The notes below the pieces were generated by a model. The model was not told where the DNA came from, searched no databases, and saw only the letters and a program-made list of their open reading frames with translations. Below, one piece after another: positions 1 through 64,000 of a stretch of 64,000 nt of DNA. Numbering within the stretch: the stretch's first letter is position 1; the number at the start of each line of letters is the position of its first letter. Position numbers and translations under genes: made by a program. Origin of the DNA: Chiloscyllium plagiosum (taxonomy: Eukaryota); the NCBI RefSeq assembly GCF_004010195.1, contig NC_057726.1, forward strand, positions 57,977,559-58,041,558, in the 5' to 3' direction.

Positions 1-103
1 GGAGTGGGGGTGGGGGCGGAGAAGTCAGGAAGAAGATTGCAGGTTAGGAAGGTGGTGCTGAGTTCAAGGGTTGCGACTGAGACAACGTGGGGGGAGGGGA
101 AAT
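1..103 (-). mobile_element. Purine-rich fragment resembling the 3' region of a shark Penelope-like element (cut by window edge)
   Basis: GAAGATTGCAGGTTAGGAAGGTGGTGCTGAGTTC...GACTGAGACAACGTGGGGGGAGGGGAAAT resembles recalled shark Penelope-type repeat sequence; no ORF. Confidence 0.4.
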
Positions 104-617
104 CTTCATTTACCTCTATTGTCTATTGTCTAATGCTCCCATTCATTGTTACTGCTGAAAGTCATTGTGGTAGAGAGAGGGATGAGGGATTCGTAGGTGC
201 AGTATTGTTGCTTCTTCAACATTACAATGATTACAAGGCCCTGACTGGCCTTTCAGTCTGAATTTCTTCCTTACCTCGACCAGGTGAGTTAGTGTTAGCT
301 GAATAGGACCAATTGTTTTTGATAGTTTTGCAATTTCTCAAAAACGTACCCTTGGAAACATTAGCCTTCAGAAAACCTTTTCTTATATATATACACAAAA
401 TAAAATCGGTGGCTCATTTATAAGGATTTTGTTGCTACTTTGCAGAACAAAGTCAGTTTTTCACCTTCCTGGAGTTGGATTCGAGATTTTCACCTGGGGT
501 TTCGGTGAGGTGGGGGGGGGGGTTCTTCCAAACCTCCACTGACATTTCAGCTGAAATTCTAATCAGATTCAGCAAAGTGATCCTGGGGATAAACCTGGTC
601 CCCAGCACCCCACAGAT

Positions 618-891
618 TAGTTGCCCAGTAGGCAACCACATTGCTGTGGGTCTGGAGTCACATTTAGGCGGGACCAGGTAAGGATGGAATCTCCATTCTC
701 TAAAAGGGCACTGGTGAACCAGATGGGATTTTTGTGACAATCAACAATGGTTTCATGGTCATCATCAGACTCTCAATTCCAGACTTCGATTGAATTCAAA
801 TTCCACCATTTACTGTGGTGGGATGTGAACCTGGGTTCCTGCATCCCTGGATTAACAGTTCAGTGATAATACCATTAGGCCCTTGCCTCCC
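618..891 (-). mobile_element. tRNA-derived SINE, MetaSINE/SlmI-like central domain
   Basis: Reverse complement has a tRNA-like head (GGTTCACATCCCACC B-box-like) and AAAAATCCCATCTGGTTCACCAGTGCCCTTTTAGAG...CCTTACCTGGTC...TGTGACTCCAGACCCACAGCAATGTGGTTG; homologous to the plus-strand copy at 16940-17270. Confidence 0.65.
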
Positions 892-1023
892 CGCTATTTA
901 AAAGGAAGGGAATTAGAATCATGGCAATTAGCTGACAAATCTATTATCACTGGATCATACCTCTCTCTTTTTGTGACTCTTCCTGACTCTCTGTAACTCC
1001 ACCACTGACAATCTGTATCAGAT

Positions 1024-1049
1024 CCAGCATCTGCAGTCATTGTTTTTAC
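1024..1049 (+). mobile_element. Minimal Penelope-like terminal fragment with 15-bp flanking direct repeat
   Basis: CCAGCATCTGCAGTCATTGTTTTTAC (same terminal motif as at 35375, 35584, 42583) flanked by CAATCTGTATCAGAT at 1009-1023 and 1050-1064. Confidence 0.6.
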
Positions 1050-1476
1050 CAATCTGTATCAGATTTCTCTCTCTCGCTCAACCCTGAGTTACTGTTGGTC
1101 TCATTCTTTGTCTGGATGCGTGCTTTCTATTTAAAATGAAAGCTTCTGTTGCAACTGAGAGACCTCTCTATTCAGAAACTTACTGCATAAAGCAAAATAG
1201 CAATCCCATTGCGTTTGCTGCTTCTGGGAGCTTCCTTCTCCCCTCTTATCCCAAACCTGGCCTTTACTCCCACTTCCGTATCTTTGGCTATCATGCTCCT
1301 CCCTGTCCTCTGCAGTTAATTACTGCTGTTTGGCAAAGGAACACTGCCTTGCTTAATTGTGGACAGCAGCAGTCTTTCAACAACTCGTGCTTCGGGACCA
1401 TAAGCTTTTTAAATGATTGCTTTTCCTCCTACAACATCACACCTGCAAAAAACAGACCTGTCGAAAGGGCAGAGTA

Positions 1477-1670
1477 AAAACCAAATACGGCAGATGCAGG
1501 AAATCTGAAATCCAAACAGAAATTGCTGGACAAACTCTTCAGGTCTAGCAGCACCTGTGGACAAAAGAACATAGACCTAACCCTGTCTCAAATGAAATCA
1601 TTCAACTCAATGTTAACTTTGTTACTCATTCCACAGATAGTCAGACCTGCTGAAAGAAGCTGCACATACA
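1477..1670. mobile_element. Old Penelope-like inverted terminal remnant
   Basis: GCAGATGCAGGAAATCTGAAA...TTGCTGGA...CAGGTCTAGCAGCACCTGTGG followed by inverted CCACAGATAGTCAGACCTGCTG; degenerate version of the 6581-6808 family. Confidence 0.5.
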
Positions 1671-1855
1671 GCATTGTGGTCATAGTCTCAACAATGAGGT
1701 TAATCAACATTCATATGCATGGAGATGGGCTGAGAGTCTAGAATAAAATGTATGATGTCCCATCCTTTAATTGTCATGCCAAGACGACCCTTAAATTGGA
1801 AGATACATTAAGTAGTGGAGATGAGATCAGGAAGTTAATAAAATAGATGATAATC

Positions 1856-2188
1856 ACAGAGACCACAGAATCCCTCTAGTGTGGAAGCAGGCCATTCGGC
1901 CCATTAAGAGTGCACCTACCCTGACCCACTCTCCCATCCTCTCCCTGTAACCTTGCATTCCCCATGCCTGACCCTCCTAGCCTTCACGCCCCTAGACATT
2001 CTGGGCAATTTAGCACTGCCAATCCACCTAACCTGCATATCTTTTGACTGTGGGAGGAAAGCAGAGGAAACCCACGCAGACACAGAGAGAACGTGCAAAC
2101 TCCATACAGACAGTCAGCCGAGGATGGAATCAAACCCAGGTCCCTGGTGCTGTGAGGCAGCAGTGCTAACCACTAAACCATGCCATCC
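1856..2188 (-). mobile_element. HE1-type (V-SINE) tRNA-derived SINE
   Basis: Reverse complement begins GGATGGCATGGTTTAGTGGTTAGCACTGCTGCCTCACAGCACCAGGGACCTGGGTTTGATTCC (A/B boxes) and contains the V-domain GTTTCCTCTGCTTTCCTCCCACAGTCAAAAGAT; homologous to 5961-6273. Confidence 0.85.
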
Positions 2189-2548
2189 TGATGGATTACG
2201 TGAATGGTCAAAACCGTGGCACATGGTTAGAATGCGAGAAAATTTGAGGTAAACAGCACTGGACCTAAGAAAGATCCATCAATCTATTTCCCAAATGGTG
2301 CATAGGTAAGGACTGGAGCTGAAGAAAGGTATTTAGGTGTTCAAGCACAAAAATCACAAAGCCAGTGGAAAAAAAAGGTACAGACGTTAATTTAGAAGAT
2401 GAATAAAATGTTGATCTTTTTTCCCCAGGGGCTGCAATGCAGGAAGGTGGACATTATGCTCCAGCTAGTTAAATCTTGGGTCAGACCCTATCTGGAGAAC
2501 TGCACTCAGTTCTGGGCACTACATCCCTGGAAGATTATTTTGGCCTGT
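2189..2548 (+). mobile_element. Degenerate CR1 LINE RT fragment
   Basis: Translates to MLQLVKSWVRPYLENCTQFW, matching the CR1 RT C-terminal motif LQLYKTLVRPHLEYCVQFW found in younger copies in this window. Confidence 0.7.
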
Positions 2549-2594
2549 GCAGAACAGTCTTCTGCACCCCGCAATTGGAAGCTGTATCACTTAC

Positions 2595-2703
2595 ACATAT
2601 TGAGCTGCCTCACGAAGCTGGCCATGTTGTTGTGCTTGAAGTATTTGGGCAGTACTTCCTTAGCAAACCTGCCCTGATCAAAGACATGGAAACTGGTCCC
2701 ACT
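2595..2703 (-). CDS. HSF4: Heat shock factor 4, coding exon 2 (HSF DNA-binding domain)
   Basis: Acceptor tttctag|AGT at 2703; encodes [36 protein letters not shown]+T; donor T|gtaagt at 2595; 109 nt; in frame with exon 1 (phase 0). Missed by the ORF track. HSF4 rather than HSF1/2 is inferred from adjacency to FBXL8. Confidence 0.95.
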
Positions 2704-4704
2704 CTAGAAATAAGATTAAAAAGAAAACACATTGGTCACTTCACGGAATTACAGGGCAACCAAGAGAAACAAGATTCAAATTGAAGCATTAATGTAAACA
2801 TTCCTGCTGAACCTCCCCTTGACAGTGTGAGGATTAGCAAATCCCTGTGTTTGTGTGACAGATTCCTCCTTGTGCTCCACTGGCCTAAGGAACAGACTGA
2901 CCAGTAACTTTATGAATCAAATTATTATTGAAATGGTGGGTGTTTTGTGATCTTCTAACCAACAGTCAGTACATCCTGTTGGAAGGTGAATTGTCCCACT
3001 AGCAGTCTCATACATGACCCTGTTGTATAAGTGAAGTGTTGTCTTGATAAAAACCCACATTATGGGTCTCCCAATGTGAATGTGACACGGGGGGTGGGGG
3101 AAGGATTTTAAAAAGACCTTTGGTCACACATTGAGCTTTTACTACTCCAAAGAAGGTACAAGATTGGCCACAATATCTGCTGAGACTTCATGGCCTTAAA
3201 GAGACATTTTGCATTTCCCACACATTCGCTGTTAGCAGAAGAATAATCCATTGTGTACTGCAATGAGGATACTGATTAATCTTTCTAATTCTACTTGTGA
3301 CAGCCCCCATATATAAACACAAATACAGAAGATAATGTCACTAAGTGACTGCATTACCCGATGAAGGATTTAGCGAGACTGAAGAGGAGAGCCTCTGAAA
3401 GCCAAAAAAGTAACCACAGGAAACATCAAGAGGAACATGAAGAAAGCTTTCAGCTCTGACAGAATGTACTTCATGAAATCAGTTCCACTCAACATTATAT
3501 TGTATCTATATAATGCTATCATCCTGTTGCCATAAATACATTTGGAAAAGGTTGCAAGCTCCAGTTTTTATAACTAATGACAATCTACTGCCAAACAAAG
3601 ACATTTTGTGATGTTGGGAAAGTTTATTTCAAGATGGGCAGCTGTTCAATCTATATATAAAAATGAATAGAAATAGAATACATTCAGTATGTATTATTGA
3701 TATATAAATAATTTGGAGATAAATGTAAATTATAATGAATAACATAGAGCATATATATTAATGACATTTGGACTAGGTGGTGAGATAATGTGCATCTATG
3801 AAATATTCTTACATACTGCTTGGTGAAGGCTTAGTGAGGAAGTACTATTTGATACTGAGACAAATGGAGCGCAAGGTTCTCTGATTTGATTCCTATTTGT
3901 GCCATTAGCTGAAAATCAACTGACTGGACACTAAACATGACCCTGGTAACCAGAGAGTAGGAACAGAGAAAGAAAACTCCCAAGTCAGTTTCTCAGTCTC
4001 AACACTATCCCCATGTCACGAAGTACATTTGCTGTGATAGTGAAATAGACTGACCAGTGAGGAATGACAAATTGAATAAGATATTGCAGGCTTGTCAAAC
4101 TACTTCCCCAACACAAGGCATTGCTTTCAGGAGAGAAGCAGCAAAGAATTAAAGGTACATGGGAGTTTCGATAGGCGTGAGATAGTGCTCTCTCTGTAAA
4201 TAACTCGCCTTTCCCAGCACAAAAACTCAAATACAATAAGAGTAGTGATTTGTAGTATCAAAACAGAATGTAGTCAAAGCTACACAATTATTGCCAGCCA
4301 CTGCCTCGTCCAGAGAAACAAAAACAGCAATGCTTCATGAACCCACCACAGCATCCAATAAGATCACAGCTGATGGACAGCAATTTTGAATTCCCATGCT
4401 ATCTCCAGATTCGCTGATTGACAGTGGACACTAAGACCTTTAATCTCTGTTGAATATATTCAATGACTGATAACACACAGCTCTGTTTGGGTGAAACCTT
4501 TTGAAGATTGTCAAACCTTTCAGTATTAAATGACTGACCTCTTATTCTGATGTTTAGTTTTAAGAGTCTCCAGAAGGAGAAACATCATCCCAGCATCTAC
4601 AATTGTTTGTTTTTCCCATTAGCAATTTTATGTGTTTCGATCATATTCTTCTAAACTCGAGTGAATGTGGACCTGATTTGCTCATTTGCTCTTTATCCCA
4701 ACAT

Positions 4705-5060
4705 TGGACACTCTGGAGGCAGGAAACATGTTTCCGCTGATGGGTGAGTGCCGAACCAGAGGACACAGCTTAAAATTACGGGGTAGACCATTTAGGACAG
4801 AGATGAGGAGAAACTTCTTCACCCAGAGAGTGGTGGCTGTGTGGAATGCTCTGCCCCAGTGGGCAGTGGAGGCCCAGTCTCTGGATTCATTTAAGAAAGA
4901 GTTGGATAGGGCTCTCAAGGATTGTGGAATCAAGGGTTATGGAGATAAGGCAGGAACAGGATACTGATTAAGGATGATCAGCCATGATCATATTGAATGG
5001 TGGTGCAGGCTCAAAGGGCAGAATGGCCTACTCCTGCACCTATTGTCTATTGTCTATTAT
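4705..5060 (+). mobile_element. CR1 LINE 3' end (inserted in an older minus-strand CR1)
   Basis: MFPLMGECRTRGHSLKLRGRPFRTEMRRNFFTQRVVAVWNALP (CR1 ORF2 C-terminus), 3' UTR and (TATTGTC)n-like tail. Confidence 0.85.
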
Positions 5061-5324
5061 ACCCAGTTAATCTTCGTTGCACTCCCCACTCAGGCAAGTA
5101 GATCTTTCTTCAGGTTAGGAGACCAAAGCCATACTCAATATTCCAGGTATATAGTCTCACCGAAGTCCTTTACAATTGTGATAAGACTTACTTAGTTATT
5201 TATTCCAAGCCCTATGTAAATAAATGTAGTGTTTCTAATACCACTTCTTTACCTGTTGTTCGGTGTAACTGGAAGCTAACTTGGTCGTTTGAGTACAAGG
5301 TCACCCCATGTCTCTCTAAATACC

Positions 5325-6565
5325 AACATTATAAATGATTTGGATGTGAACATCATAAGTTTGCAGATGACACAAAAATTGGTGGTGTAGTGGACAGTGA
5401 AGGTTATTGCAGAATACAACAGGGCTGTCATAAGATGGGCTGATGAGTGGCAGGTGGAGTTTAACTTAAATAAAATGTGAGGTATTGAATTTTGTCAAGG
5501 CAAGTCAGGGTAGGACTTATACATGTAATGATAGGGCCCTGGGGCATTTCCAAATAAAGAGACCTTGGAGTGCAGATTCATAGTTCCTTGAAGGTGAAGT
5601 CACAGGTAGACAGGATAGTGAAGATGGCATTTAGTATGATTGCCTTTATTGGTCAGTGTATTGAGTATAGGAATTGGGAGATCATGTTGCAGCTGTACAA
5701 GGCAATTGGTAAAGCCACTTTTGGAATACTGTGTTCAATTCTGGTCTCCCTGCTATAGGAAAGATGTTGTCAGGATTGAAAGGGTTGAAAAAGGCTTCAA
5801 CCTTTGAAAGGGTTTCCAAAGTTGTTGCACAGTTGGAGGGTTTGAATTATAGGGAGAGGCTGATTAGGCTGGGGATAGTTTCCCTGGAGCATCAGAGACC
5901 GAGGGGTGACCTCATAAAGGTTTATAAAATCATGAAGGGCCTGGGTAGGGCGGATAGCCAAGGGGCGGCACGGTGGCTCAGTGGTTAGCACTGCTGCCTC
6001 ACAGTGCCAGGGTCCCAGGTTCGATTCCAGCCTTGGGTGACTGTCTGTGTGGAATTTGCACATTCTCCCTGTGTCTGCGTGGGATTTCTCCGGGTGCTCT
6101 GGTTTCCTCCCACAGTCCAAAGATGTGAAGGTCAGGTGAATAGACCATTCTAAATTGCCATAGTGTTAGGTGCATTAGTTAGAAGGAAATGGGTCTGGGT
6201 GGGCTACCCTTCAGAAGGTCAGTGTGGACTTGTTAGGCCGAAGGGCCTGTTTCCACACTGTAGGGAATCTAATCGGTCTTTTCCCTGGGGTGGGGGAGTC
6301 CAAAACTAGAGCGCATAGGTTTAAGGTGAGATGGGAAAGATTCAAAAGGGACCCAAGTGGCAACTTTTTCATGCAGAGGGTAGTGCACGTATAGAATGAG
6401 CCGCCAGAGGAAGTGGTGGAGGCTGGAACAATTACAGAATTTAAAAGGCATCTGGATGGGTATATGAATAGGAAGTGTTTAGAGGGATATGGGCCAAATG
6501 GGACTAGATTAGGATATCTGGTCAACATGGATAAATGGGACCGAAGACTCTGTTTCCACGCTGAA
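5325..6565 (+). mobile_element. CR1/HER1 LINE 3' portion interrupted by an HE1 SINE
   Basis: KFADDTKIGGVVDSE RT motif at ~5358, LQLYK motif, then after the SINE EAGTITEFKRHLDGYMNRK and the 3' UTR. Confidence 0.85.
5961..6273 (+). mobile_element. Full-length HE1-type SINE
   Basis: GGGCGGCACGGTGGCTCAGTGGTTAGCACTGCTGCCTCACAG (A box), GGTTCGATTCC (B box), V-domain, HER1-like tail GGCCGAAGGGCCTGTTTCCACACTGTAGGGAATCTAATC. Confidence 0.9.
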
Positions 6566-6580
6566 CAACTCTTACTATTT

Positions 6581-6808
6581 GGAGAAAGTGAGGACTGCAG
6601 ATGCTGGAGATCAGAGCTGAAAATGTGTTGCTGGAAAAGCGCAGCAGGTCAGGCAGCATCCAAGGAGCAGGAGAATCGACGTTTCGGACATGAGCCTTTC
6701 TTCAGGCCCTTATTCCTGAAGAAGGGCTCATGCCTGAAACTTCGATTCTCCTGCTCCTTGGATGCTGCCTGACTTGCTGCGCTTTTCCAGCAACAAATTT
6801 TCAACTCT
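6581..6808. mobile_element. Penelope-like element terminus as an inverted pair (~95-bp arms) with 15-bp target-site duplication
   Basis: 6612-6706 is the near-perfect reverse complement of 6715-6808 (spacer CCCTTATT); flanked by CAACTCTTACTATTT at 6566-6580 and 6802-6816. Confidence 0.8.
6712..6747 (+). ncRNA. Minimal hammerhead ribozyme motif (Penelope-type); a mirror copy lies on the minus strand at 6674-6706
   Basis: CUGAAGA-A-GGGC UCAU GCCU-GAAA-CUUC on plus; CUGAAGA-A-AGGC UCAU GUCC-GAAA-CGUC on minus, with a palindromic ACGU stem III. Confidence 0.6.
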
Positions 6809-7329
6809 TACTATTTCCCAATCTCACCTTTTAAAAAGTATGCTTCCTACTTAAGTGGATAACGTCAAATTTCTGCCACACTGCATGATGGATGCTTCAG
6901 GTGTTCAGAATAATGCACAATGGGGAAAAAATACTATTTTACCCAGGCTTCCAAACCACATTTTAAATTTATTGTCATTAGCGTAAAGATATGCCCAAAG
7001 CTGCTTTACAAATAGGAAAAAGGAAACAGATGTTAAATGAGGTTCAGATAGATCAGGAGGCAGGACTGAAAGGTTGGTTGGAGATGGGTTTTGAGGTTTT
7101 TGTTAAAAGGGTGGAAAAGTTGAAGCAGGAAGTTTCAGGATTAGGACCAAAGCCTCTGCAAATCTGCTCCCCCCCACCGTGAGGTTAGTCAGTGAGGTAT
7201 GGGGAGCCAGATAATACTGTCCCATTGTCAAGGTGTCATTGTCCTTCATTTCATTTCAGGGCAGGATTTGACGAAATGACTGACCACAGTATAACATCCT
7301 ACAGCATGTAAGATTTTACACTAGGGTTA

Positions 7330-7695
7330 GCTCAGTATCTCTGACTCAGTGCTGGAACTTCCAAATTTCACTCCACAAGACTTGAGCAAAAAATACAGGT
7401 TTATACTACAGGTGGTGGTAAAAGATTCGGTGGCACTTTCCAGAGAAGAGCTAGGGAGTTCTGCCTGGTAGCTCAGACAGCATCTAACACTCAACCAACA
7501 TCCGAAAATTAAATCAGAATGATCTGATCATTTAACTCATTGCTGCTCATGGGTTCTTGTTGTATAGTAATGGTCCTCCATATATCCTACATTACAATGG
7601 AGCTATAATTTAAAACTACTTTATTGATTGTAAAGTGCTTTGAGATGTCATGCAGCCTTGTAAAGCGCTTTAAAAATGTGAAAATACATTTCTTT
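7330..7695 (+). mobile_element. Deu-domain SINE (SacSINE1/AmnSINE-like), degenerate
   Basis: TAAAAGATTCGGTGGCACTTTCCAGAGAAGAGCTAGGGAGTTCTGCCTGGT (Deu-like) and tail TTGTAAAGTGCTTTGAGATGTC...TAAAGCGCTTTAAAAATGTG. Confidence 0.6.
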
Positions 7696-10213
7696 CCAGA
7701 TTTCCTGATCACCACCACCTTAACTGGCATGGTGCTTTGTAACCACCTTAAAATGAAAGGCATGTCTAACTGATTTTGGTGCAAGTGGGCAGCTCACCAA
7801 CACAGTTCAAAGCGACAGTCGGAATGAAAGTGCTGATGTCTGGAGCACAAGGAAGTGCACTGTAAAAACAGCTGTTACTATAATTGACTGGTCCAAAACC
7901 CATCACTCATTGCCATTCCACCTTGCTTTAATTCAAACCCAAAGACTATGCAGTTAATTGCCCAATTGGGAAGTCCCTTCACTTTGAAGAAGGCAGAAGA
8001 GAGGTGGAGGTTAAACCATGTAACTAAAACTAAAGTGTTAACGTCGGCAAGATCAAAATACACTGAGTCAGCAAAACAAAACAATATCCACCACAACTGC
8101 CTGCGATTTTAGTCAGCTTTCCTGTGCTAAATCATTGCCGGTAACTGGTTCACATTTAGTTCAATGGACTTGTCGCTTATCACACAAAGACACTTTACCA
8201 ATAACGTGGAACTAAAATTGGATGCTGCACACGTAAAGTAAATAATTACTTTACGCTGAAATCCTTGCCAGCAGTAGACCGTAATCCATTACAAGTGTTA
8301 CTGTGACCTTCACTGAATACAGACTGTGATAGCCTAACTACTTAGATAATTACTTCTTTATGGTAGCCTGGAACTGTTAGGGAAAAATCAGGACAATAAA
8401 AGTATTTTATCTCTCAGAAGAAAACTAGTCCCAGATTAGTTAAGCCAGTATTTGGACATCAAGTAGTGATTTCCAAGTGATAACATACAGCTCCTTTAAT
8501 GAGGATAATATTTTGACGGGAAAAAGTCCCCCATTATAACACAAATCAGCATTTACAATCTAGAAACAGCACCTTTAAATATATTTAATAGCTCAATCCA
8601 TTTAACAGCCTTCGAAAAGTCTGTTCCACTGAAGATGTCCCACTGACACAATCATGCTCCTCACAACAGTGAGTCAGTGAATGGAGCAAACTGATAAGTC
8701 ACATTGAGAGCACATATTAATGGTTCATTTGAAGCTAGAGGGGCTCGTTTACATGCCATAGTTTTCTGTTTTGGTTTAGAACCTAAACTATAATCCATTC
8801 CTCACCTTACAGTCTAAGTTCCAAAATCAAAACTGCTGAAGTAGCAGCTATGCCCATTTCTTTGTTTCCTACTTTGATGCATTTTGCATGCTCAGTCAGT
8901 ACTGGAAATGAGACACTGACTGACCACCTTTTGACCATTGTTGGCGTCTTCAACTTGAAAGTCAAGTATAATTATGAGATGTAAAGTACCCCTTATTCAA
9001 GGCAAACAGGTTAGATAACGGGGTGGTATCGCTGAAAATCAATAGTACTCACTAAACAATCAGACTTTGTTACATGGCATGTCCAAAGATCACCTTCTCC
9101 AGCTTACACTACAATCTTTTAATCGTGTGAAGATAGTTTGAATTGTAAAACCAAGAATTTTTATCTATTAGTGTATGTTGGGGATTCGATTTGACAGAGG
9201 ACATTTATAATTTTGCCTATACAAAGTGTTTCCAGACTCAGAGATACAACCACCTTTGGGGAACTGAATGAGTTGTAAAGGAAGGTTTAATGAACTCGTT
9301 CTTTTGAGATGTAAAAGTGGCAAATTCTAAACTCCACAGGTTAAGTGGAAAGTTGTGCTAGTTAAAAATGCACACGTGCAACAAGGTCATTTTGACATTT
9401 TGTACCTCCACCCCCTTGCAAAACATAGGCTTTAATATTCAAGTTCCTTGGCTTGTTTAAGATATTTGAAGCACTCAAATGAATTAAACCTCAATGATGT
9501 CTGTTGTCTAAGCAAATTAAACAATTATGAAGTCCATAACCAATTACTCTGGGCAGGGGATGAGAAGTAAAAGCTGCTGGAGTAATATGAAAATGATAAT
9601 TTTAAAAAAATAAACACATGATACCTACAGTATCCATCTGAAAAGACTTAAGGACTGATTTGGAGGAAAGTACTTGTGTGATTGCAGTCCTTGTTGCCAG
9701 GCCAGATCAAAGCCCCATTTTACTTTTAATTTTCTTTTGCAGCAATTTTATTATTTTTAAAAAAATATATCTGGGATCCTTGCAATATGTTTTTCTACTT
9801 AAAATTGAGGGGAGCCATAACAAACAAACAGAGAAACAGTGAAAAATATTCATGAAAGTAGGAAATGTATAAAACAGGCCTGTTGTTAGGATGTCAAATT
9901 TTCAGAAATAATCAAAAGTATATGGAGACAACAGTGCGAAAAAATATGCAAAAGACAGAACAAAAAAAAAAGGAAGAGTGAAACTCAAAAAGAATTAGAG
10001 ATTGCAGGGCAGGCAGGAAACCCCCAATTTAATTTCTAAAATTACACTGTACGTGTAACACTATAGAAGGGAAGCATTCACCTTTTCAGTTCTATTCTCA
10101 CTCCTATTTACCTTCATTTTTTGAAACAAACAATCCTAATATAAAATAATGCCTTACGGTCTAACTCAACTGAAATATTTCAAAGTATTTCACACAATGC
10201 ATGATCTTTGAAA

Positions 10214-10484
10214 TGGGCGGCACGGGTTCAATTCCCGACTCAGGCGATTGACTGTGTGGTGTTTGCACATTCTCCCCGTGTCTGCGTGGGTTTCCTCCGG
10301 GTGCTCCGGTTTCCTCCCACAGTCCAAAAATGTGCAGGTCAGGTGAATTGGCCATGCTAAATTGCCCATAGTTTTAGGTAAAGGGGTAAATGTAGGGGAA
10401 TGGGTGGGTTGCGCTTCGGCGGGTCGGTGTGGACTTGTTGGGCCGAAGGGCCTGTTTCCACACTGTAAGTAATCTAATCTAATC
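10214..10484 (+). mobile_element. HE1-type SINE with internal deletion of the A-box region
   Basis: GGGCGGCACGG joined directly to GTTCAATTCCCGACTCAGGCG; V-domain; tail TAATCTAATCTAATC. Confidence 0.85.
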
Positions 10485-10494
10485 AAGAAAACCC

Positions 10495-11720
10495 ATAAGA
10501 ATGTACAAAATAGAACTGGACCATTCAGCCCCTCAATCCTGTTCCACCATTCAGTCAGATCATTGCTGATCTGTATTTTGAATTCTACATTCCTATCTGA
10601 CCCCTGATAACCCTTAATTCCTCTGTCTAACAAGAATCTAATCACCTCTGACTTAAAAATATTCAATGAACACACTTTCATCACTTTTTGAGGCAGAGCG
10701 TCAAAGCTTCTGAAACAGTTTTTATAAAATCTCATCTGTGTCCTGAGAGGGTGACCCTTGATCTTTTAAAAAAAAGTACCCCTTCAGTTCTTGACTGACC
10801 CACAGGGGGAAACATCACCTTCACATCTATCTTGACAAGACCAGGATCTTATGTATGTCAGGCAAGTCACCCCTTACTCATTTAATGTCCAATGAAGACA
10901 AGACCAGCCTGTCCAAACTGTCCTCAGAAAACCTACTCAGTACAGATAAAAATCCAGCAAACCACCTCTGAACTGTCTCCAATGCATTTACATTTGTCCT
11001 TAAGAAAAGAGACCAAAGTGGAATACAATATTTGAGATGTGGTCTCACCAATGCCCTATTTAACTGAACCATAACATCCTTACTTTCACATTCACTTCCT
11101 CTTGGAATAAATAATAACATCCCATTAGTCTTCTTGATTACTTGCTGTCATTGCATACTAATAGTTTGTAACTCATGCATCAGAACAGCTAGATTCCTCT
11201 GCAACATTTTCCATTTAATCTAGTTATTTAAAAAAAAATCCTTCCTGCCAAAGCAACTTCACATTTTCCAACATTATATTCTATCCACCAGATGTTTGCA
11301 CACTCTCAACCTATTTGTATTCATCATCAATTTCTTATGTTCTCTTCACAACATATCTTTGTGTTGCCAAAATATTTGGTTACCATAACATCACTCGTCT
11401 CAACCAAAGCATTGATGTAAATTGTAAAAATTTGAGGGCACATCACAGACCCCTGTGGGACCCCACATTAGACAAAGACCATGTATGTATACTGTTTTCT
11501 GCTAGCCAATCTTCTATCCATGCTAATATGTTACCCCCTCCATTCATCCATAGATTTTATTTTCTGCAATAAGCTTTGATCTGGCACTTTATCAAATGCC
11601 TTCTGGAAATTCAACTACAGTAAATCTACAGGCTCCCTATTATTCACAGCACGTTACTCCTTCAAAGAACTTCAGTAAATTGGTTAAACATGATTTTCAT
11701 TTGGCAAAACCATGCTAACT
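10495..11720 (-). mobile_element. Degenerate CR1 LINE
   Basis: Minus-strand MVQLNRALVRPHLKYCIPLWS and FKSEVIRFLLDRGIKGY CR1 motifs. Confidence 0.75.
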
Positions 11721-13883
11721 GTTAGAACTCACAATGGCAGTGAAAAGTTTACAAAGTTGCTACTTGTGGCACCATCTTAGGTACAATGACATAGGATCTT
11801 AGTAAAAAGTTAGAAACTAAAGAAAAAAATTAGCATTTCAGTGCTTCATGGCAACTTAAGAACAAGGTACCCAAGTACAAAATCTTAATAATAAATCAGA
11901 AACATTCAGAATGCCTGATTACATTGAGATTTTCTAAGTGCACAGCAATAATCTCTTTAAAGATCAATTCTAAAATGCTTACCATGGCAGATAACTAGCC
12001 TTTGGTTCCTGTTTCTGCCTTCTTCCATTCTTGGAGAGGATAAATTTACTCCTTTTTAGTCTGATGGTAGCTTTCCCAAAACAAACCAATAATTCCCCAA
12101 AACATATGGAACAAAATATTTCCATTCTGTAAATATGTTTCTCAGCCTTCAACATTCCAGCTTGAGGACTGGCTTCTAATTATTTGAAAACTGACTAGTG
12201 ACACAACCAAACATATTCCCCAAATATGATAATTAACAGTTATAATCACAGATTTGACCTGTTCTCACTGTAGCTGCACACTCTGTAATGAACAGTTCAA
12301 TTCCTGATAACCAAAGGCACACTACCACCTTGTCACGAGTAATGCAATATTCTCCATTTAAATAGGTAAGGGGCAACTCCAACAATGTCCAAGAAGCTCA
12401 AAACCATCTGATGAATCAGCAACCCATCCACTGGACTAAAGATTCACATGCGCCACCTTGAGCACAACACAATTACAATGTGTTCTGTCTACAGGATGCA
12501 CTGCAGCACTTCGCAAATCCACAACTTGCACTACCTAAAAGGACACAGTCTACTGATGCATAAGGTAACCATCACCTACAAGCTACCCAGCATCTTGACA
12601 TGGACATGGACTGTCCATTGTTCTTTCAATATTGCCAGGTCAAAACAGTGGGACCCAATATCAGGAGGGGACCAAGAGAGACCAAGGGAGAATAGGGAGC
12701 AATGAAGACAGGTTGAGAGAGATAGGAAGGAGATAAGGCTTGATTGAATGCAAAACTGAATCTGGTCACATGATGAAGAGGTATTCTCATCATACAGCCA
12801 GTCTAGAGGGAGACTTCATCTTCTCAAGGGCAACTTGGGTTGGGAAATAAATGCTGCCATCAGAAGGCTTGTTCACTCCAACTTAATAGAAAAACCTACT
12901 ATGGTTTGAGGAGCAAGAAGGAAGCTGAGTTTTCTGCTCAAGCTTTAGATCTGTTCCATTCTCTTCTCTTATGTTTGCAGCTTTTACCCTGCTTCGATTT
13001 GGGTACTTTTCCCATTTGAATGTTTTTTTTAATTTAACTGGCATCTGCTGTCCAATGTCTGAGAGGAATGACTCACATCGCTGTTGTTGTGGTCAAGCTT
13101 GTTGGCTTGAGATCATTGTTTGCAGTCAATAGGAGGAGAGATCCAAAAGGAGGCACTAACCTGTGAATGAGTATTGTTCTGGAGCAGCATGGGGTTGAGG
13201 AAGGGATTGGAGAAGCCAGGGCTAGAATTCTAACAACTGGAAAGACAAACGGGGAAGACTGGAGACAAGCCAATGCTATCACTATGCCAACAGATACAGC
13301 AGAACATGGGAGTGTTTGGAACTATCAGTGTGGTTCAAAAAAAAGCAAATTTACATCTTTCACATCCTCAGGATGTCTCAAGAAACATAAGAACCAATAT
13401 AAGCACTTGTGAAGTCAAGTCACAACTGTAATGCAGGTAAACGGTTGGTAACAAAGGCAGAGATGACCTGAAGCGAGACAGGAGACTGACAGAAATCTCA
13501 AAGATTGGGTGAAAATGACTTTGACGTAACTTCTCTGGGGCTTTGATTTGGTTTGCTGTACATGTTCTTCACATCAGGCCTCACAATAAATCAGACTAGG
13601 CCCAAGAGCTGGGAGTACATTGAGACTGTGAGGTGATTAGAAGTGAGAAAGAGTGGATGTTTGTGGGACTCGTTACAGCTTTATTTTGGTGACTTGCTGG
13701 ATGCCTGTGAATGAGATAATAAAACATTTGTTTTTAAGAGGAGACAGTGGGCTAGGTCACTGTCCATATGCCAGAACAGTTTGGGCATTATGATTGCATG
13801 ATGGTTCCTGGGATCGGGTTGATCTCTGAGATCTGATTGATCCCTGATGATATCATTTCAGGAATAATTAGTTTCTTGATTTA

Positions 13884-14930
13884 CAGAGATTCATAGAGAT
13901 GTACAGCATGGAATCAGACCCTTCGGTCCAACGAATCCATGCCGACCAGATATCCCAAATCAATCTAGTCCCACCTGCCAGCATCCGGCCCATATCGCTC
14001 CAAACCCTTCCAATTCATATACCCATCCAAATGCCTCTTAAATGTTGCAATTGTACCAGCCTCCACCACATCCTCTGGCAGCTCATTCCATACACGTACC
14101 ACCCTCTGCGTGAAAAAGTTGCCCCATAGGTCACTTTCATATCTTTCCCTTCTCACCCTAAATCTATGCCCTCTTGTTCTGGACTCCCCGACTCCAGGCA
14201 GAAGACTTTGTCTATTTACCCTATCCATGCCCCTCATAATTTTGTAATCCTCTNNNNNNTACTCTGACCAATAAAGGAAAGCATACCAAACACCTTCTTC
14301 ACTATCCTGTCTACCAGTGACTCCACTTTCAAGGAAATATGAACCTGCACTCCAAGGTCTTTTTGTTCAGCAACACTGTCTAGGACCTTACCATTAAGTG
14401 TATAGGTCCTGTTAAGATTTGCTTTTCCAAAATGCAGCACCTCGCATTTATCTGAATTAAACTCCATCTGCCATTCTCAGCCCATTGGCCCATCTGGTCA
14501 AGATCCCATAATATAAGGTCACCCTCTTTGCTGTCCACTACACCTCCAATTTTGGTGTCATCTGCAAATTTACTAACTATACCTCTTATACTCGCATCTA
14601 AATCATTTATGGAAATGACAAAAAGTAGAGGACCCAGCACCGATCCTTGTGGCACTCCACTGGTCACAGGACTCCAGTCTGAAAAACAACCACCACCACC
14701 ATCCTCTGTCTTCTATCTTTGAGCCAGTTCTGTATCCAAATGGTTAGTTCTCCCTGTATTCCATGAGATCTAACCTTGCTAAATCAGTCTCCCATGGGGA
14801 ACCTTGTCAAACGCCTTACTGAAGTCCATATAGATCACATCTACTGCTCTGCCCTCATCAATCCTCGTTGTTACTTCATCAAAAAACACAATCAAGTTTG
14901 TGGGGCATGATTTCCCACGCACAAAGCCAT
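13884..14930 (-). mobile_element. CR1/HER1 LINE 3' part (6-nt N gap at 14254-14259)
   Basis: SGVPQGSVLGPLLF...SKFADDTKIGG RT motifs, RTRGHRFRVR...NFFTQRVVRVWNELP, and 3' tail at the left end. Confidence 0.9.
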
Positions 14931-15722
14931 ATATGGTGCCGTGTGGTAACCAATGAGATAACCATCAGCCCAGACACTCAAATTGCTTCAAAACAAAAAT
15001 GCAGCAGGTCTGACAGCATAATGGGGGTGGATAAAAGTAGCAGATTTAATGATTCTGGACCCAGAGACCCTTCTTCAGAATAGATGTGTCTGCTTATTTA
15101 ATGATTGTATGTCACATTTGAAATAAAAGGTCCATTTGATTCTTCAATTCCACACCTAGTTTCTTGTCTTACATGGGATAGTATTAGTGTTACTTTCTCA
15201 AGCGAAATAGCCCAAAATCAGATCAATTCACAAGTGGCAGATTGCAAAGAGAGTATCCCCAGACTGTGATTCGACCAGCTCACGGGCCTGGGATTACTCG
15301 CAGAGCGAGGTATTCAGTGGACACTATATACACGGGATCATGGAGCCGTCAGCACACACCGGGGATAAGGAGCGAAACAGAACCACAACATCGATCAAGT
15401 ACCCTCGAACCAAATGGAGGTGTGGCTTCCGTTCTACGTTTAAAAAAAACCTCACAAAAGCCTTCTCGAAGTAGCAGTAAACTGAAATCCTAAAACATAA
15501 TAAAGATTTCAAATGTGGTCGAGCTTTGAACAACCAGTAAAAGGTAAAAGTAATGATTCTCTGATGGGAGAGGTTAATATTTTAGTGGGAGGGGGTGTAA
15601 TAAGACCTGCCCATTGCCCCTGTAAGGGATGGATTGATTCCCACTCATGTGAACTTGTTCTCCCCTCTCCACTCTGGCAGCGCCACCCCCTTTCTCCCGA
15701 GTGCACAGGCTCCGGATCTCAC

Positions 15723-15818
15723 CTCACTCCAGCTGATCAGTTCATTGCTCTCGGGGTCCTCCACCAAAGTCCACAACTTGGTGAGGAAGGCGGGCACGTT
15801 AGCGCTATATCCATCCAT
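15723..15818 (-). CDS. HSF4: Heat shock factor 4, first coding exon (start could extend to in-frame ATG at 15884)
   Basis: MDGYSANVPAFLTKLWTLVEDPESNELISWSE followed by donor GAG|gtgaga; the VPAFLTKLWTLVEDP motif is diagnostic of HSF DNA-binding domains; joins exon 2 in frame across a ~13-kb intron. Confidence 0.9.
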
Positions 15819-16939
15819 GAGCCCGGCGCACAGTCCGATGGGCTCCTCATCCCATCCCAACCCAAACCAACTGGCCCACAGCATCAGCAGCTGACCCTGA
15901 GCGGGGCACTAGCTGCACAACATCATCTGACACCGAGCTCCAGGATCACACCATCCAACCCTGACAACGAAGGACAATCGCCAGCTGACACTGACCCGTG
16001 TACACCCCGCAATGACAACAGGAATGCCCCTCTTCCTACACAGTCACCCGGACATTACAATAGCCCCCATTATAAACACTGCAGAGAGTCCACACAGCGC
16101 TGGATCCACACACAAAATACAAGCAAATGCTGCGTTTCAGTTTCACCCAACCAACTGACAGCACAACAGCAAAGGACCTCAAATACTTTAAGTGGTTTCA
16201 CCCAATATTACCGTATTTCTGCTAAATCAAACCGTCCCCAAATTCATGGTTGCAGTAAAAACCCATTTAAGTCTTCCATCTTCAAGCAGGGGAAGCTTGT
16301 TTGTGCAAATTATATTACCAGGCCATCCTATTTTGGTTATCTTAATTAGCCAATTAAACCAGCCAGCTTTTCACAAAATGGAGCCTAGTGAAAGCTGATA
16401 GAATGGCTTTCACCCTAAACACCCCCATGCTGAACTCTTCACAAATGTTCATAAATCTTTAAAATCCAAAATGAGCACAATAAGTTAATCAATCCAGGCT
16501 TGATCTGAGAAAGCTCACTCCAGTGCAGCCAAGAAAGACAGCACCACTCCATTATCAGCATGCCAACTCATACAGGATAGCTCTCTCTCAAACTCTACAG
16601 TCCTGCATTTGGCTAGCGCTACCACTGGTTATTTAACAGAAGAACTGCAAATCAAAACACCAGAAAAATTTCCACCCAATCTTTGAGATTTCTACCAGCC
16701 TCCTGTCCAGCTTCAGGTTAGCATTTCACTCAAATGAGAAAAGGTTAATTTGTTTCTGCCAGGAATATGGGGAAATGGATAGTTATTATTGTGGGTGTCA
16801 GCTGCTCCCTTTGATCCTACTGTTTTCCCGCCATACCTCAATCTTGCCCCTTTTAACATCACCTCCACTTAAATAGAAGATTGAGGCCAACATTCAATAT
16901 TAGTCTGAGGTCTAGGCTTGGACAGCAGTAGCAATAGGG

Positions 16940-17270
16940 AAACTATGGCCTGGTGGTATCATTGCAGTTAATCCAGAGACCCAGGTAATATTTTGGTGAC
17001 CCATGTTCGACTCTTGCCACATATTGTGTTAAATTCAACACAAATCTGGAATGAAGATTTTAAGATGACCATGAATCCATTACTTAGTCAGAAAAATCCA
17101 TCTGGTTGACTAAGGTTCTTTAGGGAAGGAAATCTGCCATCCATACCTGGTCTGGCCCACATGTGACTCCAGGCCCACAACAATGTGGTTGACACTAAAC
17201 TGCCTCCAGGCAATTAGGGATGAACAATAAATGCACACCTAGCCAGCAACGCCCTTGTCCTGTGAATAAT
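16940..17270 (+). mobile_element. tRNA-derived SINE, MetaSINE/SlmI-like, sharing its 3' tail with the LINE at 25800-26490
   Basis: AAAAATCCATCTGGTTGACTAAGGTTCTTTAGGGAAGGAAATCTGCCATCC...TGTGACTCCAGG; tail GGCAATTAGGGATGAACAATAAATGC...GCCAGCAACGCCC matches 26430-26476. Confidence 0.65.
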
Positions 17271-18389
17271 TCTTTTTTTAGAAAAAGCAGCTTCCTTGTC
17301 AAACTGATGGAAAAGAAATTGTGGACTAGATGTGGCCCAATTTTAAAATTTCTATCCATTACCTTGTGAATCAATGACTGAAGTGTTTCTCCAAGCCAGG
17401 TAAGATAACTTTGGGTCTCCTCTTCCTCATGACTAAAATGCCACTACAAGCCCTGTTTAACCAGCACTTCCCCACCACCACATGCAGCTGGAACATACCT
17501 TCAACAGACTGATGTGTTTCTGATTGCTATCTGCTGCTGCTGAATTGCCATCAAGTCAGTTCGTGAATCTGTTCAGAACTCTGCTGGCCATTCAGATTAG
17601 CTGGGCCACCATACTCCTGATGTCCACAGTTTGCTAACTGCCCCACCTCTACCACTGTTGAGCTGACCTCTATTACCAAGGTTCAGAGCAGCAAGATAAT
17701 GGAATGCCTCAGATCAGATCTTAACCCATTCACTTTACACAGAGTTAAGTTGTTTTCCAACTCACAGATTGTCAAGGGAAATATATTCCTTCATTCATTG
17801 TTCCTTCAATCAGTGTTCAAATTCAATGCTCCTTCATTGTCATTGGATCAAAATCCACGAATACTTTGAAAAGATGGGACAGAAATTTGGCTGAGTAACA
17901 GGAATCAGACAGTAGATGTTAATGAATGCTTTGTGGGCTAAGGGAAGGAGTTCTTCAGGGGTCAGTATTGGGACCAGGGTGTATACTTTTTTGAAATGGA
18001 GAGAATTTCCAAGGATTTGCTCAAATTTTGGGGAATGGGTTCGAGAAGGAGGCTGTTAAATTTCTTCTGAATGGGGACCACTTCAGGTGTTGCTTACTGA
18101 ACACTCGTTTTACCTCAACAAATATCAGCAGGGCTAAGCAACACAATGTTGAGGTCATGAATATTATTGCCCGCAAAGGCCTGAACATGAACAGACGCAT
18201 GGTGTGCAGGGTTGTATGACATCATCATGTCCACCTCTCCATCATCCAGCATATATATCCCTGACCCTGGTCACCATAGCAGCCCAAGCGTTTTCTTCCA
18301 TCAGCCGCTCGACTCTGTATTGGTGGAGGTACAGATTCCTGAGTAGTGGCTCCCAGATGACAGCATGGTGAGGGGGAAGCTCTGTTGGG

Positions 18390-19070
18390 ATGCAATCAGG
18401 GCCTCAATATGTATGTGAATAAGTCACAAAAGGTCATAGGACAGGTTGGGAGAGCAGTCAAAGCATCCAGCAGCATAGGCTTTATTAACAGGGGCAGAGT
18501 GTACAAGAACAAGGGAATTATGTTGAGCCCATATATTAATTTGGCCTCAGCTGGTGTATTGTGTCCAGTTTTGGGCACTACACTTTAGGGAGGATACAAA
18601 GGCACCGGAGGCAGTCCAGAAGAATTTTATAAGAACAATTCCAGAAATTAGGAATTTCACTCATGAAAACAGATTGGAGAAGCTGGGACTGTCTTCCTGA
18701 AAAGAAGACCGATAAGAGATCAGGATAAAGTACTCAAAATCACGAGGATATATGGACAGAGTAAATTGGGAGATCTTTCCACTCTAAAGAATTGAGAGCA
18801 AGAGGGAACAGATTTAAAGTTATTGGTAAAAGAAGAAAAAGTGATCGAAGGGGGAACTCTTTTCCACAAGAGGGTGGTCCGGGTCTGGAATGTACTGCCT
18901 GAGCCTGTGATGAAAGCAGGTTCAATTGAGGCTTTCAAAAGGCAATTGGACTATTATCTAAAAGGAGAAAAACATGTGCGGTTACAGGTGGGGGAATGGC
19001 ACTAGGTTAGTTGCTTATTTGAAGAGCTGGTGTAGACACAGTGGGCCAAATTATCCCTTTCCTCAGTGTA
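18390..19070 (+). mobile_element. Degenerate CR1 LINE 3' part
   Basis: GFINRGRVYKNKGIML and LFHKRVVRVWNVLPEPVMKAGSIEAFKRQLD motifs. Confidence 0.75.
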
Positions 19071-19570
19071 AAAAATGAGTGACCCTAAGCTGTCCCACTC
19101 TTTCCAATCAAAGCTCCCCTCTTCTTTAAATACAGGCAGTCCACTTTGGCCAATCTTGTGAATGAATAGCAAAAGCATTTCAAAATATAAAAAGGGTGGA
19201 GAATCCTCAGTTTTAACAGCTACTGCACTCAACATCAGTTCTTTGGATAGTCAGCTCAGCAAAGCAAATTCTTGCCTGCGTTGTCTTCCTGTGTAAAGGT
19301 GGGATCCCCATTGATAAACAGGTGTGTAAGTATAAACTTCACAATTCATCTTACTTAACCCCATTGCAGAATGGTTCATAAATCCAGCAGATACAACTGA
19401 CATGGGCGAATACACCCTCTGTATTAAGAGCTATATTGTATGCAAAAACAAAACATTCAAATATTCTTCCAAATATATTTACTCATTTTATTGATACAAA
19501 GTATATTCATAGATAGAGATATTCCAGCATCTTCAGTGCACACAAAGAAAAGGCTGTCACCATATTGATA

Positions 19571-19636
19571 CAGCAGGTCAGGCAGCATCCAAGGAGCAGG
19601 AGAATCGACATGTCGGGCAAAAGCCCTTCATCAGGA
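19571..19636 (-). mobile_element. Short Penelope-like terminal insertion with 9-bp TSD and mutated hammerhead
   Basis: Flanked by ATATTGATA (19562-19570, 19637-19645); minus strand reads CCUGAUGA-A-GGGC UUUU GCCC-GACA-UGUC (GAAA mutated to GACA). Confidence 0.7.
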
Positions 19637-19989
19637 ATATTGATAGTGCCTTTGTATTAATTCAGTCTTGAGATTAAAACATTAATAACTTAAAACAATC
19701 AAATCCAACAGAACAAAAATGTCCGATTTACACTTAAAGAGGCCCAATCCAAAATCAATGTCGAAATTAAAATAACTTAGCACAGTTCACTGAGAGATAT
19801 TTATATAGTAGGTACAACAAATGTGCTACAAACCAAAATCTAAATGATTGGGAACTAAGGAATAACTATCTCTTCAAGGAAACAACAAATAAAATCTGCA
19901 GGAATTCCGCAGGGCAGACTCCTGGGTCCAACCATTTTAGATGCCTCATCAATACTTCTCCTTCAAATCATAAAAAATATATGCTCAAG

Positions 19990-21055
19990 AGCACATAGTA
20001 TTAGAAATGAGATGTAAGCATCAATAGAGGATTGGCTAACTGACAGGAAAGAGAGTGAGGAAAGTGTATCATTTTGAGGTTGGTTAACTAACTGATGGAG
20101 TGTTGCAAGGATCCATGCATGGGATCTCAACTAGTTGCAATCTCCATTAATTACTTGGATTAAGGGTCAGATTACATTATTGTCGACAAATTTACTGACA
20201 ATTGAAAGATAGATCAGAAAATAAACTGTAAGAAGGATACAAAATGCCTGCAGAGACATGTAGTTAGGTTAAGATAGCAAAACAAAATGGCAGATGGCGT
20301 AAAATGGGAGGTTGTCCACTTTGGCAGGAAGAATGAAAATAAACTGTAAGAAGGATACAAAATGCCTGCAGAGACATGTAGTTAGGTTAAGATAGCAAAA
20401 CAAAATGGCAGATGGCGTAAAATGTGGGAAAATGGGAGGTTGTCCACTTTGGCAGGAAGAATAGAAAAGCAGAATATTATTTAAATGGAGAGAGACTGCA
20501 AAACACTGTGGTACAAAAGGTCTGGGTAGGTATTGATGACATTGGTGTGACGGCTGAGACGGCACCTGGACAGTTTTAGTCTTGATGAAGGATATATGTG
20601 CATTGGAAGAATTTCAGAGACAGATGGCTAGGCTGATTCCTGGCATGAAGGAATTATCTTTGAGACGATTGGGCTTACACTCGTTGGAGTTCGGAAGAAT
20701 GAAGTGATCTTACTTAAACATGTAAGATTCTGAGAGGGTAAATGCTGAATGTTTCCTCTCATAGAATGAGGGGGGTAATTTCAAAACAGGGCAATTGCCA
20801 TTTAAGATTGAGGCAAGGAGAAATTTCTTCTCTCAAAGGGTCATTAGTCTTTCAAATTCCAAAGGGCAGTGGTAGCAGAGCCATTGAATATATTTAATGC
20901 TGAGTTCAACAAATTTTTGATTAATAAGGAATCAATAGTTCAGGGAAATAGGTAGGCAAGTGGAGTTAAAGCCAAATCAGATCAGGCATGATCTTACTGA
21001 ATGATAGAACAGCATGATGTGGTCAAATGGCCTATTCCGGTTTTTATTTCTTATG
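19990..21055 (+). mobile_element. Degenerate CR1 LINE
   Basis: GGAGTGTTGCAAGGATCCATGC (GVPQGS-like), AAATTTACTGACAA (KFADD-like), GAGAAATTTCTTCTCTCAAAGGGT (RNFFSQRV) and CR1 3' UTR. Confidence 0.7.
20217..20462 (+). repeat. Tandem duplication (~118 + ~128 bp)
   Basis: GAAAATAAACTGTAAGAAGGATAC...GGCAGGAAGAAT occurs twice in tandem, identical apart from a 10-nt indel. Confidence 0.9.
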
Positions 21056-21183
21056 ACAAGATCAGAAGGATGTTGCTAATGAATGTACGAGATCAAACTC
21101 CCAGTCTTGTCCCCAGTGCAGCAAGACCTGGACAGCATTCAGGCTTGGACAGAAAACTGGCAAGTAACATTGAAGCCATATAT

Positions 21184-21208
21184 GGTGGGAGTAACTATGA
21201 CTCTTTTA
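21184..21208 (+). rRNA. 25-nt 28S rRNA fragment immediately upstream of the R2 target site (not an rRNA gene)
   Basis: GGTGGGAGTAACTATGACTCTTTTA vs conserved 28S GGCGGGAGTAACTATGACTCTCTTA(AGG): 23/25 identical, both differences C>T. Confidence 0.85.
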
Positions 21209-21354
21209 GACACGTCTGTTTTGGGAATCTTGCCTGGCTAGTTCCTGCTCAGTAGTTTTTACACAATTTTGTCTGCTGTAGCAAATGGCATTCCTCCTCG
21301 AGGTTCCGGCTGGAAAGAGCACTCCTCTCGGCTATTGGATGGCTAAATATGACC
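21184..21354 (+). ncRNA. HDV-like self-cleaving ribozyme of an R2 5' end (decayed)
   Basis: P1 5' GGUGGGA (21184-90) / 3' UCCGGCU (21305-11) with a G-U wobble at the cleavage site; P3 UCC/GGU; L3 UCCUCGA; J1/4 GG; J4/2 GCUAA (catalytic C at 21343); P2 GGCAU / AUGaCC. Confidence 0.75.
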
Positions 21355-22497
21355 TAGAAAAATTGCGAGACGGCTGTTTGGTCTGCATGGATCACAACTC
21401 TTATCCTCCAAGTATCACACACAAAAAAGACTATACAAGATGGAGACAGTTAAAGACTCTCATCAGTCCCGTAGGGATGTGTCTCGGAAGAAAATAACCT
21501 CCCGGCAGGCTTAGTGGTAGTGACCTGTGAAAAGTGCAGATACCACATTAGAAGAGAATCCATCTCCACCCAAACACAGGAGATGGCAGAGAGTCCCAGC
21601 GTATGCATCCCCATTAACTGTGTGAGTCAAGGTCGGGTCAGGCCGATAGGACCTAGAGTGGCCATAGAAGACACAAAGCCTGTCGTAGAAGAGAATATGA
21701 GGGCAGCCCTCCCTATGGATCAGGTTATCGCAACTCAAATCTTCTACAACAGAAGATACAACAAAAGGGCTAACAAGATATATGAGCTATTGGACACAGA
21801 CATCGGAGATGACGACTTATATCGATCCAGTCATAACTGAGCCCTCATTTGACAAAACAAGGAGGTCACGATCCACTATCCTACAGATGGTCTGTTTTGT
21901 GTAATCTGTAACTCCCTCCTTCCAACCATAGGGGCATTTAGACAACATTTAGTCAAGATACATCAGGTCAAGAACATTCTTAAAATGCAAGAGCAAAGAA
22001 TATCACGCTATCGAATGTCACTGCATGAAATGTAATGGCACTGGCCCTTCTAAACTATCAGGAGCCTTCACATGCTCAGGATGCAAGTTAACATTCACAT
22101 CCAACACTGGCCTTGGCCAATACAAATGCAATAAGCATGCAGAATATCACAAGGAGGAGCACCTAGAGTGCCTCAAGACAACAGCCAGACCAGGAAATGG
22201 ACGGAAGAAGAGACAAACCTTGTCCATTAGTTGGAACAGCAGTATGCAGGTTGCACCTTTATCAACAAAAAGATAGCCAGTATCCTAACTACAACACACT
22301 TCAACAGATCTCGGACAAGTGTAGGACACTGCAAAATAACAATGAGGGACCCCAAGCCACAGTGACCAAACCTCCAGAGACCACCCTAACAGAAGACTCT
22401 GAAGACAAATCCTCAGGTGTCCAACAGCAAAAAAAAAAGTCAGACTGCCCACCTGCACTCCTAAACACCAAGATTTGGATGACTAAATTACACAGAA

Positions 22498-24469
22498 AAA
22501 GAGAGAAGTGGGAAGTTGTGTATGGACGCTGTGGAGATCGGAGAGGTGCTAAACAAATATTTCTCATCTGTTTTCACTCAGGAAAAGGAGAATATTGTAA
22601 AGGAGAAGAATTAAATACAGGATATTAGACTAGAAAGGATCGAGGTTTGTAAGGAAGAGGAGTTATCAATTCTAGGAGTGAAAGTAGACAAATCCCCTGG
22701 GCCAGATGGGATTTGTCCGAGGATTCTCTGAGAAGCTAGGGAGGAGATGTTGGAGCCTTTGGCCTTGATCTTTGAGTCATCATTGTCTACAGGTTGAGTA
22801 CCAGAGAACTGGAGGATTGTAAATGTTGTGCCCTTGTTCAAGAAGGGCAGTAGAGATGACCCAGATAATTATAGATCAGTGATCCTTATGTCTGTTGTAG
22901 GAAATGTTTTGGAAAGAATTATAAGAGACAGGATTTATAATCACCTAGCAAGTAAAAATTTGATTGTAGATAGTCAACATGTTTCGTCAAGGGCTGGTCA
23001 TGTCTCACAAACCTCATGGAGTGTTTTGGGAAGGTGACCAAGCACATGGATGAGGGTAGGGCAGTTGACGTGGTGTACATTGTCTTCAATACAGCCTTTG
23101 ATAAGGTTCCACATGGTAGGCTGTTGGAGAAAATGGAGAGGCATGGGATTGAGGGTGATTTAGCAGTTTGGATAAGAAACTGGCTTTCTGTAAGAAGGCA
23201 GCAAGTGGTGGTAGTCTGGAGTCCAGTTACTAGTGGTGAGCCACAAGGATCTGATTATATTAGATTAGATTCCCTACAGTGTGGAAACAAGCCCTTTGGC
23301 CCAACAAGTCCACACCGACCCTCCGAAGAGTAATCCACCCAGACCCATTTCCCTCTGACTAATGCACCTAACACTGTGGGCAATTTAGCATGGCCAATTC
23401 ACCTGACTTGCACATCTTTGGACTGTGGGAGGAAACCGGAGCACCCGGATAGAAACCCACACAGACACGGGGAGAATGTGCAAACTCCACACAGACAGTT
23501 GCCCGAGGCTGGAATTAAACCTGGATCTGTTTTGGGACCACTGGTATTTGTCATTTTTATAAATGACTTGGACACAAGCATAGGTGGATGGGTTAGTAAG
23601 TTTGCAGATGACACTAAAGTCAGTGGAGTGGTGGACAGTATGGAAGAATTTTGCAGGTTGCAGGGGGACTTGAATAAACTGCAGAATTGGGCTGAGAGAT
23701 GGCAAATGAAGTTCAATGCAGATAAATGTGAGGTGATTCACTTTGGTAAGAATAACAGGAAGGCAGAATACTGGGTCAGTGGAAAGATTCTTGGTAGTGT
23801 GGATGTGCAGAGGGATCTTGGAGTCCATGTACATAGATCCCTGAAAGTTGCCACCCAGGTTGGTAGTGCTGTTAAGAAGGCATACAGTGTGTTAGGTTTT
23901 ATTGGGAGAGGGACTGAGTTCCAGAGCCGCAATGTCATGCTGCAACTATACAAAACGCTAGTGCGGTCACACTGTGTACAGTTCCGGTTGCCCCATTACA
24001 GGAAGGATGTGGAAGCATTGGAAAAGGTGCAGAGGAGATTTACCAGGATGTTGCCTGGTCTGGAGGGAAGGTCTTATGAGGAAAGGCTGTTCTCATTGGA
24101 AAAAAGAAAGCTAAGAGGGGATTTGATAGAGACATACAAGATGATCAGAGGATTGAGTAGATAGTGAAAGTCTTTTTCCTAAGATGATGATGTCTGCTTG
24201 TACAAGGGGGCATAGCTACAAATTGACGGGTGATAGATTTAAGACAGATGTCAGAGGCAGGTTCTTTATGTAGAGAGTGGTAAGGGTGTGGAATGCCCTG
24301 CCTGTCAATGTAGTTAACTCAGCCACATTAGGGACATTTAAACAATCCTTGGATAAACACATGGATGATGATGGGATAGTGTAGAGGGATGGGCTTAGAT
24401 TAGTTCACAGGTCGGCGCAACATTGAAGGCCGAAGGGTCTGTTCTGCGCTCTATTGTTCTATATTCTAT
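22498..24469 (+). mobile_element. CR1 LINE (RT through 3' UTR) nested in the R2 remnant
   Basis: PLFKKGSRDDPDNYR, AFDKVPHGRLL, SKFADDTKV, RGDLIETYKMIRG, tail TATTGTTCTATATTCTAT. Confidence 0.9.
23254..23522 (-). mobile_element. 5'-truncated HE1 SINE inserted in CR1 with 7-bp TSD
   Basis: GGATCTG at 23247-23253 and 23523-23529 flanks the SINE and splits the CR1 PQGS-VLGP motif. Confidence 0.9.
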
Positions 24470-24689
24470 GAAATGCACATCAAATTATGTTTCTGGCCAT
24501 GGCAAACTAACTGGGGCGGCCTGTTGGCTCTGCATTTCCCATTGCACAGTGGCTGCTTTAGAAGATCATTGCTGGTGCATTGGCCCGGGATGTCCCTAGT
24601 CCCTTCACCCTTAGATACTCTGGCTACATGGAATTTCTAAAACATCAACAAGTGACATTAAAACTTGATTATGGCAAGTGTTCAAAATT

Positions 24690-25340
24690 GCAAAGCAGTG
24701 AACACCACAAGAAAGCAAGAATCCAACCAGCTCCCTTTGATGTCCATTCCCATTGCTGAGCTCTCCACAATCAACATCCTGGTGCTAACTATCGACTAAA
24801 AACTGAACTGGACCAAAAGCATAAATACTGTAGCTACAAAAGCAAGTCAGACTCTCAGAATTCAAGGGAGTAACTCATTTCCGACACCTCAAAGCCTGTC
24901 CACACTCTACAAGGCACAAGACAGGGATATGCTGGAATTTTCCTAATTCTTTGAATAAGCGCAGTTCCAACAACACTCAAGAAACTCAACACCATTCAGT
25001 ACAAGGCAGCCCACTTGACTGGCACTACATCCATCACCTTAAACATTCACTCACTGCATTATCATGCAGATAGGTATGTATTATACATAAGATAAACTGC
25101 ATCAACTCAACTAAGCTTCTTCAAACAGTACTTTGCAAAGCCCTATCCTATACCACCTAGAGAAGGAAGCACAGTAGATACATGGCTTAAAATCCTGGAA
25201 TTCCTTTCATAATGGTATTGTGGGTGTAACTGGACCAAATGACTTAGTGGTTTAAAGAGGCACTCACCCACACCTTCTTAAAGGCAGCTAGGAACAAGCA
25301 GCAAATGCTGGCCTTGCCACAGACACCCACAATTATAAAA
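24690..25340 (+). mobile_element. L2/CR1-group LINE 3' part; continuation of the piece at ~21110-21183
   Basis: Homologous to 25800-26490 and to the minus copy 45250-46750 (CTCAAAGCCTGTCCACACTCTACAAGGCACAAG). Confidence 0.65.
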
Positions 25341-25799
25341 TAAGATCATCATCAAAACAGATGTGTCACATGCAGTAATGAATCATTAATGATAGTGGAG
25401 TGTTCTAATCACAGCATTCACCACTTGCATCATTACTGACTAATGGAATTGTAAAACATTTTCTTTATCATTTCGCATCCCAAGGCACTTCACACGAGTC
25501 TAATCAAACAAAATTTGATACTCAGCCACAATAGCAATATTAGGGGAGTTGACCAAAAGCTTGATCTAAGAGGTAGGTTTTAAGGGGCATGTTTGAGGAG
25601 ACAGTGCAGTAGAGGTGCAGAGAGAGAGAACTCAGGTAATTAAAAGCATAGCCACTGGTGAAGCAATTAAAATTGGAAATGCACAAGAAGCCAAAACTGG
25701 TGGAGTTGAGAGACTTAGAAGGGCTAGTAGGCTAGAGGAGGTGACAGAGGGAGGAAAGGGTGAAACCCTTATTTGTGGATCAGCATCCTGAACTACAAA

Positions 25800-26490
25800 C
25801 GTGTCCAGAATCACCGAATCCCCCACTATCAACATCCTCACAGTTACTATTGACCAGAAACTCAACTGAAGTCGCCACATAAATATAGTGGCTACAAGAG
25901 CATGTCAGGTACTAGGAATACTGTGGCAAATAACTCATCTCCTGACTCCCCAAAGCCTGTCCACCATCTACAAAGCGTAAGTCAGGATTGTGATGGAATA
26001 CTCTCCACTTGCCTCGATCGTTGCAGCTCCAACAACACTCAACCAGCTGGAGATCATCCAGGACAAAGCAGCCCACTTGATTTGCATCACACCCACAAGC
26101 ATCCACTCCCTCCACTACTGATGCTCAGCAGCAGCTGTGTACACTATCTACAAGATGCACTGCAGAAATCCACCAAAAGTTCTTCAGCAGCAACTTTCAA
26201 ACCTACGACCCCTTCCATCCAGAAGGACATGGGCAGCAGATACATGGGAACACCACCACCTGCAAGTTCCCCTCGAAGCCACTCACCATCCTGACTTAGA
26301 AATACATTGGCGTTCCTTCACTGTCGCTGGGTCAAAATCCTGGAATTCCCTCCCTAATAGTATTGTGGGTCAACCCACAGCAGGTGAGCTACAGTGGTTC
26401 AAGAAGGCAGCTCACCCCCACCTTCTCAAGGGCAACTAGGGACGGGCAATAAATGCTGGCCAGCCAGCAACGCCCACATCCCATGAATGA
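25800..26490 (+). mobile_element. L2/CR1-group LINE 3' end
   Basis: LTPQSLSTIYKA..RIVMEYSP (YKAQVRS-type RT C-terminus), SKSWNSLPNSIVG, tail GGGCAATAAATGCTGGCCAGCCAGCAACGCCCACATCCCATGAATGA. Confidence 0.75.
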
Positions 26491-26812
26491 CTATAATGAA
26501 AAGACTGGCAAATAAAACTTCAATGTTCTTCGTGGTAAAAAGAACACCTCACGGCATGATGCTTCTTTCTCACCATCAAGGTTGTCAGTGCATAAGGAGA
26601 ATATGAAAAGATAACCCAGGGAGATTTTCACTGGTACAGCAGACACATAAGATCAAAGAAAACAGCTGTGTGATGGAGTAAGGCTTTTCTACTGGTCATA
26701 TCCCCATTATACCAAGACAAGAGAACTTTTCTAGTTTTGCAAGGCTCCACCTTGGTACTTCCTGTACAAGAGAATATTCTTGAGTCTAGTGATAGAAATT
26801 AAGTATTTTAAT

Positions 26813-26818
26813 TTTATT
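26813..26818 (-). terminator. Candidate FBXL8 polyadenylation signal AATAAA
   Basis: TTTATT on plus, ~1.2 kb past the FBXL8 stop, near the end of a repeat-free tract. Confidence 0.35.
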
Positions 26819-28028
26819 AAATAGAGAAAAAGAAGCCTTTGCATTTAAGAGGCATGAAGTGACTTTAATTCTTATTGCAAAGTTATAGAAAAAACAGCTT
26901 ATAGATTTTCGTTCAGCTCTCTGTACTGTTAACAGTGATAATCAGGAACAATACATTTTACAAAACTGAAGATTGTGGCAGTGCTGACTGTACTCACAGC
27001 TCTGCTAATACTTCCAAAAGATCACCAAAATAAAACTTTTCAAAAGATAGTAGTGTCTTATGTTTCTGAAACAGAAAGGGACTTTTTTTTTAAAAAGTAC
27101 AGCCAATGCCCACACTGAGACATGCAATTTCTGGGCACTGCTGATGTGTGTCCGGACAAATCCTTGTACGCTTCAAAATTAAAAGTTAATGAGAAAGGCA
27201 AAGATGCCAGGTGTATAAGGAGAGAGTGAAACTTTGAAATATGTAATTATAAATACCACAGGAATTTAATCTAGTCACATCTTTGTATTAAAGTGGCTCG
27301 TAACTAGAGAATTGAGTGATGCAGCAATCTACCTGGCAACCCATGTGCTGGTTAGGTCTGTTTTGCTGTGTGTGTTTTATACTGTCCTGCCCCTCTGCTT
27401 TGCCTTATACCCTCTGAAGGCTGTTATGTGAAAGAGGCTTCCCATATGTACAGAAACCAGCTCCTTAGTTTCCAAAACAGCTGTCCTCCAGTGGCCTTGT
27501 AAAGGAATACCAATAGTGAAATTAAAACATGCAATTTATGGGCTTACAAAAATAAAAGGCTGAGCAGGCCCAGTGTGACCTTGGGGCACAATGTAATTTC
27601 TCATTGAGATGCAAATACTCTGATGAACTCAAATGGTTTGGTGTGCTGAGAAGGTTCATGAGAGAGTTTGCTTACTGAACAGGATGCCAGAGTGTAGAAT
27701 GGGCCTGACCAGAGACACTACCATGTGTAAAGTGTCGAAGGGTTGGGATTAAGAAATAATTGTCCATCAGTTGTGCACACTACAATGATTTTTAAGGCTG
27801 TTTGTTTTGCAGAAGCTGTAAATTTTCCATTTGCTAATGCCTTTCATTCCATCACGTCTTTTTGTTTCAAGTTGAGACCTTTCCATTTTCAAAATATTGA
27901 GACCTCTCCTTGGAGGGTGCCCTGTGAAACAGGGCCTGTGCATATTCTTCAAGTTGAAAAGAACAGCATTAATAGATGATTATTCACTGTCAGAAGACAA
28001 CTTTGGTCATGCAGCTCAACTCCCAAGT

Positions 28029-29007
28029 TCATCGGAGAATTGCTGGGAGCCATGGGTGTGGCTCTTTGGAGGTTTTCAGTGTGTACTTGCAGAGTCTGGG
28101 ACAGTGGAGAATGAAAGCTTGCACAACATCTACGGACACCACACAGTAGCAATGAATCTCTTCCAAAGACAAGCAGCAAGATGCCAGTCTCATCAAGGCC
28201 CGGTTCAGTTCTCCAGAGGACGTTGTTTGCAGAACAATCCTTTTTAACGTGTTGTGATAGTTCTGAGAGATAAAGTTGACTTGCTCCACCATAAACGTAA
28301 AGGTACTTAATTCTAGGCTGGCCACTGGGATAGTAGGCTGCAGAATTTGGGGTATTTTCTTAGCAGGGACTGTATGGTCCAGCTCGATGTCCACAGAAAG
28401 AGTTGGGTATCTCTCCGCCAGAGCTTGCCACATCTCAGCTGAGATAGTTGGATTGTATTTATCCATGCGCTCGCAGTGTAGCTGAAGGAGTTTGAATGGT
28501 GGACGCTTGGCATTCAGGAGCTCGGCCACGACATTTTCTGTCAGGCTTGCATAAAACAATCCCAGAGCAGACAGGTTCGGGCAACTCCTCAGGGCCTCCT
28601 GAAGAGTTTCAGAAGTCACCTTACACACAAACGTCTTGTTATTGATGAAGAGACTCTCCAGAGAGGGACTTCTGCTGGTGACAATTTGGATGATGCCATC
28701 ATCCAAAGTGAACGGCATTTCTCGGAGGTCAATGTGCCGGAGATGTAGATAGGAGGCTGCTTTAAATACACTTTTGACACTTTGCAGCAAGTCTTGCCCG
28801 GAATAGAAGTAAGGGTTTTCACCAATACACACAACGGAGAGGCCCAACAGATCCGTTGCCGATTCCGACAAGTTGTGTAGAATTTGGATAAAGTTCTTGC
28901 GATTTGCTTCTAAAGACTGATTGCACACGATCTTCAGATATTTGATATGACACTGGAACCGTTGGCATGCACGCACATTCTGGTCATTTTCCGCTCCAGA
29001 GTCACAC
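28029..29007 (-). CDS. FBXL8: F-box/LRR-repeat protein 8, last coding exon
   Basis: Acceptor tttgctgtcag|G at 29007 (phase 2); CIGENPYFYSGQDLL, LRHIDLREMPFTLDD, ILQPTIPV, LEEIHCYCVVS, CPRLCKYTLKTSKEPHPW match recalled human FBXL8; stop at 28029. Confidence 0.95.
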
Positions 29008-29439
29008 CTGACAGCAAAAGTACAGCAAACAGTCAGTACAAAGATATCACGTGAACAATGCACAATCCAGAGACAAAATGGTGAATTAAATATCATCCTG
29101 CTGTAAGCCTGGACTACATCATCCTAAGACTATGTGCATTTGCTGGCTGCTCTAGCATCGACTGCTGTGAACAAGGATCAAATTGGAGCTTAGTAAGGAT
29201 TTAATCATCTAAAAAATGTGGTTATAGACAGATAGCAGTGTCATTTCAGGATCATGCACAAGCACTGATCCAGCATGTTGTATGTGAACATGGAATGAAA
29301 AAGGATTAAATGGAGCCACAGATACAGACTTCACTTCACCCAATGAATACTCCAACTTTTCCCTCTGGACTGACACCAAAAAGCACATAATTAAACACAA
29401 TAGCCACATGTACCTAGAATGATGCAGCCTTTCAACTCA

Positions 29440-31900
29440 TCATACCTGTGCTAGCCCCTGAAAGAGCTATCCAATTAACCACAGTCCCTTGGTTTCTTAA
29501 CATTATCCATTATTCCCTTGTGAACAGTACAATTGAATTTGTTTCCACCATCCGTTTCGACTGTGAATTAAACAGTTTTCCTTTCATGTTGCCTCTTACG
29601 TTTGTTTCCATCGTTGCTGATCCTTCTCCCATTGGATGCGGTTTCTTCAAATTTACTTTATCAAAATTGTTCATGATTTTGAACATCTGTCAAATCTTCC
29701 CTCAGTCTCCACCGCTCAAAAGATAATATGTCAAGTCTCTACTGAAGTCCCACATCCCTGATGGCATTCTAGTACATCTCTTCTTCCAGCTCTCTAAGTC
29801 TTTGCTACACTTTCTAAAATGCAGTGAATAGCATTGAACAGATATTCCAACTGGGGTTTAACATTATTTTACAAAAGTTTAACCTAAATTGTTGCACAAG
29901 CACTCTATTCTTCTAATTATAAAGCTAACCGTGCTGTATACTTTCTCAATCCGTCCAGCCACTTTCAAAGATCTGTGAACATACACCAACAAGCCTTTTT
30001 GTTTCTGCAACTTCTTTAAAACTGTCCCATTTGTTTTAACTATTTTCCTTGTTCTTCCTGTCAAGATATAACAACTTACACTTCTCTGTATTAAATTTCT
30101 TCAGTCCATTTAATCAGTTTGTGTTTCATACTGAAGTCTGTCACTATCCTGCTAGTGCTTCCATATAAACCTATTGGATTATAACCTGGTGTTGTGTGAT
30201 TTTTAACTTTATACACCCCAGTCCAACACCAGCACCTCCAAATCAAGATTATCCATCTCACTGACTACTACATTTTCAAGTTATGATTCATTTCTAAACT
30301 TTGAAAATACATCCAACATACCGAAGTTTAGAGAAATGCTGACCCCTGGGGGACAGGATGGTACATTTCCCTTCAAATAACTATCATGACAGTTTTGAAA
30401 GTGGCTGTTCAGATTGAGAAGGTATACAGCACGGTTAGCTTTATAATTAGAAGAATAGAGTGCTAGCTAATATTATATCCACCACAGCTACTGCTCTTGT
30501 AATCACACACATACATTTTGCCAGAAATTTTATTATGTAGTACTTTACTAAATGCCTTTTGAAAATTCATGCACATAATGTCAGCTGTAATGCTCTCATC
30601 AACATTCTCTGTTGCTTATCAAATAAAGCAAGACAGTCAAATACAATGTGCTTTTAAAAGTCTATACTGATTTTCATTTTATGTTGTGTAGTTTTCCAAG
30701 TCACTTCAAGATCCTGGATTATAACCAGTGTAAGTTTCACCACCACTGCGTTCGCCGAGCTAGCCTGTATTTGCTGAGCTCATCCTTCTCTTGTCTAGCA
30801 TTTGCAATCTTCCAGTCTTTTAGTAGCTTTCCCGTATCTAAAGGGGCGAGAGCCTATGCAATTTCCACCCTTACTTCCTTCTGTAAGCTAGGTATTTCCT
30901 ATCTATTCTGGAGAATTTTCTATCAGCACTGCCAATCTTTTAAGGACTTCCTCTTTAACTGTTTTCATCTTGTCTAGATTTCTCTATCAGCCTCTGCTTT
31001 ATTGACAACTTCTTTTGTGAATGTAGATACAAAGTGCTTAGATAATATTATAAGCCTCCTTTATCAGTTTCATTTTAAACACCTTATTTACAATTGGCAC
31101 AGAGCTCTAGCATTGGATGCCTTTCCTTTTGTCCCTCATGGGAATGTATTTAGTCTGCACCTGAACTAGCTCCTATTTGAAGGTCTTCCACTGCTCTTTT
31201 ACTATTTTTGTTACCTGTCCTTTGTTTCCAATCCACTTGTGTCAGATCTTTCTTCAAATCAATACCAGCTATCCATCAGTTGAGTACTTTCACATGAGAT
31301 TCTTCCCTGTCCTTATTCATATTCTGGATATATTAATATTGTGACCACTGCTTCCAAAATGCTTCTCCACCAAAATATGCAGGACTCGATCTACTTCACT
31401 CTTGACCCAATACCCAGGTCATATTAGGATAATTAAAGTCTTCTATTAACACCATTCTAAACTTTTTGAAGCTTTCTGCAATTTATCTCCTTCCCACTAC
31501 TCGGTGGCCTACAGCAAAGTCTCAACTGGAGGATAGCCCCTATTTTGGTCCTTAAAGTCTAACCAAATAGGTTTGTCATTGAACCCTCAGATACATCATC
31601 CATTACTTTAATGGTTATTTTAATCATTACTTTAATGATCCCGCCTTCTCAACCTTGCCCCTTGCTTGTGGCACAGTAACCCTCAGGTTAAAACTCACCA
31701 CCAGTCATCTCCCTGGTCCTACAACAGCTTTTTACCTGACATGATAATCCTTTGTGTAACTGCGCTGATGGCTCACTGACCTTATTTGCATGCATTCCAA
31801 ACAAGTCTTAATCTGCTCTGCATTTCATTCCAGTCTGAACCCTCCTATTTCTGAACTACTCTTTATTCATGTGCTGTTTGTCTCTTCTAAAGCTCTATAG
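29440..31900 (-). mobile_element. Highly degenerate CR1 LINE in FBXL8 intron
   Basis: LLVYVHRSLKVAGRIEKVYSTVSFIIRRIE (CR1 RT motif); endonuclease-region remnants toward 31400-31800. Confidence 0.6.
30151..30246 (+). mobile_element. Penelope-like terminal fragment, second family
   Basis: GCTAGTGCTTCCATATAAACCTATTGGATTATAACCTGGTGTTGTGTGATTTTTAACTTT...CCCCAGTCCAACACC resembles a recalled shark Penelope-type end. Confidence 0.5.
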
Positions 31901-33274
31901 ACTTGGTATTTCCTCGCTAAGTTTACTTGACATTACTCGCACTTCATTTAAAAATATTCCCTTTTTAAACTATTCCATTTGGGAGCAGCAATAAATGATG
32001 TGGAACTTGCAAAATTTCCAACCGGAGCTCTCAAGCTGCACCTCTGCTGTTTGCTGAAACATTCATCAACTTTTTTTTTTAAACTTTCAAAACTTGCAGA
32101 ACTTCTCAAACCAATCATCTGCCAAACCAACTCGTTGCATGCTTTTACAGATAAGCTTTGAAACGCAGAGTGGAGTCAAGTGAAATTGTCCTTACTTTAC
32201 TGCATTCCTAAGATACACCCTGGAGGTAAGATCATGTAAATCACTCCATTTCACTGAATAGTCACTCTCCTTTACATTGCTACCAAACAGCGTAACTGCA
32301 ATTTCCCTGGTTTATTTCACTTTCCTCAAGTCTGTAATTTTTAATGAACAATGTCCACACGATGCCCCCATCACGCCCATTTTGGTTACCACTCACCTGC
32401 ACACAGCAAATTTGAAAAATAATTTTACTAGAATATTTTTGAGCTCAGCAATGTCAGTTGTATTAAGGTGTGACAGTTTCAGGTCCTTGAGGCTAGAAAG
32501 CTCAGGGTAGATATTCCAGACCAAGCAGAGGGGACCAGGTCACGGTGTATACATTGCACACATCTTTCCTAGGTAAGAGTTCCCTTCAAACAAATGTACA
32601 TTCACCTTAAGGCTGCCCCAGGCACAGGCAGTATGTTAACTTGCAGGTGTGGGTGGATCAGAGGGTTGAAGCAGAAACTCCTAATGTTAGTTGCAATCAA
32701 AACAGCAAAACTAATATTTGCATTGTTGAACAAAGAAATCCACAGTGATTCAGACGGATTTGAAAACGCTGCCTTTGATGTGCTGCTACACAAGGTGTTT
32801 GGTGCCAGGGCCACCTCAAGATGCCAAATATGACTCAGTGATAACAGTCCCATTGCCAAGTTGGAATATGCCAGGCAATTTCAATGAAAAAGCTGCTTTT
32901 TTATAGATGGTGGTTTGGGCAAACAATTTCCAGGTTTCAAGGTGAGACTGAGGCATCAGGTCAGAGTCAGATCTCCCTAGAGGCTGGTCAGTACCTGTAG
33001 AACCTACCCTTCCAACAGCAGCAGGTAGCCAATTGACATTATCCCGTGCCCACCTTCAGGCTCATTGGGGTCAGCACTGGGATATACTAAGGAGGTAGAT
33101 GTGTCCATCACTGACAGCAAAGTCTGGTAGGACCCTGGAGGCTGTCAGCCACTGGCGTGGCCTAGGGCTGCTAGGCCTCCATCACCAAACTCCCTCTATC
33201 CTGAGCTGCAGCTAACAGCAGACCACAGTTGCTTGAATATTTTAAGTACTTCCTCTGAAGTGGCACAGAAATAC

Positions 33275-33750
33275 AAGATATAGGAACAGGAAAGGAGCAT
33301 AGAGCCCAGTGAACCTGCTGCATCTTTCAGTGTAACAACGACTCACTTGAGACATCAACTTTCACCCACGGTCCATTTCCTTTGATTATATGAGGAAATC
33401 AAAAATCTGTCTATCCCACTCTTAAATATCATCTTCCTCAACTTTCTATGACAGAGAATTCCAGAAATTGAATGAAGAAATCTTTCCTCATCTCAGTTTG
33501 AAATGATTGACCCCTCAGCCTGAGCCTGCGCCACCATGTTCCCCAGTCAAGTGGAAACAGTTTCTCAGTGCCTACTCTGTGAAGCCCCTTCAGAATTTTC
33601 TATGTTTCAATGGATCATCTCTCATTCTTGTAAACTCGAGAATATAGACCCAATTTTCTCAGTCTCTTAACAAGACAATTGTCTCACTCCTGGAACCAAC
33701 CTAGTGAATTTTGACTGCACTACATTCAACACAGTTATATCCATCCTAAA
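33275..33750 (-). mobile_element. Degenerate CR1 3' fragment
   Basis: Minus AAACTGAGATGAGGAAAGATTTCTTC (KTEMRKDFF) and CR1-like 3' UTR. Confidence 0.6.
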
Positions 33751-34220
33751 GGCAGGTTGATTTGACCCATCTCCACTTTTCCAAGAACACAACAAAACTT
33801 GTTCTGGCCTGGAATACCCGGTCTAAAAATGTGGAGTATGCAGATTCAATAGTCACTTTCAAAGGTAATGGGATGCAGATTTACATTTCAGGACTATGGG
33901 GAAAGAGCAGAAAATTGGACAGTTTTTTATCAAAAGTTGGCGCAGATACAATGAGTCGAATGGCTTCCTCCTGTATTCCATCTCTCCATATTTTATCCAT
34001 TTCGACAAAATGACTACATATAACTAGCTAGAACAACTATGTAAATCAAATGCCAGGGTCCACAAATCCCCAGCCACTAACTCAAAGTCCATGCCCCAAT
34101 GTTATTATTCAACTCCAATGAAATATTCATGCCCAGCACTGCAAGGATTATTTGCAACAGGTACTATAAGCAATGGCTACTACTCATCAGACAGACGAAT
34201 GCAACAGAATATCTACTCAC

Positions 34221-34357
34221 CTCACTACAGTGTAATACCACACAGCAGGAGAAGTAACAGCCTCCGCCCATTTTCTGCAGACTTGTGAGGCTGAGTGCCT
34301 TTCACACACCAACAGGTAGGAAAATATCAAGGCCAAGACCTCCTCAGGGATTTCCAT
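34221..34357 (-). CDS. FBXL8: FBXL8 first coding exon (F-box domain)
   Basis: MEIPEEVLALIFSYLLVCERHSASQVCRKWAEAVTSPAVWYYTVV+AG, donor AG|gtgagt; in-frame TGA directly before the ATG; acceptor cag|G at 34375. Splices to 29007 for a 1116-nt CDS (371 aa). Missed by the ORF track. Confidence 0.95.
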
Positions 34358-35319
34358 TCATTTGGTTTAGTCTTCCTGCTTGTTGAACACAAACTTGACT
34401 TTTTGGGAGGTAACAACGGTGCACGGGAGTACCTTATGACAACAAGAACATTAATTACTGCAGAACTGTTTCCCAACCATGTCCGAACCTTTAATTTTAC
34501 TAGAGAAGACTTTCCACAGAGTAAGAAAGTAAGTTTGCACAGACAATTTCATCCAGTCTAAAACACCCAGGACTAAGCAATACCTACCAAGAGCAGTTGG
34601 CAGGTTTAAATTCAGTTGATGGGTGCTCTACATTCCTAGCTGACAGCTGTTAGACTCGAACAGCATTTTTGCAATCTGCTTGAGGTTGTCCTGAGCACTA
34701 TTTATTAATCTTGTGACTCTTCCATGAGTGTTATCCACTGTTGAATCTGATCCTATATGAATGAAATGCAATAAGTACCAGACATAAATAACTCAAAGCC
34801 AAAAAGGTCAATGGTCTTGCTTTATCTGTGCTCATGTGACATATTTATTCTGATGATGAAATCGAGAATGTTTGTTGCAAAGTTGGAACTTCGCCCTTTG
34901 TGATTGGCTACTGGAAACCAGAGATGTGATCTCATGATCTTCTGACTAAAGTTCATTAACAGGGGGTGTACACAGATTTTCTGAAAATGGGCCCAAAGAA
35001 CAAGTTTCCATCCTGGTAGCACACATTCAGGAAATTACACATTGACCAATTTCAGTTCAATCTATTCCTTAAAGATTAAGATTAAACATCATCAAAAATC
35101 CCTGTGTGCTATCTCTCCAAATCCAAGTGGCTGCACTGTAACGTGACACCTTTGTAGTTGGCAAGTTACTATTTTATACCATCCAAATTTAATTTAATAT
35201 AAATACAGCAGCACAGAACAGCATCTGTGAAAAGAGAAACAGAGAGTTAATAATAAGTTAAATAAAAACAAAACATGCAGATACTGGCAATCCCCAGCAT
35301 TTTCTGTTTTTATTAATGA

Positions 35320-35399
35320 GTCAAAAAGTGTGGTGCTGGAAAAGCACAGCACCACACCTTTTGACTCTGATCTCCAACATCTGCAGTCCTCACTTTCTC
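35320..35399. mobile_element. Penelope-like terminal insertion with internal inversion and 16-bp TSD
   Basis: CTGTTTTTATTAATGA at 35304-35319 and 35400-35415; internal hairpin GAGTCAAAAAGTGTGGTGCTG...CAGCACCACACCTTTTGACTC. Confidence 0.75.
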
Positions 35400-35473
35400 C
35401 TGTTTTTATTAATGAATTAGATCAGTTTGCATCAGACTTTTACAAGTTTGTAGCAGAATTAAGCATCTAATGT

Positions 35474-35610
35474 CTGAGTTCTGAGGTAGGGTCGCTGGAC
35501 CCGAAACATTAACTCTGATTTCTCTTCACAGATGCTACCAGAACTGCTGAGTTTTCCCAGCAATTCATTTCTATTTCTGATCTCCAACATCTGCAGTTCT
35601 TTCTGTTTTT
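35474..35610 (+). mobile_element. Penelope-like terminus with hammerhead motif and 16-bp TSD
   Basis: ATTAAGCA(T/C)CTAATGT at 35458-35473 and 35611-35626; GAGTT-CTGAGGT-A-GGGTC GCTG GACCC-GAAA-CATT-AACTC at 35476-35515. Confidence 0.75.
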
Positions 35611-37559
35611 ATTAAGCACCTAATGTTGTTAGTGCTTGGTAAAACTAACAGCCACTTCAGACGTCTGTGTGTATGCGCAGCTAAATGCAGAAACCTGAAA
35701 GTTACTGTCAATGATAACTGGCCTCTCCAAAGCCTGTTGTGCCGGAGTTTTTATTTATTGCATTAATACAGAAATCACTGTGAAGATGTCAAAATAAACT
35801 AATTACCTGCGAGTATTGCACTTAAGGTCAATGAAACATTTAAGTCTTGTTCAACCAAGATCAAGTACAATTTAAATAGTTCCCCATAATTAATTAATTG
35901 TTGAAACTCATTGGTACTGAAAAATTAATAAGCATGATGTTTCATTCCCCAAGATTAATTATTGTGAATTTTAAGAAAAAGAAATATAGTTTATTTTAAA
36001 CTTCGCCTTTAACCCTGCGTGTATGTTACAGCTTTTATATTATTCAAGATAAAGTAATCTTATTTCTTTTTCTTTGGCTTTACCATTTGCAGTTTGTGAG
36101 GATTCTTCAATTTGAATGGTGCTGCATGTCACAAACCCCTCCAGAAAATACCAAATTCATACTAGCAGCAGAAGAGGAAGACTGTACTCCAAACCCAGTA
36201 AAAACTTGACAGCATCTGTTCTTAAGCTCAGCTGCAAGTACCATCTACTGCTACATCTGGGTTGATTTTTAACAAACAATTGGATTTACTCAAGTTCTTA
36301 TTATGTCCACTTTAATTCTACACATCGACTGTCAATCAGACCAACTTTCAGGTCAGGTAGAATAGTCCTACTGTCGCGGAATTCAGAACTATCAATTCAG
36401 CAATATATCTTCCTTCTCAATAGAAGGTTAACGGCACACACCAACACTACAAATCCAAATTCAGTTCAATAGCTCCATCAGAAACCGTTTAAACAACATC
36501 CCTGACAAAAACCTGGTTCTGAGGTTTCAGTTTGCTCCACCCTTCCAGATATTCAGGGCAGCCAACACAGTCTTTGTGTATTACAAGTTTTTTTTTTAAA
36601 CACTCTGACATTCTGATTGGCATGCTGGCTTGATCCTGAACAGCAACCGTGGCCTCTTCTGTGCACACGTTGTCGGAGTTAGATGGCTCCCCTTTGGTTA
36701 ATTTTACTGCTCGGTTTGAAACACCTTTCAGTATCACACGTCTGATGTCTCTATCTTTCATGTCTCTATCTCCACTAGAGGTCAGTAAATCACTTCTCCG
36801 GCTCTCCAAAGCCAACTTTGTATTTCAGCATGGATTCCAGATATCTTCCTGTCTCAGAAAATTACTTAATAACTGGATTTCCTTTAAGTACAAAGGAAAC
36901 TCGATTTTTTCTTTTGACAGAGTATGGAGTCCATCCCATGCACACAGCTCATCTGAAATGTTTCCATATCCAAGAATCCGGGTGCCACATCTCCAGGTGG
37001 CAGGTCAGCAAATTGCTTACCATCATTTCGAACATTTTCAGAACTCGCTCCAATCCTGAGTGGATTTAATTTAGCATCCTAATTACTTGCGCATTTCCAA
37101 ACCAAATGGCATTACTTCAGCATTGTCACTCTTCTCTGACAGTGTGGAACTACTGGACCTCCTTAATGTGTCACCAGGAAGCATTTCCTCATCGCCCTCA
37201 CAGACAACTTTACAGTACTGCACATTATTCTCTGCAACTCTTTGAATCAGGTGGTTTGCAATCACTTTCCAAACCATTTAATTTGGTCAAACTGGAAACA
37301 ACAAAAAGTCAATTTTCAAATTAGCCACCATTTTTATTCTTTCTGCTTGATATGTGTGTGTGGGGAGGGTGATGGTGCAATTACCTCATTTGGCTAGATT
37401 GCAAGAATTTGATGCAAAATGCTACCAATGGAGTATGTGTGATAGTTCATGGAGGCGTGTCTTGTGCCTTGCTCATGCAGCTACAGTGTTATGTAACCAG
37501 ATCTGAGAGAGAGAGAGAGAGATGCCAAAGGTCCCCCTAGACTATGGTTAATTACTTCA

Positions 37560-39390
37560 TGATATCCCATTAATTTTTGTACATGACATCCTGTCCTGGA
37601 TTTCTTTTTGATGAGTCATTTTGGCAGGTTTACTTTTGTAATACTATTGCTGGTTTGTGCATGACCTTCTTAACCTCATCCGGACACTTGTCAAGATGAC
37701 CATCTTATGGAACATCAAGTTTTGTCTTCAGTAACTTGCCAAGGAAATGATTATATTGGGACAAGTCTGAACCCGGTCAATTCTTCATTTGCAGTACTGG
37801 AGTAAAGGTCTAGCCTCAGAGAGTTGAATGTCTATGTATTTAATTACTTCTTCGTTAATTCTTCATGTCATCCTAGTTCACTTTGATACCTTTTCATTTG
37901 CATTGCTTCACAGAGTTCTCCAGTTGCTGTTGTCCTGGTCACCCTTAATCTAGCCTCAAGTTAGCCGTCACACTTGTAAAATTCGCCTAACTTTATTCTA
38001 AAGTAGTTCGTGCCTTTTGGCATATTTTGCCTTTTGAAAATTGTGAGCTTTGCCGATTTCACAGCAATGTTTCCTCCGAACAATCGTGTAATAGTAGACA
38101 GACAGCTAACAAGGCAAGCAAAATTCAATTCTTTGGGATAATGATGGCAGTTGTTAGTTTCGTCAGAATACTTGGTGTGGCTGAAAGTGAGGACACTGTT
38201 ACCTAGTTTTTTCATTATGATTTCCTTTTGTTATTATTGAAGATGTCCAGTTTGTTCAATGCGTTAACGTGGACTCCCTGGACATGTTATGACACATAAT
38301 GGGACATGAGCCTAGACCTTTCATTTGATTCTTGGATCAAGTGCCTTTGAACTGTTAATTGTGTGTAATTACACACAGATAATGGGACTTATAACTGAGA
38401 GGTATGTGTTTTCATAAATATAGGAGCAGACTGAAGCTTAATCTTCCCTTAAAACTCTGAACCCTCACTCACAGTCTCTCATCGCTCTTCTGCTCCCATA
38501 GCTTGTTGGCTCTCCATACCCTTCGATCACTGCAATTTTTAAAGTCTCAGTAAGGACCACATTGAGAAAAACTTTGGGAAGCACTCTGCTAAACCATGCA
38601 GGGGTGATTGACAAATCTATGTGAGGCTGATAAAAGATATTAGTGAGAAGTTTAAAACCTGTACTTTAAAAGTAAGTATGAGAAGACGCCACAATGTCTC
38701 ATTTTAACCATCCACTGACAATTGACTTACACAAGGTAGGTCCCACATATCTGAAGGTTAGGACAAATATATTTTGTCAAATTGGCAACTAGATTTAGTA
38801 TCTTGACAATGATACCTAGAAAGAACAAAAGCGCTATCACTGAGATGATGATGGGGAAATGAATACGAACTAGATTTGAGCCACCAGGTGACGTTCTGAC
38901 TGATCGTGGAAGGTAAGTTGCCAGTGATGAGTTACAAGACATGGGTGAACACATGAAATTTGTGGCCCTAAATACAGCACTTGGAAGTCCTTTCAGCAAT
39001 GGACTTTGTGTAGGAAACATGCTGTGACCAATGAAATCCTGCATAAAAGAATAATTGACTAATGCGACTACAATTTGAGAAATATCCCAGCATGGTCCAT
39101 GCAAAGAATTAACTCAAGATTGTTGAAAGATATTGTTGCCATTGATTAGATTATGGACCCAATCCAAATTTGCTTTCATGTGTGTGATGGTCCTCCTGTT
39201 TTAAAAGCTACTATTAGTTACTGTTCCTCCTGCATGTTTGAATGCTTTATTAAAAAGGGCATGCTTCTTCAGGGCTGGGATCCTTGGGGAAAAAAAGTGG
39301 CACCCACTCAGGAATTGTTTGAGGCCATCCAAAAGAAATTTCACTTCAGGAGCTTTCAATTGGCAGCCCTTCAAAGTAAGGAGGATGCTA
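37560..39390 (-). mobile_element. Probable decayed LTR-retrotransposon pol remnant
   Basis: Broken frames such as SIAERTSKCCI*GHKFHVFTHVL*LITGNLPSTISQNVTWWLK weakly resemble a Gypsy-type RNase H; no intact motif. Confidence 0.3.
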
Positions 39391-39397
39391 GCCATGT

Positions 39398-39518
39398 AGA
39401 CAGAGGAGAGAGAGACAGAGACCGAGAGAGACAGAGACCGAGAGAGAGTCAGACAGACAGACAGACAGACAGACAGAGTCAGACAGACAGACAGAGTCAG
39501 ACAGACAGAGAGACAGAT
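39398..39518 (+). repeat. Compound (GA)n/(GACA)n microsatellite
   Basis: AGACAGAGGAGAGAGAGACAGAG...AGACAGACAGACAG... Confidence 0.95.
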
Positions 39519-40559
39519 GTAAGAGAAAATGGTGCAGTTAGCGCAAGTTACAAAAATAATTTTAAAATATGTAATTGCTCGGTTGTTGGTCAGTCCACAG
39601 TAAATGAGGGATTGTGTGCCTTTCTTGAATTTTCTTTTGGCTCTTGCATCTTCAGTCTCCATTATTCACCCTCTTTGAAAACTTACTGCTGCTTTGTCAA
39701 GCAGGTCTCACCCTCCCGGGCATGCCTTTCCAGCACAGAGGTCAAAGCCAACCTTCTTCAAGTGCTTTGAGAATATTGTGCATGATCGTCCGAGGACAGC
39801 TAAGTGTATGGCTAGAGCTTTCTCAGGCATTGGCAACATATCACTCAAGTTTGGCAGTCGTACAGGAGTGCCGGAAGGACTTCGAATCGGTCTACAGCTA
39901 CTGGTCAGTGTAGACATATTTGAGCAGTGTCCCAAAGTGGACAATGTATTCTGTGTAGGATGTCCGTGCTGATGGTTGCTGACTAGGACACATGGCTACT
40001 GAGTGAGCAGAAGTGATCAACTGGTTGCTGCCAGTGATCCTCAGTGATTACTCTAGGTGGATTAGGAGCACGCCCTGATTTTGTCTTCTTGCCATTCTGA
40101 TTCAACTGTAGGGCTCATTTTGGGACCTTGACCAATTGAAGACTGGCCCAGAGGTTTCCTGCGTGCACATTAAGATATAACAGAAAGCTGCATACTGGAG
40201 GTCTTTGTCTGCAAGATTTCCATTTTCACTTTCAGCCTTTGAGAGCTTGAAAATAATCCCATCAAGTTTGTGTTTAGTTCAGACGCTGGGGGAGAGGGCA
40301 TCCTTGACCATGGTAGGGATAGGAAGATGGAGAAGGCGGTGAGTTCAAGAACACATCGATGGGAAAGGCATCAGACTCCAGTCTGTCACAGAGGACAATG
40401 GCAGTCATATCATGTTAAAAAACTGCACAATCTTGATGCATGTCCATGGCCATTGCTCCCAGAGACTTTCACAATGGACTGAATTGAAGGCCTTTGACAG
40501 TCTAATGAAGACAGCTTAGTTTTGCTCCTGGCATTTCTGTAACTCCATGAGGTCCAGGA

Positions 40560-42720
40560 GAGTCACTGAGCATAGAACTAGGCCCTTCAGGCCACCCACC
40601 ATGTCTACGCCAATCAACAAACACCAAACTACACTAATGCCATTTTCTTTACCTGCACTTGGTCCACAATCTACTATGCCCTGGCATTTTAAATATTCAT
40701 CCAGGCGTTTCTTAGCTTTGTGAGAGTACGCTTCCAGTATCCTCTCAGGTAGTGCAGTCCATGTATCTACCAACATCTGGGGAAAAGTTCTTTCTCATAT
40801 CTTCCCTAAACCACTTGCTGCTCACCTTAAACTTACACCCTCTAGTCTGCCATGGGAAAGAGATTCACTGACCTACGCTGTAAGTTTGTTTACTTCAAAC
40901 AGACCTGCCCGCCCACCGGCCCCCCACCCCGGTGCCCAAACACCCCCACCCCAGCCTCCTCTGCTCCAAGGAAAACAAACCCAGCCTATCCAGTTTCTCC
41001 TCATAACTGAGACTTTTCATCCCAAGCAACATTCAGATAAATCTCCTCTACATGCTCTCCAGTGCCATCATGTCCTTCTGACAGGGTGGTAATCAGAACT
41101 GCACACAGTATTCCAACTGTGCCCTAACTAACATTTTATGAAGTTGTAACAAGATTTCCTTGCTCCTATATTCTACGTCCCACCTAATAAACGAAAGCAT
41201 TCCATATGCCTTCTTCACCATCCTGTCTACCTGTGTGACACCTTCAGGGATCTATGGACCTGCACACAATGGGCCCTTTGTTCCTCAGTCCATAGGACCT
41301 ACCATTCATTGTCTATGTCCTTCCATTAGACCTCCAAAAATTCCACATCATGCACCTGTCAGAATTAAACTTCATCTGCCATTGCTCTGCCCAATTTACC
41401 AGCTGATCAATGTCAGATGCTAGCCTGAGACCATCTTCCTCATTAACAACAACATCACTAATTTTCACATAATTTGCAAACTTACTAATTATACCTTCAC
41501 CATTCACATCCCAGTTGTTAATGTAAAAACAAACAGCAAAGGTCGCAGTACCAAGCCATGTGGTACAATGCTAGTCATTCAATTACAAAATAAGCCCTCC
41601 ATCATCACTTTTGCCTCCTACTGCTAGGCCAATGTTTGATCCAATTGGTCAACTTACCTTGGATCCCATGGGATCTTAACGTCTGTTCCAACCCTACACA
41701 TGGGACCTTGTCACAGGCCTTACTGAAGTCCATGAAAACCACATCAACTGCACTACCTTCATCAACATATTTAGTCACCTTTTCAAAAAAAACTCAATTA
41801 GTCAGACCAGATCTTCCTCTAAAAAATCCAAACTGATTAATCGCTGATCAATGCCTCCCTTTCCAAATACTGATTCATCCCATTCTTTATAGTTTTTCTA
41901 ATGATTTCCCTACTGGTTATGTCAGACTAAATGGTTTGTAATTACCTAGTCTAATACTGCTGCCCTTCTTGAACAAATGAACCAGATTAGCTATCCTCCA
42001 GCAAGGTACTAAATATCTCTGCCAAGACCCCAGCAATCTCTCCCTTGCCTCCCACTTGTCCTTCACTCAAAGGAATACACTGGCCCTGTACTCTCACCAT
42101 ATTATTTTTAAAAGTCTCCCACTTTACAAATAAGACTTAAATGAGAGTAGCTGCTTCCGGTCTATATTTGCCAGACCCTGTCTAATGATACTAAAATCTG
42201 TCTTCCCTCAACTTTGACACAAAATGTTCGCCCACTGATATGTTAACCATTTGACCGGGTTCATTCCCCAGGATTAGGTCTAGTGCTACAGTTCTGGTGG
42301 GACTATCTGCACACTGGCACAAAAAAATACCTCCCGCAAGCATTTTAAAAACTCCTTCCCATCTGATCCTTTCAGACTAAGGCAATCACAATTAACGTGA
42401 GAAACACTGAAGTCCCCTTCAACTATAACCCTGTTCCTCTCACACCTTTGTGATTTCCTTAGGAATTCTGTAAATTCCTCTGACTGCTGGGAGTTGAAAA
42501 GTGTGATGCTGGAAAAGCACAGCAGGTCAGGAAGCATCAGAGGAGCAGGAGACTCGACGTTTTGGCCAAAAGCCGCTGATCTCCAGCATCTGCAGTCCTC
42601 ACTTTCTCCTGACTGCTAGCAGTCCTGCTATATAATTCCTGCAAGGTAATAACCCCGTTTTTTTTAATTTCTAAGCTCTGTCTAATTTTAAGACCTTTCT
42701 ACAAAGTCCTCCCTCATTAC
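40560..42720 (-). mobile_element. Degenerate CR1 LINE
   Basis: ISKFANYVKI...WAEQWQMKFNSDRC and RVIVEGDFSVSHVNCD motifs on minus. Confidence 0.8.
42489..42608. mobile_element. Penelope-like terminal insertion with 5' inversion and 9-bp TSD
   Basis: CTGACTGCT at 42480-42488 and 42609-42617; first part is the reverse orientation of the terminus, second part TGATCTCCAGCATCTGCAGTCCTCACTTTCTCC is forward. Confidence 0.75.
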
Positions 42721-44536
42721 TGCGGGATCTACAGAACGGTAAAGATCAGATCTGTCATGCCTTATAAATGCTCTGAATCCACAATGGGATTCTGACAAAG
42801 GTTTCTGCAACTGCAGGTAATCCAGAAGACTGAGACGATCTTGACAACACTAAGGTCTCCTGGGAGCCCTGCTTCACCCCAGGTTTGCTGGAAAAGTAAG
42901 CATACACTTTGCACAATTAAGTCTCTGTCGAACATGCACACCTCAGCTGAGATACCAACCAAATCTGCAAGCTGTTCGTTTGAGCTTATGCAATGGCTCG
43001 GTGAATTTTGTCCAGGGAGATTCAGTAAGGTTCTATCATGCCAATGAAAGCAGATTGTGGTCTGAGCCCATCCAGACCCATGCCAGTCCTGGCTGCTGAC
43101 AGGTTCATCCTATTTCAGGCAGCGTTGAGACTCCTCTCAAAAACTTGACTCTCCCATAAGGGATCATGAAGAGCAGAAGCCCTAGTAAGACATTAATCAT
43201 TATGACAATCAAACTGTTAAGATTCATTCCTTGCAATTAATCAGAATGAAGTACCAAATCTTTCAATCTGAGCCACTCACTAGAAGCAAAACAAGATGAT
43301 TTGTACAGCAAGTGCTCTTGTGTTATTCAATTGGGGTCCTGAGGAAGACTATTTAGATTGCAGCAATGTGAGAGTACTTGATGCAGGTGATACAGCTCAC
43401 ACACCCAAAGGCTTATTACCAGATAGCTACTTGGCTAACATGTAGACCAGAGAGTTTGAATGGATGGAGCGAGACGATAATGTGGAATATTCAGGAAAAG
43501 CAAATGGTCATTTTAACTATTAATTGAAAGTTCAGGATGATGACTAGGAGTGTGGTCACAGACAGGCAGAATGAGGCAAAGACAGGAGAGTAAACAAACA
43601 CTAATAGTGGGTGTTGAAATGACTTTTGCTAGAGAAACGCTATACCTGCTTTCAATAGTGGTAAATACTGACGATTGAATTTTAACTTCCTTCATCTGAT
43701 TGTTATGCCAGAGACCACTATGGACTCAAATAGTTTTAGAAAGGGCCAAAGATGGCTACAATGGTAACCTGATTAGAGATTGAGGCAAACTTTGGGAGAC
43801 CCATCTGGAACAACTAGTTGGCAATGAAATTACCTTTTGTTATTGAAAGAATTTAAAACCAGGCAACTAATATAATTTTGTTTAGATTGACCAAGATCTA
43901 ATGACAGAAGTTGGTCAATGCAGGGAGGTGCAATTTCCTTGCACTGATGAATTTCCACCACAAGACCGTGCCCCTCAGTATGAGTTCAGAATGGCAGTCA
44001 GGAAAAAGGAACAGCTACAATGAGGAAGGGAGCAGCCCAGGTTAAGATCAGAAGGAAGGAGGTAAAGCGGGGACAGAGGGAAAGTAACTTCAGAAAATGA
44101 GACTGGAAATGCTAATACAATTTGAGAAAAGAGGCCTTAGAAGTAAAGCAATGTGAAAGCAAAATGACATGCAGCAGAATAACTAAAAGTGAGGACTTGC
44201 TGGAATTAAAGATCACTTGGAGTTTAATGAGGTACCACAAGAAGGCTAACTATTTGCAATGAAAAAGGCTTGTAATTGACACTTTCGGGGCAAAAGCAAG
44301 TTCAGCAGGAGCTTTGATGAATGGCTCAATGATTTGGATGTTAGAGTGGACTCTCCCACAGTGGGAAAAGGAAATGTAAATCTTCGGTTGTTTCGGATCC
44401 CTTGGTCACGGCAGTGTAGATCAGTCAACGTGAGAGTTCCAATTCTACAGGATGATATTTTTCAGAGGGAAGTGATGCTGAAACAATTCAAAGAAGCAAC
44501 AGATACAAGAGGAAAACCATGGAAGTGAAACAATTT

Positions 44537-44890
44537 AGGCTGGCACAGTGGCTCAGTGGTTAGCACTGCTGCCTCACAGCACCAGGGACCGGGTTCGATT
44601 CCAGCCTTGGGCGATTGTCTGTGTGAAGTTTGCACATTCTCCCAGTGTCTGTGTGGGTTGCCTCCGGGTGCACCGGGTTTCCTCCCACAGTCCAAAAAGA
44701 TGTGCAGGGTTAGGTGAATTGGCCAGGCTAAATTGCCCATCGTATTCAGGGATGTGTAGGTTAGGCACATTACTCAGGGGTAAATATAGGATAATAGGGT
44801 AGGGGAATGGGTCTGGATGGGTTACACTTTGAAGGGTTGGTGTGGACTTGTGGGGCCAAACGGCCTGTTTCCACACTGTAGGGATTCTAC
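44537..44890 (+). mobile_element. Full-length HE1-type SINE (long variant)
   Basis: GGCACAGTGGCTCAGTGGTTAGCACTGCTGCCTCACAGC, GGTTCGATTCC, V-domain, tail CCTGTTTCCACACTGTAGGGATTCTA. Confidence 0.9.
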
Positions 44891-45249
44891 ATTAAAAAAA
44901 AATGCATCACTGGCCTGAATAGTACTTTCAGGTTGTGATATGTTTCGGTTACCTCTGTTTCGCTGAATCTAGACTGCGTTTTGCTAAAAACAAATTTTAC
45001 TTTGGCAACATGCAAAAACAAAAGACAAACCATTTCAGCTACTTTCTTCATGCAACAGCAAAATACTGTGGTTGCTGCAAATCTAAAGTAAAAATAGAGC
45101 CTGGAGAAAGTCAGAAGATTGGAAAGTTCTGGAATGTTTCCATCTTTTCTTGTTGGCATCTTCATGACGCAGGTGATTGGTTTTTAGATGGGATTGCAGA
45201 ATTTGAGAAAGGTTATAAAATATTCATTGACAAGATGTGGCCACGCTGG

Positions 45250-46750
45250 CTGCACCAACATTTACAGCTGATTCTTAGCTGGCCTTTAGAAGGTGGTGGA
45301 TCTACCTACATCTTGAATCACTGCTTGATGTAGGTAGATCCACAATGGCCTTAGGCAAAGAACTCCAGGATTTTAACCTAGCGACACTAAAGGGACATCA
45401 ATATATTTCCTAGTCAGGATAGTGTGTCATCTGGAGACGAACTTGCATGAGGTTGTACTCTTGTGTATCTGCTGCCCATATCCGCTCAGCTAGTTGTGGT
45501 CATGGTTTTAGAAGTTGGTGTTCAAAGTAGTCTTGGTAAATTGTCGCAGTGCAACTTGCAGCTTGTACACACTGCTGCTGAGTGTCGGTGGTGGAGGGAG
45601 TGAAAGTTTTTGGGTGAGATGCCAATCAAGTGGCTGCTTTGCCCTGGATAGTATCAGGCTTGAGTGCTGTTGGAACTGCACTGATTGAGGCAAGTGGAGA
45701 GAATTCCATCACACTCCTGACTTGTGCCTTGTAGATGGTGGACAGGCTTTGGGGAGTCAGGTGAATTACTTGCTGCAGGATCCTGAGCCTCTGAACTGCT
45801 CGTGTTTCCACTATGTTGACGTAGGGGATTCTGTGATGGTAATGCCATTGAAATCAAAGGGTGACAGTTAGATTCTCTCTTGCTGGAGATGGCCATTGCC
45901 TGGCAGTTGTGTGGTGCAAATGTTATTAGTTATTTATCAGCCAAACATTGTGTATTATCTAGGTTTTATTGCATTTGGACATCACTGCTTCAACATCTGA
46001 GGAGTCACAAATAGTGCTGTTAATTGTGCAATCATTAGCAAACTTTGCATCTTATGATTGACAGGTCATCGATGAAGCAGCTGAAGATTTTTGGGCCCAG
46101 GATACTGCCCTGAAGCACTTCTGCAGAGGTGTCCTGGAGCTGAGATGTCTGACTCCCAACGACCACAATCACCTTCCTTTGCATTAGATTTGACTCCAAC
46201 CATTGGAGAGTTTTCTCCTGATTCTCATTGACTCCAGTTTTGTTAGAGCTCCTTGATGCCACACTTGGTCAAGGCAGTCAACTTTCATCTCACCTCTGGA
46301 ATTCAGTTCTTCATCCATGTTTGAGCCAAGGCTGTAATGAAAGCAGGAGCTGAGCAGATTATTGCTAAGCAAGTGCTGCTTGATAGCATTGTTGATGACA
46401 CCTTCCATCACTTCATTAATGATCAACAGTAGACTGATAGGGCAGCAATTGACCGGGTTGGATTTGGCCTGCCTTTTGTGTACAGGATATACCTGGGCAT
46501 TTTTCTTCATGGATCAGATAGGTGCCAAGTCATGGAACAACTTGACTAAAGGTATGGCACGTTCTCGAGCACAAGTCTTCAGTGTTATTGTTGTCAAGGA
46601 CCACAGACTTTGCTGGTATCACATGGAGTGAATCAAATTGGCTGATGACTGGCAACTGTGAAGCTGGAGATCTCTGCATCAAGCCAAAACAGATCATTTA
46701 CTGGGCACTTTCGGTTGAAGACTGTTGCAAATGCATCAGCCTTATCTTTT
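45250..46750 (-). mobile_element. L2/CR1-group LINE (RT region to 3' part)
   Basis: VYPVHKRQAKSNPVNCCPISLL, EVLQGSILGPKIFSCFIDDL, LTPQSLSTIYKAQVRSVMEFSP. Confidence 0.8.
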
Positions 46751-46817
46751 GTACTGATTCAAATAGACTTTAAAATGCGGGTGTCAAGCTGTGAGACTTG
46801 CAAATACACAGGTTTAG

Positions 46818-47632
46818 AATTAGAGTCATAGAGATGTACAGCATGGAAACAGACCCTTCGGTCCAACCCGTCCACACCGACCAGATATCCCAACTCAATA
46901 TAGTCCCACCTGCCAGCACCCAAACCATACTCCCTCCAAACCCTTCCTATTCATATACCCATCCAAATGCCTCTTAAATGTTGCAATTGTACCAACCTCC
47001 ACCACTTCCTCTGGCAGCTCATTCCATACACTTACCACCCTCTGCATGAAAACATTGCCCCTTAGGTCTCTTTTATATCTTTCCCCTCTCACCCTAAACC
47101 TATGCCCTCTAGTTCTGGACTCCCTTTCCGATAGGAAGGAGAACAGAATTGCACACAATATTCCAACAGTGGCCTAACCAATGTCCTGTACAGCCGCAAC
47201 ATGACCTCCCAACTCCTGTACTCAATACTCTGACCAATAAACGAAAGCATACCAAACGCCGCCTTCACTATCCTATCTACCTACGACTCCACTTTCAAGG
47301 AAATATGAACCTGCACTCCTAGGTCTCTTTTTTCAGCAACACTCCCTAGGACCTTACCAATAAGTATGTAAGTCCTGCTAAGATTTACTTTCCCAAAATG
47401 CAGCACCTCACATTTATCTGAATTAAACTCCATCTGCCACTTCTCAGCCCATTGGCTTGATCAGTAGGAACTGATCAAGTTCCTACTGTAATCTGAGGTA
47501 ACCTTCTTCGCTGTCCACTACACCTCCAATTTTGGTGTTATCTGCAAACTCACTAACTGTACCTCTTATGCTCACATCCAAATCATTTTATATAAATGAC
47601 AAAAAGTAGAGGACCCAGCACCGATCCTTGTG
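46818..47632 (-). mobile_element. CR1/HER1 3' part with internal deletion near 47125
   Basis: RTRGHRFRVRGERYKRDLRGNVFMQRVVSVWNELP, QGSVLGPLLF; 3' tail at the left end. Confidence 0.9.
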
Positions 47633-50600
47633 GGAAATAGTGAGGAAAGAGGTCAATCTGAGATTGGTACAGATGAGAAAAGAAGCGAGTCAATCAGGGC
47701 AGGCAGAGACAAAGCAGAGGACAAGATAGGACTGATAAATGAAACTGCATTTATTTCAATGTAAGAGGCCTAACAGGGAAGGCAGATGAACTCAGGGCAT
47801 GGTTAAGAACGTGGGACTGGGACATCATAGCAATTACAGAAACATGGCTCAAGGATGGACAGGACTGGCAGCTTAATGCTCCAGGATACAAATGTAACAG
47901 GAAGGAGAAAAAGGGAGGCAAGAGAGGAGGGAGAGTGGCATTTGTGATAAGGGATAGCATTACAACTGTACAGAGGGACGATACTCCTGGAAATACATCC
48001 AGGCAAGTTATTTGAGTGGAACTGAGAAATAAGAAAGGGATGATCACCTTATTGGTGATCACCTAATAGTCAGAGGGAAATTGAGAAACAAATTTGTAAG
48101 GAGATCTCAGTTACCTGTAACAATAATAGGGTGGTTATGGTAGGGGATTTTAACTTTCCAAACATAGACTGGGACTGCCATAGTGTTAAGGGTTTAGATG
48201 GAGAGGAATTTGTTAAGTGTGTACAAGAACATTTTCTGATTCAGTATATGGATGTACCTACTAGAGAAGGTGCAAAACCTACACTACGCTTGGGAAATAA
48301 GGCAGGGCAGGTGACTGAGATGTCAGTGGGGGAGCACCTTGGGGCCAGCAACCTAATTTTATTAGTTTTAAAATAGTGGTAGAAAAGGATAGACCAGATC
48401 TAAAAGTTGTTGTTCTAAATTGGAGAAAGGCCAATTTTGACAGTATTAGGCAAGAACTTTCAAAAGCTGATTGGGGGCAGATGTTCGCAGGTAAAGGGAC
48501 GGCTAGAAAATGGGAAGCCTTCAGAACTGAGATAACGAGAGTCAGAGACAGTATATTCCTGTCAGGGTGAAAGGAAAGGCTGGTAGGTGTAGGGAATGCT
48601 GGATGACTAAAGAAATTGAGGGTTTGGTTAAGAAAAAGAAGAAAGCATATGTAAGGTATAGACAGGATAAATCAAGTGAATCCTTGGAAGAGTATAAAGG
48701 CAGTATGAGGATACTTAAGAGAGAAATCAGAAGGCCAAAAAGGGGACATGAGATAGCTTTGGCAAATAGAATTAAGGAGAATCCAATGGGTTTTTACAAA
48801 TTAATTAACGACAAAAGGGTAACTAGGGAGAGAATAGGGCCCCTCAAAGATCAGCAAGGCGGCCTTTGTGTGGAGCCACAGGAGATGGGGGAGATGAGTA
48901 TTTTGCATCAGTGTTTACTGTGGTAAAAAGGTCATGGAAGATAAGGGAAATAGATGGTGACATCTTGAAATATGTCCTTATTACAGAGGAGGAAGTGCTG
49001 GATGTCTTGAAATGCATAGAAGTGGATAAATCCCCAGGACATGATCAGGTGTACCCTAGAACCCTGTGAGAAGCTAGGGAAGTGATTGCGAGGCCGCTTG
49101 CAAAGATATTTGTATCATCGATAGTCACAGGTGAGGTGCCAGAAGACTGGAGGTTGGCTAACGTGGTACCACTATTTAGGAAAGGTGATCACGACAAGCC
49201 AGGGATCTCTATACCAGTGAGCCTGATGTAGGTGGTGGGCAAGTTGTTGGGGGGAATCCTGAGGAACAAGATGCACATGCATTTGTAAAGGCAAGGACTG
49301 ATAGGGATAGTCAACATGGCTTTGTGTGTGGGACATCATGTCTCACAAACCTGATTGAGTTTTTTGAAGAAGTAACAAAGAGGATTGAGAAGGGTAGAGT
49401 GGTAGATGTGATCTATCAGTAAGGCGTTCGATAAGTTTCCTCATGGTAGACTGATTAGCAAGGTTAGATCTCATGGAATACAGGGAGAACTAGCCATTTG
49501 GATACAGAACTGGCTCAAAGGTAGAAGACAGAGGGTGATGGTGGAGGGTTGTTTTTCAGACTGGAGGCCTGTGACCAGTGGAGTGCCATAAGGATCAGTG
49601 CTGGGTCTATTATTTTTCATCATTTATATAAATGATTTGTATGTCAGCATAAGAAGTATAGTTAGTAAGTTTGTAGATGATGCCAAAATTGGAGGTATAG
49701 TGGACAGTGAAGAAGGTTATCTCTGATTACAACGGGATCTTGATCAGATGGGCCAATGGGCTGAGAAGTGGCAGATGGAGGTTAATTTACATAAATGCGA
49801 GGTGCTGCATTTTGGGAAAGCAAATCTTAGCAGGACTTATACACTTTATGGTAAGGTTCTAGGGAGTGTTGCCGAACAAAGAGACCTTGGAGTGCAGGTT
49901 CACAATTCCTTGAAAATAGAGTCGCAGGTAGATAGGATAGTGAAGAAGGGGTTTAGTATGCTTTCCTTTATTGGTCAGAGTATTGAGTACAGGAGTTGGG
50001 AGGTCATGTTGCAGCTGTACAGGACATTGGTTAGGCCATTTTTGGAATATTGCATGCAATTCTGTTCTCCTTCTTATCAGAAGGATGTTGTGAAACTTGA
50101 AAGGGTTCAGCTAAGATTTACAAGGACGTTGCATAGGTTGGAGGATTTGAGCTTTGCTTGAATTAAATTAAATCTTCATTAGTCAATTCCACTCCATGGA
50201 ACATCTGCAATTTAAGGTTGAACAGGCTGGGGCTATTTCCCCTGGAATGTCAGAGGCTGAGAGATAACCTTAAAGAGAGTTATAAAATCATGAGAGGCAT
50301 GTTAGAATAAATAGACAAAACCTTTTCCCTGGAGTGGAGTAATCCAGAACTAGAGGGCATAGGTTTAGCTGAGAGGGGAAAAATATAAAAGAGACCTAAC
50401 GGGCAATGTTTTCACACAGAGGGTGGTACATGTATGGAATGAGCTGGCAGAGGAAGTGGTGGAGGCTGGTACAATTGCAACATTTAAGAGGCATTTGGAT
50501 GAGTATATGAATAGGAAGGGTTTGGAGGGATATGGGCTGGTTGCTGGCAAATGGGACTAGATTAATTTAGGATATCTGTTTGGCCTGGACTGTTTGGACT

Positions 50601-50642
50601 GAAGGGGCTGTTTCCATGCTGTACATCTCTGTGGCTCTTTGA
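47633..50642 (+). mobile_element. Near full-length CR1/HER1 ORF2 (APE endonuclease + RT), disrupted
   Basis: WDIIAITETWL, VMVGDFNFPNIDW, KSPGHDQVYPRTL, SGVP*GSVLG, WAEKWQME, 3' UTR; multiple stops and frameshifts. Confidence 0.92.
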
Positions 50643-51049
50643 CTTGACAAAGTAGATCCTGAGAGGTCATCTCCAACCCGTGTGGGAGTCTAGAATTAAA
50701 TGACAGTTCTAAAAAAAAAAAGTGGTCTTGCTTTTAAGTTCAAGATGTGGAGTAATCTTTATCTCAAGGGTAATTCTTTTCCTGAGGGAACGGCAGAGGG
50801 TACACCATTGAAGGTATTCAAGATTATTATATTCAACTTGGATCAACTGGGAAGTCAAGGGTCATGTGCAGCAGACAGGAAAGTGAAGTTGAGACAATCA
50901 GATCAGCATCATTTGATGGTGCAGGCTCAGGTAATTAAATAGCCTAATGCTCTTTCTAATCCTTGTGTTCATATGTTTTGTGAAAGGTCCACTTTCTTTC
51001 ACAGATACTGGCACCCTCTGCAGATAGAAGTTCAATAAATGAAGATGCT

Positions 51050-52198
51050 CTGATTTTGGTTTGGAGTTGAGCAAGAGTTGGTTGAACAGACAGTGTTGGT
51101 GGAAATAGTGAGATGAAGAGCCAGGGTTGTTGACAACCTTGAGAAATTTATCCAAGGACTCTTGGATAGTTTTCATTTTCTTTTGCCGGTAGATCTCTCT
51201 GTAGTAGTTAACATGCTCATTGATTGCCCTGTTCACTTTGGCGCTGCGTTCCCTGTTTGGGTCACCCTCAGTGAAGATTTCCAATGCCTCTTCAATGACC
51301 TGGAAAGCCTCTGATAATTGTGTTGCTAACAGAACCAGAGGGGGCACTGTTTCAGTGCAATCTCCTCCTCTAGTTTGTTGACTCTTTAGTTGAATTACAT
51401 TTTTATTAGTCAATTCCTCTCCATGGAACACCTGTAATTCCACCCACTCAGCCTCCTTGACTTTATCAAAGCCCATTTCCCTTGCTGAAGTCATGACTGC
51501 ATGCTGAATTTCAGGGACAGCGTCGCGAGATCCTCCGTGGTTGCTGGCAGACTCAGTCTTCTCCTTTTTGGAGATGTACGTTCTCTGTGGCACATGCCCC
51601 CGGTAAAGTCCTGTTCCATCAGTGGTGAAGGCTTGTTTCGATGAGTAACCATCTTCTTCAAAAATTATTATTAAAGGGGCAGGGAATACATCAGCCCCTT
51701 CAGGACTAGTAATAGCTACTTCACCGCTCACTTTAATGTTATGTAAACAGGAATGTCTCGAAGCGCTCGATACAACCTTGACTAGCAGTGAAACTTTCCA
51801 ACTGTGAACCCGCACCTTGCCCATTCTGCAAGTCGTCATAGGCTTCTGGCTTTTGCCTGGATGACCATCAAACTAAGAGACACCTTGCACTGGTTTTGGT
51901 CTTTTATCCAGACTTACCAGTGTCTTTCCATGCTCTCCATGACGCTGCTTCTGGTCCAACATATCCTGCTGGCACTTACAGGTGTAACACTTTGTGCACT
52001 GTGTTTGATTTTGTCAGCATTACTATGAATGGTTCTCAATGACGTAGGGGGCAGCCCAAGTGCTCTGCCGATCGTGACTGCTCATTCTCCAGCCTCAAGC
52101 CATCGTAAAACCTCTAATTTCATTTCCAATGTGATCGTTTTCTTTTTTTCCATAGTACCTAATTGATTACCATCACTTGCCAGCTGTTTTTGATTCAT
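51050..52198 (-). pseudogene. Tigger/pogo-like DNA transposase, internally deleted and frameshifted
   Basis: N-term KKKTITLEMKLEVLRWLEAGE (HTH), VWIKDQNQ...VIQAKARSL (CENP-B-like HTH), LHNIKVSGE...GYSSKQAFTTDGTGLY...RTYISKKEK (first catalytic D region), then C-term HGEELTN...DPNRERSAKVNRAI; most of the DDD domain is missing. Confidence 0.85.
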
Positions 52199-52799
52199 GT
52201 TTAAGAGCAAACAGGAACACTAAGTCACAAACTTGGAAGAATCTTAGACAGCTTTCCAATGGCTTCTCTGTCTCCAACCGATGCAAAGCTGAACAAGGCC
52301 ACACTCAGGGCTCAGAATTAATCAGAAGATTATAAATTCAGGTTCCTGAAGGATAAGTATTGTACACTATATCTTTCACCCACAGCCCTTGAGCTAAATA
52401 AACCATTTTTAATGCAGCAAATGCCTCTCCCACCGACTTTAAGTGGCCTCTCTGCTTCATCCGATACAAATCTCCACACCATCAAAACTGAGGCTCTAAA
52501 ATAAGGATTTCAGGGTCAGGAAATAGACCTTCATTAAAAGTGAGCAGTCTACAAGTTTCAGCTTTATTCCTGAAAACAATACACAGTCAATATAGCATTT
52601 CGACATAGTGTCTTGTGCTGCAGTTTTCAGGAAGAGTAGCTGATACCTCAAACGTCTCTCCTCACGCTCACTCTAAGATAGCACCAAACAGTTCACACGA
52701 TACTACACAAGGTGGAACAACATTACTGCAGAGGCAGTAATGTTCAGAATGCAGGCCAGCACTGTTAGACCCACAATGTTAAAGCAAACAACAATTTAA

Positions 52800-53490
52800 A
52801 GTGGGGACTTACTGAAACTTTAAATCAACAATTCCATTTATACAGTATGTTACTCTAGTCCTGGTTGATAATGTTGCCACATCACAGAAAGATGACGTTA
52901 TATCTAAAATAAAAGGTCAGAGAAATTGCAAAGATTAATTGGTCAGTTGAACTGCTTGTAGACTGGACCACGTTAAATTTGATATATTAGAATGAAGTCT
53001 TAAGAAGGAAAAGCTGTCAAGTAGAGAAGCTTGTAAGGGTAGAACATAAAGTCACTCACTTTCAGATAGATATTAATCTTCTAGAGCAGCTAGATTCTTA
53101 TTATCTCATTTCGGTGAAAACAGGAATTATTGCCCCTTAGTTAGGTAAGTTAAGAAAATGAAAAAAAAGTTGTTAAAAGTACAGTGGCTGCTGAAACAAT
53201 AGCTTTTGTGGAGGTATCAGAAAAAGAATTCTACTTGTCAAATATTTTAAGTGAGATTCACTACATGGCTATACTGAAAATAGTCAGGAGTCCATTGAAT
53301 GTTTTGGAGGTAATAAGTCATTATTGGATAACATACACAAACTGAGAGAGATAACAGATTGCAGGTGTACCTTGCTAGTCTGAAAAATACGCTGGAGAGC
53401 ACAAAGATATGCAAAATTAAATGAATTGATGCAAGTGATCAGCAGATTCTTTTACACAAAGAAGGGGCATCTCACAATGTCGTGCTCTGA
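52800..53490 (+). mobile_element. Ty1/copia (GalEa-like) RT/RNase H remnant
   Basis: KLQRLIGQLN...FDILE; CPLVR*VKKMKK/VVKSTVAAETIAFVEVSEKEFYLSNILSEI; NKSLLDNIH; RLQVYLASLKNTLE...IK*IDASDQ/ADSF..RGAS, matching copia WKSKK..VVKSTLAAE...DNKSL...QLAD.LTK motifs. Confidence 0.7.
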
Positions 53491-53574
53491 AAAGAATATG
53501 TAGGTCTTTTAATTTGTTTTGAAAATTTGACTGCAACTGGAAACAGTAATTTTTGTTTAATCAGAGAAAAGGAT

Positions 53575-54019
53575 ATCTCAATTGCTTGCAAATGCTAGGG
53601 CATTAACTTGCCATACAGTTGTGCTGCAATTAAGTGCAACAACAGGCTCAGCGGTAACATACCTAATTCTACATCAGGAGGCTCTATGCTCAAATCATGC
53701 AGGACCTATTGCAATTCAGGCTCTTGTATTTTATATCAGGACAAGCCTTATTGTGTGAGGATATTCATTATTGTTGAAATTTCAAAAACAGCATTAGTAG
53801 ATTAAAATCCTTTTTTTTAGAAAACCTTCTGAGCCAGAGTCTCTAAGCTCAAGTCTTATCTACCCCAGATATATATTTATTTTAGTGAATAGAAGATTAA
53901 AATTGTAGTGGCTAGGTTAGGAGGTGGACATGTGTAATGTGTGACTTTGTAAATAAAGTTGAGAAACAAAGACTGGTTCCAGTTGTATCCTTCATCATCT
54001 GACTTTCTGGATTAGGACA
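53575..54019 (+). mobile_element. Possible 3' LTR of the copia remnant
   Basis: Follows purine tract AGAGAAAAGGA, contains AATAAA at ~53952 and ends ...GGACA; no paired LTR in the window. Confidence 0.3.
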
Positions 54020-55349
54020 CTAATCTCCTTTCTCCATTGAAGGAATTAATGTTTTCAAAGAGATATAAAGGAAACTGTTTTCACTAAGTGAAATAACAGT
54101 TGATAATTTCGCACAAAATCTACATGCAACTCAGATGGAAACAAGCTGCAGTAGTGCAGTTTGTCCAGCAGGAACGTTCAAGTGAACATACAGGTCAGGT
54201 ATCACGAATAGAATTGAAGCAAAATGAATTTTAAAGCACGGAAAGTGACCATTGAGCCCATTGTGCCTATTCTAACTCTGATAGAACAGTTCAAATTGGG
54301 CTCAAAGCTCAGCTTCTCCACATAATCCTGCAAATTGATCCTTTTCAAGTACTTGCCCAGTTGTCTCTTAAAATTCCCAACAGAAATTCATGTCTCTCCG
54401 TTACTACAGTCCAGATCCTTACAATCCAAAAATACTATTCCAAATTGTCCTTCGTATTTTTATCAATTTTTTTAACATATAACCTCTGGCTTGCAACACA
54501 ATGGTCAAAAAAAAGTTTCGCCATATTTTTGTCTGTTAAAATGCCTCATGATATTGAATAACTCTTGTAGGTTTCCCCTCAACCTTTCTTGCTGCAAGAC
54601 CACTTCCAGCTTTTGCAAGCTCGATGTAACTAAAGGTTCTAATCCCTGTATTATCCAGGGAAATCTCATTTGTACTGTCACCACAATCAGGACATCCTTC
54701 CAAAATTGGATTGCCCAAAATTGTACAATATCAATCTCCCGTTAATGAAATAAAAAAAACACAAGTTTCTTTCATTTTGTATGCTTCTAATTTCTTAATA
54801 AGTCTGATGTGTTTTTTGCTAGCTTTTACATAAACCCATGACATTCCCTCCAATCTTCTTTGCTATTCAATGAAGCAAGTCAATCAGATTAATCAGACAC
54901 AGCTTGCCTTTAAACAATGCATGCTTTAACAATCTATGCTATCCCAAGTGAGAGCTCATTTTATTGACCGTGATCTCTCAGTTTTCCCACAATTAACATT
55001 GACTGATTTGTAGTTACCTCTCCACTTTTTTTTAAAAAAGGTTTTTCTAAAGCTGGTGAAATTGCTTAGCGTGCTGTCTGTAGACAAGCAAACCCCTTGG
55101 AAAAGAAGTGTATCACTATCTCTCTGCCTGGTTCATAGTACAAGTTGTCTCACTGTTTGGGACTGAGTTGGATTGTGAGCAAGGCTTCTTACATTTGGAA
55201 GTGACTAAATCCCTGCTTTCACCATCAGTTTGACCATTACTGGATTGAATTTTTAACAATGCCATGCATATCCGTGATTGCATTAAACTTGGCATCTTTC
55301 TACCATCATACAGTTATTCCAATCAGTGATTTTTACACTGTCACCATAT

Positions 55350-55603
55350 AAGATTAGGTTACTTACTTAGTGTGGGAAACAGGCCCTTCGGCCCAACAAG
55401 TCCACACTGACCCGCCGAAGCGCAACCCACCCAGACCCATTCCCCTACATTTACCCCTTCACCTAACACTTCGGGCAATTTAGCATGGCCAATTCCCGTA
55501 ACCTGCACCTTTTTGGACTGTGGGAGGAAATCGGAGCACCCGGAGGAAACCCACGCAGACACAGGGAGAATGTGCAAACGCCACACAGTCAGTCGCCTGA
55601 GGC
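55350..55603 (-). mobile_element. 5'-truncated HE1 SINE
   Basis: Shares the GTTGCGCTTCGGCGGGTC subfamily motif with copies at 10214 and 63677. Confidence 0.9.
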
Positions 55604-56559
55604 TTCGAAAATAAATTCAGTAAAATATCAATGACCAGATGTGTGTCCTGAAATTTTATATTCGATTTGGTTGTGGTGGGCTGTATTTACATTAATGAAA
55701 CAAAGTTTAGAACAATGAAACTAAAAAAAACTTAAGCCCAAGTTACTCACAACTTACTCTGCAATGCTGACCATTAAAATTATACCAGAATCTGAATAGT
55801 CTGATTCAGTAATAATTATACTGTTTATAGCTGCAGTCAAATAAACCCCACAAGTGCTGACATTGGTATTTCCTGAAAAGAAAATCTCACTTCCTTTTCT
55901 CCGCTTTTTTTTTACATTTCGTGTCAGCTTGGGACAAAGCGTTTCAGCCTCGAAGTTAGAAGTGTGCTGGATCAAGTCCCATCTTTAAGTAACCTAGCCT
56001 GAGACTCAAGTGCAGAACTGATGGCATGCTACACTGCCTGGAGCTGCTCTCTCTCCTACTGAAACATTCGACTGTCCAGAAGAGTTGTATTGTTCTTCTC
56101 TCCGCAGATGCTGATTTGTTCCGTCACTTGCTGTTTTTATTTTAGATATCCAGCATCCGCAGTTGCTTGCATTAAAATAAATATCCGTGTAAATTTGTGG
56201 TTTAGGGGCTTGCTTGCTTGCTCCTGTGGACAAAGGCTGCTGACTGCACTGTCAAGGTAACTCACTCACTGTGAGAATGAGAAACCCCTCCATGCTGCAC
56301 TGGAACAATTTTGACTCTATGAAGTGTTTCAAATATGCAAATTCTTGCCTTCCACTTTCCTCCTTCATTTTCACTCCTCCCCTTCTCTGCAAACCAACTC
56401 CTTGTCTGCCTTCTCAGAACTTCAGGCAGGATTTGGAAAAGGTGCAAAGCCCATTCGCCTTTCCCTCCTCTTTTTGCCTGTCTGCCTCACTGTGTTTCTT
56501 TCTCTCCCTATTCATCCATCCATTCATGTTTTTTGTTTTGACGGCCCCCTTGCATTTTC

Positions 56560-57210
56560 TTACCTCTGTCTCCCGGTGAGGGGCTGCGAGAGACCCTCAG
56601 TAGCGCCGCGGGCCGCCGCAAGTGAAACCTCCAAGCCGGCAAGGGGCGCACGAGAGCGCAGGCCGAGCCCGCACTACGCGTGCGCCCAATATCGGTCCCA
56701 CAACGCAGCGCGGCGGCCTTTGGGGAAGAGGTGGGAGGGGGGGAAAAGCATTGAGCGGTTTCAGAGCCGCTTTGCATTGTGGTTGCACCGCCCTTCCATG
56801 ACTGCATCTGTTAACCCGCCGAGGTGAAAAACCTCAGGCCATTTCCTGCTCAGGTAGTTTGAATGCCAAAGTGTAAGATCGCCCCAATCCACTTTTTGAA
56901 CTTGCCAAGGGGACTGACAGCTCCAAATAGCCTTTCGTACGAATATTAGACGACAAAGCGGAACGGGAGTCACGTTGTCAGAGTGACTGAAGTGCGCAGG
57001 AGCAAAAATAATGTGACGTTAGGCGGAAGTGCGCTGGGAAGACAGTGAGGAGCTCGCGGTAGGTAACCGGGGGGTCACCGGGTGACCTGGGGGGGGGGTA
57101 GCGGTGGGGTAACCTAGCAACCAGTTCCTTCGGTACCGACTCCTCGTCTCGGTTTTAGCAAAATCGTTCACTCGCTTCTAACGGCAAGGGACTAGAAAAT
57201 GGCGAGACAG
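56560..57210. promoter_or_regulatory. CpG island / bidirectional promoter (FBXL8 leftward; unidentified gene rightward)
   Basis: Only CpG-dense tract apart from HSF4 exon 1; minus donor GAG|GTAAGA at 56564; plus donors CG|GTAGGT / AG|GTAACC at ~57058-57062; NRF1-like GCGTGCGC, CCAAT, ZNF143-like GTCCCACAACGCAGCGCG (56695-56712), TGACGT, ETS CGGAAGT (57024-57030), YY1-like AAAATGGCG (57196-57204). Confidence 0.8.
56564..56690 (-). other. FBXL8: Probable non-coding first exon of FBXL8 (5' boundary uncertain)
   Basis: Strong donor GAG|GTAAGA at the island edge, oriented toward the FBXL8 acceptor at 34375. Confidence 0.55.
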
Positions 57211-57349
57211 CCACTGGGGGAGGGGGATGTGCCTGATGTTTTTGTACTTTTCACTGTCACCAGTTCCCAGTATTTACCTCCGGGGTAGGGTGGTGCAATG
57301 AAGGAGAGCTTTCGTCTTTTCTGTCTAATTTAGTGGATACTGTGTAAGA

Positions 57350-59300
57350 GGGGGAGTGGCGTTTTTGATAAGGGATAGCGTTACGGCTGTGCTGAGGGAG
57401 GGTATTCCCAGAAATACATCCAGGGAAGTTATTTGGGTGGAGCTGAGAAATAAGAAAGTGATGCTCACCTTATTGGGATTGTATTATAGACCCCCCAATA
57501 GTCAGAGGGAAATTGAGAAACAAACTTGTAAGGAGATCTCAGCTATCTGTAAGAATAATAGGGTAGTTATGGTAGGGGATTTTAACTTTCCAAACATAGC
57601 CTGGGATTGCCATAGTGTTAAATGTTTAGATGGAGTGGAATTTCTTAAATATGTACAAGACAATTTTCTGATTCAGTATGCGGATGTACCTACTAGAGAA
57701 GGTGCAAAACTTGACCTACTCTTGGGAAATAAGGCAGGGCAGGTGACTGAGATGTCAGTGGGGGAGCACTTTGGGACCAGTGCCATAATAGTATTCGTTT
57801 TAAAAAAGTGATGGAAAAGGATAGACCAGATCTAAAAGTTGAAGTCCTAAATTGGAGAAAGGCCAATTTTGACGGTATTAGGCAAGAACTTTCAAAAGCT
57901 GATTGGAGACAGATGTTTGCAGGTAAAGGGACGGCTGGAAAATGNNNNNNNNNNNNNNNNNNNNNNNNNNNNNNNNNNNNNNNNNNNNNNNNNNNNNNNN
58001 NNNNNNNNNNNNNNNNNNNNNNNNNNNNNNNNNNNNNNNNNNNNNNNNNNNNNNNNNNNNNNNNNNNNNNNNNNNNNNNNNNNNNNNNNNNNNNNNNNNN
58101 NNNNNNNNNNNNNNNNNNNNNNNNNNNNNNNNNNNNNNNNNNNNNNNNNNNNNNNNNNNNNNNNNNNNNNNNNNNNNNNNNNNNNNNNNNNNNNNNNNNN
58201 NNNNNNNNNNNNNNNNNNNNNNNNNNNNNNNNNNNNNNNNNNNNNNNNNNNNNNNNNNNNNNNNNNNNNNNNNNNNNNNNNNNNNNNNNNNNNNNNNNNN
58301 NNNNNNNNNNNNNNNNNNNNNNNNNNNNNNNNNNNNNNNNNNNNNNNNNNNNNNNNNNNNNNNNNNNNNNNNNNNNNNNNNNNNNNNNNNNNNNNNNNNN
58401 NNNNNNNNNNNNNNNNNNNNNNNNNNNNNNNNNNNNNNNNNNNNNNNNNNNNNNNNNNNNNNNNNNNNNNNNNNNNNNNNNNNNNNNNNNNNNNNNNNNN
58501 NNNNNNNNNNNNNNNNNNNNNNNNNNNNNNNNNNNNNNNNNNNNNNNNNNNNNNNNNNNNNNNNNNNNNNNNNNNNNNNNNNNNNNNNNNNNNNNNNNNN
58601 NNNNNNNNNNNNNNNNNNNNNNNNNNNNNNNNNNNNNNNNNNNNNNNNNNNNNNNNNNNNNNNNNNNNNNNNNNNNNNNNNNNNNNNNNNNNNNNNAGGT
58701 TAGATCTTATGGAATACAAGGAGAACTAGCCATTTGGATACAGAACTGGCTCAAAGGTAGAAGACAGAGGGTGGTAGTGGAGGGTTGTTTTTCAGACTGG
58801 AGGCCTGTGACCAGTGGAGTGCCACAAGGATCGGTGCTGGGTCCTCTACGTTTTGTCATTTCCATAAATGATTTGGATGTGAGCATAAGAGGTACAGTTA
58901 GTAAGTTTGCAGCTGACACCAAAAGTGGAGGTGTAGTAGAGAGCAAAGAGGGTTACCTCAGATTAAAACAGGATCTGGACCAGATGGACCAATGGGCTGA
59001 GAAGTGGCAGATGGAGTTTAATTCAGATAAATGCGAGGTGCTGCATTTTGGGAAAGCAAATCTTAGCAGGACTTATACACTTAATGGTAAGGTCGTCTGG
59101 AGTGTTGCAGAACAAAGAGACCTTGGAGTGCAGGTTCATATTTCCTTGAAAGTGGAGTCGCAGGTAGATAGGATAGTGAAGAAGGCGTTTGGTATAGGTT
59201 AGGTGCAGGCAGGTGAGACTAGATTGGGTTGGGATATCTCGTTGGCATGGATAGGTTGGACTAAAAGGTCTGTTTCCATGCTGTACATCTCTATGACTCT
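57350..59300 (+). mobile_element. CR1/HER1 LINE spanning an assembly gap
   Basis: LGLYYRPPNSQRE, VMVGDFNFPNI, SGVPQGSVLGP; internal deletion near 59195 before the 3' UTR. Confidence 0.9.
57945..58696. other. Assembly gap (N run)
   Basis: 752 N. Confidence 1.
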
Positions 59301-59827
59301 CTGACTAATAGTTTGTGCTCACTGTTACGTTTTAATTTGATATCTGGCTTCATTATCTCAGAGTCATTAAGTGTCCGATTCTTAAAGGTTTGTGTCACTT
59401 TTTGAAAGGAGTGGTTTGAATTTATCTTCATTGTGTTTCAGAAACATTCTACAGTCTTCGCTTTGTAATGCAATTACCTGTGCAGAAAATTGTCAGCCAT
59501 TTTGCACACCATTGTGTCCCATGAACAGCAATGAGAGAAATGTCTGTTACCTGTTCATTTTTGGTGAAGAGAAGAATGTTGGTTAAACATGAATGCACTT
59601 GGTGTATAGATTAGTACCATTGCACCTTTAGTATCCACTGAGGAGATATGAGGTGATTAGTAACTTAACTGAAGGAAGGCACTACTGACAAGGTAGTGTA
59701 GCTTCAGTACTGAACTGAAATGTCAAATCAGATTATGTGCTCAAGTTCTGGAGTGGAACTTGATGGATAATATTTCAAAGAAGTCTGAGAATTGACAACT
59801 GAGTCAACTTAAAAATGACGGAGTTGA

Positions 59828-59940
59828 CAAGAAACAAAATATTGCAGATGCTGGAGATCTGAAAGAGAAAAATATGGTAGCATCTGTAGAGAGAGAAATA
59901 GTTAATGTTTCAAGACCAATATGACTCCTTTCATCTGGCG
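59828..59940 (-). mobile_element. Old Penelope-like terminal remnant
   Basis: TGCAGATGCTGGAGATCTGAAA...GTTAATGTTTCAAGACC..TTCATCTG; minus strand retains GAUGA...GAAACAUUAAC. Confidence 0.5.
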
Positions 59941-62900
59941 TGTCACAGATTTGTTGGCTTACAGGGTGAATAGAGAGTGTTAGAATGCAGACTTGTTTCA
60001 TCTTGACACCAGTGCAGCTTTAATCTTGTCTATTCAAGTGGAGGTCAGTAGAAATGTTACCGACACAGTTGTTACGAAGTACCCTAGTAGCTCATTCACT
60101 GTAGCTTGGGTAGAGACTACTTTTCACACAAGGTGTTTGGAGTTAAAATGTAGATAACACCCAAAACTGAGATTGTGATTTCCAAGTCATTATTTATTGT
60201 CCATGACAGTACTGGTCCAAATGTACTCGACAAATTCCTTTTGGAGGGAGATGCTTTCAGGACTGATTGACTTATATTAGTTCATATAGTTAATTGCAAA
60301 TTAAATTGTTTATTTAAACATGTCTGCACTTGTCGATTGGTTTACTCACTATCAGGATATGAGAAAGATTGCTGTCTGATCATTCATATCCTGAAAGAAT
60401 GTGAACAAGCCCATTTTTTGCTTGATGTACAAATTTATTTTTTTATTATCTATCCAGTTAAATACTAACTCATGGGGTGCCACAAGTTGGAAATGCTGTA
60501 AGATTAGCTTTTTTATATAATTTGCAAGCTCTTCATTTGGTACCTTAATTGGGAGTCCACTCACCCTGAGACTGTCTATTCATCAAGAAAGCAGGTTCAC
60601 CACTTTCAAAATTATGTACTGCACAACGGTAGGATCAAAAACAAAAGAGGCAACATTGACCCATGGGCTCCACAAATGTCCAGACCTTTTCACAAATTAC
60701 CTTGAAGGTCATGAGCCAATGCTAATTTGATGTCCATTTGCAAAGGGGATCTCTCTGACTCTGTTTGAAATGATTTTGTGAAGGACAGACCTGCTTTGAC
60801 AATAACAATTAGCATTAGAATCTGGAGATATTTTCCTGCCCACATGATTTGATGTTTCTCAAGGAAGAGCTATTCACCCATAAAAGATGATGTACATATT
60901 GTGGCACATTGGGTAGTGATGCTACCTCTGAACCAGAAACTACAGGTTCGTGCCACTCGTAGACCTGATGGCAAAGGAAAGTGCATTCACAATCTGACAA
61001 AAATAGGTTGAACATCAACTGGTGAATCCTTCCATCACATGCCAATGACATACCATAACACTGGAAGTGATTCCTGGGAAGCTATATACATTGGGAGCTT
61101 CTACTATGATTGTCCATAGCTCCAGACTACCACATACGTGTAAAAGTGCACATTGCCATGACAGCTCAGAATCCTTGGCACTCAGTTGGCTTCATGGTCA
61201 GATTAGTACCAACAGTTTGGAGTTAAATTCCCGCATCATTGAATGCAGCCCTCCAAGGCAATTCTCACGCAGCCTACTTGATTTACACCAGAGCTCAGGG
61301 TTTGATTTCCCACTTGGGCTGTACTAGATTCTAGACATATCTCATTGTCCTGTCTGTGGCAGAGGTTGTTTTGCTGTGGATCAAAAATGCCTTTGGACAG
61401 AGAACAGAAGAAAAATGGAAAGTATAATTTTATGTTGTTTGTAGAGAGCTCGGAATGAATGTTTGAATGGTTTTCAATTCAGGGTGCCAAATAATAATGT
61501 GTCATTCTATTGGTCCAGCAGCCACTTGGAGAGCTGGGAAATACAGTCAATGATTCTCCACTATTTTGAGTCCAAGGTGTCATTATTTTGAACTAACGGC
61601 AAGCAAAGACAGAACAGATGGAGAACTGATGTGTGCACAATTGGGCCTTTTCCAAAGTGTTATGAAACTAATTACTCGATTTGCCACTCTCAACAAGAGG
61701 TCAATTTAAATGAAATATTTGATGTCGTTTGTGATGACAATGGTTGTGAACTAAGTCCACATAACCAAATGAACCATCGTTCAGACAAGCTGATATGTAG
61801 CAGCAAGCAATGGGTTTAGTTCCATCCTCATACTCTGTTAGGCATTTACACCAAGGATCTGTCTGGGTCTTGCTGCTTTTCGCCTTGGACTGCTTCAGGA
61901 TCTGAGGAGTTGTGAATGATGCTGAACATTGTGCAGTTCGAAGAACATCCTACTTCTGACCTTATGACTGAGGGAGGGACACTGAAGCAATTGAAGGTGG
62001 TTGGGCTAGGACACTAACCTGAGAAACACCTGCAGAGGTGTCCTGGAATTGAGAGGATAGACCTCCAACAACTTCAATCATCTTTTGTGTTCGATATATG
62101 ATTCAACCAGCAGAGAGATTTGCCCCTAATTCTTACTGATTTCAGTTGCCACAGTTGGCCAACTGCAGCCTTTACCAAGGCAAAATATGTTTTTCCCTTT
62201 CACTTCAAGTTGAATTAAATTTAAATGTTATGAATTCAAGCAGATAAAATGTGTGGAAAACACAATGTGGCTTATGGTTTAGTTTCTGTAATGGTTTAGT
62301 TACACAGTTCACAGCAAAGGATGCAGAAGAGTCATTACTCAGAAGCTGCAGTATAGCTTGGCATCCCCAATTGTCCTGGAGGAGGTGGTGGTAAGCAGCT
62401 TCCTTGAACTGGGGCAGTCCTTGGGGTGTAGATGCACCTCAATGCTGTTAAAAAGGCAACAGGAAAGGACAGGCAACTTAGAATGTTGTTGTTACCTGTC
62501 ACTGAGAAACAAAAATATGTACATAGGCTGAAATACAGTGGAAACACTTAGAGCTGAATAAAATACAATTAATTTATTACATGCTTAAACAAATAACACA
62601 CACTTTTAACTGCTAGAGATATCTTAATCACTGTCTTTCACTACCCTGGTTTCTGTAACTAACCCCAAACATTATTACCGGGGAGAGTTGGCAGCTGGCC
62701 AGGCTGAAACTCTGCTCGACTTCTTCACCATTGGATACCTCCCACAGTGTTATTCTTCGAAGTTCTGCTGAACAAAGCATTTTTCTCAGGCTCGTTATAC
62801 ACCGGTCTCTGCCCCAGGTGTATGCCTTATTTGGAATTGTCTGTGCACGTGACCAATCCCGAATATTTTGTCCAAATGTATGCCTTATTTGGTAGAGATG

Positions 62901-63676
62901 ACAGTTATTGATTTCCTGCCATCTTGGCTTTTAGCAGACCTGAATGACTCAGTGTAATTCCACTCACATAATAGCCTATTGTGAAACCTCTTATCAGTTT
63001 CTATTATCTTTAGCCTTATCCAACATCTTCCTCCTTTTGGACCAAAACTTTACCTGAGGATCATCCCTATTGGGTTTACTATATCTTAGAGACAGTGCCT
63101 CCTTATGTTATTACATTTGTGTTATTTTAAATGCCATTTAGGTTATTGTACTTATCAAACCATAGTCATAAATGTAAAGAAAGTTACAAATCAGTTTACA
63201 ATATCTTATTCATTTTCCTTTTGTTCTGTAGCAAACACACATTATTAAATGCTTTCCCAATTTTCCAAGGTACGCATAATGTCAATTCAAATGACAGTGA
63301 ACGAATAGTTAAAAAAGATGCAATTAATTAGCTATACCTAGATTATTCTTACTCTGTAATCAGCAAACATTACAAAATCTCTTCCATATGAACCATCTTT
63401 TGGTATCTGTTGTCAGTCCCTTCCATTTCTTAACTTTCCGTTTTAATAAACAAAAATGACTATTGCAACATTGAATATAAAAATTGCAGTAAAACAATCA
63501 CGCGACATAATTCTGATACATGAATGGACCTGAGTTTTCATCCCCAATCCCACATTTTATTCTAGAAACTTGGAGCCTGCAAGTCCCTATATCTGCCTTT
63601 TCTGCATGAGTTTTAATCTCCTTAGGCACAGCCCATTTATGGATAACTTGCTTTGCCTTGAAAATTAGATTTTTTT

Positions 63677-63956
63677 AGATTAGATTACTTACAGTGTGGA
63701 AACAGGCCCTTCGGCCCTACAAGTCCACACCGACCCGCCGAAGCGCAACCCACCCATACCCCTTACCTAATACTACGGGCAATTTAGCATAGCCAATTCA
63801 CCTGACATGCACATCTTTGGACTGTGGGAGGAAACCGGAGCACCCGGAGGAAACCCACGCAGACACGGGGAGAATGTGCAAACTCCACACAGTCAGTCGC
63901 CTGAGGCGGGAATTGAACCCGGGTCTCTAGCGCTGTGAGGCAGCAGTGCTAGCCAC
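63677..63956 (-). mobile_element. HE1-type SINE
   Basis: Minus GTGGCTAGCACTGCTGCCTCACAGCGCTAGAGACCCGGGTTCAATTCCCGCC, V-domain, TAATCTAATCT tail. Confidence 0.9.
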
Positions 63957-64000
63957 AATGATCTTCACCCAGTCTGCAGTGAAGTTTGGAATGGACGTAA

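Follow-up and report, generated by a model that had tools for sequence, protein, structure and literature searches.

The 171 bases at positions 21184 to 21354 of the 64,000-nucleotide stretch of Chiloscyllium plagiosum DNA analysed here (the window) represent the 5' terminus of a decayed R2 element with three zinc fingers, which runs from 21184 to ~24686. This element is a broken, dispersed copy, very probably derived from an rRNA co-transcript that was cut by an HDV-type ribozyme and reverse-transcribed into a 28S-like site within a LINE. An orphan ribozyme and a SINE composed of leader plus ribozyme were considered as candidates and rejected, as an R2 ORF and an R2 3' UTR come after the ribozyme (Table 1). 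The window locus by itself is a dead copy; the value lies in the series of sister copies, among which near-intact natural ribozymes exist.

Table 1. Features of the R2 copy and its host LINE (positions in the window)
Feature	Position	Strand	Basis
Left half of host LINE	21061..21183	+	Aligns with uninterrupted copies; AGTAAC in 28S -22..-17 register
28S-derived leader, -28..-4 relative to R2 site	21184..21208	+	23/25 identical to the genome's 28S
J1/2 region, R2 5' UTR	21209..21286	+	Alignment with L041, L042 and other copies
HDV-type core: P2 5' strand, P3/L3, P1 3' strand, P1.1 GG	21287..21313	+	Sequence and sister-copy alignment
Damaged P4, J4/2 with candidate catalytic C21343, P2 3' strand	21314..21354	+	Comparison with L041/L042
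Decayed R2 ORF N-terminus: ZnF3 (CCHH), ZnF2 (CCHC), ZnF1 (CCHH), Myb	21481..22293	+	tblastn
Other LINE with nested short repeat, at the place of the R2 RT/endonuclease	22496..24470	+	RVT_1 hits, read depth
R2 3' UTR, A-run end typical of these R2 families	24476..24686	+	69% identical to L041 3' end, E 8e-15
Right half of host LINE	24687..24900	+	No target-site duplication; deletion of ~1 base at most

Anatomy of the window copy

Alignment of the leader to the genome's own 28S sequence (locus L010) showed identity at 23 of 25 positions, and one of the two mismatches is a CpG transition. The 20 bases immediately 5' of 21184 match the same reference at just 6 of 20 positions; therefore, 28S homology ends at 21184. 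Both the match just upstream of the R2 site, beginning at -28, and its abrupt end had been called in the original prediction, and both were borne out. An 18-mer leader pattern had 20 matches across the 3.56-Gb genome, and its reversed control had none.

The first seven bases of the leader form the 5' strand of P1. The HDV-type core that had been predicted ~100 nt downstream was recognised there by sequence and by alignment with sister copies. Its P2 5' strand (21287-21291) lacks one T relative to L041/L042 and is followed by P3 (21292-21294/21302-21304, with U x U as the top pair), which encloses the L3 loop UCCUCGA (21295-21301). P1' (21305-21311) leads directly into the GG of P1.1 (21312-21313), and P2' lies at 21349-21354. 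P1' pairs with the rRNA-derived strand at six of seven positions, as predicted, including G.U at the first pair; the third pair is U.G and the fourth position is G x G. The U at 21292 is common to the nearest sister copy, L041, so the U x U of P3 need not be a lesion. The residues expected of an HDV-like ribozyme are present by sequence: the candidate catalytic C21343, T21295 and G21300 of L3, and the cleavage-site G21184. P4 shows a gap of ~6 bases and substitutions relative to L041/L042. The double pseudoknot of the window copy thus has P1 at 6/7, a bulged P2, P3 at 2/3 and a broken P4. The suggestion of possible residual activity is doubtful, given that P2 is one base and P4 ~6 bases short, on top of the mismatches in P1 and P3. 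We predict that the ribozyme is probably inactive or nearly so, and that it has no host role.

A post-hoc HDV descriptor found this core and no other in the window, with any hit in 6 of 200 shuffles, though it had been tuned on the window core and an equally good chance P1 partner was found at 21142. No HDV family was matched in Rfam scans covering the region and four loci. The minimum free energy fold of the region was unremarkable (z 0.88), single-sequence folding being uninformative for a pseudoknot, and the core folded no better than shuffles (z 0.25). A covariance model built from the family-B cores described below placed the window core at the right coordinates with E 0.24 (below significance; rank 2 of 13), and matched two other older-group copies at E 4e-4 and 1e-3. 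The original prediction had proposed a covariance-model hit as its check and the lack of one as its refutation. By that measure it formally failed; however, the missing hit does not refute the identity of the core, because homology to better-preserved copies settles it.

The ORF remnant downstream carries stops and frameshifts, and matches a family-B protein at E 6e-25 and a family-A protein at E 3e-9. Its best PDB matches are the R2 proteins 9nl3, 9dou and 9nl2 (E 1e-5 to 2e-4), and the ZnF3-ZnF2-ZnF1-Myb order that is the hallmark of lineage-A R2 is recognisable, though decayed. Homology to the nearest sister, L041, stops at ~22495, and read depth rises to high copy at 22496, where the interrupting LINE (presumably CR1-like) begins. 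RVT_1 domains were matched in this LINE at 22974-23330 and 23334-24161, and it contains a nested short interspersed repeat at ~23250-23530. An R2-type RT and a restriction-like endonuclease are absent from the window copy. Since RT pieces are found in the nearest sisters L041 and L042, and the family-B RT matches R2 structures (9nl2, E 1e-65), their loss reflects decay of the window copy. The earlier reading of the locus as an R2 fossil is supported in part; it had missed the ORF start, the 3' UTR, the host LINE and the dozens of sister copies.

The element sits outside rDNA, as predicted, within a LINE that we take to be L2-like. The two flanks form one continuous alignment with L092:618-915 and with window 46043-45813 on the minus strand. 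Copies of the host without the insertion have AGTAAC 16 bases ahead of the insertion point, the same as in 28S, with T following that point (hand count). At the 3' junction the host rejoins at the nick within ~1 base, with T at +1 and no target-site duplication. The window copy is not at the canonical 28S insertion site; its relatives L043, L094 and family A are.

Sister copies and their 5' ends

The window copy belongs to a small, old group that includes L041, L042, L043, L028 and L136. Two further families were delineated: family B, with at least 43 matches (40 of 51 candidates scored), and family A, with at least 41 (40 of 111 scored), both counts being lower bounds. At least 43 dispersed family-B copies were seen at one or both ends. 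At least 32 family-B copies have a 5' end; one of these, L094, has 28S on both sides and the other 31 are dispersed. Their starts form a wall: 14 lie at -28, one at -29 and 16 at -27 to ~-20 (one of the 16 placed by eye), and none of the 31 begins further upstream than -29. This count was restricted to copies found by DNA search with a query that itself contained the leader; copies found by the leader pattern were left out because they had been selected for the leader. Several of the short 5' starts join the host through microhomology (by eye). The pattern is that expected if the RNA began at G-28. L050 (1463, minus strand), one of the 14, begins at the internal copy of the leader found in the L033/L076/L077 subfamily, and looks as if it had been cut at the second of two P1 sites.

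We applied the HDV fold to 26 of 33 family-B copies; seven were excluded because they had deletions, gaps or duplicated leaders or because their anchors were uncertain. The five helices were paired in 89% of cells, as against 25-49% when the fold was slid along the sequences. One P4 pair is compensated (UA in 10 copies, CG in 9). Of five covariation measures, two were not above shuffles (95 and 349 of 500), in a control that ignores relatedness. The catalytic C is conserved in 25 of 26 copies, the U in 24 and the G in 21. Five copies are best preserved: L095 and L146, with every cell of the five helices paired, and L076, L036 and L037, each with a single unpaired cell, in P4. Judged from sequence, family B would form the double pseudoknot that defines the HDV type.

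Family A provides an internal contrast. Its P1' (UCCCCCU or CCCCCC) is complementary not to 28S but to a GGGGGGA G-run at the element's own start. Among 30 family-A loci, 10 are flanked by 28S, five lie behind another R2, five have no readable 5' end and 10 are dispersed. None of the 10 dispersed copies has the -28 leader; six begin in the G-run (L163, L165, L171, L174, L177 and L180) and four within 2 bases after it. Head-to-tail tandems occur at L152, L158, L159, L162 and L179. Since family-A copies lack the leader and start at the G-run with which their P1' pairs, the fossil 5' ends appear to follow the P1 partner in both lineages, which are two lineages and not independent samples. The family-A start is likely, by sequence comparison, a diverged duplicate of the -28 leader; a route from leader duplicate to shifted cut site is modelled in Fig. 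8 of PMC3774820. We make no claim of ribozyme activity for family A, in which the assignment of P2 and J4/2 is ambiguous. The central proposal of the original prediction, that the locus is a cDNA fossil of R2 RNA self-cleaved at -28, appears well supported by the -28 pile-up and the contrasting family A.

Target sites, rDNA origin and alternative explanations

The off-target sites share features with the 28S target. In 17 of 38 copies RAGTA is found no more than 32 bases upstream of the junction, compared with 50 of 1051 control windows, for a motif picked after viewing the flanks and with two duplicated-leader copies excluded. Without shared-host copies the count is 13 of 30, and five control motifs were not enriched. 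Of 29 3' junctions, 28 have T at +1 and 25 have A at +2. Of the 43 dispersed family-B copies, 11 (by eye) occupy one site of a LINE, which we take to be CR1-like. These are L029, L030, L031, L084, L085, L088, L091, L185, L186, L202 and L205; at their site GGGAGTA stands no more than one base out of the 28S register, with GTAACTA just ahead of the nick and TAG behind it, and the insertions use two nick positions that are 2 bases apart. Four copies from three R2 groups, L090 and L093 (family B), L140 (older group) and L154 (family A), share a second host site, which lies in another repeat.

Evidence of rDNA origin comes from copies that retain 28S. Both L094 (family B) and L043 (the window's clade) have 28S on both sides. 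Long upstream 28S is present at L034, L043, L094, L135 and L139, on large contigs away from the assembled rDNA arrays; downstream 28S was also found for L034, L043, L094 and L135, but not for L139. At L132, L134 and L022, 28S fragments have only ~60 bases of R2 3' UTR replacing the target site. At its 3' junction L204 (G000:C7 near 90779330) carries 14 bases of downstream 28S, followed by unrelated sequence; this tail may be a fossil of the RNA's own 3' tail. Across three strata, the leader at -28 to -12 differs from 28S in 1 of 148, 17 of 280 and 5 of 94 cells, with starts curated by match and some old copies found through the leader itself; in the two older strata, CpG accounts for half or more of the differences. 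The catshark element R2-1_SCa, which is catalogued and 28S-flanked, has a similar 5' UTR and a P1' of CCCCGCU (by eye). These comparisons suggest that rDNA-resident master copies are the likely source.

We propose the following sequence of events. A master copy within 28S rDNA would be co-transcribed, and P1, formed from 28S -28 to -22 and P1', would allow the RNA to cut itself 5' of G-28, as the fold and the 5'-end statistics suggest. An R2 protein would then nick an off-target site that carries T at +1 and, in the 28S register, bases resembling AGTAA, a pattern that is observed although the mechanism behind it is proposed. The full-length cDNA was joined there with its leader intact and without target duplication, as the junctions show. 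The decay now visible followed: frameshifts, loss of the RT and endonuclease at the later LINE insertion, and the lesions in P1, P2 and P4.

A different account, which we consider unlikely, holds that the lineage has partly left the rDNA: dispersed masters transcribed by read-through would have inherited the 28S leader, the ribozyme would trim the 5' end, and the family would have relaxed specificity. The at least 43 dispersed family-B copies, with their ladder-like age series (end branches 0.03 to 0.17), fit such masters, as does the recurrent CR1-like site (11 of 43, by eye); however, the excess outside rDNA is explained by the poor assembly of rDNA and by its purging of old R2s. R2 families without target specificity have been described (PMC5035012), and the assembly holds no 28S-flanked copy that is a young family-B member or a close sister of the window copy. 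Nonetheless, both the B clade and the window's clade have a 28S-flanked member (L094 and L043, respectively) and L204 has its downstream-28S tail, the leader is still 28S-identical across strata, and junction duplications of the rDNA-site type recur in young B copies.

It is very improbable that the host has kept the ribozyme to act on an antisense or intergenic transcript between its neighbours. These are HSF DNA-binding exons on the minus strand, of a gene named HSF4 in the original prediction (one near 15790, a weak Pfam match at E 0.005), and an FBXL8-like exon at 28032-29123, also minus, the flank that had been predicted as FBXL8. The catalytic C, L3 and GG are still there and the insertion is common to a related species (organism B), but the R2 copy lies on the plus strand, antisense to both genes, and P1, P2 and P4 bear lesions. 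The orthologous insertion differs at 52 of 1439 bases, at least eight of them inside the 171-base finding, whose divergence is no lower than that across the dead ORF, and P1 position 21308 itself differs between the two species (T in organism B). These differences would fit neutral decay with no extra conservation. A host-domesticated ribozyme was rejected on lesions, strand and divergence. Separately, the window's GT at 21218-21219 (J1/2) reads CC in all three contig runs, the other species included; the GT is either a private allele or a mistake in the assembly. A sample of about 2% of one poly(A) single-cell run gave no reads over 21185-22495, a result that carries no weight as evidence. 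Among the loose ends listed from the read comparison, none was a 28S-joined form.

Least probable is recombination or DNA-level capture out of rDNA, with the -28 boundary a chance breakpoint: orphan 28S fragments with R2 inside do lie on chromosomes (L034, L043, L094 and L135), but they have long 28S on both sides whereas the window copy has none at its 3' end, the host LINE is continuous across the window copy, and this clean empty site and the -28 start common to 14 of 31 sister copies largely refute it.

Insertion of a ribozyme-cut, rDNA-derived R2 transcript remains our preferred explanation of the window copy. More tentatively, and with less than even confidence, we suggest that the copies together make up a time-layered R2 fossil record. 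It would hold the in vivo cuts of two coexisting lineages, one of which moved from -28 to a diverged internal leader duplicate with a compensating P1 change, and a lineage-A off-target code (AGTA in 28S register, TA at the nick) that makes the CR1-like LINE site a recurrent second target. If true, this would be a fossil R2 record of a kind that rDNA turnover erases elsewhere.

Relation to known R2 elements

Publications already cover the -28 cut, shark R2s and stray copies of R2; the apparent novelty is the series of in vivo 5' ends and off-target sites. Our literature search found no paper on dispersed shark R2 with a -28 wall, although one could exist in subscription journals, in Repbase or in the other four supplement files of PMC13188248. 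For the -28 cut in a vertebrate R2, where the literature cited here offers in vitro assays or predictions, the series would supply evidence from the germline, in vivo. It also records where lineage-A R2 proteins, the class employed for transgene insertion, have inserted off target in nature.

In the commonest configuration described for R2, the cut falls at -28 and P1 is 28S-derived (PMC3774820). HDV-like -28 cleavers are reported there from earwig, the jewel wasp Ng, silkmoths and flour beetle, with zebra finch predicted (Eickbush, Burke, Eickbush 2013, PMC3774820). The shark ribozymes resemble those described in having a P1 5' strand that starts at -28, a P1 of 6-7 bp, the L3/P1.1 core, the catalytic C in J4/2, a long J1/2 containing the R2 junction, and leader junction duplications. 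The published ribozymes were mapped in vitro and are rDNA-resident; in this work the site is deduced from dozens of dispersed copies, and the window copy is decayed.

Vertebrate lineage-A R2 is represented by R2Tg (PDB 9dou), with 9nl3 and 9nl2 as further R2 proteins, and the shark elements share its ZnF3-ZnF2-ZnF1-Myb order. Shark R2s have been catalogued (PMC5035012, PMC12247875, PMC13188248), including R2-1_SCa, R2-1_CPl and R2-1_CPu (PMC13188248, Table S2). R2-1_CPl and R2-1_CPu contain the family-A core string, and the R2-1_SCa 5' UTR resembles that of the window's lineage; the family-B core string is absent from 12 of the 16 supplement files of PMC13188248. The catalogued elements are defined by their 28S flanks, whereas the window copy lies outside rDNA and has lost its RT and endonuclease.

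Stray copies have been reported from silkmoth (Xiong et al. 1988, as cited in PMC10499050), non-28S R1 and R2 insertions from Drosophila (Stage and Eickbush 2009, PMC2718515), and mutated R2 remnants outside 28S from birds (PMC5035012). In the Drosophila work, the 28S sequence carried along by R1 strays served to infer the ends of the RNA template (PMC2718515). The shark copies resemble such strays in their partly 28S-like sites, often in repeats, but differ in comprising dozens of full-length vertebrate R2 copies with a sharp, P1-tied 5' wall and recurring host sites. R2NS-1_SMed and R2NS-1_CSi (PMC5035012) are likewise dispersed outside 28S; however, those families lost specificity, whereas the shark lineages have 28S-flanked members, a 28S leader and 28S-like targets. 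Extant locations can mislead about specificity (PMC13580325). The sites that the zebra finch protein hits off target in human cells reportedly have little in common with rDNA beyond the primer-pairing bases (PMC11371274); unlike them, the shark off-target sites have an upstream motif too.

Follow-up and report, generated by a model that had tools for sequence, protein, structure and literature searches.

R2 is the textbook example of a strictly site-specific retrotransposon, normally found only in ribosomal RNA genes, and R2 proteins of the A lineage are under development for gene insertion, where the rules of off-target integration matter. The closest described relatives of the element studied here are the vertebrate lineage-A R2s (R2Tg in structures 9dou and 9nl3, the 9nl2 protein, and R2-1_STig, R2-1_SCa and R2-1_CCar in Table S2 of PMC13188248; all papers are cited here for the available parts of their texts). 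Our copy is like them in its ZF3-ZF2-ZF1-Myb order, its 28S leader from position -28 and its candidate HDV-like 5' end, but it lies outside rDNA, is dead and has neither reverse transcriptase (RT) nor endonuclease. R2 is already known from sharks through R2Sqj (PMC5035012) and the survey PMC13188248, so that the preliminary description of this DNA, which was made from the sequence alone, went too far in treating R2 activity in a chondrichthyan as something newly evidenced by this locus. In the available part of Table S2 of that survey, the Chiloscyllium entries belong only to another R2 family (P0002-like, family III below).

Copies outside the ribosomal locus have also been described. In Drosophila, R2 and R1 likewise have off-target copies (Stage and Eickbush 2009, PMC2718515); melanogaster-type R1 elements that are full-length and lie outside rDNA retain upstream 28S of 7-28 bp and sometimes a downstream 28S tail, and the off-target R1 sites share 4-9 bp of identity with the target. 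Drosophila R2, according to the same text, is "seldom" outside its locus and frequently incomplete, whereas the shark has dozens of such copies, many of them full-length, with a hot spot in CR1. The flatworm elements R2NS-1_SMed and R2NS-1_CSi are also dispersed outside 28S, but the R2NS families are R2D or R2C elements that lost specificity (PMC5035012), whereas the shark lineage still uses the 28S site and keeps a partial preference. Off-target insertions made by avian R2 proteins in human cells (PRINT; PMC11371274) resemble the shark copies in that TPRT took place where sequence complementary to the primer lies directly downstream of the nick; the human-cell sites are described as having little other identity with rDNA, whereas the shark fossil sites also have an upstream 28S-like motif, and the two patterns thus appear to agree only in part. 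A 2026 review counts very few R2 elements without canonical specificity and considers a binary classification into site-specific or not to be likely too simple (PMC13580325). Our literature searches turned up no dispersed R2 set and no CR1 hot spot described from a shark, although subscription papers, Repbase/Dfam and supplements could contain such a description. The element family, shark R2 and rare R2 copies outside rDNA are known already; what deserves attention is that targeting leaks and has a hot spot in CR1.

The locus lies in a stretch of 64,000 nt from Chiloscyllium plagiosum (the window), where an insert of 3,504 nt (21184-24687; all features are on the plus strand unless stated) is a decayed copy of a lineage-A R2. 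Its two ends and its flanks confirm the reading of this insert as a dead, apparently once full-length, off-target R2 whose middle has been replaced by a CR1. The 5' part (21184-22492) aligns with 177 bits to a profile built from younger sister copies (positions 1-1364 of 4353 columns) and matches a paralog (C19) at 73%. It opens with a leader derived from 28S rRNA (21184-21209): measured against the 28S of the same genome, the first base, 21184, corresponds to position -28 when counted from the R2 nick, the match continues to about -3, and no 28S sequence lies upstream. Position -28 is the most frequent cleavage site of R2 ribozymes, that of zebra finch included (PMC3774820), and 21184 would correspond to the 5' end of a ribozyme-cut R2 RNA. 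In the decayed HDV-like region (21184-21353), P1 would be formed from the leader, and P2, P3/L3 and P4 are recognisable. When HDV-like helices are fitted to an alignment of 15 such 5' ends, 80% of the cells pair, versus 31-51% in slid controls; covariation across the same 15 ends was no better than in shuffles, Rfam gave no ribozyme match in the window (gathering threshold) or in the 5' end of a young copy (by E-value), and the MFE fold of 21184-21345 (z = +0.64) is uninformative for a decayed pseudoknot. The HDV-like ribozyme is therefore best called a candidate, consistent with these data but not proven by them.

The preliminary description had regarded the retained 5' end as unusual. The 5' end is indeed retained, but among 35 leader-bearing loci, a set partly found by searching with the leader itself, the leader starts exactly at -28 in 20 and within -28 to -25 in 28. 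A genome search with the leader pattern gave 35 matches (30 inspected) versus 9 for a control. A kept 5' end is common among the ectopic sister copies.

Downstream of the leader, the remnants of the lineage-A domains follow one another in the expected order, although decayed: ZF3 (CCHH; 21898-21963, CVIC..HLVKIH), ZF2 (CCHC; 21986-22033, first Cys of the CxxC lost), ZF1 (CCHH; 22073-22138, CSGC..GLGQYKCNKH, first His changed to Tyr) and the Myb domain (22198-22325, one stop and one frameshift). All the peptides listed in the preliminary description are present, spread over three frames. A 70-residue piece (21998-22207) compared with structures finds A-lineage R2 proteins as its best PDB matches (9dou, R2Tg, E = 9.6e-6; 9nl3, 1.5e-5; 9nl2, 3.3e-4); the chains 8gh6/8ibw have E = 1.1, and outside R2 the best match has 0.097. 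When 45 homologous proteins were searched with tblastn, the best single matches on the R2 5' part came from an avian and a bamboo-shark protein. Among the structures the peptide compares best with zebra-finch R2Tg, and the assignment to lineage A that had been made from the letters alone stands, with a ZF3-ZF2-ZF1-Myb remnant closest to R2 structures and a leader from -28. Pfam gave sub-threshold zinc-finger matches or none on the zinc-finger and Myb pieces. Utopia elements are without the R2 Myb in the available account (PMC13188248), and the Myb remnant together with the 28S leader would argue against Utopia, NeSL or Hero. A host zinc-finger gene is ruled out by the R2 matches, the 28S leader and the R2 3' UTR.

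That 3' UTR (24470-24687) is complete to the 3' end. Its stretch 24476-24667 matches the 3' UTR of the near full-length paralog C19 at 69%, two further paralogs match at 76-83%, and the terminal GTGTT(T)CAAAA is common to the window copy and its sister copies; the suggestion that 24470-24690 is residual R2 sequence was correct, with the true end at 24687 rather than 24690. Between the two R2 parts, and adjoining R2 sequence on both sides, lies a 5'-truncated CR1 LINE with a microsatellite tail (22493-24469; RVT_1 E = 6e-9; 5' boundary uncertain by about 10 nt), which contains a SINE on the minus strand (23254-23522), presumably HE1, with a 7-bp target duplication. The CR1 and then the SINE arrived later, as had been proposed, and the nesting shows the order LINE, R2, CR1, SINE. 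About 2.8 kb of R2, comprising RT, thumb, knuckle and endonuclease, is missing, with CR1 in its place and 218 nt of 3' UTR left. These parts can be followed in paralogs. The RT, absent from the window copy, matches 9nl3/9dou in L093 with E of about 2e-69 (LINE-1, 1e-11); L009 and L011 match R2 proteins by tblastn; the C-terminal CCHC knuckle and restriction-like endonuclease, also absent from the window copy, are visible by eye in the nearest paralog, L009, where tblastn covers the region; and the translation of C19 displays RT, knuckle and endonuclease motifs.

The sequence on either side of the insert belongs to one older LINE, which we take to be of the L2/CR1 group, a label drawn from DNA matches to a very common repeat and from protein motifs. 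The left half of the target site (21102-21183) lies in the RT/thumb region and shares with the 28S target the motif AGTAAC, placed at about -21/-22 relative to the junction, and the right half (24688-25030) continues in register and in the same reading frame. A LINE copy elsewhere in the window gives the correct register (left flank 45987-45919, right flank 45911-45808), but the left flank scores 33 against this copy alone, with a shuffle maximum of 34. The join is instead established by genome copies: in 12 of the top 14 non-self copies, taken from 40 matches to a repeat with 4,395 candidates, the two flanks adjoin, with left scores of 46-74 versus shuffle maxima of 30-36.5, and in the other two the left flank has no match above shuffles. 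R2 thus split an older LINE, as the preliminary description had it, although its in-window comparison would not have sufficed. Pfam gave at most sub-threshold zinc-finger matches on the two flanks. That the flanks remain in one frame would fit a blunt insertion without target duplication. The insertion site is only a weak mimic of 28S, with two mismatches to GGGAGTA, a matching AGTAAC and a right flank that begins with TTGC rather than TAGC, and taken by itself it makes a weak case for target preference. Because the flanks are one LINE and 28S sequence is limited to the leader, we class the copy as an off-target derivative of an R2 lineage and not as a canonical insertion. A decayed rDNA orphon is ruled out for this copy by the continuous LINE. 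Such orphons do exist elsewhere in the genome (L014, L102, L103, L105 and L189).

The locus had been framed as a singular event, a view that the dozens of ectopic copies in the same genome contradict. Three groups of R2 can be recognised: the window copy belongs to the old family I (with C19, C29, C4, C37, C2 and C15); family II has a length of about 4.28 kb and 83-90% identity among young copies; and family III, which sits canonically in 28S fragments, corresponds to a bamboo-shark R2 already published (P0002), whose C-terminal 689 residues it matches at 72%. By eye, the 5' end of family II is similar to that of zebra-shark R2-1_STig, which has upstream 28S in the available part of PMC13188248 Table S2. 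Searches with the younger sister family, which is 55-60% identical to the window copy, gave at least 42 and at least 43 matches (40 scored in each case, of 51 and 72 candidates), and the Myb-RT stretch of a sister copy matches a catshark protein at 59%. In a tree of the 5' 1.3 kb, by which alone the window copy is placed as it has no RT, it forms a group with C19 (support 0.98) and C29 (1.0) that is the sister of family II, and its terminal branch is long (0.24, where most family-II copies have 0.03-0.13). The tree is ladder-like in shape, and among the dispersed copies listed identity to one copy is continuous from 91% to about 70%. None of 20 loci of dispersed copies has an intact ORF, the longest real one being 479 aa in family II (the long ORFs of L094 are N artefacts and were disregarded). 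Internal deletions are common among the sister copies. The locus in the window is one old, heavily broken and weak example of this dispersed set.

The genome-wide count of copies outside rDNA proposed in the preliminary description can be given as a minimum: there are at least 49 distinct 3' junctions (45 from the younger sister family and four from the window's own group; L126, identical to L125, was left out), of which at least 46 are without downstream 28S. Thirteen of the 49 lie at one site in the RT region of CR1, and three continue into 28S, one in 28S itself and two with short 28S tails. The other 33 begin with T in 29, A in 24, G in 15, C in 13 and C in 15, to be compared with TAGCC in the target, although the T at +1 may derive from the RNA tail. 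The empty CR1 site occurs exactly 1,250 times in the genome (control, 0) and has GGGAGTA 26 nt before TAGACC, where 28S has it 25 nt before TAGCC. Since the copies at this site are scattered over the tree, we regard them as independent insertions; this scatter and the differing 5' junctions rule out a composite of CR1 and R2 that spread as a unit. Away from CR1, GGGAGTA with at most one mismatch is present in the 40 nt upstream of 11 out of 28 copies, versus 5.2% of 560 control windows, in a test for which three motifs were tried after the data had been seen, which left out L139 (no leader found) and seven CR1-site copies, and in which some matches may stem from remnants of the leader or from microhomology at the 5' join (L088, L117). 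Most of these site statistics come from the younger sister family and not from the window's small group. The 3' ends of the sister copies are precise and uniform, and there is no target duplication. The N-terminal domains of A-clade proteins bind only upstream target DNA (PMC11204384), and the upstream motif bias would fit this property. It is likely that the dispersed copies record where R2 landed when its usual target was missed.

Several observations connect this lineage with rDNA. L014, which matches the 5' UTR of the window copy, and the family-II copy L189 each lie between 28S sequence on both sides, in register, and the lineage thus inserts at the canonical 28S site. Two 5'-truncated copies at non-28S sites, L176 and L113, carry downstream 28S tails of 63 and 15 nt, as expected for rDNA transcripts that read through. 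In younger copies a decayed older leader is preceded by a fresh, near-perfect one from 28S, an arrangement that matches a published model of leader duplication (PMC3774820, Fig. 8 legend). Across 800 codons in 38 family-II copies, internal branches carry 834 synonymous and 639 nonsynonymous changes and 18 stops, and terminal branches 1243, 2186 and 142 (p = 1e-43 versus internal), a contrast indicating that the backbone of the tree is under purifying selection; together with the ladder-like tree, it is what one would expect of a master lineage that is under selection and sheds dead copies. As no family-I or family-II element was seen in an intact rDNA array in this assembly, we infer the rDNA source of the lineage.

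We consider it probable that an rDNA-resident R2 used its own target-primed insertion to leak into degenerate sites resembling 28S, and that the window copy was copied into a LINE site that partly mimics 28S, its middle being lost when or after CR1 landed. What the sequences show is the two ends of R2, the point where the leader begins, the joining of the flanks, the order of nesting, and sister copies that are dispersed and biased in their sites; from these we infer the following steps. The element would have been co-transcribed with 28S and its RNA cut at -28 by the HDV-like ribozyme, so that the RNA began with 28 nt of 28S; the R2 protein would have attached to a degenerate motif upstream and made its nick at a T-A-G-like position that allowed pairing with the RNA tail; and copying would have reached the very 5' end, where the leader, with no 28S available for annealing, was retained as added sequence in a blunt join without duplication. 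The insertion of CR1, or recombination between two CR1s, may then have removed the 2.8 kb, and the SINE would have come after. Such a full-length insertion with later loss of the middle was one of two alternatives in the preliminary description and is the one we favour, the sister copies showing a target preference that makes the other, capture at a break, less likely.

The possibility that R2 RNA or cDNA was caught at a random DNA break, or was moved by CR1/L2 machinery without R2 target recognition, draws on the poor 28S mimicry of the window's own site, on the abundance of LINE machinery in this genome and on the fact that a 28S-like leader would be kept in this case as well. This reading is already weakened at the level of the family, where 3' ends are precise and uniform without target duplication, the TA(G) and upstream-motif bias is strong and 13 sister copies share a single CR1 position, and we hold it to be very unlikely. 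It is highly improbable that the copy was internally deleted before insertion, like the described non-autonomous SIDEs (PMC3414825), with CR1 landing later at the deletion join: the ends needed in cis are both retained and the sister copies often carry internal deletions, but CR1 adjoins both breakpoints, and instead of multiple copies with one shared join, no second copy with this join was found among the paralog matches.

A further reading, which we judge unlikely, is that the lineage moved out of rDNA to become a dispersed family that propagates itself, like R2NS, with the 28S leader as its own 5' end and the CR1 site as its second home. The 46 or more junctions without downstream 28S, the continuous range of identities and the lack of a sighting in an intact rDNA array agree with this, and the ribozyme would be complete with the leader outside rDNA. 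Whereas R2NS elements are recognised by having neither 28S-site insertions nor target preference, this lineage has canonical insertions (L014, L189), 28S tails (L176, L113), a TA(G) and upstream bias and the CR1 hot spot. Moreover, a fresh leader before a decayed one needs transcription from rDNA, stops accumulate on terminal branches, and the 20 dispersed loci examined hold no intact ORF.

Under the favoured reading of an rDNA-resident element that leaks, the dispersed copies preserve, as fossils, the past of an rDNA element whose traces are normally removed by turnover of the rDNA. They represent dozens of datable misfires in the germline, in which the 5' ends mark the ribozyme cut and the sites can be reconstructed, giving a testable off-target motif. 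We suggest, tentatively and at somewhat less than even confidence, that a lineage-A shark R2 has a real second target, a single position in the RT gene of an abundant CR1 that mimics the 28S site and that would have taken about a quarter of the insertions outside rDNA over the whole history of the lineage. The fossils may then serve as a natural germline screen for off-target insertion, in which upstream DNA recognition, and not only pairing of the 3' tail, would set where R2 misfires, and the CR1 site may represent a stepping stone out of rDNA.

Within the window, two features lie apart from the decayed R2 copy: a tandem duplication of ~120 bp (20217-20468), 92% identical, which falls within a CR1-like fragment upstream of the copy, and two runs of N at 14254-14259 (6 bases) and 57945-58696 (752 bases), both of which are distant from it.

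Elsewhere in the genome, many 3' ends of family III, the R2 that matches the published bamboo-shark element, adjoin pieces of 28S sequence ranging from 39 to >1,200 nt on chromosome-scale contigs (loci L146-L175), and these joins represent orphons or read-through copies. A more distant R2 copy (L188:758-4906) is followed by a 28S piece whose start precedes the nick site, the R2 target position in 28S, by ~14 nt. Family II, the younger sister of the group to which the window copy belongs, includes a 5'-truncated copy with a 63-nt 28S tail that lies within a (TG)n microsatellite (L176:6124-6860).

Another family-II copy, L141 (G000:C5:91321000-91329000), has as its 5' flank the CR1 region of the hot spot, the position taken by 13 of 49 R2 3' junctions, in reversed orientation. 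The RT and 3' flank are identical between L125 (C28) and L126 (C1), and a gap of ~437 bp occurs in both L125 and L130 (C12), at an identical position in R2; assembly chimerism or recent duplication are possible explanations for this sharing.

Among family-II 5' ends, for example those of L090 (1993-2190), L087 and L092 set against those of L120, L127 and L144, the younger copies have a perfect new 28S leader that precedes the decayed remnant of an older one. These doubled leaders are a fossil case of the model in which the R2-ribozyme 5' end is extended by duplication.
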